DNA from: Cetorhinus maximus
Lineage: Eukaryota
Reading direction: 5' to 3'
Length of the DNA: 64,000 nucleotides
Assembly (NCBI RefSeq): GCF_964194155.1
Contig: NC_135891.1
Coordinates: 61,876,001 to 61,940,000 of the forward strand
A program made the translations under genes and the position numbers. Position 1 is the stretch's first letter; each line of letters opens with the position of its first letter. Shown in pieces: positions 1 to 64,000 of this stretch. The notes under the pieces were generated by a model. The model was not told the DNA's origin and did not search any database. It worked only from the letters and a program-made list of their open reading frames with translations.

Positions 1-509
1 TATTAATGGTCATGGGGAGCAAGCAGAGGGATGGGATTACACCAGTCAGTTCATGTGCAGGAAAGATGGCCTGAGTGGCATCTTTCTGTGCCGCGTCTGG
101 TTCCATGACATGTGTAAAATCTGAACCTCATTCCCTAAAACTGCAATGCTGACAATGTTATAAAGGCAAATGTATTTTAATACAGGCCTTGTGCTGCTCG
201 CTAAAGTGAGGGATGATCATGAGGGGGCAAAGGAACACTTTGACCCTTTTTGTATCCTGTGTCAGTGTCTCAGGTAAGGTGCAGGATGGGTGGGGCTGTA
301 TTGCTTGAGATTTTATTTCAGAATAAGATTCCTGGGAATTTTTGTAGGGTTGAATGGGAGAAGATTGCAGAGGTTTAGGTGAAAATAAGAAGGAAAAATT
401 CTCACATGTCTAAAAAGATGCTGTGCAGCACATTTTTAACATTCATTCTTCATATGTGCAATCAGCATTCTGGTCAATATTTATACCTCAACTACCGGCA
501 CAATCAATT

Positions 510-905
510 AAGGCCTAGCTTGGCTCAGTTAGGAGCACTCTCACCTTTGAGTCAGAGGTGAAAGGGGTCAAGCTCCAGCTCCATGGCTTGAGTATGTAAT
601 TCTAGTGCAGCACCAATGAAGTGCTGCATTGTTGGAAGTGCTGTCCTTCACAAGGGATACTAAATTGAGATCAAGTCTGCCTGTTACACTGGTTTCAAAA
701 GGCATTAAAGATACCATGACATTCTTTGAAGAACTGGGAGTTCTCCTGGTATCCCGCACAAAATTGCTCTATCACCCAAAAGGAAACACAAAACTAACTG
801 GGTATTGCTGTATGTGGGATCTTACTGTATGCAAAATGCCACTGCAGTTTCCTAAATAACAACCACTGCATTCCAAAAATTAGTTCAGCAATTTGAGACG
901 CTTCT
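510..905 (+). mobile_element. tRNA-headed Deu-domain SINE (SacSINE1/AmnSINE-like), diverged
   Basis: A-box-like tggctcagttagg, Deu-domain-like blocks (gataccatgacattctttgaagaa; tgtgggatcttactgt) and an L2-like tail. About 10 related copies in the window. Confidence 0.75.
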
Positions 906-994
906 GATGTACTGGTGTCAGAAAGCCACTGATCTTTCTTCATTCAAGTTTAGCCAAGAAAAGGTAAAAATCTAGCTAAATGTAGGAACGAAAG

Positions 995-1430
995 AAAGAC
1001 TTACATTTATGTAGTTCCTTTCACAGCCATTCGATATATCAATGATTTATAGTCAATTGAGTACTTTTGAAGCCTAGTCCCTGTTGCCATGCAGCAAATA
1101 TGCGAACAGCAAACTCCCACATACAGCAAGTGATAATGATCAGGTAATCACTTTTTGTCATGTTGATTTAGGGATAAATATTGGTTAGAATGCTGGGGAT
1201 AACTCCCCTGCTCTTCTTTGAAATAGTGCCATGGGGTTTTTTACATGGAGACAGATGGGGACTCATTTTAACATCTCATCCAAACAACAGCACCTCAATG
1301 AGTGCAGTGCCCCTCGGTGCTGGAGTGTCAGCTTTGATTTTTGTTCTCGTGCCCTGGAGCAGGACATGAACCTGGAACCTTGTGACTTAGGTACAAGAGA
1401 GTTACGCACTGAGTTAAGGCTGACACTTTG
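995..1430 (-). mobile_element. Deu-domain SINE
   Basis: Reverse complement of the same family: ctcttctttgaaatagtgccatggg, tttaacatctcatcc, B-box-like tgaacc. Confidence 0.8.
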
Positions 1431-1599
1431 GCGGTGGTGTGTTAGGGAATCAGCCACCTATTTGACATCACATCCAATTTTCTTTACCATTGATGTCAAT
1501 CGAAAACAGTAATTGGGTGCGGTTTTGCACTACTGGTGAAGGCCAAATTCAATCAACAAGGCCATCACACAAGGACCAATACATGAAATAGGCTACCAA

Positions 1600-2019
1600 G
1601 GAGTCTGTACAAGTGAAGAATGTTTATATGTTAAGAAGCTGATAAAACATGGCAAAGGTTTGCACAATAAATGGGAAGACACTGAGAGATGTAGAGAAAA
1701 TGAGGGACTTTGGAGTGAATGTCCACAGATCCCTGAAGGTAGCAAGAAAGGTTGATAAGGTGGTTAAGAAGGCACATGGAATCCTTTCATTTTTTAGCCA
1801 AAACATATGATATAAGAGCAAGGAGGTTATGCTGGAACTATATAAAACATTAGTTAGGCCACCAGTTGAGTACAATCACCTCATTCCAGAAAGGATATCA
1901 TTGCATTAGAGAGGGTACAGAGATTTGCGATGTTACTACGACTGGAAAATTGCAGCTATGAGGAAAGAATGGATAGGCTGGGGTTGTTCTCCTTGGAACA
2001 GAGGAAGCTGAGGAAAGAT
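1600..2019 (+). mobile_element. CR1 (HER1-like) LINE 3' part, left segment, interrupted by the Penelope insertion
   Basis: Decayed ORF2 C-terminal motifs (RDFGVNVHRSLK, YKTLVRP, DRLGLFSLEQRKLR). Sequence resumes at 5412. Confidence 0.85.
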
Positions 2020-2114
2020 TTAAGCAAAAAACTGTGGATGCTGGAAATCTAAAACAAAAACAAAAATACCTGGAAAAACTCAGCAGGTCTGGCAGCATCT
2101 GCGGATAGGAGCAC

Positions 2115-2154
2115 AGTTAATGTTTCGAGTCCAAAAGACCCTTCAACAGAACTA
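2115..2154 (-). ncRNA. minimal hammerhead ribozyme motif of the Penelope terminal region (variant core CUGUUGA)
   Basis: Reverse complement reads agtt-CTGTTGA-a-gggtc-ttttg-gactc-GAAA-catt-aact. Confidence 0.65.
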
Positions 2155-2535
2155 AGTAAAAATAGAAGAGAGATGAAATATAAGCTGGTATAAGTGGGGG
2201 GGTGGTGGGGGGGGGGGCGGTGGTGACAAGAAGAGCTGGATAGAGGGCCAGTGATAGGTAGAGATAAACAATAGGTGTCACAGACAAAAAGTCAAAAGGA
2301 ATCTAAAGGAATGTGCTAATTGTAGAAAGCAGGACGAGCAAAGTGCAGATAGCCCTAGTGGGGGTGGGGTGGGGGGAAGGGATCGAAATAGGCTAAAAGG
2401 TAGAGATAAAACAATGGATGGAAATACACTTAAAAATAATGGAAGTAGGTGGGAAAAGAAAAATCTATATAAATTATTAGAAAAAACAAAAAGGAGGGGG
2501 AAAATCGGAAAGGGGGTGGGGATGGAGGAGAGAGT

Positions 2536-3756
2536 TCATGATCTTAAATTGTTGAACTCAATATTCAGTCCGGAAGGCTGTAAAGTGCCTAGTCGGAAGA
2601 TAAGGTGCTGTTCCTCCAGTTTGCTTTGAGCTTCACTGGAACAATGCAGCAAGCCAAGGACAGACATGTGGGCATGAGAGCAGGGTGGAGTGCTGAAATG
2701 GCAAGCGACAGGGAGGTCTGGGTAATGCTTGCGGACAGACCGAAGGTGTTCTGCAAAGTGGTCACCCAGTCTGCGTTTGGTCTCTCCAATGTAGAGGAAA
2801 CCGCATGGGGAGCAACAAATGAAGTAGACTAAGTTGAGGGAAGTGTAAGTGAAAAACTGCTTCACTTGAAAGGAGTGTTTGGGCCCTTGGACGGTGAAGA
2901 GAGGGGAAGTAAGGGGCCAGGTGTAGCACCTTCTGCGGTTGCATGGGAAGGGGCCGTGGGAAGGGGTTGAGGTGTAGGGGGTGATGGAGGAGTGGACCAG
3001 TGTGTCCCGGAGGGAACAATCCCTGCGGAATGCCACCGGGGGGGTGAAGGGAAGATGTGTTTGGTGGTGGCATCATGCTGGAGTTGGCGGAAATGGCGGA
3101 GGATGATCCTTTGAATGCGGAGGCTGGTGGGGTGATAAGTGAGGACAAGGGGGACCCTATCATGTTTCAGGGAGGGAGAAGAAGGTGTGAGGGCGGATGC
3201 GTGGGAGATGAGCCGGACACGGTTGAGGGCCCTGTCAACCACCGTGGGTGGAAAACCTCGGTTAAGGAAGAAGGAGGACATGTCAGAGGAACTGTTTTTG
3301 AAAGTGGCATCATCAGAACAGATGCGACGGAGGTGAAGGAATTGAGAGAATGGGATGGAGTCCTTACAGGAAGCAGGGTGTGAGGAGCTGTAGTTGTGGT
3401 AGCTGTGGGAGTCAGTAGGCTTGTAATGGATATTGGTGGACAGTCTATCACCAGAAATTGAGACAGAGAGGTCAAGGAAGGGAAGGGAAGTGTCAGAGAT
3501 GGACCATGTGACAATGATGGAGGGGTAGAAATTGGAAGCAAAATTAATAAATTTTTCCAGGTCCAGACTAGAGCATGAAGCAGTACCGAAGTAATCATCG
3601 ATGTACCGGAGAAAGAGTTGTGGGAGGGGGCCGGAGTAGGACTGGAACAAGGAATGTTCCACATACCCAATAAAGAGACAGGCATAGCTGAGGCCCATGC
3701 AGGTACCCATAGCCACACCTTTTATTTGGAGGAAGTGAGAGGAGTTTAAGGAGAAA
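2536..3756 (-). pseudogene. Penelope RT C-terminal half, Cys linker and GIY-YIG endonuclease (left arm, one frameshift)
   Basis: GVAMG, RYIDD, FLDL, HYKPTDSHSY, CNRRRC, LVY..C..C...YIGETKRRL..H...H, LQPSGLNIEF in ORFs 2862-3716 and 2536-3036. Confidence 0.95.
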
Positions 3757-4940
3757 AGGTGTGGCTATGGGTACCCGCATGGGCCCCAGCTATGCCTGTC
3801 TCTTTATGGGGTATGTGGAACATTCCTTGTTCCAGTCCTACTCCGGCCCTCTCCCACAACTCTTTCTCCATTACATCGATGATTACTTCGGTACTGCTTC
3901 ATGCTCTCGTCTGGACCTGGAAAAATTTATTAATTTTGCTTCCAATTTCCACCCCTCCATCATTTTCACATGGTCCATCTCTGACACTTCCCTTCCATTC
4001 CTTGACCTCTCTGTCTCAATTTCTGGTGATAGACTGTCCACCAATATTCATTACAAGCTTACCGACTCCCACAGCTACCTCGACTACAGCTCCTCACACC
4101 CCGCTTCCTGTAAGGACTCCATCCCATTCTCTCAGTTCCTTCGCCTCCGTCGCATCTGTTCTGATGATGCCACTTTCAAAAACAGTTCCTCTGACATGTC
4201 CTCCTTCTTCCTTGACCGAGGTTTTCCACCCACAGTGGTTGACAGGGCCCTCAACCGGGTCCGGCCCATCTCCCGCGCATCCGCTCTCACACCTTCTTCT
4301 CCCTCCCAGAAACATGATAAGGTCCCCCTTGTCCTCACTTATCACCCCACCAGCCTCCACATTCAAAGGATCATCCTCCGCCATTTCCGCCAACTCCAGC
4401 ATGATGCCACCACCAAACACATCTTCCCTTCACAAACCCGGCGGCATTCCGCAGGGATCGTTCCCTCCGGGACACCCTGGTCCACTCCTCCATCACCCCT
4501 ACACCTCAACCCCCTCCCACGGCCCCTTCCCATGCAACCGCAGAAGGTGCTACACCTGGCCCTTTACTTCCCCTCTCCTCACCGTCCAAGGGCCCAAACA
4601 TTCCTTTCAAGTGAAGCAGCATTTCACTTGCACTTCCCTCAACTTAGTCTACTGCATTCGTTGCTCCCAATGCGGTTTCCTCTACATTGGAGAGACCAAA
4701 CGCAGACTGGGTGACCACTTTGCAGAACACCTTCGGTCTGTCCGCAAGCATTACCCAGACCTCCCTGTCGCTTGCCATTTCAGCACTCCACCCTGCTCTC
4801 ATGCCCACATGTCCATCCTTGGCTTGCTGCATTGTTCCAGTGAAGCTCAACGCAAACTGGAGGAACAGCACCTTATCTTCCGACTAGGCACTTTACAGCC
4901 TTCCGGGCTGAATATTAAGTTCAACAATTTTAGGTCATGA
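3754..4940 (+). pseudogene. Penelope RT C-terminal half and GIY-YIG endonuclease (right arm, two frameshifts)
   Basis: GVAMGTRMGPSYA, YIDD, VYCIRCSQCGFLYIGETKRRL, LQPSGLN in ORFs 3761-4714 and 3759-4940. Confidence 0.95.
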
Positions 4941-5313
4941 ACTCTCTCCTCCATCTCCACCCCCTTTCCGATTTTCCCCCTCCTTTTTGTTTTTTCCAAT
5001 AATTTATATAGATTTTTCTTTTTCCACCTACTTCCATTATTTTTAAGTGTATTTCCATCCATTGTTTTATCTCTACCTTTTAACTTATTTGATCCCTTCC
5101 CCCCACCCCACCCCCACTCGGTCCTGCTTTCTACCCTTAATTAACACATTCCTTTAGATAATATTACCACCTTCAACACCTCTTTGACTTTTTGTCTGTG
5201 ACACCTTTTGGTTATCTCCATCTATCACTGGCCCTCTATCCAGCTCTTCTTGTCCCACCCACCCCACCCCCCCTTATACCAGCTTATATTTCATCTCTCT
5301 TCTATTTTTACTT

Positions 5314-5352
5314 AGTTCTGTTGAAGGGTCATTCGGACTCGAAACGTTAACT
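5314..5352 (+). ncRNA. minimal hammerhead ribozyme motif (variant core CUGUUGA)
   Basis: agtt-CTGTTGA-a-gggtc-attcg-gactc-GAAA-cgtt-aact: stem I agtt/aact, stem II gggtc/gactc, palindromic ACGT stem III. Penelope elements are known to carry such motifs. Confidence 0.7.
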
Positions 5353-5411
5353 GTGCTCCTGTCTGCAGATGCTGCCAGACCTGCTGAGTTTTTCCAGGTA
5401 TTTTTGTTTTT

Positions 5412-5790
5412 GCTGAGGAAAGATCTGATTGAGATGTACAAAATTGTGTGGGGCCTGGATAGAGTGGATGGGAAGAGCCTATTTAGTTTAGCAGAGAGGT
5501 CAGTGTATAGGGGCATAGGTTTAAAGTGATTGGTAGAAAGATTAGAGGGGTATGAGGAAAATCTTTTTCACCCAGAGGGTTGTTGGGGTCTAGGACTGAA
5601 AGGGTAATAGAAGCAGAAACTCATTGAAAAGGTGTGTGAATGTGTACCTCAAGTGCCGTAACCTGCAGGGCTATGGACCAAATGCTGGAAAGTGGGATTA
5701 AGCTGGTTGGCTTGTTTTCAACTGATGCAGACACGATGGGCCAAGTGGCCCCTTTCTATGCTGTAAACCTTATATGATTCTATGATGTTG
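5412..5790 (+). mobile_element. CR1 (HER1-like) LINE 3' end, right segment
   Basis: Continues LRKDLIEMYKI, then FFTQRVV, and ends in the tail gggccaagtggcccctttctatgctgtaa...gattctatgat. Confidence 0.85.
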
Positions 5791-5799
5791 TGATTCCAT

Positions 5800-5916
5800 G
5801 GACAGAATTTTACCCCAGTGGCGTTTTACGATCCTGCCGAAGTGAATGGAATGTAGAATGGCTCGGCGCATTTTACGGCCCCCTCCTGAACAGGATGGGG
5901 CCATAAAGTTCTGGCC
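5800..5916. mobile_element. Harbinger-type MITE, 117 bp
   Basis: Terminal inverted repeats (TIRs) GGACAGAATTTTA / TAAAGTTCTGGCC with CAT on both sides. Core aagtgaatgga is shared with 48584-48710. Confidence 0.8.
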
Positions 5917-6714
5917 CATGAATAGATTGACTAGAGACAGAGGGGTAAGAGAGATAGAGTAGAGAGTTGGTGTCCCCTGGGACTGGCCCCAAAGGTAATA
6001 AAAAGAGCATTTCTACTCTTGTTCTTGGTGGAGTGAATGATTAGTAAGGCGTGACTAGTGACATAACCATGGTTACCTCAAGCTTGCTCACCTTAGGGGA
6101 TTGAGGAAGAATTTCCCAGAGTTTTTCCTGAAATTACGAGCAGCATCAAACTGACCTTCTTGAGTCCTTAGAGTCCTGGGGGGGTTAAATTAATCGACAG
6201 ATCAGCACAAAATGGGGTTGTAGCAAATCGACAGTCAATTATTCACAGCATGCGACCTCCTTTCAAACAAAGCTCACACTGTCGGAGTCTCATTTCCTAG
6301 CCTCTCTGTTGCTTGTACTCAGAATGAAATTAAAAATCATGGTAAGGTTTTCGAGCTCAGTGGGATAAACTAGTGCTGATTCACAGGCTGCTGATTCACT
6401 ACAAGCCTGTTTCACTCAGCTGTCATAAGCCAAGTTCACCCCCTGCCCAAGTCTTTGTGTTGATGGATATCAGCCAGCCTATGCTCATCCTATCAGTGTG
6501 ATCTTGTGCATCACTCTTCCCAATTATCAGGTGACTCCTTGGGGAATTATAGCTGCTCCAAGTGGTGTTTCCAGCAGCTAATCCACCTGTCTCTGAGAAC
6601 CTGGAGTCAATTCAGATTACCTGCCTTTGACTCCTTTAAAATACCACTTACTCAGCACTCATCAAACAGAGCAGCTTTACAGGCTCAGGCATGTCCACAG
6701 GCATGGAAGACGGT

Positions 6715-7090
6715 TGCATACCCCAGGGATTTCTATATGGTGAGGAAGCCAGAGCCACTTGATCAATAGGGAGACCAAAGCTCAACTTCAAGGGTGCTTG
6801 CAAGCATGACATGTAGGTCCCAAACATTAATTATTGCATCTGGGAGTCGCTAGCTGACAACAGAGGAAAATGGCGACATTATCAGCATGATGACCAGTGG
6901 CTACAGCAGCTTGGCAACAAGTGCCAATGCCGAAAACAACAACCCACAAGGACACCTGGTAACTTCATGTGTGGCACTTGTGGCAGAACCTGCCTTTCGA
7001 GGATTGGCCTCTTCCATCAACAAAGGTATGCCATATGAGGCACTCCGTCTAAAATGAATTGTTTACTGTGTGCCTATGAAAGGATGCTAA
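6715..7090 (+). mobile_element. RTE-clade LINE 3' fragment
   Basis: Translates to LYGE...GRPKL.FK..CK.DM...WESLADNRGKWR...FMCGTCGRTCLSRIGL (C-terminal zinc finger). Confidence 0.8.
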
Positions 7091-8354
7091 CAACACAGAA
7101 AATACACAAGCATATTCCATCTCTTGGCACCACGTTCTGTAACATCTTACAGCTTCCTCCATTGACGTGGAACTGCTGCCGCAGGCATTCTACACTCAGA
7201 GTGGGCTGGCTTTCGTACTTTGTGAAAGACACCAGCGAGTGACTTAACTGGCCTTGAAAACGTCAGCCCAAAAGTGACCACAAAGGACTTCACATCTTTC
7301 TACCCTTTAGTCAAGGTTGCTGAATTTGTACTAAATTAGATAAGATGTGCTGGCCAATTAATTCAGAGCAGATCTGGCTTAACATTGCATATTTCCGTGT
7401 GTATGAGATGAATCATGCTGAATGCTGTCACTTGCTCATCAGATCACATTATACAAGTGTCATCATTGCAAAGACTCATTCACTGTTCAAGGTCGATGGG
7501 AACAAATGATTTGCACAAACTAGAGCTGGCTCCTTCGCCATAATATCACAGGGCTGCACGTGTGGGCCAACACAAAGCATCCTGAGATTTGCCAAAACCC
7601 AATGCTTGACAGAATGTTGCTCTACATACATTCAACCAGCCCACTGTAATTCAGCTAGACACGGGCACATTGTATTGCCTGCTTTATGAAAGGTTTCTCC
7701 TGCAGGAAGTCACCAGAGGACTCTTCAGCTCAATTCATAAGTGGCACCGGATCTTTACACATGGACAAACTCATTGACGATATTCATGAGCTAGTTTCTC
7801 ATTCTTCTTGCCATGCTCCAGAGAAGGTGGCTGTATTGTTCTGCTTGTTCAGAAGTTCATTCTCAGTCTTCTGTTTAGTACACTAACTGCTCGTATGGTT
7901 TTCTGGGGTAGTAAAATCCTTTCTCTCCTCTACATCCATCATCATCGTCACTGGCTAGGACATTTCATTGACTGCTACAAGGTAATTGTTCTCTTCTTAG
8001 CTGTACTATTGCAACAACCCTCAAGCTTATCCAGATGCTCTACAATGTTGTAAATACCCAAAGGATTCAAAATTTTAAAGATGTATCCTTCTGCTTATCA
8101 AGTTACCATGTAAACCACACTATCAAATTATAGCTGCAACTATTCCCACAGCCTCAGAATCATTGGATCTGGAGATGGGAAGAGGGAGGGAGTTGATTTT
8201 TAAGATGAGAAAGACCAAGTAATGGTTTCCCATAAGTCATGCCGTACTTAACATCAGGGTCTCCCTGAAATTATATAAACAGATATCCCTCCCAACAGTC
8301 AGAAAGGTTGACTCTCTGTGGCACTGAAAATTAGTCCGGGAATGAATGTCAGAT

Positions 8355-9620
8355 GAGTCGGATATTTTAGGGGCCAGGTTGGATATTCAAGTTCAACCAA
8401 TCATGGGGTTCCAATCACCTGCTCATAAGCTTGCTGGGCCTGGTGGAAACACTCCAGCTCCTCTTGGCCCACAAGCAGCGCTGTAAAGGCATTTGCCTTA
8501 TGAATCTGGCAGTTCTCACCTCCTATTATCTTCTGGACTTCTTGAGGTCTGGGAAACCCTGCCTCCTTGTGTTAAAAATAAACATCATGCTAAAATTGAG
8601 GCTTGCAGCCTCTTTAAAAGATTTAGTAATCCAAACGGTGCCTGAGAGTTAAAACTGGAAGCCAACCAGATAGAGGCAGAGGGTTGGTGTCAGGCTCAGG
8701 GAATTTAAAATATATACCACCCCGCCTGCCCATTAAGTTTCCCTCATTAACTTCCAAGTCTGCAAGCTGACTAAAGAAAGACTAAAGCAACTGGAAACTC
8801 TCACATCATTAAGGCGATGGTCCAATGCTCAGGTCCAAATTGTCAACTTTGCAGCAGGAATTCTAAGTTGGACCGTTTCCCTATGTCGCAATCAAACCTT
8901 CTACCTGGCAGTGCCCACCCATGCTATTTTCATGGTGGGTTGGCAGGGGCAGGCTGAAGCCACAGCCGCTACCTCCAGAAGAGGGGGGGAGGCAGAAACA
9001 GAGGTGGGCACATGCTAAGGGGGCAAATTAAAAGGCCACCTCAGTTCCCTGGTACATTGGCTCAGGTCGGTAACTGAGTGTGAGGCCCCCTACACCTCAC
9101 TCCCTACCTTCTTGCCCCCTCATAACTGCCTCACACATCCATGCCCCCTCCATACCCCTTCCTTATTTGCCTCCATACCTCCACTCCCACCTACCCATCA
9201 CCCATACCTCCTCAATCCCATGCCCACTCACCTAGTATCCATTATGTACAGAGCTCTTGAGCCCTATAATAACATTGGAAAGTCATTGAGATGGTCATGA
9301 AACTGTCAAAATAAGCAAATTAATTCAAAAGCGACTTCAAAAAACAATCACCTAGGGAGCTCATAAAACTGTCAATAAAAACACAGCTCACAGTCCCTTC
9401 AACAGTTGTATTAGTGGGGTTTGGAGCTCAGCAAAACACTCCTAATGAGATTCCATTGCACAATTGTGTAAGCAAAAGTCTAGAGTTGAGTACATTAAAA
9501 CCTTTGAAGACTGAAAAGATAGCTATCTGTTCCATTGCTTCAAAGGCTCAACAGATCGCTGGACTGTCAATCAATATAAAAACCAAAGTACAGGGTCCAA
9601 TTGACACATTAAAATCTGAA
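8355..9620. mobile_element. old non-autonomous DNA element resembling 26575-28349
   Basis: ggatattttagggg resembles the TIR at 28349. Shared aaactgt..aa..cagc blocks and a C-rich patch. Ends not resolved. Confidence 0.4.
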
Positions 9621-9689
9621 TCTCAATACTTTTGAATGCAGAAGAACACTTTACCCACTGGATAAAGTACTACAAACATACACACATAC

Positions 9690-10005
9690 AAACTAGGAGC
9701 AGGAGAAGGCCATTTGGCCCCTTGACCCTGCTCCACCATTCAATAAGATCATGGCTGATCAGATTATGGCCTCAGCTCCACTTTCCTTCCTACCCCCTGC
9801 ACCCTTTGACTCCATTGTTAATCAATAATTTATCTAACTCAGTCGTAAGAATATTCAATGACCCTGCCTCCACCGCACTCTGGGGAAGGGAATTCCACAG
9901 GCTCACAACCCTTTAAGAGAAAAAAACTTCTCCTCTTAAATAGGAGAACCCTTATTTTAAACTGTGTGCCCCAGTTCTAGTCTCTCCCACGAGGGGAAAC
10001 AACCT
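9690..10005 (-). mobile_element. CR1 (HER1-like) LINE 3' end
   Basis: taggagcaggagaaggccatttggccc tail; ggaattccacaggctcacaaccct (reverse: RVVSLWNS). Confidence 0.85.
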
Positions 10006-10779
10006 AATGTGTGACTTACTTAAATTATCATACAGCATCTAATTTTGATATGTGAAGTTTGGAACACATTTTAAACTTACCTGTCAAAAGGTTCCCAATT
10101 CCAAAAGAGGCTTCCCCCATAGCTCACGGCTCCTCTGACCTGGCACAAACCATGTTGCCTTTAGAAGCTTTCCAAAGGTGACCCAACTTCGTACAATTTG
10201 TGTGGGTTATGAAATCTCCAACCCCCACAATGGAGCCTCTACCGTCAGGGTTGCTGAGCACATAATCACACCTGCACCCTTTCCTGCACCTTTGAAAATA
10301 GAAGAGAATGGGATTGGGGTCAGGAATCCTGGAATCGGGACCCCCCATCCCCAGGCTCTATCTCCCTCCAGTCAACACAGGTATGTCCTGTGCTGGGACA
10401 GCAAAATCCAGACCTCAGTGTTCATCTATTGTAGAACTGAAACAATCAGGCACAAATAGACCATGTATCAATAGTGAACTGCCCAACAGAACAATACAGC
10501 ATGAGAAACAGTGGTCCTTCAAACTGGACTTCGTTCACTACAAGGTAGAGCTCCATCCTGACTCTATGTTGGGCCCTGGAGATACAAAATGCCTAAATAA
10601 TTTTAGCCACAGAAGACTTCAAAAATGTTAAAGATAAAGGTTTGGGACAGTATTTACAGGTACCTAGAAGAGAGCATTCGTGACTGTATTTGATCCCAAC
10701 CACAGTGATTGACACCTGAAAAGTAGCATTTCAAACAATGGTACTGTTTTGCGGTTCATCTTGCAGCCTAATCTATACC

Positions 10780-11016
10780 GGGAATAATCTATACTATCCC
10801 TCTCCTCATGACTGACTCAGGTCTGACTCAGGTAAGTTTCTTCAAAACTACTTTATTTACACCATATACATTATAAGCTACTAGGTAAGTACTTCTCTCT
10901 TGTGTGCAGATTATTCCATCTTTCCAACAGTCTTTAGCACATGACTGATGATATCACTGTTACATCATGGTACACATCACTACCTCATTACCATAATGAT
11001 TAACCCATTATGCTAT
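10780..11016 (-). mobile_element. possible solo LTR
   Basis: LTR-like composition with aataaa on the minus strand and a duplicated ctgactcaggt. No TSD found. Confidence 0.35.
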
Positions 11017-11498
11017 AGAGGCTGCCCATGGGCTGAAGTCAAGATGAAATTCTATGACTGATGTAACAGCAGGAACCTGCTGTGCAAGGTGGATGACCAA
11101 TCACAATTCTGCAAAGCTGACACAGTGGCAACAACCACTGCTAAGGCAGACACTGGAAGCTAAAGATAAGGGCATGAATTTTTAGCGTGGCCCCGGAGTG
11201 TGTTCGGCAGATGTGAAATCCACTTCCACCCGTTATCAGCTCCCAACTTCGATTTGATGTTGGCTGGCCAATTAACTGCCGGCCAGGGTGAAACGTGCAT
11301 GGAGACACGCTCTGCATTACTGGTGGGTTGGGAAGATGGTGGGCACTGGGACCAATGAGGGTGCAAGTGGGGGCTTTAAAAGCTGCTAGGGAGCTCCCTG
11401 AAGGCTGGCAGTAGGTACTCAGGAGCCTCAGGGAGCTGCATTGACATTCTATGGGTTTTGCTGCATCAGGAAGGCATTCTGGTCTTACTGTCAGCATT

Positions 11499-13350
11499 AT
11501 GGCATCTGGACCTGCAGCCAATGCCAGGCAGGATGGAAATGCCCGTAGCCAGTCTGTCCCCGGTCTCCAGATGACTGCCTGCGGGTTCGTCTGGAGGCAG
11601 TGAGTGCCCGCAGTGAGATTTTGCTGCCATGGGACGGTAAGTGGAGGCCACCTCACCTAACCAAGAAGGCCTGGACGGAGGTGGCAGCCCAGGTAAGCAG
11701 ACACGATGTTGTTCGCTGGACATGGATCCCGTGCAGATAAAGGTTCAATGATCTTCTGTGCTCTGCCATGGTGAGTACTGACTCCATTTGGAACTGTGGA
11801 TAGATGTTTTTGTGGGTGGCAGGACTTGTTGGTGCTCACGGGTGTGAAATGCAGAGCCTAAAATGGCACATATCCCTCTGCCTTGAAAGACTAAATAATT
11901 AGACCAGATAGCTGGTATGTATGTAAGGGTGAAGTGGGGCAAAGTGGTGGCACCTGAACCTATGTCTCTGAGGGGGAGGTTGGTATATTCTGGGGGGGCT
12001 CATGAAAGCACTTTTGTCCTTACAGGAGAAGAGGAGTCATAATGCACAGGAGCGAGGACGAATGGGTGGTAGAGTGCCAAACTTCCTTATTTTAACTCCA
12101 ATGGAGGAGGAAGATCTGGAGACGGCATGCGAATGTGAAGCCAGGTCCACTGGTCACGGAGAGGGGGTCTTGGAGGAGGGGAAGAGTCCAGATGACAGCG
12201 GAGAGGCCGGGGGAGAGTACAAGAGACATAAGGCAGTGGCTGTTAGACTGAGATGGGAAAACCAATTGTTCCAGTTGCTCATCCATTCGGAATGCCCTTC
12301 TAAGGCATATGTCCATTATGAGGAGCAACCAGAGTGCATGCACTGTGACTTCACGACTGACATTCTCTCTTCCTCCCTCAGATGCCCCATCCTCATGTGG
12401 CCACAGAGACCCCGAGAACCCTCCCTTGACCCTTGAGGAGGAGCAGATACTAGATGAACTTGCATCACATCCTGCCTCTGCACCAAGCACCAGCCCTGAT
12501 GCAGGCATGTCGGTGGGCATTGGATCAGATGGTCATGCACAATGGTGAAGGCACGTCGCACTCACATGAGGAGCTGGCGGAGGCTGAGAGTATCCGGAGC
12601 ACTGGCAGTCGGAGGATTGCTGGAGACCAAGACAATGCTGAGTCCGAGGCAGATGATGAGCCTCTGGAGTCCTCCAACAGGTGGCAGATGCTGGATGTCC
12701 AGCGGGATGTGCAGAAGGATCTGGCGGAGATCCCTGAGAGTCTGCGTGCCATGGTCTCTGTTATAGAGGGGTCCATGCGGAGCGTGAGTACTGCGTTGAC
12801 CCAGAGCTCCGAGCGCACAGCCTCAGAGGGAGTGGTGACTCTGATGGAGAGGCAGCTCCAGGAACTCAATCAGGGGTTTCTGGGGTTGCGTTCAGACCTG
12901 CAAGCCCACACACTGGCAGTGACCTCAGCTGGGCACTGCCAGTGTGAGAGGTGGATGAGGCACCTAGTAACACTGCTAGCTGCCCGTCCATCGATGGTGA
13001 GCAGTGATTTTCAAACCAGCCTCATGCTGGTGGACACCCTGCAGCTCATACCTGCAGGATCCTCTCAGGGCGATGTGAATGGTGGCAGCAGCTCCTCCGC
13101 CCCTCTGCCAGTGACTGTCACATCTGATGGCACCATGATGACTGAGGAGTGCCCAGCCTTGGCACTGGACTCTACCACTCAGGCAGGGCCTGCACAAGCT
13201 CCGGCAACCAGAGAACAGCCACCAAGGTCATCAAGGCCGACAGGGCCTCAGAGTCAGCAGGCTGCCTCCAATCCAGCTGCCAATGTGGAGGGCAAGTGGG
13301 GTGGGGGCACCAATACGTAGCATTCGCAAACGGAAGTTTAAGTCACTTTA
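11499..13350 (+). pseudogene. Harbinger Myb/SANT (trihelix) protein gene, 3 exons (~11499-11770, 12026-~12179, 12382-~13350)
   Basis: PRFSDDCLRV.LEAV...WTEVAAQV...RFNDL; donor atg|gtgagt; acceptors ttacag| and cctcag|; EKRSHNAQER...GG; coiled coil; basic C-terminus RKRKFK. Stops and frameshifts present. Confidence 0.85.
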
Positions 13351-13599
13351 TCACAAAAGGGTTGTCATGAGTGGTTTGTGTTTTGTTGGCGCGTGTGCAC
13401 TGGTTAATTTGTACATTTGGCTTCATTATAAAAATTCCTCATGTGCAATGACATTCGTATGCCTCATGCATACAATAGGGAATAGGCCTGGGAGTTGCAT
13501 GTGACACAGAGGGAGGGCTGAAAGCTTTATTTCAGAGGTTGGACCTTGACTTAAGGGTGACAGGATTGCCTTATCAGGAGAGGTGCCGTTTCCCATGCC

Positions 13600-14744
13600 A
13601 TCGCCTTACTCCAGGATTTTGATGCCTCGCTGAATGTCCTCTGAATCAAGTCTCCTCTGGCTCCTCCTCACACCCAGCACTTGAGTCGTCCTCTGCAGCC
13701 TGTGGAGCAGGATTGCTGTCTTCATCCTCCAATGGGTCCCCCTTTGACAGAGCCAGATTGTACAGTGTGCAGCAGACAACAACAATAAGGGAGATATGCT
13801 CAGGAGAATAGTGAAGTGACCCCCTGAGCGTTCCAGGCAGCGGAACTTCATCTTGAGTCAGTCTAATGTCCTTTCAATCACTGTCCTTGTGGAGGCATGA
13901 CTACGATTATAGTTCTTCTTGGCTTCTGCCCTTGGGCATCTCAGTGGGGTCATGAGCCACCTTTTCCCCCAGGATCCAACCATCCAAGCGAGCTGGAGCA
14001 ATGTAGAGCCTTGATGTAAGTGATGGGGGATGTAGGCATCATGGCAGCTTCCTGGATGCCTGGCACAGACCTGCAATATCTGACTGTTGTGGCCACACAT
14101 AATTGTCACGTTTAGGGAGTGGATCCTCTTTCTATTGGTGAAGGCACCCAGCTCCGCTGCTGGCACCTTTATTGGCACATACGTACAGTCAATGAGTCCC
14201 TGGATGTGGGGAAATCCGGCAACTGCAGCGAAGCCTCTGGCTCACTCAGCCTGGCTGGCTTCGTCGATCTAGAAGTGAATGAAGGTGCTGACCCTTCGGA
14301 ACAGAGTGTCAGTGACCAGCTTGATGCAGCTGTGGGCAGCGATTGAGAGACACCACATAGATCTCCCACTGACTCCTGGAAAAAACCTGAGGTGTTAAAG
14401 TTCAGGGCCACTGTCACCTTAAGAGCCACTGGCGTAGGGTGGCTACATACACAGTTGGAGGCCATTTCTGGACCAATAATCTCCCTGGAGAGGCGGAGCC
14501 TTCTTCGGCACTGAACCTCAGTCATGTCCAGGCAGCAGGAACACTGCCTGTAGACTCAGTCTGCTGGATAATGGCACCTTCTCCGGGCCCTTCTGCCTTG
14601 CATTTCCTGCATCCCTTCTGGCTGTGCCTCCCCATCCATGGGTCCCACTCTGGGACGCTGCCTGTGGGCAACTGGCCTCCTCTGTCTTCTGGCCCTCTCC
14701 TCCTCTGAGGAGGAGGTCCCTCCAGCAGAGTAGACAATCCCCAT
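13600..14744 (-). pseudogene. Harbinger (HARBI1-like) DDE transposase
   Basis: VALKVTVALNF..SG.FQ, QGLIDCTYV, NRK..HSLNV, CARHPGSCHDAYI, YNRSHASTRTVIERT, KMKFRCL. Frameshifted. Confidence 0.92.
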
Positions 14745-16164
14745 TTTTTTACAGATAATTGCGCAGGATTGTGCCCTCCAGGGGCCTCTAGGCAGAAAGC
14801 CTCTGCAAATGGTGGGAAATCAAAGAGCTCCCCAGAACACCAAAAAATTGAGAGAAACTATCTGTAAACCAGCTCCAACCAACTCACATCAAATCTCCTA
14901 CCTACCCACTCGCCTTACCAAGATCCTGTAAGCTTCTTATCTCACCCTGGATATAGAAGTCACGAAAAACGTGAAGGACACCTGGCCGAGCGGTCTGTGC
15001 ACCAACTGTAAAAGTGCACAGGCCACTCAGAATTGGAGGCAATTGCTGTTTAAATGGCTTTAATTGGCCCTTTGTCAGTGGGCACGCTTGTGACTTCTGC
15101 ACACACCCGCTGACTGAAATATCGCAAAGCGGCAAGATGACGTTGGGACACCCTCCCGACATTACTAAGCCCCATTTCGCGAAGGATCGGGATCACCCTA
15201 CACCCGCAAAATTCAGGCCAAGGTTTTTAGCTAAAAGTGACAACAGCCCACCTTTCTACTCACTTTTGTATCTGCCAGTTGCTGAGTTTCAGCATTGGTA
15301 GTTTAAAACGCTGAAGAAAGCTCCCTCCACCACCAGGAGAATAGGGAAAACATTAAACCAAGATTGCATGCCCTTCACAAGCACTGCCAAGCAACTCAAC
15401 ACTGCTGCATTGATACGCGGCCAGCAATGAAATTGCTTAGCAGACCCTTACAGATTAAACTTGGCACTCTGCCAAGCAGGACAGAGATCTTGACAACTAA
15501 AGAAATGAAAAGGTTTTCTTAGGTAGGCAAGAATGTCAAAGAACTTTGTTTTTCTAAAAGTTTGCTTGTATAGAATATGCAACCGCACAACAAGCACTTA
15601 ACAATCTCTCACCCTCAACACTATCAAGCCGTTCTGGAGAAAAGAGACAACAAAGATTACTGACCAGAGAGGAGAGAACATGACAGCCTTTCTCATTTCA
15701 TGCTGCTAGATATAGACCCTTTCCCTGACCCCATCAATTACCTTTGCAGAACAATGAGAGCTAATTATATATCTTGGGTTGAAAACCAACATAACTGCAA
15801 GATCAATGCAGCTCAAGAAAGTTTTGTAATGAGATTTTGGAGCAAGGTGCTTGGAGACTCCCTGGCTTTGGTCGATGGATCTGGATCCTTTCTCATATAA
15901 CTTCGGTTTAATAAGGGTTGGATTCTCCTGAGCCAGCCCCAGGACAATTGTTGCAGGACATTCGCCCACCACTCCTACCTCACCATGACTCAAGCCCCAT
16001 TCTCCTCTCTTGGGCCTCATTAGGGCAGTCTCCCGGTGAGATCTCTGCCACCAAGAGGGAGCCTGCTGCTGCTGGGCAAATGATGCAGCCATGCCACTTC
16101 TGCAGCACCAGAAGACGAGAGTGAATTTGAAAGGATAGAAGGGCTACATTTATCATTCAACGTT

Positions 16165-16392
16165 GCTTTTAGCTGCCTGGCCTCCTAAGCTTTGGAATTC
16201 CCTCCCTAAATTTTTCTGCCTCTCTACCTCTCTACTCCTCCTTTAGCACGCTTCTTAAAATCTACCTCTTTGACCCTGTCCTAAAGGTTCCAAGTGCAGC
16301 TTGGTGGCAAATTTTGTTTCATAGCGCTCCTTGAAGCATTTTGGGATGTTCTACAATGTTACAGGTGCTTTATAAATGCAAGTTGTTGTTGT
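16165..16392 (+). mobile_element. L2 LINE 3' end
   Basis: LWNSLP-like tggaattccctccctaa; tail gctttataaatgcaagttgttgttgtt. Confidence 0.8.
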
Positions 16393-17109
16393 TAACAATA
16401 AGGCTCAGACTGAGCTGAGAGCTAACCAAGGTAGGGTGTTGAGGCCCAACTACTGTGCCCTCTCTCTGGAATAGGGGCAAGAACAGGTCTTCTTCCACAG
16501 GAAGCATTGCCGGCCTCTCCTGGCAGTCCCTGGGTGAGGTAGGGTCAGCGTAAGACAGGGATATGGGGTGATTTGCGATGCTTCACCTCTCCTTTGTCGT
16601 TAGGAAGCAGCAGGATGGTGAGATGGAGCAGCTGGCCAGTGGTCTTCTCAGTGGGAATGAGGGTGGGGGGGTTGGGAGAGGGAATTAGAGGTTGGGTGGG
16701 ATATGCAATGTTAGTCCTCGCCCATTTTCTCACAGTTTTTACAGTTATACCACCACTTAGAGACATCAAAGATATTTAAGAATGTCTTGCAATTATTATA
16801 TTCTGTTTAATTGTTACAAGGGCAACCTACAAGCTTTGCTTAATTAACCAGATAAAACAGGCTGAAACCAGTTATAGAAAGAGTATGGAAAATACATTCT
16901 GTGATGTCTTTATTAAGAAGCCTCTAAAAGTCACAGGCATATACATAACATAGTCAAATAAAGAACCCAGCAAAATTACTATACTTATATTGTCAGTCTT
17001 ATGCTGTTTTCAGCCCTTAACTGTGTTTGCTTCATCTGAAACAAGCAAATGGGCCCGGAGTCCAGGGGTACATGTTTTAGCTTCAATTGTGCAATTTTTA
17101 ATTCTTTAT

Positions 17110-17520
17110 GAAGAAAGAATTGCATTTATATAGCAATAGTCACAATTTCAGAACACCCTAAAGTGTTTCACAGGAAATTAAGTATTTTTGAAGTGTGGTC
17201 ATTGATCTAATGTAATGTAAACGCAGCTGCCTTCTTACACACAGCAAGGTCCCACAAACAACAATAAGATAAAAAGTACTGTATAATCTGTTTTAGCGAT
17301 GTTGGTTGAGGGATAAATATTGGCCACAATTTCCCTGCTCTTCTTTGAATAGTGCCATAGGATCTTTTATGTCCACTTGAGAGTTTACACCTCACCAAAC
17401 AGATGACATCTCTGACAGTGCAACACTCCCCTAGAGTGTCAACCTAGGTTATATGCCGAAGTCTCCCGTGTGGATCTTGAACTCACAATCTTTGAACTCA
17501 GAGGTGAAGAGTGCTGCCCT
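17110..17520 (-). mobile_element. Deu-domain SINE
   Basis: ttgcatttatatagc tail; ctcttctttgaatagtgccataggatctttt. Confidence 0.8.
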
Positions 17521-17939
17521 GAGTCTTGGTTGGTCCTGGCAATACAGCAGGGTCATAATATCCTCCTCCTTGTGAAATCCCCAAGAAGTTATATGTATGT
17601 GTGTTGAGGGGGGCGTGGGGTGGGGGGGGGGGGGGGGGGGGGGCTTATGATGTTAATTATGTGTCATTTACATAATATTTAGATGCTCCTGTCTGCATGC
17701 TCTCCCTGAAGTGCTGGGAATAGGCACATGGCAAACATTCAGCAAGGAATTAATCCCATAATGTTGCACTGCTAATGAAAACCACACGTGTGTTTTTGCA
17801 TTGCAATCCTATGGAACATAAATCATGCTGTTTTGCTGAATTCTCTGAGTTTCTAAACAGTGTAACACTGGAAAAAGGGTAATTAACACAAAAAATGTCA
17901 ACAACACAACAACTGCATTCTCCATTTTTTAAGATGTTG

Positions 17940-18215
17940 CCCCTAGTTTCCCTAAAAAGATGGTGCTGAGCCTTCTCCTTGACCCACTGCTCGTATCGAT
18001 GATGTTTGGTGGGAATTCCAAGATTTTGACCCAGCAGCAATGAAAGAACGATAGTACCTGGTCAAATCAAGGTGCTGTGTGACTTGGAGTTGTTTCCATT
18101 AATGTTACTGCTCTTGTCCTTCTCGGTAATAGAGGTTGCAGATGTTGCAATTATCTGTTAAACATCCCTTATTGAATTACTGAGTTGCATAACGTAGATG
18201 ATACGCACTATGGTG
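17940..18215 (-). mobile_element. second CR1-like LINE family, 3' fragment
   Basis: gggaattccaagattttgacccagc and ctgctcttgtccttct match 56426-56730 in reverse. Confidence 0.65.
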
Positions 18216-18478
18216 CTTTCAAATACTATGGGCAGAATCATCGCAGATTTCCGGGCGGGTAAAACGACGCTTTACCTGCCGGCTGCAATGGCAGCTTTTC
18301 ACGCCGTATCGCACATTATTTATGCACTCGCAGGAAACATACCTTTTCCATGGCTGGCGGGGTCTCATTTGCCCACTCACCATCACTTTGCCACTGCATC
18401 ATGCCGGGCACCATATTTAAAGCCCAGCTGCAAGCACATATCTCAATGCTTCCAGGCCAACCCTGCTGCAAGGAAGGC

Positions 18479-20182
18479 CTGGCCCCGAAAATGAAGAAGA
18501 GTGCAGCCCCCAGGTTCAGCGACGCCTCCGTCAAAATCTTGGAATTCCCGCCTTTTGGGTGCCGTGGGGGCCCGCCGGGATGTCCTCTACCCCAACTCTG
18601 GCCGCAGGACGGGCAACAACAGCACTAACCTGGCTTGGGAGGCAATGGCAGCAGTGGTCAACGCCAACGCCCTTCAAAAGAGGACAGCCACCCAGTGCTG
18701 AAAGAGGATGAATGATTTCTTCCGTTCTGCCAGGGTAAGTCACTCTTCTCATCACTCAACTCACACACTCACAAACCCATCACACACCCCTCACTCACTG
18801 CCAGTTCACCCTGCACTCTCTCTCACACACCTTCAATGTCCTCATCCATGGGACCACTCACCACCCACACAGGCCAGGCATACTTATCATCTGGCCTGGC
18901 AGGCATCCTGCTTACACTCGCTCCATCTCTACTCATGCAGGACAAGCTGGCACACAACAGGAGAGAGAGGTCGCAGATCGGTGGAAGAATGCCTGAAATC
19001 AAGGTCCTCACGGACTTTGAAAACAGAGCCATCCAGTTGGCCGGCGACAATCGGGACTGTTCCTGTGCTGAAGGTGAGATCAGCGCTGCTCTACCAAGTA
19101 AGGATCCAGCAATGCAACACCCTTCAGACAACCATGCTGTGAGTGATGTGTCCTGTTTCACAGGCCACTGCCATACACTAATTACCTCTCCTTTCTTCCG
19201 CAGGCACATCTGGGAAACAGCCGGCAGAGTACATGGCCCTGGGCCTCCAGTCAAGCCCTGAAGAAACCTCAAAGAGGAATCTGAAGGCACTCTCACTGAA
19301 ATCCTGTCATAGTGCTCACCCACACCCTCCACCAGTGCAGAGACACACACCTCGGTGGGACCTAGCTTTAGAGTAGCCTCGGGATCACAATCTGGTGAGC
19401 ACATTGCACTATCTGATCCACAGTAGGCGGAGGCAGGGACTGCCCAGGAGTACGGCACTCAGAGGATTGCTGAGGGCCAGAAATTTGCTGAGTCCGAGTC
19501 AGATGACGAGCCTCTGGACTCGGCCATGTCACAGTTGCTAGAGCTACAAATGAAGGCTCGGGGACGCCAGGAAGGGATGTCCGCTGCACTCCTCAGATTG
19601 CAAGGCACAATGGAGGAGTCCGTCCGCCTTCACTCTGAGGTGATAACATCGGCATGCCAATGCACCAAGGTCAACATTGGCAGGATGATGGTCACCATGG
19701 AGATCTTGGCCCAGGACGTTGCTCCTGCACTGCTGCGTGGGCTGAACTCCATCGCTGATGCCATTGTTGGCCTCCAACACTGTGTAAGTGAGAGGGGTGC
19801 GGGGCAGCTCGATCTCACTCCAGCTACCCCTTGTGCTCAAAGAGCCAGCCTGGGGCCCTCAGGCACCCGTAGGGATGAGGATCAGGAGGTGCACAATCCA
19901 GGGCCATCCATCCAGGTGACTCTGGGAGTGACCAGCCCATCTGAATTCCCTCTTCCAGTGACCTCCACAGCTCCAGCTCCACAGGCCGAGGAGGGTGCCA
20001 CTGCCACACAGCAGGACCACGAAAGCAGGCCAGAGCCCACCGAGTTTCAGCCCTTCAGAGGACACCCGCCAAGGTCATCACAGACAGGGCACTGCAGTCA
20101 GCAGGCTGCCTCCACCTGCATTGTGGATGTCTGGCGAGCACCAAGACGTAGCAGCAGGATTAGGAAATTTAAGGAGTGTTAG
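18479..20182 (+). pseudogene. Harbinger Myb/SANT protein gene, 3 exons (18479-18734, 18941-19097, 19204-20182)
   Basis: APRFSDAS...AV.ARRDVLYP...AWEAMAAVVNANALQKRTATQC*KRMND; splice sites agg|gtaagt, tgcag|, aa|gtaagg, cgcag|; DKLAHNRRERSQIGG. Start reads CTG where the sibling at 59344 has ATG. Confidence 0.9.
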
Positions 20183-20907
20183 TTGCACAGCCTGGGTACG
20201 GGTGTTAATCACTTGCACATAATGTTCATTTTTGTCAATAAACTCCTAAGAATGTCTCCCTGCCTATGGCTCCTTGTTCTGATGAGCAGTGTTTGTGCCA
20301 CTCAGATGTGAAACCTTTCTGCACAAGTTAAAAGGCAGGTGTCTCAGTCCAAGGCCCCTTCCCTGTGCTCTGTGCAGCTTTCATACCACAGTGATGGTCC
20401 AGCCTCACATTCCCTGGAAACATTACTGATGCCTGCACCTCGGCAGTGCTGGTCATTGATGCCAGAATGTAGTGGGCAGGCGTCACAGAGTTCTCTCATT
20501 CTCTGTGTGTTCTCAGCGCCTTTAAGGTGGGGCTGGCCCCCATCTCTTCAGTATCTGTGACCATTGATGCTGTGCTCCTGAAGGGCTCAGGTGCTGAATG
20601 TGGACAAAGGATCAGGTGCTTCCAAAGTTTCATGGCTGCATCTCTATGATATGACCCTGATGACAGAGTGTAAGTGAGCTGCCCTCGGCCAGACAGGAGT
20701 CAGACATTCTCAGAGGTTATGTGAAGATAATGGAGTGTCCTCACTGCATGTCATCATCATCATCCTGTGTTCGAGCGACTATTAGGGCCTTAGGGCCTCC
20801 ACTGCATCTCCATGATAGGAGCATTCTCACAGAGGGTATTGGTGCTGCCATAAGCCAGACTGGAGTCAACCATTCACAAATGCAATGTGAGGATCTACGG
20901 GGACACC

Positions 20908-22113
20908 TCATTGCATATCATCATCATCCTCGAAAAATCTAGCAGCTGTGAGGGCCTCCTGAGCGTGCCTGTGTGAGGGCCTCATCCCTGTCATCATCGC
21001 ATCTGAGGACCTCCTCACCCTCAACCCCTTCAGCATCATCCTCATTGGAGGAGACCTCCAGCACCCCCATCTCCTCCTCAGCCCACTCCTCTCCCCATTG
21101 CAGCACCAGGTTGTAAAGGCTACAGCAGACGACGATGATGCGTGACCCCCTCTGTGGACTGTATTGCAGGGCTCCACCAGACCAGTCTAGGCACTGGAAC
21201 ATCATCTTCAACATCCCGATGGTCTGCTCCACCAAGTTGCGAGCTGCTGCATGAGCTTCATTATAGCGTCGCTCTGCTGCAGTCTGAGGCCACCTGCCAT
21301 CAGCCACGGCCTCTTGTCCCCAAGAAGCCAACTCTGCAGCTTCTATGGACCCTGGAAGACTTCAGGGATCTGTGGCCAATTGAGGATGTAGGAGTTGTGC
21401 ACACTCCCTGGAAACCATGCGCATACCTGCAGGATGCGTTTCTGCTGGTCACATACCAGCTGCACATTCAACAAATGGAAGTCCTTGTGGTTGATGAAGT
21501 CCACCGAGTATAGCAATGGAGACCTGAGCGCCATATGGGTGCAGTCCATCACACCCTACACCTGTGGAAATCCCAAGATCTGGGTGAATCCAATTGTTCT
21601 TGCATCCTGGCTGTCCTGGTCCCGAGCGAAATGCAGAAAGCTGTGTGCCCTTGCAAAGATGGCATCCGTGACCTCATAGATGCATTTGTGGGTGGAGGCT
21701 TGTGAGATCCCACAGAGGTCACCTGTGGAGCCTTGAAAGGAGCCACTGGCATAGAAATTGAGCGCTGTGGTCACTGGCAGTCGATGCCCTACATATCCCC
21801 GTTGCGCCAAGTCCTGCAGTAGCTGTCAGATGTGACCTACCAGTTCCCTAGACGTGCGCAGTCTTCAACGACACTGGTTCTTGGTCATCTGCAGGAATGC
21901 AAGGTGGCGTCTATAGACCTTGGGTGTCGCTAAGCGCCGACCAGTGACAGCTCGCTGTGTCTCTTGGATGGTGTGTGCAGGGGGCCCAGCTGCTACTTTT
22001 TCCTGAGGTTGCTGCTCCTGCCCCTGTGCAGCCAAGAGCCTCAGTCGCTCTCTCCTCCATCGTCTTTGCTCTCTGCAGGCCATCAGGCATACAGCTAGGT
22101 CACCAGGCTCCGT
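20908..22113 (-). pseudogene. Harbinger (HARBI1-like) DDE transposase
   Basis: ALNFYASGSFQGSTGDLCGISQ, GVMDCTH, FPGSVHNSYIL, LLGDK, YNEAHAAARNLVEQTIGMLK, acidic tail ending EDDDDMQ*. Confidence 0.93.
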
Positions 22114-23659
22114 GATCCTGATGTACTCCTCCTGCAGGATGGAAGACAGAGACACGTGGTTAGCATGAGTGTACTAAGAACCTGTCCTGGCTAAGTGTGA
22201 AGACCCATTAATGCATCTTGGAGACTGCTGGCTACCACATGGATGGAGAGATTAGTGCATCCCAGTCTACCTGACCGATTGGCGGCAGCTTTGCCCATTG
22301 AACTGCATGATGTGCTCTCAGCTCAGGCGCAGGCATTCTCCTAATCCACACTGCAAGGCTGCACTGTTAGCTTGAAACATCGGGGAGACTGGTCCAAACC
22401 GGGATGATGACATTGCAAGGGGCTTTGAGCAACTCCAGCAGTGACTGCTCCATGGCCAGCTTCAGCAAGGAGATTGTACAACGTGTGCAGTCATCAAACT
22501 GTTCTGCAGTCCACCAAAATTAATTTGCAGTCTGTGCTAGGAGGGGTGGGGTGGGTGAAAAGCTCTGGAGCACTTGGTGGCACTTTGATGCCTCTGCATT
22601 GCTTGAGTGGGCAGATAAGCTAAAAGCCCGACTCCAATCATATCAATGTGGCTGCGCATGAACTGTCTCAGTTGCAGAGGAATGGTCACTTTATACAAGT
22701 TTCCCTAATGTGTGGCCACTTCCCTCACCCACACTAGCCCCCACCCCGAATGTTCGTGCGCAATATTCAACAGCAGGCTCTTGCCACTCCCACCCCCCCA
22801 CCCACAGGTCACCTCAATGGCAGGGCTACGCTTTCCCCCAACCCCTCACAAGTTACCTCAATGGCAGGGCTACCCTTAACACCGATCCCCAGCGCCCCTC
22901 AAGCTTGAAGTCTAAAAGCGACCCTGGCGAGAGCTGCACAACATTACTGTGTAGTCACCTCCCAGTTCCCCTCAAAGTGCAGCCCATCAAGTGCACGTCG
23001 CTTCTGTGCTGACGAGAAACACATCGGCATGTTTTCCCACCAACGTGGATGGATGATTCTGGCGAGCAGGCCTGATAATGATATGTTGATGTATTACAAT
23101 GAGGTTCCCGATGTCCGATGGTGGGAACCGCAGCCCGCCATCAGGTGGCTGAGCGGACGATTGCAAATTGGTTTCACCAATATGGCACCGATCATGCCAT
23201 ATTGTCCGCTCACGCCACCTATCACGCCCGCCACCTGCAGGCTCAGAAAATTCCGCCCTATGTGTTTGTGCAACTGTTTCAGCTTTACGCTGATACTAAA
23301 CTAGTGTAAAATAGATATTAAGGTTCTATATGACTCTGAAGTGAAGCTAAATGTGGCTACCTCCTCTTGGGAGTCTTCCTTTTTATTCAGTTATCAGGAT
23401 CGAAACCCTTGAGCAGCGTCTGCATGATTTTCCAAGTTTGGACATGGCTACACACAGGGAGGGCAAAAATGGAAACGTTATTTCAGGATTTCTTTTGTTA
23501 TTTGTGCCTGCCTTCAATCCTGCACATAGGCAGCTGCTGAGGATTGCTGAAGAACAGCCCAAGAATCAAGCATGACCTTCATGCCTCGCATTGGGTGTTG
23601 CATTTGCATATTGATCCATCAGATGCTACACCAACACTTTCTCAATGCAGTCTGAATGC

Positions 23660-24005
23660 AGTCCAAGTTTCAGTTGGAAGCACTTGCCTCTGAAACAGAA
23701 CATTCCAATGAGGGTTGTCAAGGCCAACTCCAGGACTTGGCTGCATACTTCTGGGTTCATGTGTAGCACTGAGGGAGTGATTATTTTTTTAGAGTTGCTG
23801 TCCTTTGGATAACGTTAAACCAAGACCCTATCTGCCTGCTCAGGTAGATGTAAAGAATCCCATGGTGTTAATCAAAATGCAGGGAGTTCTCCTGAGGTCT
23901 GGCTGCTACATTTCAGTGCGCAATGAGTGGCTTCAAAAATAATTCACTAGCTATAAAACCCTTTGGGATGCCCTTTATAAGATGCTCTATGAATACAACT
24001 TCCTT
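23660..24005 (+). mobile_element. Deu-domain SINE
   Basis: acgttaaaccaagaccctatctgcctgctcaggtagatgtaaagaatcccatgg. Confidence 0.75.
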
Positions 24006-24484
24006 TCTTAAGCTACTTGTAGCTCCAAAGATATGCATATGGCATCCTAGCTTCATAGGTGAGCTGTTAACAATTTAGCTCGAGCTGTTAAAAAGCTTGG
24101 ATTCTGCCTTGCATTTAATTAAAGTGCAGACAAAGTCAAAGGATTCAAAGCGTTTCATTTCATTGATTGGCTGATTGATGGAGGTTTGGAATTGTGTTTG
24201 TATCTCTGTAGGCAGGTTTATGTAAAACGCCTTTGCATTGTATGAATTCCATCTGGCTCCACAATTGAAAGTTGTATTTATTTTATGCAAGTCAATCTCC
24301 TGAGGCGTGCCTCTGCTAGTCTGGGGCCTGGGTCATGCCTTCTGGATTTTACCATAAACTTATTGTAAAATCAGTCAAGTCTCGAGCCTGCTTAGAAGCC
24401 ATAAGATCATTGCAGGCCAGCCCAGCACTTACCCCCACCACATCAACTACCCCTCTGGGTAATCCCTGGGTCATTTTTTCTTCT

Positions 24485-24865
24485 TTATTATTTCACAGGA
24501 TGTGGACATCACTGGCAAGGGCAGCATTTGTTGCCCGTCCCTTATTGCCCTTGAACTGAATGGCTTGTTATGCCATTTCAGAGGGCAGTTAAGAGTCAAC
24601 CACATTGCTGTGGGTCTGGAGTCACATGTAGGTCAGACCAAGTATGGATGGCAGATTTCCTTCCCTAAAGGACATTAGTGAACCAGATGGGTTTTTACAG
24701 AGTTGTCATGGTCACTGTTGCTGACGCTAGCTTTTAATTCCGGATTTATTAATTGAATTTACATTCCACCAGATTCCTTGGTGGGATTATGAACTTACTT
24801 GCCCACAGCATTCAACTGGGCCCCCTGGATTTCCGGTCCAGCAACATTACCACTACAACATCGTC
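24485..24865 (-). mobile_element. tRNA-headed SINE with the tail of the second CR1-like family (other copies ~46480-46670 +, ~52930-53300 +, ~54722-54912 -)
   Basis: Shared core gatttccttccctaaaggacattagtgaaccagatggg; tail matches 56690-56730. Confidence 0.75.
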
Positions 24866-25269
24866 TAACCCCCCCGCCCCTCCACTCCCATCAACTGAGG
24901 AAGATGGGTGCAAGAAAGTGTGGAGTGAGGAAAAACCTTTCCAGCCATGAAGCTCAATTCCTCCCATTGACTTCCTTAATCATGGGTTCTTCCTCCTCCT
25001 CTCCACTTCCTGTCACAGTTGTCTATACTTTATGATCCGCTGGTCTGCTTGCTCCATATCTTCAAACACATTTGCAGCATTTCAGCAATGGTGGGGAAGT
25101 GTTAGCAGGCTGATAATTAAGCAGCTAATCTGCATCATGAACACACCTTCCATGACCATCAAGTCCTTGAGTGGGACTTGAACCTGGAGCTTCTGGTTCA
25201 GAAGCAGTGATATTACTGACCAAGCCACAAGATCTTCTGATCCTCTGCCAAATCCAACACATCTTCTGG

Positions 25270-26053
25270 TCTCTGGATGGTTTTACCCCAGGGTACCCGG
25301 AAGATAGGCTGAGGGATCCGTCAGCAGTCCCCATCTGCTGACTATATGGCAATTGCCCGGGAAGTTTCATGTTCCGTTGGGTAGTTACCCTGTATCTGGA
25401 ACCCTCCAAATCTCTGATTTAGAGTCAGACACTTCAGATGTTCCTACTCACTTAGCCTAATAGTTAGCCAGGAAAGGTTAGAAGGATTAAAACCTGTGCA
25501 ACTATACTACTGACCCCACCTGCCAACTACCTCCCACTGGACCCCCTCACCCTGGACTATCCCCTCCACCACCTGACTACCCTTCCATCCCCTGACTACC
25601 CCAAACCTCCCGACTATTCCCCATCCGCCAACTAACCCACCCAGCCACCCGACTACCCTCCTGGCCCTGGACTTCCCCCCATGCCAACTACCTCCGCAAC
25701 CCCCACTAGAACCCCCAACTACCCCCTGACAAGCCCCCTAACAACAGCCCACACTACCCCCCTCACCCATTTACCTCACACAATTACCTTCTTTCCATAG
25801 CTAGTCAAAGTGGCTGGGAGATTTAAACTTACCAGTTTACAGCAGCTAGTGCCGTAAGAAGGGGGCTTGGCTTCAGTTCCCCCGATGCTCCTGCATCATG
25901 AGGAAAGGACTCCAGGAGCAGATACACTCCACATTTCTCAGGAGGCTCGGTTTTGAAGTCCGGAGATTCCCGTGTATCTCCAGTGTAAGGTAAGAAAATA
26001 GGAGCCAAGTGGCAATCCAGATGTGATTGCCGCTTGTCGGATGACTTGACCCG
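25270..26053. mobile_element. non-autonomous element with internal C-rich (gactaccc-type) array, related to 60671-62430
   Basis: Shared ggcaattgccc.gaagt before the array and tttaaacttacc...gcagc.agtgcc.taa.aaggg after it. Confidence 0.65.
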
Positions 26054-26574
26054 TCTATATTTACATCTCTCAAATGCCGACTCCCCTTTCAGATGCACAC
26101 TGATCCAGTACCATTTTAGAAGGATTAACCTAGGGTTAATTCCATTATCCTATGGTGGGGAGCCCTTGCAGCCTAGGTCAAGCTTTGTGAATTTTGCAGT
26201 TGTGTCTTTAAGTTCTGCCTCACAGTTCTGGTTAAGTATCATGTTTACTTCAGCTTACTGTGTACCTTTCATTATTCTATTATCATCCCCCTTCTTGTTC
26301 AGTGACCATCAGGTTAGTTGCCCTAGTACTTACCATAACTCATTCCCCTAAGGCCTAGAATTAATAGTGTCTCTAGTTTAAACTCTTTTCTATGCATTTG
26401 CCTGCTTTTCCAAACCACTAACACAGGTTTAACTTTAGGTTCAGTGCTATTCTGTTTGAGTTTTTTAAAGGTCTTTCATTGATATTTAAATACTTGAGGA
26501 TAGGAAATGTGATTCCAATTTTCACAAAAAGGATTCAGTCTGAAATGAAGGCCATTGTGGGTAAGCTTCACTTA

Positions 26575-28349
26575 GGATTAGATTTTTGCCACCAAGGCTG
26601 ATAGCTCGAGTTGGGAAATTTCCTGACTCAGCAGGCCCATCTCAATAAAGGGCCCCATCATGTTCAATGTTCACTCCAGGGAAGCAGGGGCACAATCAAG
26701 TTAGGCCTGCCGCCCCCAGAGTTATTTTCAAGGTAGCCATGGAAGCAAGCTGATAGAAGGCCCACCTTAGTTCTTTTAGACTTTGGCCCTGTTTTATAAA
26801 ACCCCAACCCTCATCCCACCTCACCACCCTCCCCCATGTTATCTCCTTAGCCAATCACTTAATATGCACTATGGGCAGACCCTGTGAGCCATGTGGAAAT
26901 GAAAAAGAAATAAACTTCTAACAATCTAACTGAGCTGTCACTCATGCATTGAAACATAGAAACATAGAAAATAGGAGCAGGAGTAGGTCATTCAGCCCTT
27001 CAAGCCTGTTCCGCCATTCAATATGCTCATGGCTGATCCTCTATCTCAATGCCATGCTCCCTCTCTCTCCCTATACCCCTTGACGCTTTTAGAGTCTAGA
27101 AATCTATCTATTTCCTTCTTAACTATATTCAGTGACTTAGCCTCCACAGCCTTCTGTGGTAGAGAATTCCACAGGTTCACCAACCTCCGAGTGAAGAAAG
27201 TTCTCTTCATCCCAGTCCTAAATGGCCTACCCCATATCCCGAGATTATGACCTCATGTTCTAGGCCCCCCCCCCAGCCAGAGGAAACATTATCCTTGCAT
27301 CCAGTCTGTCCCCCCTGTCAGAAATTTATATGTTTCAATGAGATCCCTTCTCATTTTTCTAAACTCCAGTGAATACAGGCCTAGTTGACCCGATCTCTCT
27401 TCATACGACAATCCTGCCATCCCAGGAACCAGTTTGGTGAATGTTCGCTGCACTCCCTCCATGGCAAGTGTATCCTTTCTTAGGTAAGGAGACCAAAACT
27501 GCACAGAATACTCCAAGTCTGATCTCACCAAGGCCCTCTACAGCTGTAGTAAGGCATCCTTGCTCCTATGCTCAAATCCTCTTGCATTGAAGGCTAACAC
27601 ACCATTTGCCTCCCTAACTGCTTGCTACACATTTGATACAGAAAAAAAACTTTCATTCATGAAACCCATTCAAAGATTTTGAATCCCCTCAAGTGGTCAA
27701 TCTGTTATGAAAACAAACTTTTAATCAGTATCCACATCAAAGATGGATAATCCTTTACTAGCCTCTTAAAACTGTTAGCCAACATGCAAACTCAGCCCTC
27801 TACAAGGATAAGTGATTTTTGACCTATTGAAACCCATTCAAGCATTCATAATGGGCTCAGCTGTAATAACAGCCCTTGGGAAATGTCAATAATGAAGTCT
27901 ATTGAAACTGCAGGAATAGATGGTAATGTTTTTTTCTCTAAGTTACACCATATGGCCTGTCAATCAATGCACTTCAGCAGTGAGTGTTTTTTATACTCTA
28001 AATGACAACTGGATCCTAATTCTTTTCCACTTTTAAGGGCTGGGGTTTTAAATAATTTTGGATCATGACACATAAACAGACCTTATCCACCATTCAAGAG
28101 TCTTTTGCATCTCCTCCATAAATTTGTGACTCCCACACTGTTGGAAAATGGGATCTCTTTAAATTCAGCACTATTTTCAAGTGGCCCAGTAGATTCGTAT
28201 TTCGTAGATGTGCAATTCATGCCCCGCCCACTTTCCTCTACCAGCAAAATTGTACCAGCCGTAAATGAAGGTAGAACTTTGGCATCTGGTTCCCGCCTGC
28301 CATTTTCAAAGGTCTCCAGAGTCATCCCAGCTCCCCGAAAATATGGCCC
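26575..28349. mobile_element. non-autonomous Harbinger-type element, interrupted by CR1
   Basis: Termini GGATTAGATTTT / AAAATATGGCCC with TTA on both sides. Confidence 0.6.
26952..27630 (-). mobile_element. CR1 (HER1-like) LINE 3' portion
   Basis: ORF 27289-31 style motifs in 27289-27531: LEYSVQFWSPYLRKD...LSYEER...LYSLEFR; (agaaacat)n tail. Confidence 0.9.
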
Positions 28350-28369
28350 TTACGCTCTCATTTAGATAA

Positions 28370-28990
28370 TAGCTTTAACAGATGCTTCACAGAAGTATAA
28401 TCGGATAAAAATAGACATAAGCCAAAGAAGGTATTAGGAGGCATGACCAAAAGCTTTGTCAAAAGGTTTTTTTAAGAAAAGTCTTGAAAAAGGGCTGTGA
28501 GATAGGGAAGTGGAGGGGGTTAGAGAGGGAATGTGTGTTATTAGGCCCTAGACAGCTTAAAGGCATGGCTGGCAATGATGAGATAGAGAGAGGAGGAACA
28601 CTGCGCTCTATGGGGTAATGGGAGACTGATGAGGTTGTTGGGCTGAAGAGATAGGGAGGGCTGAGGCAATTAAGTGATTTAAACAGATGGATGAAAATTT
28701 TCAATTGGAAGCATTAAGGGACCGGGAGCCAAAGCTAATCAGTAAGAACAGGAGTGATGAGTAAGAAAGACTCGGTGTAAGCAGGAGAGTTTTAGGATGA
28801 GCTGATGTTTCGAAGCTTGGAGGATGGGAGGTCAGCCAGAAGAGCTTTGAAATAGTTGAGTCTTTCTAATTGGCAAAGGTGTGGATGAGTGTTTCAGCCG
28901 AGAATATCATCAGGCAGGGGCAGAACTGGACAATCTTACAAAGATAAAAGTGGGCGGTCTTTGTGATGGGATTCGAAACTCAGCTCCAGC
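28370..28990 (-). mobile_element. L2 LINE 3' portion
   Basis: KIFIHLFKSLNCLSPPYL, CLGP; matches 49140-50345 in reverse. Confidence 0.8.
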
Positions 28991-29882
28991 AACTTATTCT
29001 AGCCTAGGTGTGAAATTCTTGGTTCAACCTGAGGTGGTGGCCTGAAAGAGGGAAGGTTATAGTATGAGGGGAAATGGTGACAGCAAGGTGCTGTAACCAA
29101 TCTTCTAAACAGCACAGACGTCGTACCAAAGATCTCATCAAGATGGGTTTTGAAAAAAAAACCACCTACACAACAAGGGAAAGAAAACCTTGACGTGTTC
29201 ATTGGGAAAACTAATGGATATCCTGTGAGAGGTGAGTATACTCCACCCCACGGAAACCCAGCGCAATGTCCGACGAGAGGAGTTTAAATGCTTTGCTTTC
29301 CTTCAGTGTGCTCGGCACTGAGATAAGCATTTTCACTTCAAAGAGAAATGATTTTGGGCACTGAATAAGGTGAAAAGAGCTGTTCTATATTCACCTGCCC
29401 AGCACAACCCTCACTACTTTCAACCTATATCAATAACTATTTATCAGCTACACTTCAGCTATCCCTCTTCAGTCACTGCGAACTTACTTAGGCTTGAGTT
29501 CAAGTTTGAATATTTTATTCAGCATTAGCTTGTGCATCTGCAGAACTCCTGTGGCTTAATTGAGCTCCCCACAGCATTGCTAAGCACTCAGAGATGTTGG
29601 TGCCTCGAGCATCAGTGGGTCTGACTGCAGAAGCACTGGCGTCTATTTGGATTGATTTTTCATTAGATTGCCCTGAGCTTGTGCTTAGCCATCCAGTCTC
29701 ATGGAAAGGAAGGCGGGTTGAGCATTTCTACAGGGTAATAAACTAAAATAGCATCAGCTGTTTTTGCCACACAAACAATTACAGAAAAACATTGAACTCT
29801 GAGGAAAGTTATCCAGTTGTTTAAGCTTGTGCGTATAGTTTTGTATTAGAATCTCATCCTTAGCATTTCATTTGGGATAAGT

Positions 29883-30420
29883 GAGTATCTCTGCCACTGA
29901 AAGTGGGAGGAGGTAATGCTTTCCCCCCAGCTTGTTAGTAAGCTGTCAACAATATACCTCAAAAAAATGGATAGATTTCAACGAAACTTTTATACAGTTA
30001 GGGTATGGCCCAAGGACAAATTGATTAGTTTTTGGTGAAGATGTGGATCTGGATCAGCATTCAGATCCTGAATTTTTTTTACCATTGGGATATAGAGTGA
30101 ATTGACTTTTTTTTAAAGAACATTGTGGTTTTATTTAGAATGTTGCTGATTGTTTTAGAATGTTACAGATTGTCTCAGCTGCTGTGGCGAAGTTTGTCAC
30201 AGCAGAGTTTTTAGAGCAGGTTGTTAGATGCAGATTGACTTGAAGTCCCCTCCATGAGATGGAAGCTCCTAATAAAAGGATTTATTTTTTCAGTGCTGTA
30301 GTTATGGAGCATCAACCAGGCAGGGAAAAGCCTCAAGGTAGAGCTGCATAATTGTAATAACATTGGTTTAACAAAATGCAATGGAGATATGCACTCTCCT
30401 GAGTGTCCTCTTCACTTGTT
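29883..30420 (+). mobile_element. probable non-autonomous Helentron (DINE-1/HINE-like)
   Basis: 5' tatctctgcca and 3' tggagata subterminal inverted repeats, 3' hairpin gcactc-tcct-gagtgt, internal ggatagatttcaacgaaactt and gatctggatc blocks. Confidence 0.6.
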
Positions 30421-30789
30421 GTGTCTGGGGCAGAAGGGCATGATCATTGATGGCAATTTTGGCAAAATGCGATACCCACACAAATCACTTGCTTTGGTTT
30501 TCTGTGGTGAATTTCATTATCACCATGGGCACTGATCTGCAGGAATTGATTCCTCCAAAGAACCCAGCTCTTCACCAGGAACACAGCTTTGCAAAACTCA
30601 CCCTTGTATGCCAAACAGCAGAAAGCATGCTGCAGGCCCTAGGGGATATGCTGGTTTCAATAAAAATCAACAATATTTAAATAAGGATAAATGACATGAT
30701 TACCTCTCTGTCACAAAAAAAACCAAACAGCAATGGAGGGAAATAGAAGATCATTTCCCTGTTAGGCCTGGGTCCAGCTGTGCAGCATT

Positions 30790-31075
30790 TGAATTAAGGC
30801 CCCAGCTTTCCTCTCAGGTAGATGTCAAAGATCCCATGGCACTATTTCAAAGAAGGGCAGTGGAGTTCTCCTTGGTATGCTAGTCAATATTTATCCCTCA
30901 ACCAATGACAAAAACAGATTATCTCCTTCATTGCCAGTTGTGGGGCCTTGCTGCATACAAATTGGCTGCTGCCCTTCCCTGCAGTACAACAGTGACTACA
31001 CTCCAAATGTGCCTCATTGCTTGTGAGGTGCTTTGGCACATCCTGAGTTTGTAAAAAAAAAAAGTGCTATTTAAA
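30790..31075 (+). mobile_element. Deu-domain SINE, 5'-truncated
   Basis: ctctcaggtagatgtcaaagatcccatggcactatttcaaagaag. Confidence 0.8.
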
Positions 31076-32344
31076 AACTAGCTTGTTCTTTCTTTACCAG
31101 ATACCCGTGCACTGTCAGCCGTACTTCACAGTGAGATCTAGCAGGATCTTTCATGATTATGGATGAGAAAGGGAAGTCTAACAGACAATGATGGAGACAC
31201 AGTGGACATTCTGTATAATTTATAGCATATAGCAAGTTGTATCTCTGAACTGTTCCTCCAGCTCTGCTCATCAATAAAACATTTGCCTGTAAAGATACAA
31301 GAAAGAAATTGAAACATGCAACCCTTCTGGAACCCAAATATTTCTCAAGTCCTCTGTCATGATAGAAATCTTTGCAAAGGAACTTGCTGAATTTTAAACA
31401 TCTTGCCTATCCATTTTCAAAGCAGAGGGATTTTAACTATAATGCAGCACCTCGGAAATGACTGAACGTCCCTCAAATGGAGAGGCAAGAATTATTGGAG
31501 GTTTGCAACCTAATATGGACATTGGGCTTGATGTCAGTGGCACAGTGATGCAAAATTGTCTATATTTTGTGAAGGAATGTTTCTCCTCACAATGAGCAGC
31601 TGTGCAGGGTTCTCAAAGCCACACTGACAACTTTGGAACAATGCTGTACGTTGTGAATCTGGAACGGAAAAGGTAGTTTAGCAGCTCAGCTGCAGTCCTC
31701 CACCAGAACCATTCTGTTGAAAGGATCTCATTAATTCAGCTTTCTCGTTCAGACGCTGACTGCCCTCTTGTGTATTTCTATTCAGCTCCCACTTTCGGTT
31801 TATATTTTTTTATTTTTAAATTCGGATTACTTACATACCTGATCCAAGCATCTGAACACTCCCTGTTCATCCGATGTTGCTCTACTTCTGAATTTCACCT
31901 GGATTTGCCAGGACAGTTGGATATAAGAGGGACACCTCTTGGAAATATGAAACTGGAACAGAATTCCTAAATTCCAGAATTCCAAGAATTGTGAGGTTTA
32001 ACTTCTAATGGAACAATGTAGACAGGGAGCTACCCAAATCTATATGCACACATGAACTCACTAATCAGTTCTACATACACACAGCACCAAGTGCTCATTC
32101 AACCTGATGCACAAACTCAGCAACCAACCATATACAGGTACACCCATATATACAGCAACCAACCATGTTGGATTAATGCCCCAAGATCGATTCCTAACCA
32201 CTGTTCAGTTAGCCAATCTCAGCCATAACAGCAGAAAGGGAAACCACAATTGGCTTCAGTACTACTGGGCTAGGAAGAGAGATGAAATACACCAGAGCTC
32301 CCACTCCAAATTTGCTGCATAGTAACCCTTGTTGCAAAGTGAGT

Positions 32345-32388
32345 ACCCTAACCCTAACCCTAACCCTGACTCTAACCCTGACCCTAAC
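32345..32388. repeat. interstitial telomeric repeat (CCCTAA)n, about 7 units with variants
   Basis: accctaaccctaaccctaaccctgactctaaccctgaccctaac. Confidence 0.9.
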
Positions 32389-32607
32389 ATAGCCCATAAT
32401 ACATGCTGTTTAGACTTATTCATGATAATTAGATAGTTGGGTGAGGTGTCACAGAATAGTCAAATGTACTGCAGCACATGGCCCTTAACGTGAGCCTGTT
32501 TACCCAAACCCACACTCTGTTGTTGGCTTATTGTTGGATCCTTGGTCACTAGTTTAGATGGACTAAAGGATCCGGGTTGCACATTTGTTTCGGGATGACC
32601 AAGTTAT

Positions 32608-32870
32608 TACCATAGACAGAGCAGATCAGCAACAGTTCTTATGTGGAACACATTCTATTTATTTACAACTGAACTCAGCAGCTACACTTGTGTATTTACA
32701 ACTAAAACCCTGTCTCTATATTACAGGCTCTTACTCCAGGCTACTCACTACTAACAACTAACTACAGACTGCTAAGGTAGCCTGTGCTACTCTGTCATTG
32801 GCTAATAAGATCATGTGATCTTCTATTATAACATTCTTCTTAAAGGTATATTACACATTAGATTACCCCA
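32608..32870 (-). mobile_element. solo LTR, 263 bp
   Basis: GTTAT at 32603-32607 and 32871-32875. Minus strand starts TG, ends TA (imperfect) and contains aataaa. Confidence 0.65.
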
Positions 32871-32960
32871 GTTATAGAGTTGGTCACTGTGTGTAATCAG
32901 TCACTCTCATTGTGCCCAGGTAGTTGCAAGATGTTAAGGTGTTGGACTAATGCCCTACTC

Positions 32961-33062
32961 TTCGGAAGAAGAGTCATATTGGACTTGAAACATTAACTCT
33001 GTTTCTCTCTCCACAGATTTTGCCATACCTGCTGAGTTTTCCCAGAACTTTCTGCTTTTATT
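32961..33062 (+). mobile_element. short hammerhead-headed Penelope derivative
   Basis: cggaagaagagtc-atattg-gacttgaaacattaactct followed by the Penelope tail cctgctgagttttccc. Confidence 0.8.
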
Positions 33063-33821
33063 ATTAATCTTAGGGCCTGCTGATTATATCAGACATTCCA
33101 CAATAGATATTGTTGTTGGCAATTAAGCCACCAGCAGTGGTCAAATACTTTTGGTTGAGCTCCACATTGAGTATGCTTGGTTAATGGTAATTATCCAAAG
33201 GCTTCCCTTTTCCTTATACCAGAGGTATTATCATTGAAATAGTGCCTGTATGGCAGAAAGCACACCTAAGTTATAGTGCTTGCTACCTTTGTTCCCCTCA
33301 CTATCCAGTTAACTTTAATAACAATTACCTCCCAACACTAAAATTGTTGAAAGGTAAGTTTATATAAAGATACCAGTTGCTTTGGCACTTGTGTCAAGTT
33401 AGACATCACTTGTTCTGCTCTGAGTGATGTGAGACTGCCCCCTGGAGGTGATCTTGCAACTCTCAGCTCATGAATCAAATCACCAAACTCCCAAATTATT
33501 CAACCATTACTGCATTGATGAGCATCCAACCAGCTGAGAAACGACAGCACCCGCTCCAGAGAGTCACATGAACAGTCTTTGTTTTCCTTTTGTTTTAGAA
33601 TCAGTGACTTTCAAATCAGTTTCAGCAGATTAATGCATGCATGTACTGGTCCAATGCAAGTTATCTGTGCCTCTTTGCCACAAACCAGACACCATCATTG
33701 TAGCCATTGGTTCATCCAAGTACAAGATTTGGCTAATTAATCCCATTGCTGTCAATTCAAACAAATGTACTAGCACTGTGTCTAAGGAGAGGTTTCTGTT
33801 GAAGCTGATTAATAATGCAAT

Positions 33822-34187
33822 TTGGTGTCATGTTGTGTCATATCCTTTTCTGTTATGTAATGTAATGGGAGAACCTGTCGTATAATATGGAATGTAATGA
33901 ATGGAGTGTTCCATATATAATGGCATGTCATGTCCTGTTGTGCAATGATGGCTGTAGTGTTCAATTATTCTATGCTTGATCATGTGAGTCTGTTTACAAT
34001 TGATGCGCAATGTGCCTGATTGCTTAAGCCCGGGTGAGAACTCAGGGGAAAGCAAACAAAGCTGTAGAAAGAGCTGGAAGCCAGAGCAAAAGCATGGAGT
34101 AGATATTTTTAAGCACTGTGTATAAAACCTGTTTCACTTATAGAAACTAGCGTAATCTCTGCATAGTTCCAAGACAAAAAATATACA
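33822..34187 (+). mobile_element. solo LTR, ~366 bp
   Basis: GCAAT at 33817-33821 and 34188-34192; ends ACA; 5' TG imperfect. Confidence 0.6.
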
Positions 34188-34854
34188 GCAATGGCTGAGT
34201 CATGTGATGCTATGAATGTTAAGCAGTGATATGCAGTTTAGTTTTATGCAACAGTGCCCAACTGTAGCTGATGCTTTCTGGAGCAGGCTGCATCAGCTCA
34301 GTCCCTCAGCTTGTTCCTGTGGTACACTGTGGTGTACATGGTCAGTGTCCATACCTCACACCAGAAAGGCTGAAGATTGCAAATTCTAATGAGTATTTCC
34401 AAATGTCTCGGTGATAAAAGCCTACAGACCAAAACACCCAAGACTCCATTCTTGCTCTACATTAAGCTAGCTGATTGCAACCAAGATAGCCACGGGGGCA
34501 TAGAAATGGATTCAGTGCTCCGGGCTGGAAAAGAGAAATATCAGCTAAGATTATCAACATTGATAGCTACTGCAAAATGCTTGTACGTAAATAGAAAGCG
34601 AGGATAGGATCAGGCTCAGTTGTGAAGTCAGGCTTGGAATGTAGTCTGGTGGCATTCACTGTTCATGGTCATACATGAAGAATGGCTATTTGGGCTGCTG
34701 GGAAATTTATCCCCACAATCAGGCAATGAACCATGGTGTGACACATTGGGTGACCCCTGTATCCTAGGCCTTAGCTGGACAACAGGGAAGTAGAAATCCA
34801 AAACTGCAGGCCTCACAACAAAATGGTCAAGAGTTCTGGTTCCTGAACTTTGTG

Positions 34855-34945
34855 ATATATATATATATGTGTAAATATATATATCCATATATATTTACAT
34901 ATATAATCAAAGTACTGCATATATACATATGTATATATATATAAA
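34855..34945. repeat. (TA)n-rich microsatellite
   Basis: Seen directly. Confidence 0.9.
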
Positions 34946-35789
34946 ATATTTCAGAGGCTGAAATTTAAGTAAGTAAAAGTTTTAACTTCCCACACAATGA
35001 ATATTCATTTAGAGAATATCTCTCCCAATGCTGGTCGCTAAGTTGGAAAGCATTTTGGACATGAAGAACTGTATATAAATGCCAGGTTTTTAAGTTTACA
35101 GTCAGGGTCACACTGGCAGTAGATTGACTCACACGGTCCTTAAGATTCTTCCTTCATCATGTGAATAAAGAGATATAAAATGCTCGCCCCAGTGTGTGCT
35201 GATTCCAACTGACCCTCCTACTGAGGCCCCATGGATCAGTCTAAATTAAAAAGCCTCTTTTCATCAATCAGAGGGTACCAAGATTGGGGACCATAATAAA
35301 AGTGTGGTTTATTGAAGCCAATGAAATTTTTTTTTTTCAATGGAGATCTTGCCTTTTCTTAAAATCAGCCTCTTTGTGACAGGTCTCACCGCAGCTTGGC
35401 ATTAAGCCAGCTGGCTTCAGTCTGCCAAGTAAGGAGTATTAGCTGAAGATCAGTGGACCTTCCCATGAACAGTCAGCTTCATCATGAGCAAGTTGCAGTT
35501 ATAAAGAAATGTAGGAACCAGATTCTATCACGAGCAAGGCCTGGAACAGAGGAGTGATATGAGTGCTTCACTAATGAAGGTTTAAAATGATTAGGTGGCC
35601 TTTTGTTGCTCAATATAACTGAAATAATAGTCTTTGTCATATTAATTAGCCAGAATTCCACTTAATCCAAGTATAAATGCAGTCAGGGTCAGTAAATGGA
35701 TTACTTCATAACACATGCATTAAGGAGGTCTTTTGAAAAGGTCAGCCACTATTTAAATGAAATAATTTACATTTATACAATCCTTTCAT

Positions 35790-36010
35790 ATTCTGAGGAT
35801 GTTGCGAAATGCTGTACAGCCAATGATTTCATTATGTAACAAATAGGGCAAGCAATGAGCCCATTAAACAAGCAAACAGCACTTAGAAAATGGCCAATGA
35901 TCCTGCTGATTTTGGTATTGGTTGAGGGAGGAATGTCTGGGCACTGGGTGAACTCCCCACTCTTCTCCAAATGGTGACAGGGACATTTTTGCCATCCAGC
36001 TGAGCTGGAA
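35790..36010 (-). mobile_element. Deu-domain SINE fragment
   Basis: ttggttgagggaggaatgtctgggcactgggtgaactcccc. Confidence 0.65.
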
Positions 36011-36016
36011 GACAAA

Positions 36017-37030
36017 GGGCACAATTTTCCCTTTCAGGACAAAGTCCTGTGGCAGGGGCAGGGGAGGGGAAGGGGAGTGTTTCCTGCCGTGGAGGTTGCT
36101 GGGAATTCATGCGGTATCATGTGACCCCAGCCTCATCAATAATGCATTCAGGCGTTTCCTGTCATTTTGCGTAGTGGGGTGAGCTGGATGGTGTGCGCCC
36201 CGCTGTCATATCTGGGCACCATATTTGAAAGGCACCCAGACAGCAACCTACACAATGCTGAGCAAGGAGACGGCCTGAAGTGGCTAGGGAGCTCCAGCAT
36301 CCAAATTCAGTGAAGCCTCCCTGAGCACCCGGCTCGGCCAAGCGGAGGTCAGGAGGGACATCCTTTATCCACTGGTTGGGAGAAGGAGGCCGAGCAGGGA
36401 GATGAACCCAGCATGGGAACAAGTCTCCAGGGCAATCAGTGCCTAGGGTCTCCAGCAGAGGACCACCCAGCAATGCCAAAAAAGGATGAATGGCCTCATC
36501 CGCACCACCAGGGTAAGTGAACCCTCAACTGCTCACATTCACCTCAATGAATGGTACAGGGGGCATGGGCCTCAGTGGTAGTATGATACTATGCTGCCTC
36601 ATAGCCCCACTGAAGTCCATCTACTCTGCAGGTGGAAAGGCCACTGTGGGTCCCTCACCCTTCCATACGGAGAGCTCAGATGCAGTCTGGGAGGGGGGTG
36701 ATGGAAGGGGCATTGAGCCAGCAAGCAGCATTAATGACATTCCCCCCTAAGCCTTATTCTTACATCTGTATATTTTCACCGTTTTGGAGGGTGCTCGCTC
36801 AGAACCCTTCTGGACAACCCACAGTGCAGCAATCAGATGGCACACAATCCAGTGGGTTATTTGAAAAACTAGAAGCATGATAAAGATACCTGAAACTTAA
36901 TTGCACTCAACCCATCTTCTCTCTTTGCACAAGAGAAATTAAGACATATTTTAAGGGAAAGCGAGAAGACAGGAGGGGGTCGGTCACACTTAAAAGAACT
37001 TCTTAATACAATATCTCCTTCTAACTATAA
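36017..37030 (+). mobile_element. Harbinger left-end fragment with Myb/SANT exons 1-2
   Basis: TIR GGGCACAATTTT; ccaaattcagtgaagcctcc (KFSEAS); aggatgaat...accagg|gtaagt; EKLRHILR..EKTGGG. Confidence 0.75.
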
Positions 37031-38105
37031 AGGAGGCATTGCTAGATATGGTGCTGGAGAATGAGGTGGGCCAAGTGGACCAAGTGTCTGTAGGGAAACA
37101 CTTGGGCAAGTGTGATCATTGTTATCATAAGTGTTAGATCAGAGCAAGGAACAATCTAAAGTAGAACTTCTAAATTTGTTGAGGGCTAACTTCAATGGGA
37201 TGAGAAGGGATCGAGCCAGGGTAAAATGGAACCAAAGATTGATGGGGAAAATTGTAATGGAACAATGGGTGATCTTTAAGAAGGAGATATTTCAGGTACA
37301 GGCTAGGTACATTCCAACAACGGTGAAAGATAAGGGAACCGAAGCTAGGTCCTTGGAAGATGAGAGAGATAGGAGATACAATCAAACAAAATAAGGGGGT
37401 GTATGATGCATGTCACATGAATTCTTCAAGCGAAAACCAGGTGAAATGCAATAATGCAATAATATAAAGACAGCAGTTAGCAAAGCATATGAAATCTTGG
37501 GATTCATATATAGATATGTTGAGCACAAAAACAGGGAAGTTATGCTGAACCTGTATGAAGCTCAGGTTTGACAACGACGAAAGTATTTCATCCACTTCTG
37601 GTCACCACACATTAGGAAGGGAATGAGGGTCCTTATGAGGGTACAGAGATTTACCACAATAGTTTCAGGAATTTTAGCTACAAAGTTGGTTTGGAGAAGC
37701 TGGGGTTGCTTTCCTTGGAGTAAAGGAGATTGAGGGGAGGTTTGACAGAGGCGTAAAAGATTGTGACTGGTTTAAGTAAGGTAGACAAAGAAAAGCTGTT
37801 CCTATTAGTTGATGGTACATGGACTAGGAAACACAGATATAAAGTTTTGGGCAAGAGACTCAGGGGGATGTGAACAAGAACTTCTTATGCAGCGAGTGGT
37901 AATGACTTGAAACTCATTGTTTACCAGGATGGTGGAAATGGAGATGATGAATGATTTCAAAAGGAAATTCAATGGGGACTTGGGAGAAATAAACTGACAA
38001 GGCTATGGGCATGTGGGCAGGGAAGTGAGGCTGATTGTATTGCCCTGAAGAGATCTGGCATGGACTCAATGGGTCAAATGGTCTCCTTCTCTGCTGTAAT
38101 GACTT
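37030..38105 (+). mobile_element. CR1 LINE, internally deleted (endonuclease end joined to 3' end)
   Basis: EALLDMVLENEVGQVDQVSVGKHLGKCDH; LRANFNGMR; FWSPH; HER1-like tail. Confidence 0.85.
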
Positions 38106-38859
38106 TGCAACTCTATTCTCTGGCTCTATGCCCATATTTGTCCGATTCTGTTTCTATGAAGTGCCTCGGGACATTTTTGTACATTGAAGTGCTACATAAG
38201 TGCAAGCTATCTGAAGGATTTCAAATAGAGAGATCCATTTTATCTGCTTTCTTTTCAGAAATATATTTGAACAACCCACATGTCCCAAAGACATAAATGA
38301 CTGACAATTAGTTCATAGATGTCAAGAACAGAGGTTACTGAGGTTAATTGTTCTCATTTCAATTTAATTTCTAATTAATGTTAATGATCACTTTTATGAA
38401 TGCAGAGCATATTTTAGTGTTGCACATCAGCTTGTGGGAGCTGCCTTTCACCTCTCCATGGGAAACAGCCAAGCCTCATGAAACTCCCAAGTGGAAATGA
38501 GGTGATGAGTTCTAGGCAATGCCTCCTCATCAAACGGGCCTCCATTCCCTAGCGAATCCTATCATTCCTGTAATTGTTCGCATTCCATTTCCTGTCGCAT
38601 TCCTTGATCTTGGAAACCTCTTTCTGGCGAGTAATTAAATGGGTTTCCAGAAAGCTGGATATTACTCGTGTTGAAGGCCCAATTTATGAAACGTTGCGAA
38701 AGATTCCCACAGCAAAGGTGAAAGCCTCATCTGTCAGAACAGTCATTTAAATAGTCACTTGGTAGCACAGAACTTGAGCATTGCTGAAAAAAGAGACATG
38801 CTGTTGAAACATTTCATCTTGCACTCACCAGGACAGATGCAGGAACATCACATTTCAGA

Positions 38860-39603
38860 GGCAGAAAAATTTATACTGCATAGGAAAAGGACGCTGATTG
38901 GTGGACCAGTTAACTCTGGTTGTTTGAGACATTGCCATGGAGAATGGGCCAAGCCTACCCCTCGTTCCTCATCTCTGCACCCCTCATGCCCAGCGATTTG
39001 CACTTGCTGCTGCAGATCCTGCTCCTCATCACTACCAGTCCCTACCTCAGAGTAGCTTATTCCCATGTCCAGGCCTGGCCTTGCTTGCAATCAGCCTTAC
39101 TTTCAAGGTATCCTGGACACCCCTCTTCTGCCCTGTAATCCCTGTAGGTTTATGTAACCCCAATCCTATCCCCACCCACAATTGCCCCAGTTGCTTGTAG
39201 TCCAAATGTTCAAGGATCTCTGTTCATGAGCAATTGTGTGCCAATGTATGATGGGCCGAGGCCTGAGGCTTACTCCTTTTTATGCTGCCTTTTGATTATC
39301 TCCAGCAGCCATGAACTGGCTCCCGCTGCCTTGCCACCTCCTCCTCACAAACATGCTTCGGCCCTTCATGGTTCCTGTGCCGCCTGTCAAAAATCACAAA
39401 CCAGCCCTCAACGAGCTTGTTAACATGAACACTTGCTCATCCGCCATATCCAGGCAGGTTACTGGATCCCGCTTCTTGACCATATTTCCAAGATCACTGC
39501 CGATTGGTACCATGTCAGGAAGCCGTCACCTCGCTTGGTGGCACAAAGTTGCAGGCCCCTCCACCTCCATTCCCACTCCCACTGCACATTGAAAATTCAG
39601 CCC
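38860..39603 (-). mobile_element. Harbinger right-end derivative with transposase N-terminus
   Basis: TIR GAAAATTCAGCCC ending 39603. MGISYSEVGTGSDEE resembles MGIVYSAGGTSSSEEE of element A. Left end uncertain. Confidence 0.65.
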
Positions 39604-39713
39604 ATAATCCATCAATCAAAAATATCATGTCTAAAATGCCCCAAATGTCAAGAGGCTTAAAGAGACTTCACACAAAGTGTTGTCATTTAGTAAACTCAAG
39701 GTCAGCATTATGC

Positions 39714-41050
39714 GGCTGGATTTCCCCCATCGATACAACATCCTGACGCGGGTCGTTTACAGATCATGTGGCCGAATGGGCAGTTGGTGGGACTTCATCG
39801 GCAACCTTTTGATATGAGGCCAATTAGAGTTCAGCAGGGGAACTGGCCAATAGCAGATGGTGCATGCGAGTTAGTGCCAGGAAGTAGTTTACGGGCACCA
39901 AATTTAAAGGCCAGTCCACAGCCATCATACAGGCTGCACACAGAGAGGGCAGTGGAAGGGATATAGCAGAATTGAGCCTGTGGAGGAATGGCGGCAGTGA
40001 GAGCAAAGATGGTTCTGTGATGCCTCCCTGGAGGTGCCCCCTGCAGGCGGCAGGAGAATGGAGAGAAGTTCTGTTCCTAGTGAATGGGAGGAGGAGGCCA
40101 ACATGCCCCACGAGGAAGGCATGGCTGGAGGAGGCTGAGAAAGTTAACAAATGCAGGGTGGTCACACAAACATGGTTACAGTGTCAGAAATGATTCAATG
40201 ACCCAGTGAGATGTGGCAAGGCATGTGGCATGCGTGATGGCAAGATGGTAGCCGTACATGTGCAGATGCCTGAAGGATGCTTTTGTGGTGGTCGCAGATT
40301 TTGAACATTAAGCAAATAGACCCCTTCCTGTTAACGACCGTGCCTGCTGCTCTAGGGGAGCCTTGATGGCCACAAACATGCAGTTTATAACCCCATGGGC
40401 CTGAGGGAATCCTGCCGCAACCCAGAGTCTGATCACCCTCTCAGTTGGACCGGTCCAAACACTGTGAAACTTGATGTATTCCAGCCCTCTGGAACAAGGC
40501 GTTCATTACCTGCTTGATGCAGCATTGGCCCACAGACTGACAGATCCCATAAATGTCTTCAGACAATCCCTGGAATGATTCTGATGGGAAAACGTGGAAT
40601 GCCACAGTCACCTTCACTGCCACACCTCCTCCACCTTTCTGTTGGTCAGCGGCCTCCTGTCTTGACAGATGCAGCCTTAGGGGACACTTGTGCTCCGACA
40701 TCTCCATGAAGGGAAAACTACGTCTGTTCACCCTTGCACTGGGTACTGGTTTCTTTGAACATTAGCCTGCCTAATTGCCTGTATGTGCCCTCCTTATCTG
40801 CTTCCCATGACAGCCTCACGCCTGCTGGTGCTCCTCTGCCTTTTGCTGCCCCTCTCCATGTGGCTGACGCAGCCTCTCTCTCTCTCACCTTCCTCCTCAA
40901 TGGAGGAATCAAACTCTGAAAGCTTTGAATCTTTCACAGCGATATGGCTCTGACCCCATCCCTGACCCCCTTTAACCCTCATGTTGCCTGCATTCCTGGG
41001 CCTGGGAGACACCCTTTCACTAACAAGCCTCTTCTATGGCCTTATATGCC
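39714..41050. mobile_element. internally deleted Harbinger (Myb exon 1 on +, transposase N-terminal half on -)
   Basis: TIR GGCTGGATTT; DASLEV...REVLF...KAWLE..QCQK*FND; VAVKVTVAF..SFQG..DIYGICQ. Right end not found. Confidence 0.8.
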
Positions 41051-41674
41051 ACAATCCCTCCAAATGTCAAGGAGGGTGGAAAGTGAAACAATTTCTTAGC
41101 TGTACTGGTGGGAAAGTGCATCACACAGCACAAACACCATGCGGGTAGCCATCAACCTATCATTATGTTTCTTTGCTCTTACAAGTCCTCTCACACAGCA
41201 GCAGAAAAGTATACACGGGTAAACATTCCAATGTAAATGTTGCAACCAGGCCGAGGGGGTGAGGGGTGGGTAGGGTGATATGTAGTCAGTAATTGAACCT
41301 GAGGGGCAATAGGAGCATGCAGCATCCCATATCCCCTGAGGAGGTAGTTTGAAGGAAAAGTATCCCCATGAATTATAAATCACCACAAGTTTTGGCCAAT
41401 TTGTGCCGCTCTACTCTTAGCTTTACAAAATCAGCATTTCGCACTTAACCTCCCAGTAAGTTTCATCAAGTTGCTGCATTTGTACATTAATTGCCCATTA
41501 AACTCATCAATGAAAGTCAAGTCCATTAATTAACAGTGTAAGTACCCTTTTGACAACATGATAATTGTTAATAACTGCCAATCAAACTCTTGAGTCCCGA
41601 AAGTAAACAATTATAAATGTAGATCTCATTCCTTCAGATTGTAAAATGTTTTAGGAGTCTTCAAAAATATAACT

Positions 41675-43060
41675 GTGCAATTTAAGAAAGGTGACAAAGG
41701 GAAGCCAGAGAATCATTGACCAGTTGGTCTAACATCTTTTGTCAGAAAATTACTAGGATATATAATTAAAGATGGGGTGACTGAACACATTGAACATTTT
41801 CAGCTGTTCAGACAGAATCAGCATGGATTTGTAGAGGCTAAGTCATGTTTGATAAACCTGATTCAATTATTTGAAGAGGTGACTAAAGTAGTGACAGAGG
41901 AATGTCTATGTATATTATTGACATGAACTTCCAGTAGGTATTTGATAGAGCCCCTGTTAAGAAACTGTGAGCTAATGTTCATGAATATGAAGGCAAATTA
42001 TTGGCTTGCTTAGGAAGTTGGCTGAATGGCATGGGACAGAGAGTAGGATCATGGGCAGGTACACTCATTGGTAGGATGTGACTAGTGGTGTCATGCGGTG
42101 TTGCTTTTGGGGCCTCAGCTATTCACTGTATTTATAAGTGCCTTAGATGATGGAACAAAAAGCCACATATCTAAATGTGCCGATGACACATCGATCGGTG
42201 GCATTGCAAGCAGTGTAAATAGAAGTATAAAATCAAGACATATTGACAGATTAAGTGAATGGGCAAAATGTTAGCAAATGGATTTCAATGTAGGTAAATA
42301 TGAGGTCATCCATTTTGGATCTGAAAAAGATAGAATAGGGTACTTTCTAAATGGTGAAAAGCTAGAAACAACTAGTGGAGGTCCAATGAGACAAGGGGGA
42401 TCCAGGTAAATAGATCATTAAAATATCATGAACAAGGCTGTGGAATACTTGCCTTGTTATCTACAGGACTAGAATATAGGGGGTATAAGTTATGCAAAGT
42501 CATACAAAGCTCCTGGTTAGGCCACACCTGAAGTATTGGAATTCTGGGCACCACATGTCAGGAAGTATCTATTGGCCTTGGAGGGAGTGCAGTGTAAATT
42601 TACCAGAATGATACTGGGACTCCAAGGGTTAAGTTACAAAGAGAGATTCTGCAATCTAGAATTGTATTCCCTTGAATTAAGAAAGTTATGGGGAGTTTTG
42701 ATCAAAGTTTTCAAAATATTATAGGGAACAGATAGGGTAGATAGAGAGAAACTATTTCAGCTGGTTAGGAGTGTACTAGGACTAGGAGACATGGTAAAAA
42801 ATTAGATCCAAACCTTTCAGGAGTGAAATTAGCAAACACTGACACACAAAGGGTAGTAGAAGTTTGGAACTCTCTTCCACAAATGGGACTCAATGTTAAA
42901 AATTAAAAAGAGTTAATTTTTAAACTGAGTTTAATAGATTTTTGTTAACCAGAGGTATTAAGGGATATGGAGCAAAGGCAGATTTATGGAGTTAGGTCAT
43001 AGATCAGCTGATTTTTATTGAATAATACAGCAGGCACAAGGGCCTACTTCTGTTCCTATG
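41675..43060 (+). mobile_element. CR1 LINE RT region and 3' end, decayed
   Basis: FKKGDK, QHGFV..KSCLINL, SKCADDT, FWAPHVRK..ALEGVQCKFTRMI; tail. Confidence 0.9.
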
Positions 43061-43070
43061 TACCTATAAT

Positions 43071-43904
43071 TGTTATGACACAGCAGTTGGTAAAGGCTGA
43101 GTTATTTTAAACCCCAGAGGGAAATTTGAAACAACTGTCATAACCTATATTTTCAATTGGTATGTTTGAGATGCAGCTCTGAATTCAGGATTAAGACCAC
43201 CAAGCCTCAAGAGGTTTTTTTTTATATAAAACTAAATTAAACATTTATTAATTTAACAACAAATTAAACACATGCACATGTCTACAAATTACTACCATAA
43301 TAACTTTTAAACAAATCCCCAAATTAATCACCCCCAGGTAAATCTCCACCAAGACAACAGTAACCCATAGACTTTAAACATACACCAGGCAAAGCAGATC
43401 TGACCTTACAAATTCAAAAATGAGGTTCCTTACAATTTGATTCCTTTGCAGACACAGTTGGAGGCTTACAGGCTGGTTAGATCTTAAATGCTTCTACCTT
43501 ACACACAATCTCCTTTCTCTCTTTATACCTGGCTTCTTCTTTAAATGTAAATTTTCCATGGTATCACTAGGCTTTTAACTTCACATCTTCTAACAATAAC
43601 ATTTTCATCCCACTAATTCTATTAGTAATATAAACACTGCTTGGCATCTCCCAGCTAGGTGCAAGATTTTACTCCCACTCCTGAATGCTTTATTCAACAA
43701 ATGCAAATTCACACTTTACCTTTCTAACTCCTTACTGTTTACCTAATTAACATCTCAAACTACTATACATCAAAACACCCAGATTAGCTGGCTTTAATCC
43801 AAGTAAGACACACACAGTCAAACACATAGACACAGACCCCACTACAACTCCATTTTAAAAATAATTTCCAATAACATTATGGACATTAATATCTCTTCGT
43901 GACA
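43071..43904 (-). mobile_element. solo LTR, 834 bp
   Basis: Termini TGTTATGA...TCGTGACA; 5-bp TSD ATAAT at 43066-43070 and 43905-43909; aataaa on the minus strand. Confidence 0.85.
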
Positions 43905-45782
43905 ATAATGTCTGGAATAAGTGGTGATAGAATGTTGGTGAAGCCTTGACAAATTAGCCCAGAAAGTCACCCAATATGTTTCAAAAGTCCTCTTGAGACC
44001 TCCAGCAGCAAGTCAAGAATGAATTCCTTTAGGTAGAACTTGAAATCCTCAACAACAACTCTCAATTGGCTGGTTAGGTGAGGCAGTTAATTCATGTGCT
44101 ACCCAAAAAAATGCTATGCATGCTCTTTAGTCAGTGCTACCAGGCAATTTAATTACAAAATAGCCCCTTACCAATCCTCAAGGTAAGGCACTAGCTTGCA
44201 TTTCAGCTGCTTCATCAATATGGCATATTGAGCTAAACATGGGCTAAAACAACATTGCAGCTCGAGATTCCCTTCTTGGCTACTTTGGAGGCTCTTTCAC
44301 ACCCAAAGTATCTGGAGAAAATTAAATGTTTTATTTTTTCCTTTCTCTCTTTCCTTCAACCTAATCTTTCTTTCCTCCTCTCTATTTCTCCACATTATTG
44401 CGCATTGAATTCACCCGTTTTAATTCACCCTCCTTCTCAATTTTACCTCTGCGTTTATCTGTCCTTAAATCTCATTAAGGAGATGCACTGTTTGTCCCAG
44501 ATTCCCTTGCTGTGCTGTTATCAGCTAGCAATTCCAGAAACTTTGTGGATAAAAATGGTTCATGCATAAACATGCACGTACAAGTCTAACAATGGCCCAC
44601 TCCTGCAAAACCTGGCACAATATTTCTAATGGACAGGGGACCATGTGTTGCATGTTTAATTCCATCATGTGTGCTCCCAAGCAATGGGGCTCCATATCTG
44701 GAGAGAGCATGCAATACAATGGAAGAGAAGGATACAAGTGGCTGATCTTGATTCAACTGTGCCATAATGATGCTATGACTCTAATACTAATTCTGGATCT
44801 CAAACCAGGATTTAATCTCCTGGACCTTTTCAAATAAAAAAATCTTTTAAAATCACTTATGAAAAATGATTCAACAATAAAATGACTTCAGTTCTAGTTG
44901 CGAGAAAGTAGATTTGAAAGAAGGCCTCCACCAGAACTAAATGACATAGAAATTAAAACTTCAGATTTTCAAATAATATGTTTTGGCAATAAATGTCAAC
45001 ATCACTTCAGCTTGTAATCTTAGTGCATGTACCTGTAATTGTGGGTGAGGCAAAACCAGGCTTACTGACAGAATTCTTTGCCATGAAGCGTCCTGTTCCT
45101 TGTCAAGCACTGAGGGAAACCATTATCCCCTTAATCTTAGTAATCAGCATGTAGATTACAAAATTGTGCTGAGTGTTTGTTGTGACAGGTCAGGAAGCAG
45201 TCTATAAAGGTCACTTGCATTCCTCTGGTATTAACTGTCACATCTTGAGGCACCTTCCACTTTCATCAGGATCAAGGCTTCACAGGATGCCATATGGCTG
45301 TCACCATGGTAACTCTGCCAGCTTGTATGCCTCTTCAGTTGCTTATTTCTGGATGGGATTTAATTGTAAGTAAAGGAGCTTACAAGCCCTTCTATTAAAA
45401 TGTTGAGCGAACTGCTTGGGACACCTTATTGATTAAGTTGGCCTCCTCTTTTAAGTAAGAAAAGGGACTCCTAGGAAAAACTGGGAGTGAAATGCAAAGA
45501 TAGGGTAGAAGCTCAGTGAGCTCCTTTGAGATCAGAGCCCAAGCTCTCCACTAGTGGCTCAATCAACCCAGGTATCTTATTAAACATTTACTGCAGTCTA
45601 AAAAGTTTCTTTGTGGTGGGGGGGGTGCAGTGAATCTGTTTTGTTTTATTATCTTTTGAGGTTATCCTGCCAAACATTCAGTTTGTGGAACCTTCCTTGT
45701 GCTACTTAAGAGATATAAGTGAGCAAAGAGCAATGAAGGACATGTGTGGTCAATTCATTCATTCAATAGTAAGTTGTTAAAT

Positions 45783-46430
45783 CACAGAATCGGAATCACA
45801 GAATTTTAATGGCACAGAAGTAGGCCATTTGGCCCATCATGTCTGCACCGGCTTTCCAAATGAGCATTGTGATCCAGTACCTTTGCCCTGCCTTTTCCCT
45901 GTGCCCCTGCACATTGTTTCTATTCATGTAATCATCTAATTCCCTCTTGAATGCCTCAGTTGAACTGCTTCCACCACACTCCCAGGCAGCACATTCCAGA
46001 CCTGAACAACTCATTGTGTGAAAAAGTTTTTCCTCACGTCACACTTGCTTCTTTTGCAAATCACTTTAAATCTGCTCCTTTTCATTCTTGATCCATTTAC
46101 GAGTGGGAACAGCTTCTCCCTATCTACTCTGTTCAGCTCCCTCATGATTTTGAACATCTCTATCAAATCTCCTCTTAGTCTTCTCCTCTCCAAGGAGAAC
46201 AGTCCCAACCTATCCTCATAACTGAAGGTTCTCATCCCTGGAACCATTCTTGTAAACCTCTTCTGCACCCTCCCCAATGTGTTCACGTCCTTCCTGCAAC
46301 GTGGTGCCCAGAACTGTACACAATATTCAAGCTGAGGTCTTTATATAAACAAGTACTTTTTATAAATTCAGCATAACCTCCTTGCTTTTGTACTCTATGC
46401 CCCTATTAATAAAGCCCAGGATACTATGTG
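45783..46430 (-). mobile_element. CR1 (HER1-like) LINE 3' portion
   Basis: ORF 46011-46286 RVQKRFTRMVPG...SYEDRLGLFSLERRRLRGDLIE. Confidence 0.9.
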
Positions 46431-47217
46431 AAAATATAAGAGTGAAAATAATTGCATAAAGAAACGAGTAAATGGAATTTAAATTCAATTACTAAACCTG
46501 GAATTGAAAGCTAGACTCAGCGATGGCGACCATGAAACTATCATCAATTGTTGTAAAAACCCACCTGGTTCACTAAATGTCCTTAAGGGAAGGAAATCTA
46601 CCATCATTACCTAGTCGGGCCTACATTAGACTCTAGATGTCCACATCCCATGAATGGATAAAGAAAAAATGATGTGTCATTCTCTATTTGTTCACTGTTA
46701 GAAATGTTGCTGGAATGAATATAGAAAGCATGAGACCAAGGTTCAGATTAAGATTTCCATACAATGAGGACATATTGGAATATTGCAATTCTACAGTTGT
46801 GTCCAGGCTTGGTTGTCGTTTGCATATCAGAAGTGAATGATCGATAAACAAATTAATTTTCAGGATATCTTTTGCTCAGCTTAACAGGGTTAAGTAGTAA
46901 TAACAGGTTTGAATTGCAGAACATTCGTTTGTTATGGTGGATTTAGGATTTACCCCTCTGGCAAGCAAACAAGAATAATATGGAGCCATTGAATACTAAT
47001 AGTGATAAGGCCTTCTAAAAAAATGAGACAATATTTATAGTAAGTAAAACTTTGCACTGCCTTTTACAACCTCAGGACATCACCATGTGCTTAACAACAA
47101 TTTTTTTTTATGTGTAGTTATTTTTGTAATGTAGAAATTTCAGTAGTCAATTTGTAGACAGCAATCTCTCACTAACAGCAATGAAATAAATTACTCTATA
47201 AAGTAGAAAAGCAGCAT

Positions 47218-47990
47218 ATTATTTAAATGGAGAGAGATTGCAGAACTCTTGGGTGCTGAGGGATCTGGGTTTCCTGGTAAAAGAATCAGGAAAAGTTAGT
47301 ATATGGGTATAGCAAGTGATTAGGAAGGCAAATGGAATGCTGTTGTTTATTGCAAGGGGAATGGAATATAAAAGAAGGGATGTTTTGCTACAGTCGTATA
47401 GGGTATTGGTGAGACCACATCTAGAGTACTGTATACAGGTTTGATCTCCTAATTTAAGAAAAGACATAAATGAGTTAGAGGCAGTTCAGAAAAGGTTCAC
47501 TTGACAGATACTTGGGGTGGGGATGGGGTACCTTATGAGGAAAGGTTGAACAGGTTGGGCCTGTACCCATTGGAGTTTAGAAGAATGAGAGGTGATCTTA
47601 CTGAAACACATTAGATCCTGAGGGGACTTGACAGGGTGGATGCTGTAAAAATGTTTCCCCTTGTGGGAGAGACGAGAACTAGGGGACACAGTTGAAAAAA
47701 ATAAGGGATCTCCCATTTGAGACCAAGATGGCGAGAATTTTTTCTCTTGGAGGGCCGTGACTCTTTGGAACTCTCTTGCCCAGTGAGTGATAGAGGCAGG
47801 GTCAATGAATATTTTCAAGGTAGAGGTAGATAGATTCTTGATTAACAATGGAGTCAAAGGTTATCGGGGGTCGGTGGAACGTGGAGTTGAGCCAATAATC
47901 AGATCAGCCACGATCTTATTGAATGACGGAGCAGGCTCGAGGAGCTGAATGGCCTACTCCTGCTCCTAATTCGTATGTTCATATGTTTGA
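47218..47990 (+). mobile_element. CR1 (HER1-like) LINE 3' portion
   Basis: YLNGERLQ...RDLG...LVRPHLEYCIQ...LEFRRMRGDL; tail gaatggcctactcctgctcct. Confidence 0.9.
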
Positions 47991-48009
47991 GTAAATTATC
48001 TATTTAAGG

Positions 48010-48144
48010 TCAAAATCAAATTACTGCGGATGTTGCAAATCTGAAATAAAACCATAAAATGCTGGAAATACTCAGCAGGTCAAGCACCATCTGTGGAGAG
48101 AGAAACAGAGTTAATGTTTCAGTTCAACGACATTTCATCAAAAT
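48010..48144 (-). mobile_element. short hammerhead-headed Penelope derivative
   Basis: Reverse complement ttgatgaaatgtc...gaaacattaactctg followed by the full Penelope tail. Confidence 0.8.
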
Positions 48145-48329
48145 GGTTTTATCTGTTTCAAGTGTTGATTAAGGGATAAACAACAGAATACTGGCAAGAA
48201 CTACCCTGCTCCTCTTTAAATTGTTCCATGGGATTTATGTCCACCTGAAAAGGCAGATGGGGCCTTGGTTTAACGTCTTATCCAACAATTGGACCTTAGG
48301 TCCTCAACAACCAAAAGTCCCATACAACC

Positions 48330-48726
48330 AATTAACTTCTTTAGAAATGGTCATGGTTTGCAGCAGATATAGTAGCTAATTTGCACAGAACAGGCTCCTA
48401 CAAAGAACAAATAAAGACAAATGAGTAATTATTCTGTTTTTTGTGGTACTGGTTGAGGAAATTGTATTGGCATACAAACCAGGAGAACCTCCTGCTCATT
48501 TTGAATAATAATGGATCATTTATATTCACTTGAGGTAGATAAGGCCTCAGTTCAACATCACACCCAAAAGATAGTTTTTCAAAGGGCGGGATTTTCCGCA
48601 CCCACCCGCCACCATGATCTTCCGGTGCCACACAAGTCAATGGACTCCTGGCTGGGGCACCACCTCGCCCGTGGCAGGTCCCGCTACGATGGGGCTGGAA
48701 AATTCCAGCCAAAGTGTCAGCCTAGA
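48330..48726 (-). mobile_element. Deu-domain SINE split by a MITE
   Basis: Deu blocks at 48370-48560; gtgtcagcctaga resumes after 48713. Confidence 0.6.
48584..48710. mobile_element. Harbinger-type MITE, 127 bp
   Basis: TIRs GGGCGGGATTTTCC / GGAAAATTCCAGCC; AAA TSD. Confidence 0.85.
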
Positions 48727-48734
48727 GTGGATAC

Positions 48735-49095
48735 ATGGGTACATGGACATATACCTACCTATCACGATATACATGCAACACACACATACACCTACCTACT
48801 TACACACACATATACCCACACATACACACCTACCTACTTACACACACACACACACCCACATACACACACATCTACCTACCTACACATTTGCAAACGCACG
48901 CACACATATGTACACAAAGACACACACATACACCTACCAACACACACATGCTCACGCCTACACTTATCTACCTACAAATATAGACATAGTTAAGGCTACC
49001 TAGAGACACACATACACACATTGACAGCTACTTACACAGACACACACATAAACACACACACATACACACACGTGCACCTACCTACTCACAAACTC
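48735..49095. repeat. compound (CA)n/(CCTA)n microsatellite
   Basis: Seen directly. Confidence 0.9.
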
Positions 49096-49139
49096 CACTG
49101 CAGTAAGCCCCACATGTATGTGGTATGTTAACTACATTA

Positions 49140-50345
49140 CTTGACAAAGGTGAACTTTGCCTCCTCATCCTTCTCAAGCTGCTTGCAGCCTTTGACACAG
49201 TTGATCACACCATCCTCCTCCAACACCTGTCCACTGACAGCTAGACCGGTGGAACTGCATTCGCCTGGTTCCATTCTTAACTATATAATCACAGCCAGAG
49301 TATCACTTGCAATGGCTTCTCTTCCCACTCTTGCACTGTTACCCCTGGTGTCCCACAAGGATCTATCCTTGGCCCCCTCCTATTTTTTATATACATCATC
49401 TGAAAGCACAGCATTAGATTTCACCTATACGCTGACAACCCCAACTCTGCCTCATCACCGCCTCTCTCGGCTGCTGCACTGCTGTTAAATTATCAGGCTG
49501 CTTATCCGACAGTACTGGATGAGCTGAAATTTCCTCCAATTTAATAGTGGGAAGAATTAAACCATTATCTTCAATCCCCCCTCTAAACTCCGTTTCCTAG
49601 CTACCGATGCCATCAATCACCCTGGCAACAGTCTGAGATTAAACCAGCCTGTTTGCAATCTTTGTGTCATATTTAACCCCGAGGTGTGCATCACTAAGAC
49701 CACCTATTTGCACCTCTGTAACATCACCACTTCACCCCTACCTCAGCTCATCCACTGATGAAACCCTCATTCATACCTTCATTGCCTCTAGATTTGACTA
49801 TTCCAATGTACTGCTTTCTGATATTCTACCCTCTGTAAATTTGAGGCCATCCAAAATTCTACCGTCCATGTCCTTACACGCACTTGGTCCTTTTCACCCA
49901 TCACCATTATGCTCACTGATCTACATTGGCTCCCAGTTAAGCAATGCCTTGATTTTAAAATTCTGATCCTCATTTTCAAGTCCCTCCACGGCCTCACCCC
50001 TCTTTATCTCTGTAATCTCCTCCAGTTACACAGCTCTCTGAGATGCCTGCGCTCCTCTAATTCTGGCCTCTTGTCCACCCCCAATTCTAATTGCTCCACT
50101 ATTGGTGGCTGCGCATTTAGTTGCACAGGCCCCAAGTTCAGGGATTCCCTCCCTAAACCTCTCTGCCTCACTCCCTCACTTTATTCCTTTAAGATACTCC
50201 TTAAAACGTCTTTGACCAAGCCTTTTACCATCTGCCCTAATATCGCCTCATGTGGCTCAGTGTCTCATTTTTGCTTTATAATGCTTTTGTAAAGCACTTT
50301 AGGACATTTTAATGCATTAAAGGAGCTATATAAATATAAGTCGTT
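49140..50345 (+). mobile_element. L2 LINE RT and 3' end
   Basis: AAFDTVDH, GVPQGSILGP, YAD, ETLIHTFIASRFDYSN, LHWLPVKQCLDFKIL; tail gctatataaat. Confidence 0.92.
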
Positions 50346-51989
50346 GCTGTTGCTAATAGGATTGATCACTTTTGAAAAGCCTATGCACTTGTTTTTGTTG
50401 GATCACTGTGTCTCCTGCCAACACAAGATGACCATGCAAGCTGGCTGCCAAATCCTGCCTGCACATGTGCACCCATCCACGCATGCACAGAAAACCAATT
50501 TTACCATTTGCAGGAGACGCAGGGCCAGTTGGATCTTATTCTGATCCTGAAACCGTCCACCCAGTTTCTGAGCGGTGGGCGGGCAGTCCGGCCATGGTCT
50601 CCCCGCAGTTTCCGGCGATCCCCTCCCTCCCCATCCCGATCCCCGGCTCCATTCCTCCCCTCCACCCTACTGACTCGGAGATGGTGTGGCTTTTTTCTTC
50701 AATGTCTTGAATAGCTGTTTAATAAGCATCTCAGCTCCTGGCCATTGCCTACTCCATCACTTGCCATGACGTCACGGAGTAAAACAGTGCATCTGCACAT
50801 GCACAGCGTTGGCAGCATACACAGCCTTGTTGGATAGGCTGAGCAGAAACTCGTGCTTGCATGTCAAATGGTCACAGCAGAGGAAGTGGGGTAATGGAGT
50901 TACTGATCAATGAATCCTTTGCCATGAGCAAGTTGAGTCTATTATCACCTCCTCAATTACTTCTTTAACTGGTGTTGTCGATTAAATGCTGACAATTTAA
51001 CTTTTCCACAAGGAAATCCAGTGAAAGTAATTAGCTAATGAATTGATTGAGGCAGCACTTGCCCTGTTGCTCTGTACAACTGCAATGCTTCCATACACTA
51101 GAGTCCCAGCAACATAAATCTAAGGAAATTAAAAATGGATAGAAAATATTGACAGCTCACGACAAAAGGCTGGTTTCCTTATTGATTTTATTCTTCTTGA
51201 ATGATGTCACATTGTGGCTGGTTGTTGTTTGAGAATCTTGATCTTGTGCCCAAGGTGTTTGAGGGATCATAGTCCTGGGGCATCAAGCACTCCAGGCACT
51301 GACTGGCCAGCAATAGTGGGCAGGCTTCCACTGGAGCTTGCTGCCTAAATCCAGGGAGATACCCAATGCACCATCCTATGCCCCATCCCACCCCATGGTG
51401 GGGCTTTACAAATTACCTAGGAGGGTATCACTAGGATGTCCTAGACACTCAGTGGGTAAAGGCACCCAAAAACAGACAGTCCCAAATTTCTATGGTCTTG
51501 TTTTTTTTGTAATGAACCCATTTCATGTATGAATAAAACAGGTTACTACTCATAAATAGATCAATGAACATTTTTCAATTATTTGTTTGACATCACCATC
51601 CACACTTATTTCCCTTTGGGGCATAGTAGAAGTATTTGCATACTGATGATCAGCCTACTTGAACCACATCACAAACACTCCTTCTTCATCCAACAAGTCA
51701 TGCAGTGGGACTTGAACATAGGACACCTGGCTCAGAGGCAGGATTGCTACCTACCTAGTCACAGAACCACTACAGAGACTGTCATGGTTTACTGTGCTGC
51801 CCAACTGAGCTGGGTCGTGGAAGATTTTACATTTGTGACTATGCAAATAAATCTTAGCAGAATCTTGAACTGTAATGGAACCACCACAATTTTAAAAGCA
51901 ATTTGCATCCAATTTCCCAATTGCATCCAAAGCAGAAATTAATCCCCTTAACTTTTAATTGCTGAAAAAGTAATGACCCTCCACTGTGT

Positions 51990-52612
51990 CAGGGTGACCA
52001 ACTCTGATTAAATCCATTCCTAGAAGTTTCTTCACATGGTTTCCCACCTCCAACAGCTCCACTTGGTGAAACTGTTTTCTTCCCCATTTACAATACTGTT
52101 ATAATTAATAATAACAATCAATAAGGGTTCAGGGAAAATGAAATCAGAAGCAACATATTTTAAAGTCTTTATGACTCTTCCCCCAGGCTGCTCACAGCAT
52201 AAAATTTGCCATTCATGAGAAACCAGACGTCTTAAAGCGCTTTACTGCCAATGGAGTATTATTGAAGTGTAATCACTATTGGAATGTAGGAAACATGGCA
52301 GCCAATTTGCCCACAGAAAACTCCTATAAACAGCAATGTAATAATGACCTAGCCCATTTCTGTAATGTTGATTGAATATTGGCCAGGACATCAGAGATAA
52401 CTCCCCAGCTCATTTTTGAAACCGTGCCATGGGGTCTAATACATCCACCCAAGCAAGCAGATGGGACCTCAATTTAACATCTCATTCAGAAGATGGAACC
52501 TCCAACAGTGCAGCATTCCATCAGTACTGCATTGGGAGCGTCAACAGTGTCCAGGAGAATAATTGTGATTTCCTGGAGATTCCAGGACAATCTTCGATGT
52601 TTGCCAACCCTA
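51990..52612. mobile_element. MITE with AGGGT(T/G)(G/A)CCAAC-type termini, split by a Deu-domain SINE (~52205-52545 -)
   Basis: cagggtgaccaac at the left end and gtttgccaaccct at the right end. Superfamily uncertain. Confidence 0.55.
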
Positions 52613-53743
52613 ACTGATCCAACAATGTACACCAACTCTAACTTTAAAAGACCTCTAGAGTGACCATTTTCCCATTGCCTGCTTCACACAATTGGTTCAG
52701 TTCTAAATTTGTGATTAGTTTGTACTGAAGGGCACGCTCACTGAGAACTGGGGTTTTGTCTGAACGAACCCATTTCACTTGAGGGCCTTTACAATTGAAC
52801 AAAAGAGCCTTTCAGAGCCTTAGCCTGGATTAAATTCAATGTTATGTTTTGTGATTCCCATTGGCCACTGTACCCAGAAAGTGAGGTGTGAAAAGTGCCA
52901 GATGCAACATTTTAGAGCCAAAGATAACATGGCATAGATGTTGTAGTGTTCTGTTACTGGACTAGCAATCCAGCAGAACATGAGTTGCAATGCCCCCTTG
53001 GCAGTTTCAGAATTTGAACTTAGTTCTAAAAGACAAAAACCATAAAAGGGACCATGAAACTGTTAGATTGTTGTAAAAGTCCAACTACTTCAAAAATGTT
53101 CTTTTTTAAGGAATGAAACCTGCCGTCCTTACCTGATTTAGCCTAGTTATGAATTCAGTCCTAAAAACACATGTTTGATTGTTACCTGACTTCTGAAGCA
53201 GCCTGGCAACCAACTCAACCCTAGCAACCAGGACCGGGTAAGAAATTCCAGCCTTGCCAATAGCACCAACATCCTGAGAATAGTAATTAAAAAAAGAAGT
53301 GGCCAAGGATGAATTGAAAGATCTAGGGCTAAAAGAAAAAAATAATATATCCAACCCAATGTGGAGCATTGACAAAAAGGCTTGAGTGCACTGAAATGCA
53401 CCCTCAAACTTTAAAAAGGCTCTGATCAGGCCACACCTCGAGTAACGTGTCCTTTTGGGTCGCTGAAATGCACATAAAATATTCAAGATCTGGAGGTGTA
53501 GGAACTGAAGGTATAGCCTCTCCTGCTGTCTATCATGGGTCATGTGATGTTCTTGGAGGCTCCAACCAATAAGGCCTAAGCGCGAGCAATCCGGGGGGGT
53601 AGGGCTTCCTGAGGAGGTTCCTGATCATGCATGTAGCACTTGAAAAGCTCCCTGTAATAAGTTTTATCTGTTGCTCGTTGAAACCTGTCCACTCCGTCAA
53701 GTCATTACAAGAGGCAATGGGGAAACGAGACAATGGGGAATCT

Positions 53744-53841
53744 GAAACAAAAACAGAAAATGCTGGAAAAACTCAGCAGGTCTAACAGCATCTGTGGTGA
53801 GAAAAAGAGAGTTAACGTTTCGAGTCCATATGGCTCTTCTT
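53744..53841 (-). mobile_element. short hammerhead-headed Penelope derivative with 13-bp TSD
   Basis: caatggggaatct (53731-53743) and caatgggaaatct (53842-53854). Reverse complement tgaaga-a-gagcc-atatg-gactc-gaaa-cgttaactc. Confidence 0.85.
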
Positions 53842-54189
53842 CAATGGGAAATCTATTGAGTCAGAGGACTGAGCTTTGAGCAAAAACAAGAGAAACTTGA
53901 GTTTCTCAGCCTTGAGACAAGGAAACTGTGAGGAGACTGCAGACATTGATGAGATTATAAATGGTGTGGATGAGCCAAATGGCATTCGTCATCTGTGTGG
54001 ACCTCTTGAATGATAATGCCTCTCTGACTGACAAACATTCTAATTCATAATGTCCTTTACCAAATAAATGTGAAGAATTGTCATCAGCTGCAACCTGGGG
54101 TGATTACCATCAAAATATCTGTACATCAGACAGTAGTGAGTGTAGAATGAAAGCTAATTAAGGAATCAGACAGTTCAAATAAACAAGGA

Positions 54190-54570
54190 AGTCCTAGAGT
54201 GCTTCACAGTGATTTAAGTACTTTTGAAGTGTAGTCACTGCTTTGATGCACACACATGGTGAAAGAAACAGTGAGATAAATGACCTGATCATCTGTTTTA
54301 GGGTTCAGTTCAGGGTGTAGGCCTGTGAAGTGCCATGTTCTTCTTCAAATGATGCCTTGGGATTTTTTACGTCTGCTTGGGAACAGGGAAGTTGGGCCCT
54401 CAGTTGAATGTCTCATCTGAAAGAGGGTATCCCTGACAGTAAGACATTAAGACACAGACACTAAGGCACAGGAATGGCTACAAATATTAGGTGCTCAAGT
54501 CTCTGGAGAGAGGCAGAAACTCAAGACCTCAGAATCAAGAGTGTTCCCACGGTGCCAAGGCTGACACTTA
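54190..54570 (-). mobile_element. Deu-domain SINE
   Basis: agtacttttgaagtgtagtcactg; gttgaatgtctcatctgaaaga. Confidence 0.75.
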
Positions 54571-56425
54571 ATGATTACCTGGGACTGATTTCCATGTGTG
54601 AAGTTAATAACAGTGCTCAGGTGGGTTTATATACAGTATAATGGACAGCCAGAAACATCGCTCAATTGCACAGCAAGGCATCAGGATACCACAATGCACT
54701 GAGAAAGTCGTACAAATCACAGTAAGGATGACAGATTTCCTTCCCTAAAGGGCATTAGTGAACCAGATGGGTTCTTACAACAGTCATTGCATTGGACTTT
54801 TAATTCCAAATTTTTATTGAATTCAAATTCCACTCTCTACCATGGTGGGATTCTAACCTGGGGTCTCTGGATTACTAGACCAGCGACAATACCACTACGT
54901 CATCACCTCCACTTGGACGCTATGAGGGCAAGGGCAGGACTGGTTGTCACGTAGCAAACGAGAGCACCTCAGTTGAGGGGCTGAAGTTAGTCCCGGTCTG
55001 CATTCCTGCTGGAGTGGTAAGGAGCAAGAAAAGTTGGTGGGTTGATATGTGAGCATGATCTTGAGTCATTTTAGGTCCATGCTCAGATTTTCATGCTGAT
55101 TTTTGGCTGCGCAGGTGTTGAGATCTGTGGGTCTTTACTTCATGCCCTTTCTTCTGCCCATTTTCTCCCTCCTTCCTTCTCAGAAGGAGTTGACACTTTG
55201 CTGCTTCACCACCAAAGTTCCCCCTAAGCTGCACAGCCACAAACTGCAAGTTCCTGCATACAAGTCAACCTCTCTAAGTTACCATGCTGAGAGGCTGTGC
55301 AAAAAAATCTTGAAGGGCACATGCAACAAATCGCACGTGCACTACATAAAAATTAGCAGCACGTTACTCACCAGTCTGTGTGCACAATTCCAGCAAGCAG
55401 TGCAAGTGACCATTATCCGTGTTTCAACCTGGACAGTAAAATTAATCGTCCAACGGCAGAAATGTTACATTTTAATAGCCAGACCCTGACTCCATCCTGT
55501 GAGTTTTAGGCAAAAGAAAAATGCTGCTTCCCATTGTACAAGTGACAGCTAGGTTACAGAGAACTGACATTACACAAATGGAAGTGGAATAATGTTCTCT
55601 TTTTGCACATCTTAACCTGGTCAGCTCCCAACTTGGTCAAGCAGTTCACAGAATATATTTCAGTCAACAGGATAAAAGCTGAATGGAAGAAATGAACCCT
55701 CATCTCCTTTCATAGATTCTTATCTCTTTGAATAATGGAAGCTTTCCACAGTCTTCAAAATACGTTCTCACGTCTACAACACACCAGCTGCATAAGTGGT
55801 TCTTTTAGGTAAATCTCTCATAATATGCAGCACAAAACCTGATTCGAGAAATTCAAAGGATCAGAGACATGTTGAGGTGTACTTTAGTTTGGTCTTCCCA
55901 ATTATTGCTAAAGTGCCATTCCACACAAAGGATCCCACATTTAATCCTTGGTCTGTCTGGGCAGACCTGACCTCACCTGGGATGACAAAGGGTTGAGTAA
56001 GTGCTCCTTGAATTCCTTTATGGTCTCTGGGATGTGACAGTTAGCCAGGTGCCATGTTTTTGACTGACATCCAATGATGCCTGATAGAAAGCGCCTGTGG
56101 ATGGACAGGCTGACTGTTGATTGAAATATATTCTGTGGACATTGGCCATGGCCAATATATGGACGTGGCTGTGATGGCCCTCTGACCAAATAGCTAGCCA
56201 ATGTTGAGTCTTCAAGCCCCACGACAAGTTAAGTGAGATGCCAGACAAGTTAAGTGAGATGCCAGACAGTCATCACTACAAGGGGGGAGGAAAGGGAGAA
56301 CTCACACAAAAGTCATTGAATATTTTTCCACACCTTTGTACATTCATTAAGACTTACAGAATGACAGAACTGTTACAGCACAGAAGGAGGCCATTCGGCC
56401 CATTGTGTCTGTACCAGCTCTCTGA

Positions 56426-56730
56426 AGCACCTTCCAAACCCATGACCACTACCATCTAGAAGGACAAGGGCAGCAGATAGATGGGAACCCCACCACCTGG
56501 AAGTTCCCCTCCAAGTCACTCACCATCCTGACTTGAAAATCTATCACTGTTCCTTCACTGTCGCTGGGTCAAAATCCTGGAACTCCCTTTCTAACCGCAC
56601 TGTGGGTGTATCTACACCACCTGGACTGCAGTGGTTCAAGAAGGCAGCTCACCACCTCCTTCTCAAGGGAAACTAGGGGTGGGCAATAAATACTGGCCCA
56701 GCCAGCCCACATCCCATGAATGAATAAAAA
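56426..56730 (+). mobile_element. second CR1-like LINE 3' end, nested in a HER1-like tail (56360-56425 and 56735-56830, -)
   Basis: HLPNP..LPSRRTRAA...KFPSKSLTILT; the flanking HER1-like tail is collinear. Confidence 0.8.
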
Positions 56731-56907
56731 ATATTCATCTCGTGCCATTTTCCCCATAAGCCTGCACGTTCTTCCTTTTCAGATAACAGTATAATTCCCT
56801 TTTGAATGCTTCAATTGAACCTGCATCCAGAATGTTAATAGGATCCAAGCCTGGTGAAGCAGAAACCAAGACACAGAGCTTTTCTTTATTGAGAGAGTTT
56901 ATTGACT

Positions 56908-57780
56908 TAAAAACAGAAAATGCTGGAAAAATTTAGCAGGTATGGCAGCATCTGTGGAGAGAGAAACAGAGTTAATGTGTCAAGTTCGTATGTCTCTTCA
57001 GAGCTGAAGTGAGGTAGAAATGTGATGGATTTTATATTGTTGAAGAGAGGGGGTGGAGCAGATGGAGCAAATAGTAAGTTAGGGATAGGTGGGAGCTCAG
57101 GAGAGATTTAACAAAGAATTCATGGACATAAGACAAAGGGATTGGTAATGATAGTGTTAAAGACTGAGGCAGGTGCTAATAGTGGTATAAAGGTTAGATA
57201 GCAGAATGTGTTGATAGCACAACAAGGGTCAGCGCTCTCTGAAAACATAAGTTACAGACTGGCCCTGTGGGGCTAGGGGGTTGGGAAAAAAATCACAAGG
57301 GAGGACAGAGTTCATGATCTGAAGTTGTTGAACTCAATGTTAAGTCCAGAAGGCTGCAAAGTACCCAATTGGAAGATGAGGTGCTGGTCCTCCAGTTTGC
57401 GTTGGGCTTCACTAGAGCATTGTATAAGGCAGAGGACAGAAACGTGGGCATGGGAACAGGATGGTGAATTGAAATGGCAAGATTCAGGAAGGTCAGGAAT
57501 ATTTTCGCTCAGTCTGCAAGCATGACACCTTTGTCAAATTTCTCCTTGGCTCCCACCTATACCTGGCCTTCAATTTTGCTCCACCTGCTCCATCTCCTCT
57601 CCTCAACAGTATGAAAACCACCACATTTCTACCTTTCTTCAGCTCTGAAGAAGAGCCATACGGACTGGAAACATTAATTATGCTTCTCTCTCCTCAGATG
57701 CTGCCAGAGCTGCTGAGATTTTCCAGCATTTTCTGTTTTTATTTCAGATTTCCAGCATCTATAATATTTTGCTTTTATTC
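56908..57780. mobile_element. older Penelope inverted pair (56908-~57497 minus, with GIY-YIG C-terminus; ~57521-57780 plus)
   Basis: Minus strand reads CHFNSP...EAQRKLEDQHLIFQLGTLQPSGLNIEFNNFRS. Hammerhead and tail at both outer ends. Confidence 0.85.
57641..57680 (+). ncRNA. minimal hammerhead motif with canonical CUGAAGA core
   Basis: agct-CTGAAGA-a-gagcc-atacg-gactg-GAAA-catt-aatt; stems decayed. Confidence 0.6.
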
Positions 57781-57783
57781 CAC

Positions 57784-57862
57784 GTTTGATATCAGAGTGT
57801 TTGATATCAGAGTGTTTGATATCAGAGTGTTTGATATCAGAGTGTTTGATATCAGAGTGTTT
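57784..57862. repeat. perfect 15-bp tandem repeat GTTTGATATCAGAGT, 5 units plus GTTT
   Basis: Seen directly. Confidence 0.97.
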
Positions 57863-59076
57863 AATAGGAGAGGGTGTTGGAGGTGCTCAGTGGGTCTGGC
57901 GGCATCTGTGGAGAGAGAAACAGCTAGTGTTGCAGATCTGAAACAACGACAATCCTTAACATTGTAATCCAACAAGACATTGATAGATTCTCCTCTTTTC
58001 TTTAAATTAAAACTTTTGAAAGCACAAGAGCAAGCTATCAATAAAACTTAGTTGAAAAGAAGCAAAATTATATATTTTATTTCATCTTCTATGTTTCACA
58101 TTATAGCACAACCAACCATTAACAGATCCCATATTACCCTTTCTTTAAATAACATTTATTTGTTTCTTTAACATTTATGAATAATTATAAAGCAAAAGAA
58201 AATATTGGCTTTCCATGTTCTCATTACAACACAAGGTATCCCTCTTCCAATGCATGTAATAATTTCATGGAGCAAGCATCTATCTTCATAAAACAGTCTG
58301 ACAATTGGTGACTTGCATCCACCCATTTGATTTTGGAAATCTCTCTTCTTTCCAACATTTCCTTTACACTAGCAAGGTCAATCCTCAACTTTTTTCAGTG
58401 ACGCTCTTTGTTATCCACATAGCATTCAATGGGCAAACTTTTCTCAGATTGCACCTTGTATAGGACTTCCTTCAGAATGTTAGATAAGTATACCCCATAT
58501 CTATTGCTTCTACTAGCACCAGTGTTTCAGCAGCTAAGGTGCTTTTAACTACCCTTTGTATTTTCTTGCCTTCCCAGGCAATGGAAAACATTTATTGTTC
58601 TTCCTCACCAAGGATATGATAAACCCTGCTTTGCAACAATATCCATCCGGAAGATTGGCATGTGAAGCATCGCTAAAAATGAATAACTTCATATCTTCTG
58701 GATCACCCAAGGCTGGAAACTTGAGTGTGCATTTCTCTGAATTTAATTTTTTTAATGTTTTATTTGCTCTCAACCTCTTTGACTGTAACATGTTTCATCA
58801 TACTACTCAGTTTCAATACATAAAAACTGGCATCAGGTCTGATGAGTGCACAACCAGTTCAACTGTCCAGCCAAACTTCTGAATTGGTCTGCTTATTCCT
58901 TGGATACAAGACTCTCTCTTTGTGAGGGCTGGCCCAATTCATTGCGGTGAGATTGACATTTTCTCAGTAAGATTGTTGATTCAAGGTCTCTCCCAACTTA
59001 TTGCCTAACCTTCGTGCCTAACCCTATATATTTAAATGCCCCAGAAGCCTGACTTCCAATCTTAAACTCCTTCTTA

Positions 59077-60331
59077 GGGCAGAATCCTCCCAGGTTGCAC
59101 TAAGTGCGGTTGTTAGTGGGTGAAACAACATTTTACCCGCCGGCAGCAATGGCAGCTTTTTATGCTGTATCATCCCAAACCTGTCTCACTAATTATGCAA
59201 TCCCGGGATATGCACCATTTCGATGGTGGGTGGGCTCTAATTTGCCTGCCATGCTGTGACTGTGCCACTTCATCATGCCAGGCACCATAATTAAAGTACA
59301 GCCGCACTCAGAGCTTCCAGCCCAGAACTGCAGCAAAGAAGACATGGTCCTGAGAGGCAAGAAGACTGCAGCCCTCGAGCACCTTTTGGACACCATGGAA
59401 GGCCGCTCTGATGTCCTCTACCCCTGCTCTGGCCACAGGACTGGACAGCAACATTACCACCCCAGCTTGGGAGGTGGTGGCAGTGGTGATCAGTACCAAT
59501 TCTGCACACAAGAGGTTGGCCATCCAATGTAGATAGAGGATGAATGATCTCATCCGTGCAGCCAGGGTATGGCAACCATCTCATCACTCTAAACTCGCAC
59601 ACTCAAACCCATCACACAGTCACTGGCGTCTCATTCACTGCCAGCTCAAGGGACATCATCACCCATTCTCACATGTCCATCTGGCCTCATCTCCTCTGGA
59701 GGCTTCCTCCTCAGCTCTCACCATCTTGAGGACACTTGCATAGATCAACATGTGCCCCCACACACACCCTGGGATACCCTCTTTCCCCAGTACAGCCCTC
59801 ATCCTGCAGCCTTTTCCCTTCCCTGAGGCCACTTCTCCCTCTTCGCCAAGCAAGCCCTAGCCCTGCAGCCATCGAAAAGCCACCCACATATGGCTGACCT
59901 GGTAGGTAAAGATCTGCCATGAGCCCCCTATAAGTGATGTGTTGCTGTAGTGAAGCCTGGCGCTGATGACTGTGAGTGCTGCCCGAAGCAAGGTAGGCAA
60001 ACAAACCTCGAAGTCCCGAGCGCAGTGCAGTCCGCCAAGTGCACACCTTATATATGCTGTTGTGAAACACGTTGGCGCGTTTGCCCGCCGACATGGGTGG
60101 ACGATTCAGCGGGGGATGAGTCTGGCCAGCTGCCTTATAATGATATGCTGATGAATTACAATGAGTTTCCTGACATCCGATGGCAAGAAACGCAGCACAC
60201 CATCAATGGGCTGAGTGGACGATCACAAACTGGCTTCACAACATCGTGAAACTGATTTTTGGACTTCTGCCATATTGTCCGCTCACGCCACCGAACACAC
60301 CCAATGTCAGCGGGCACGGAAAGTCCCGACC
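59077..60331. mobile_element. internally deleted relative of Harbinger B, inserted in the Copia RT
   Basis: TIRs GGGCAGAAT / GTCCCGACC; flanks TTA and TTT; both ends align to 18230-18900 and 22950-23258; keeps Myb exon 1. Confidence 0.9.
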
Positions 60332-60670
60332 TTTATTTTAATTATCACCCATTGCTCAAATTCTGCAGAACCACCTCATAGGAAATCATCAACATGCATC
60401 TTAATGGTGCCTGCTGGTTTCTCCTTGTGATACCAGTAGAATATTGCTGGGTCTGCCTTTAGCTAAATACAACCTGTTTTCAGTAGGACAGGTCTTCCTG
60501 AGAAGTACCACACCTTTGATACATCATTCAGCCCATAAACACGCTTGTTTAATTTCCACAGTTTCCCTCTATACCTGTATTGTCAGTTAGGAATTTAGCA
60601 GGTGCTCGCAGTCCAATTCCTATCCATTTTTCCAATATCATGTCCAGAATTTCATTTTTGTCTTTACTAT

Positions 60671-62430
60671 GGGCCGTAGCATACAAGCTCCCCAGCATCG
60701 GATTTGGGGAGTACTCCAAAGATGCGCTGGGGAATCCCTCTGGGAGGCTCCCAGGTAAGGGTTTGCACGGCAATTGCCCAGAAGTGCACATTTCCTCTGG
60801 ACAATTGCGCTGCACTGGGAACCATCTAAAAATGCAGTTTAAATCGCTAACTTCAGATAGCTCCACTGGGATTATACCAATACTTACTTGGAAAAAGTTA
60901 GAAGAATTAAAACCTATTCTTACTTCTGGGTACCTATTGTAAAGACCCAGACTGACCTCACAGGACTCCCCCACACTCCCCGCCCCGGCACTACACACCC
61001 ATCCCCCCACCCACCACCCACCCAACCCCCACCCCTCAACCTGCCAAACCCTGGCCTCCAAACTCTAACGCCCCCCCAACCTTCAATCCCCCACCACCCT
61101 GACCTCAGACAACACCAACTCCCACCCGACTTTGGACCGCCCCCCGGATATTGGACCCCCTCCGTTCCCAAACCCACTCCCCCAGACCTCGGACACCAAC
61201 TCCCCAACAATCCTATCCGGACCTCGGAGCATCCCCCAACCCACCCCAGACCTCGGGCCTCCCCACAACCCCTCCTGGATCTTGGACTTCAGACCCCTCT
61301 GCACTCCCGGACCTCCAACCCAGGTCCCTTGGACCTCCGATTCCCTCCACCCTCCCCGGACCTCGGAAACCCCTGGACCTCAGACCCCCACCCTGTTCTC
61401 CGACCCTCCCTCCAGACCCCTACACACCCCCGGACCTCGGACTCCCCCCAGCCCCCTGGAACCCAGACCCACCCCGGACCACGATCGCACCCCCACCCCC
61501 AAACCACTGACACCTCCCCACCCCATACCTCAGGCTTCCCCCCTCCCGCCCTGCCGGACCTTGGACCCTCCCAACAGGCCTTTGACTGCCCCACAACCAT
61601 CCCCCGCCCCGGCCCTAGGCTCCTCCCCACCCCGCCGGACCTCCCATCCGCTCCTGTACCGCTGAACCCCCCCCACCCGCTGTGGACCTCCAACCCAGAC
61701 CCCCTGGACCCCTGGCCCCCAGCCCCCCCGCATCTCTAAACCTCCCTCCGCCAGACCTCCCATCCTTCCACAACCCCTGGACATCCAAACCCCCACCACA
61801 CCACCCAGACTCCCACCCCCAGCTGACCTTGAACCGCCCCCATGCCTCACCTCTGATCTTGGACCCCCCTCCCACCCCCTCAAACCTCTGAACCATCCCT
61901 GGCCCTTCGACCTCATCCCTCCGGACCTCTGACCCCACTCCCCCCCCCCGGACCTCTGACTACCCCCCATGCCCTCGGACCTCAATCCCCCACCCCTGGA
62001 CCTCCGATTCCCCCCAACCCCTCCCCGGATCTCGGCTCCTCCCCGCTCCCACCCCCACCCCCAATGGGTTTCCAACCCTCCCCCTGCCATCACTGGACCT
62101 CCAGCTGACCTCCCCATCCTGACCCCGGACACCCCCAACGCCCAAATGCTATCCTCAAACACTCTCCTTCCCCCTGGCCTGGCAATTTCCCTGGCCCTTT
62201 AAACTTACCTGCTTTATGGCAGCAAGTGCCCTAAAAAAGGGTGTGTGGCATCCTTGAACCCACTGGAGCTACACTTTGCTGGGGCCTGCAGGGAGTCTTT
62301 CGATGCAGGCCCCAGGCAGTTCTGTCGAATGGAAGGGTCAGCATAATTTTCAAGGCCAGGTAAGTGAGTGTTTATTTCTTTTCATCCCTGTGGGCCAGCA
62401 CTTTCCGATTCTAATTGAAAGTTACAGCCC
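60671..62430. mobile_element. non-autonomous Harbinger-type element with C-rich minisatellite, inserted in the Copia integrase
   Basis: TIRs GGGCCGTAGC / GTTACAGCCC; TAT TSD. Removing it rejoins LLAVI to HSKDK. Confidence 0.85.
60960..62160. repeat. degenerate C-rich minisatellite (ggacctc plus C-runs)
   Basis: Dozens of (g)gacctc/gacccc cores separated by C-runs; extreme strand skew. Confidence 0.9.
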
Positions 62431-63318
62431 TATATATTACTGCTAAAAGACTGAATCTAGTTGCCATGTCTATGCAGTGTAAGAGAAAGTTGTTTTGTTC
62501 TTACCCCATACATTTGCTACAACTTCATTAAAGTCTCTTGATAATGGAGGCCTCACTAGTATGGGCTTTGATGGTGCCCCCCTATATTTTTACATGCATC
62601 ATATTTCTTATTAATCTCTTCTGTAAGTTTAGTATATTCATTATCCAGTATCCCTGCATCCTTTAGTAGGATTTTTAACCTCTGACAAGATGGATGGGCA
62701 AATTGCCGATGTAGTTTTAAAACAATTTGCCTCTTTTCCTTTAAACTCCTACCCTTGATGTCATTAAGACTTCTTTAACATTTTGATTAGAGATGTTAGG
62801 TCTTGTCAGGGGGTACAATAATGTCCCAATTGGATAAACTGTAAATCAACAGATATCTCAAAAGCAATTGTTGCGTATCTAATTTCATTTAAGCCTTTTT
62901 AATAGACATCTTACTCAACATTATGGGCATTTCACTGGGTACCACAGTTATGCTGATGAATGGTTTACACATTACATGGAATCACCAGTCTTTTTAGTGA
63001 CTTTCACACATTGTCATCCCAGAACCTGAAGCATGTAGTACTTTCAAATTCTTTAATCTTACCTCGGCCTTTACTATTTAGAGAATCCAGGTAACTTTTT
63101 AACCAATCCACAGCACACACTGTGGACATGCACACAGTATCTAACACAATCCAATTGAATGAAACCACAACTAGAACATTCAATACCGGACTAAAGCTCG
63201 TATTGACCAGTACAATTCTTTCTGACTGACCTGTATCATCATCATCCCCTTCCGCACCTTCAACGTCATGTGTTATTTCAAAAGCCCTGTTATTCTGCCT
63301 CGGACAACTCATCACATA

Positions 63319-63950
63319 GGGGAGGATTTTCCCCTCTTCGGGTGGGCCCGGGATTGGGCTCCAACTGCGATTTCATGCTGGCTGGCTAAGAGCACGCTAA
63401 GAGCCTCAGCGCTGACGGGGTGGGGGGTGGGAGGAGCGCAAGTGCAGAATTGTGCCCATGCACGGGGGAGTGTGTACTGACAGCTCCCTGAAGGCACAGA
63501 GCTGCCTCAGGGAGCTGACAGGTTTTAAATACAGAAATAAACATTTTGCATATGACATAAACATGTCCCCACATGTGATCAGTCACATGGAGAGAGACAT
63601 GTTAAAAAGGAGGTTAAAAAATGTTTATTTTTTTTTTAGTAAGCGTTGGAAACCTCATCCCACGCTGGGTGAGGTTTCATTAAAAATGCAAAGGCTGCCT
63701 GGCCTATTCGCCCGTCCGCCAACTGAACGGTTGAGCGAGCAGTGAAAAATACAACTTAATTAATTACTTAAGGGCCTTAATAGGCCTCTTAATTGTCAGC
63801 GGGCGCGCTGCTGCCTCTCGCATGTGCCCGCTGACCAAAAGATTGCGAGAGTGCGAGTAACATCGGGACACTCGCGTGATGTCATTGAGCACTATTTCAC
63901 CATCGTTCAGGTCGGGCGTGTGCCCACCCGCGGGACGATAAATTCTGCCC
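63319..63950. mobile_element. Harbinger MITE related to element A, inserted in the Copia zinc knuckle
   Basis: TIRs GGGGAGGATTTT / AAATTCTGCCC; flanks ATA and ACA; 63770-63880 resembles 15040-15150. Confidence 0.85.
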
Positions 63951-64000
63951 ACAATGATATTTTGAGCCACATCTGAAGCACCTGGTGACCATTCCTCGGT

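Follow-up and report, generated by a model that had tools for sequence, protein, structure and literature searches.

The window analysed here (64,000 nt of Cetorhinus maximus, GCF_964194155.1, NC_135891.1, 61,876,001-61,940,000, forward strand) carries a Penelope-like element (PLE) inserted as two head-to-head arms within a single TSD, inside a split LINE fragment which we take, from the preliminary description and from its motifs, to be of the CR1 type (Table 1). The TSD is exact and reads GCTGAGGAAAGAT; beside the left-arm tail its start, ATCTT, is also the family read-through sequence after two differing bases. The arms match at 1570 and mismatch at 69 of 1639 aligned positions (95.8% identity), differ also by small 3'-UTR indels and duplicate 1.66 kb of sequence. 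The left arm holds the C-terminal half of RT, the linker, the GIY-YIG endonuclease and the 3' UTR/pLTR, and the right arm is nested in it, the left arm being longer at both its 5' end (30 nt) and its 3' end (36 nt). Past 3756 the family sequence continues TTGTTCAGTG, unlike the locus. One TSD encloses both arms and the CR1 flanks are contiguous in five other copies among the fetched loci (65-72% identity), which confirms the earlier view that the inverted arms are one real landing of the element.

Table 1. Features of the 3.4-kb insertion and its flanks (positions in the window)
Feature	Position	Strand	Basis
Host CR1-type LINE fragment, upstream half	1600..2019	+	contiguous with downstream half in 5 other copies
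Left TSD copy, 13 bp	2007..2019	+	exact; longest repeat at insertion ends
Left arm, 5'-truncated Penelope-like copy, ends at tailed site A	2020..3756	-	L033 positions 1487-3239; ORFs
3' tail, left arm only, 36 nt	2020..2055	-	tail as in PMC11167929, PMC8557442, PMC3846280
Extra 5' sequence of left arm, 30 nt (apparent loop)	3724..3753	-	arm alignment
AAA microhomology, 3 nt, common to 5' ends of both arms	3754..3756	.	family comparison
Right arm, 5'-truncated copy, ends at tail-less site B in GTTTTT repeats	3754..5411	+	L033 positions 1520-3206
Linker with CX4CXXC and GIY-YIG endonuclease, two Cys between motifs	4494..4940	+	Pfam GIY-YIG E 0.0015; translation
Putative hammerhead-like motif in pLTR, variant core CTGTTGA ... 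GAAAC	5314..5352	+	motif count
Right TSD copy, 13 bp	5412..5424	+	exact; longest repeat at insertion ends
Host CR1-type LINE fragment, downstream half	5412..5760	+	contiguous with upstream half in 5 other copies

It is highly improbable that this layout arose from two independent insertions at one site or from an assembly artefact. The family does run to thousands of copies (932 to 5417 first-look candidates per query, of which 40 were scored), and no public contig bridged the centre among the matches listed, where repeat-derived short contigs dominated. Nevertheless, such an origin is at odds with the single TSD, the lack of target sequence between the arms, their shared rare variants and 4% divergence, as well as with the fact that 18 of the 77 copies selected by their 3' end are arranged alike. 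A fold-back artefact of assembly in particular is unlikely, because the arms carry evenly spread private variants (29 in one, 27 in the other) and the TSD copies have distinct flanks. At the left outer junction, 70-nt contigs from two of four runs cover 1976-2045 with three other letters and have only 26 letters on one side, against a bridging threshold of 31. No empty allele of this junction appeared among the public contigs listed, a result that is uninformative either way since repeat-derived contigs dominate.

The assignment of the element to a Penelope-like family is upheld, and its predicted domains fit an EN+ PLE. In the long natural copy L033, which served as reference, Pfam gave weak matches to RVT_1 (E 0.00018) and GIY-YIG (E 0.0019) that fall short of the curated cut-offs, as does the GIY-YIG match in the window arm; Pfam returned no RT family for the truncated RT frames of the window, and a PDB sequence search with the L033 RT gave no match. 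L033 also has the DKG motif (D-K-G) and the linker CNRRRCNTC, a CX4CXXC motif whose last Cys is altered in both window arms, while the right-arm translation shows, by eye, VYCIRCSQCGFLYIG and, after it, conserved His residues. In L033, L261, L264 and L266 the 3' end is present a second time upstream, as a pLTR or partial tandem. The family has two sites for its 3' ends, separated by about 35 nt, which fits an optional, one-sided tail of 30-40 nt. The pLTR motif of Table 1 resembles the hammerhead core consensus; its variant core CTGTTGA occurs in 134 of 160 motif matches. Rfam gave no hammerhead match at E up to 1, only microRNA models that match a hairpin and score below their gathering thresholds. 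Judged by the linker motif, the clade appears to be Neptune-like: the CX2-5CxxC RT-EN linker is typical of Neptune and absent in Penelope/Poseidon (PMC8557442). Nematis, too, possesses a linker motif. Both arms lack one C of a C-run (~3040 and ~4437) that is kept in 23 of 28 other copies, so that RT and EN lie in different frames; the C may have been missing already in the template, or slippage may have recurred.

To place the locus within its family, we mapped 146 stretches (145 loci and the window) on L033. The surveyed loci are the top matches to the window's subfamily rather than a random sample, and later fetches were enriched for head-to-head units. The 77 copies picked by 3' end only include 22 head-to-head units, 18 of them with a TSD. 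Altogether 102 head-to-head junctions were collected. In 72 of them the TSD measures 11-18 bp (mode 14), and the remaining 30, without a TSD of at least 11 bp, were dropped. The TSD-bracketed insertions follow a strict rule: 66 of 72 join an arm ending at the tailed site A to an arm ending at the tail-less site B, six join A to an internal end, and none joins A to A or B to B. Among the 30 junctions without TSD there are three tail/tail and three tail-less/tail-less pairs. Site B is a stand-alone 3' end of the family and not just a feature of palindromes: solo tail-less copies have a TSD of at least 10 bp in 17 of 29 cases, and solo tailed copies in 17 of 32. All six TSD-bracketed pairs with a non-standard end retain the A arm, and this small number of pairs hints that site A is primed first. 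No clear 5' truncation hotspots were seen by eye among 223 5' ends. Nine of the insertions are short (~100-260 bp), TSD-flanked palindromes of pLTR ends with different centres, all of the tail plus tail-less type (the second units of L044, L072, L083, L091, L092, L233, L252, L280 and L281), and most of them begin near the hammerhead-like motif.

The layout of the insertion is already published, and the locus adds another member. For EN+ PLEs, head-to-head copies with a TSD and a one-sided tail have been described (PMC3846280, PMC8557442). Pen2a of Adineta vaga (PMC3846280; scheme in PMC8557442) likewise has head-to-head arms with one TSD round the unit, a 30-40-nt tail at one end only and partial tandems, but the arms at the present locus are long (1.7 kb) and extend into RT. 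These papers propose self-priming or EN-mediated resolution, and their available sections do not quantify tail pairing or staggering; the transposition cycle of PLEs is called undefined (PMC8557442). Our literature search, which left subscription journals largely outside, turned up no proposal of double priming as the origin of PLE palindromes.

The preliminary description attributed the locus to fold-back synthesis, whereby the tailed cDNA would have snapped back on AAA/TTT and been recopied into the right arm. The window taken alone fits this geometry, and thereby counts against separate priming of the two arms: the arms are nested and each other's closest relatives, and they meet at 3 nt of microhomology without an insert. 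Moreover, self-priming has been proposed for PLE palindromes (PMC3846280), and cDNA snap-back has been reported for R2, where the 5' junction likewise carries an inverted copy of element sequence (PMC11371274). In the family itself, two TSD-bearing loci, L234 and L256, contain inverted pieces that are nested and end at arbitrary points. However, taking the signs seen at the locus as evidence of fold-back is not supported. The 35-nt 3' overhang of the left arm is the published PLE tail, bounded by a start site common to the family, and microhomology is equally common in pairs that fold-back could not have made. A fold-back copy would also need to terminate at the family's second start site, as the tail-less arm does in those 66 of 72 insertions. 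R2-type snap-back gives a nested copy; unlike what is seen in the window family, it cannot yield staggered arms and predicts no fixed second-site end.

The nesting of one arm in the other holds at the locus and fails as a rule. Leaving aside nine short pairs, 17 complex ones and L034 (diverged alignment), the 66 A+B insertions provide 39 simple pairs, of which 15 are nested and 24 staggered. In the staggered pairs the B arm reaches 3-2155 nt further 5' while only the A arm has the tail, so neither arm can be a copy of the other, since each holds sequence missing from its partner. Across the simple pairs the median 5' offset is 675 nt and the 5' ends of the two arms do not correlate (rho -0.20, p 0.23); an initial impression of correlated arm lengths did not hold up. 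The 5' ends of the window arms lie 33 nt apart, and the window, at the short end of a broad distribution, is one of two simple pairs out of 39 with an offset of at most 50 nt, against 1.33 expected by permutation, so that about 3% of pairs would be this symmetric by chance. A set of 53 other pairs, which omits L255 and L261 (tandem pLTR in an arm), contains three near-symmetric ones with 5' ends within 5 nt (L235, L274 and L281), where 0.27 would be expected (p 0.002). This excess favours fold-back and speaks against separate priming of the arms. Each of the three carries inserts repeating nearby sequence, and they may reflect either both cDNAs running off at one RNA end or true snap-back. Their junctions lie at ~4000 (L235), ~3750 (L274) and ~3870-4000 (L281), and in L281 a unit of ~47 nt is repeated three times, a pattern that iterative template jumps or polymerase-theta-like joining could leave.

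Microhomology at the central junctions is enriched across the sampled head-to-head insertions, as the preliminary description had anticipated: among insert-free junctions, 10 of 18 share at least 2 nt, compared with 19% under the null (p 0.0007). Yet six of these ten belong to staggered pairs, and since it is found there too, the microhomology marks end joining rather than self-priming. Inserted or unaligned bases are present at 21 of 39 junctions. At the window, three A's are common to both arms, not the four reported earlier, and under the null 9.5% of blunt joins show an overlap of 3 nt or more. The suggestion that the short A-run paired as a hairpin primer fares poorly, given that a 3-bp stem with a 30-nt loop has +3.7 kcal/mol and a pairing probability of ~0.0005 in free DNA, although an enzyme could hold the unstable AAA/TTT stem together. 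Taken together, fold-back is unlikely both as the origin of this locus and as a general route in the family, and it is not needed to explain the window, which is an ordinary, though unusually symmetric, example of its class.

Long palindromes are known to rearrange at their centres. It is conceivable that all pairs began as fold-back palindromes cut by the endonuclease at the tail-less site, and that later central deletions shifted the offsets either way; this could produce the staggering and so counts against separate priming. The inserted or unaligned bases at the junctions would agree with such a history, and Craig et al. suggested the tail to be a result of EN-mediated resolution (PMC8557442). 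We regard it as quite improbable all the same. More diverged arms show no larger offsets (rho 0.12, p 0.55, n=27). Of the three youngest pairs, two have a stagger of about 1.4-1.5 kb already, while the 30-nt loop of the window survived 4% divergence. In addition, solo tail-less copies with a TSD and the locus L055 require RNA priming away from the tail anyway.

The relatedness of the arms bears on the number of templates. The window arms are mutual nearest neighbours (non-CpG distance 0.033, with 0 of 80 other segments closer) and agree at 47 of 48 polymorphic sites, which upholds the earlier claim that they come from one template. The same seems to apply widely, as the discordance of 16 of 19 testable pairs, staggered ones included, lies within the lowest tenth of cross-locus values; the staggered L236, for example, has 30 shared rare variants and 46 of 47 concordant sites. 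Some pairs look as if made from two templates (20 of 43 sites discordant in L032, 9 of 24 in L204 and 8 of 31 in L272; also L255). These discordant pairs count against a common template and would suit a scheme in which both nicks are primed by two ribonucleoproteins with different RNAs, the usual similarity of the arms coming from one dominant source or from gene conversion. Inverted two-template insertions have been described for L1 (PMC11702581), and no sibling copy has more than three of the window's ten shared variants. We consider two ribonucleoproteins improbable, because they are hard to reconcile with the low discordance of most pairs, with the even spread of private variants in the window (7-12 per 240 nt, no homogenised tract) and with strict tail/tail-less pairing, which is easier on one RNA end. 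Arm-to-arm gene conversion may nevertheless be an alternative source of arm kinship: neither the variants found in sibling copies nor the synonymous share of shared and private variants (12/46 vs 75/199, p 0.17) decides on it, and the CpG test of conversion is void because the rarity filter removes CpG changes. Copying of both arms from one RNA, with strand displacement, would best account for the pairing and the kinship together.

In our opinion the arms were probably copied as separate cDNAs, for which the two strands of the staggered cut served as primers, and were then joined head to head. The cut would be staggered by 13 bp at the locus (~14 bp in the family), and each cut strand would prime one cDNA, one from the end of the RNA tail (site A) and its partner from the second start site, ~35 nt further upstream (site B). 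The template would probably be one RNA molecule, or else a pair of transcripts from a single source copy. Synthesis of each cDNA would stop independently, and the cDNA ends would be joined by microhomology or filler-assisted end joining, each cDNA being then filled in; at the window they would have stopped 33 nt apart by chance and joined on AAA. This double priming is made likely by the A+B pairing, the solo B copies with TSD, the staggered arms from a common template and the uncorrelated 5' ends. It is likewise favoured by the match of the outer ends to the target, where mean microhomology is 1.36 nt at one end (n=44) and 1.04 nt at the other (n=48), compared with a null of 0.37; 0 of 2000 null draws reached either value. 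L055 is also telling: it carries a TSD, and its inverted arm, with GAT in common with the target, derives from a non-overlapping stretch inside the element; because this arm is internally primed and non-overlapping, the second nick can prime on RNA. The A+A and B+B pairs among the junctions without TSD count against double priming.

Further support comes from Poseidon of Anolis carolinensis (PAc), for which both target strands are cut and extended in vitro (PMC11167929). As in the window family, RT starts at two adjacent sites bounding the tail, and a dimer is predicted (PMC11167929). PAc belongs to a different clade, whereas the window family has the CX4CXXC linker. In its available parts the PAc study does not address inverted insertions and reports no strand difference in the start site (PMC11167929). 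The strict A/B pairing is thus left unexplained by the in vitro assay, because equal start sites were seen on both strands.

There is also a clear resemblance to L1 twin priming, in which the second target end likewise primes on the RNA upstream of the first, the TSD is kept and microhomology joins the cDNA ends (PMC11702581). However, L1 cDNAs abut with gaps or overlaps of 1-10 bp (PMC11702581), whereas arms of the window family duplicate up to kilobases, and, unlike in L1, the second start is mostly fixed at 35 nt from the first. Twin priming of the L1 type was accordingly rejected for the locus, where the arms do not abut and the long duplication is present. The family does include non-duplicating cases, L055 with a TSD and L247 without one. 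In L247 (1647-4693) the end of the inverted arm and the start of the main arm coincide at reference position 836; this is twin-priming geometry, and no TSD was found.

Extending double target priming from this family to PLEs at large is a more tentative step, which we propose as possible: PLEs might routinely integrate in this way on one RNA end, with a dimer that places one strand of the cut at the tail and its counterpart 35 nt upstream. If so, strand displacement on the same RNA would be followed by host end joining of the cDNA ends, and this duplicating form of twin priming would account at once for the one-sided tail and the inverted copies. The counts given here make the origin of both features directly testable in the existing in vitro system. 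They also have a bearing on genome instability, since about a quarter of the sampled copies (18/77) create an inverted repeat on landing.

Several other arrangements are worth pointing out. L037 contains a 6.1-kb palindrome (997-7104) of two nearly full-length tailed arms with 15 shared rare variants; no TSD was found for it, and its centre has a 4-nt palindromic overlap, ACGT. Within the window, a related family has left another, older head-to-head insertion at 56908-57778; it is staggered, its minus-strand tail-less arm extending further 5' than the tailed arm. No TSD was found there by eye, and a 15-nt tandem repeat follows at 57784-57866. Isolated old remnants of pLTR ends from related Penelope-like families, with 75-78% identity to L033, are located at 32968-33062, 48012-48119 and 53736-53839, and a short interstitial telomere-like repeat (ACCCTA, 7.3 copies) occupies 32345-32388.
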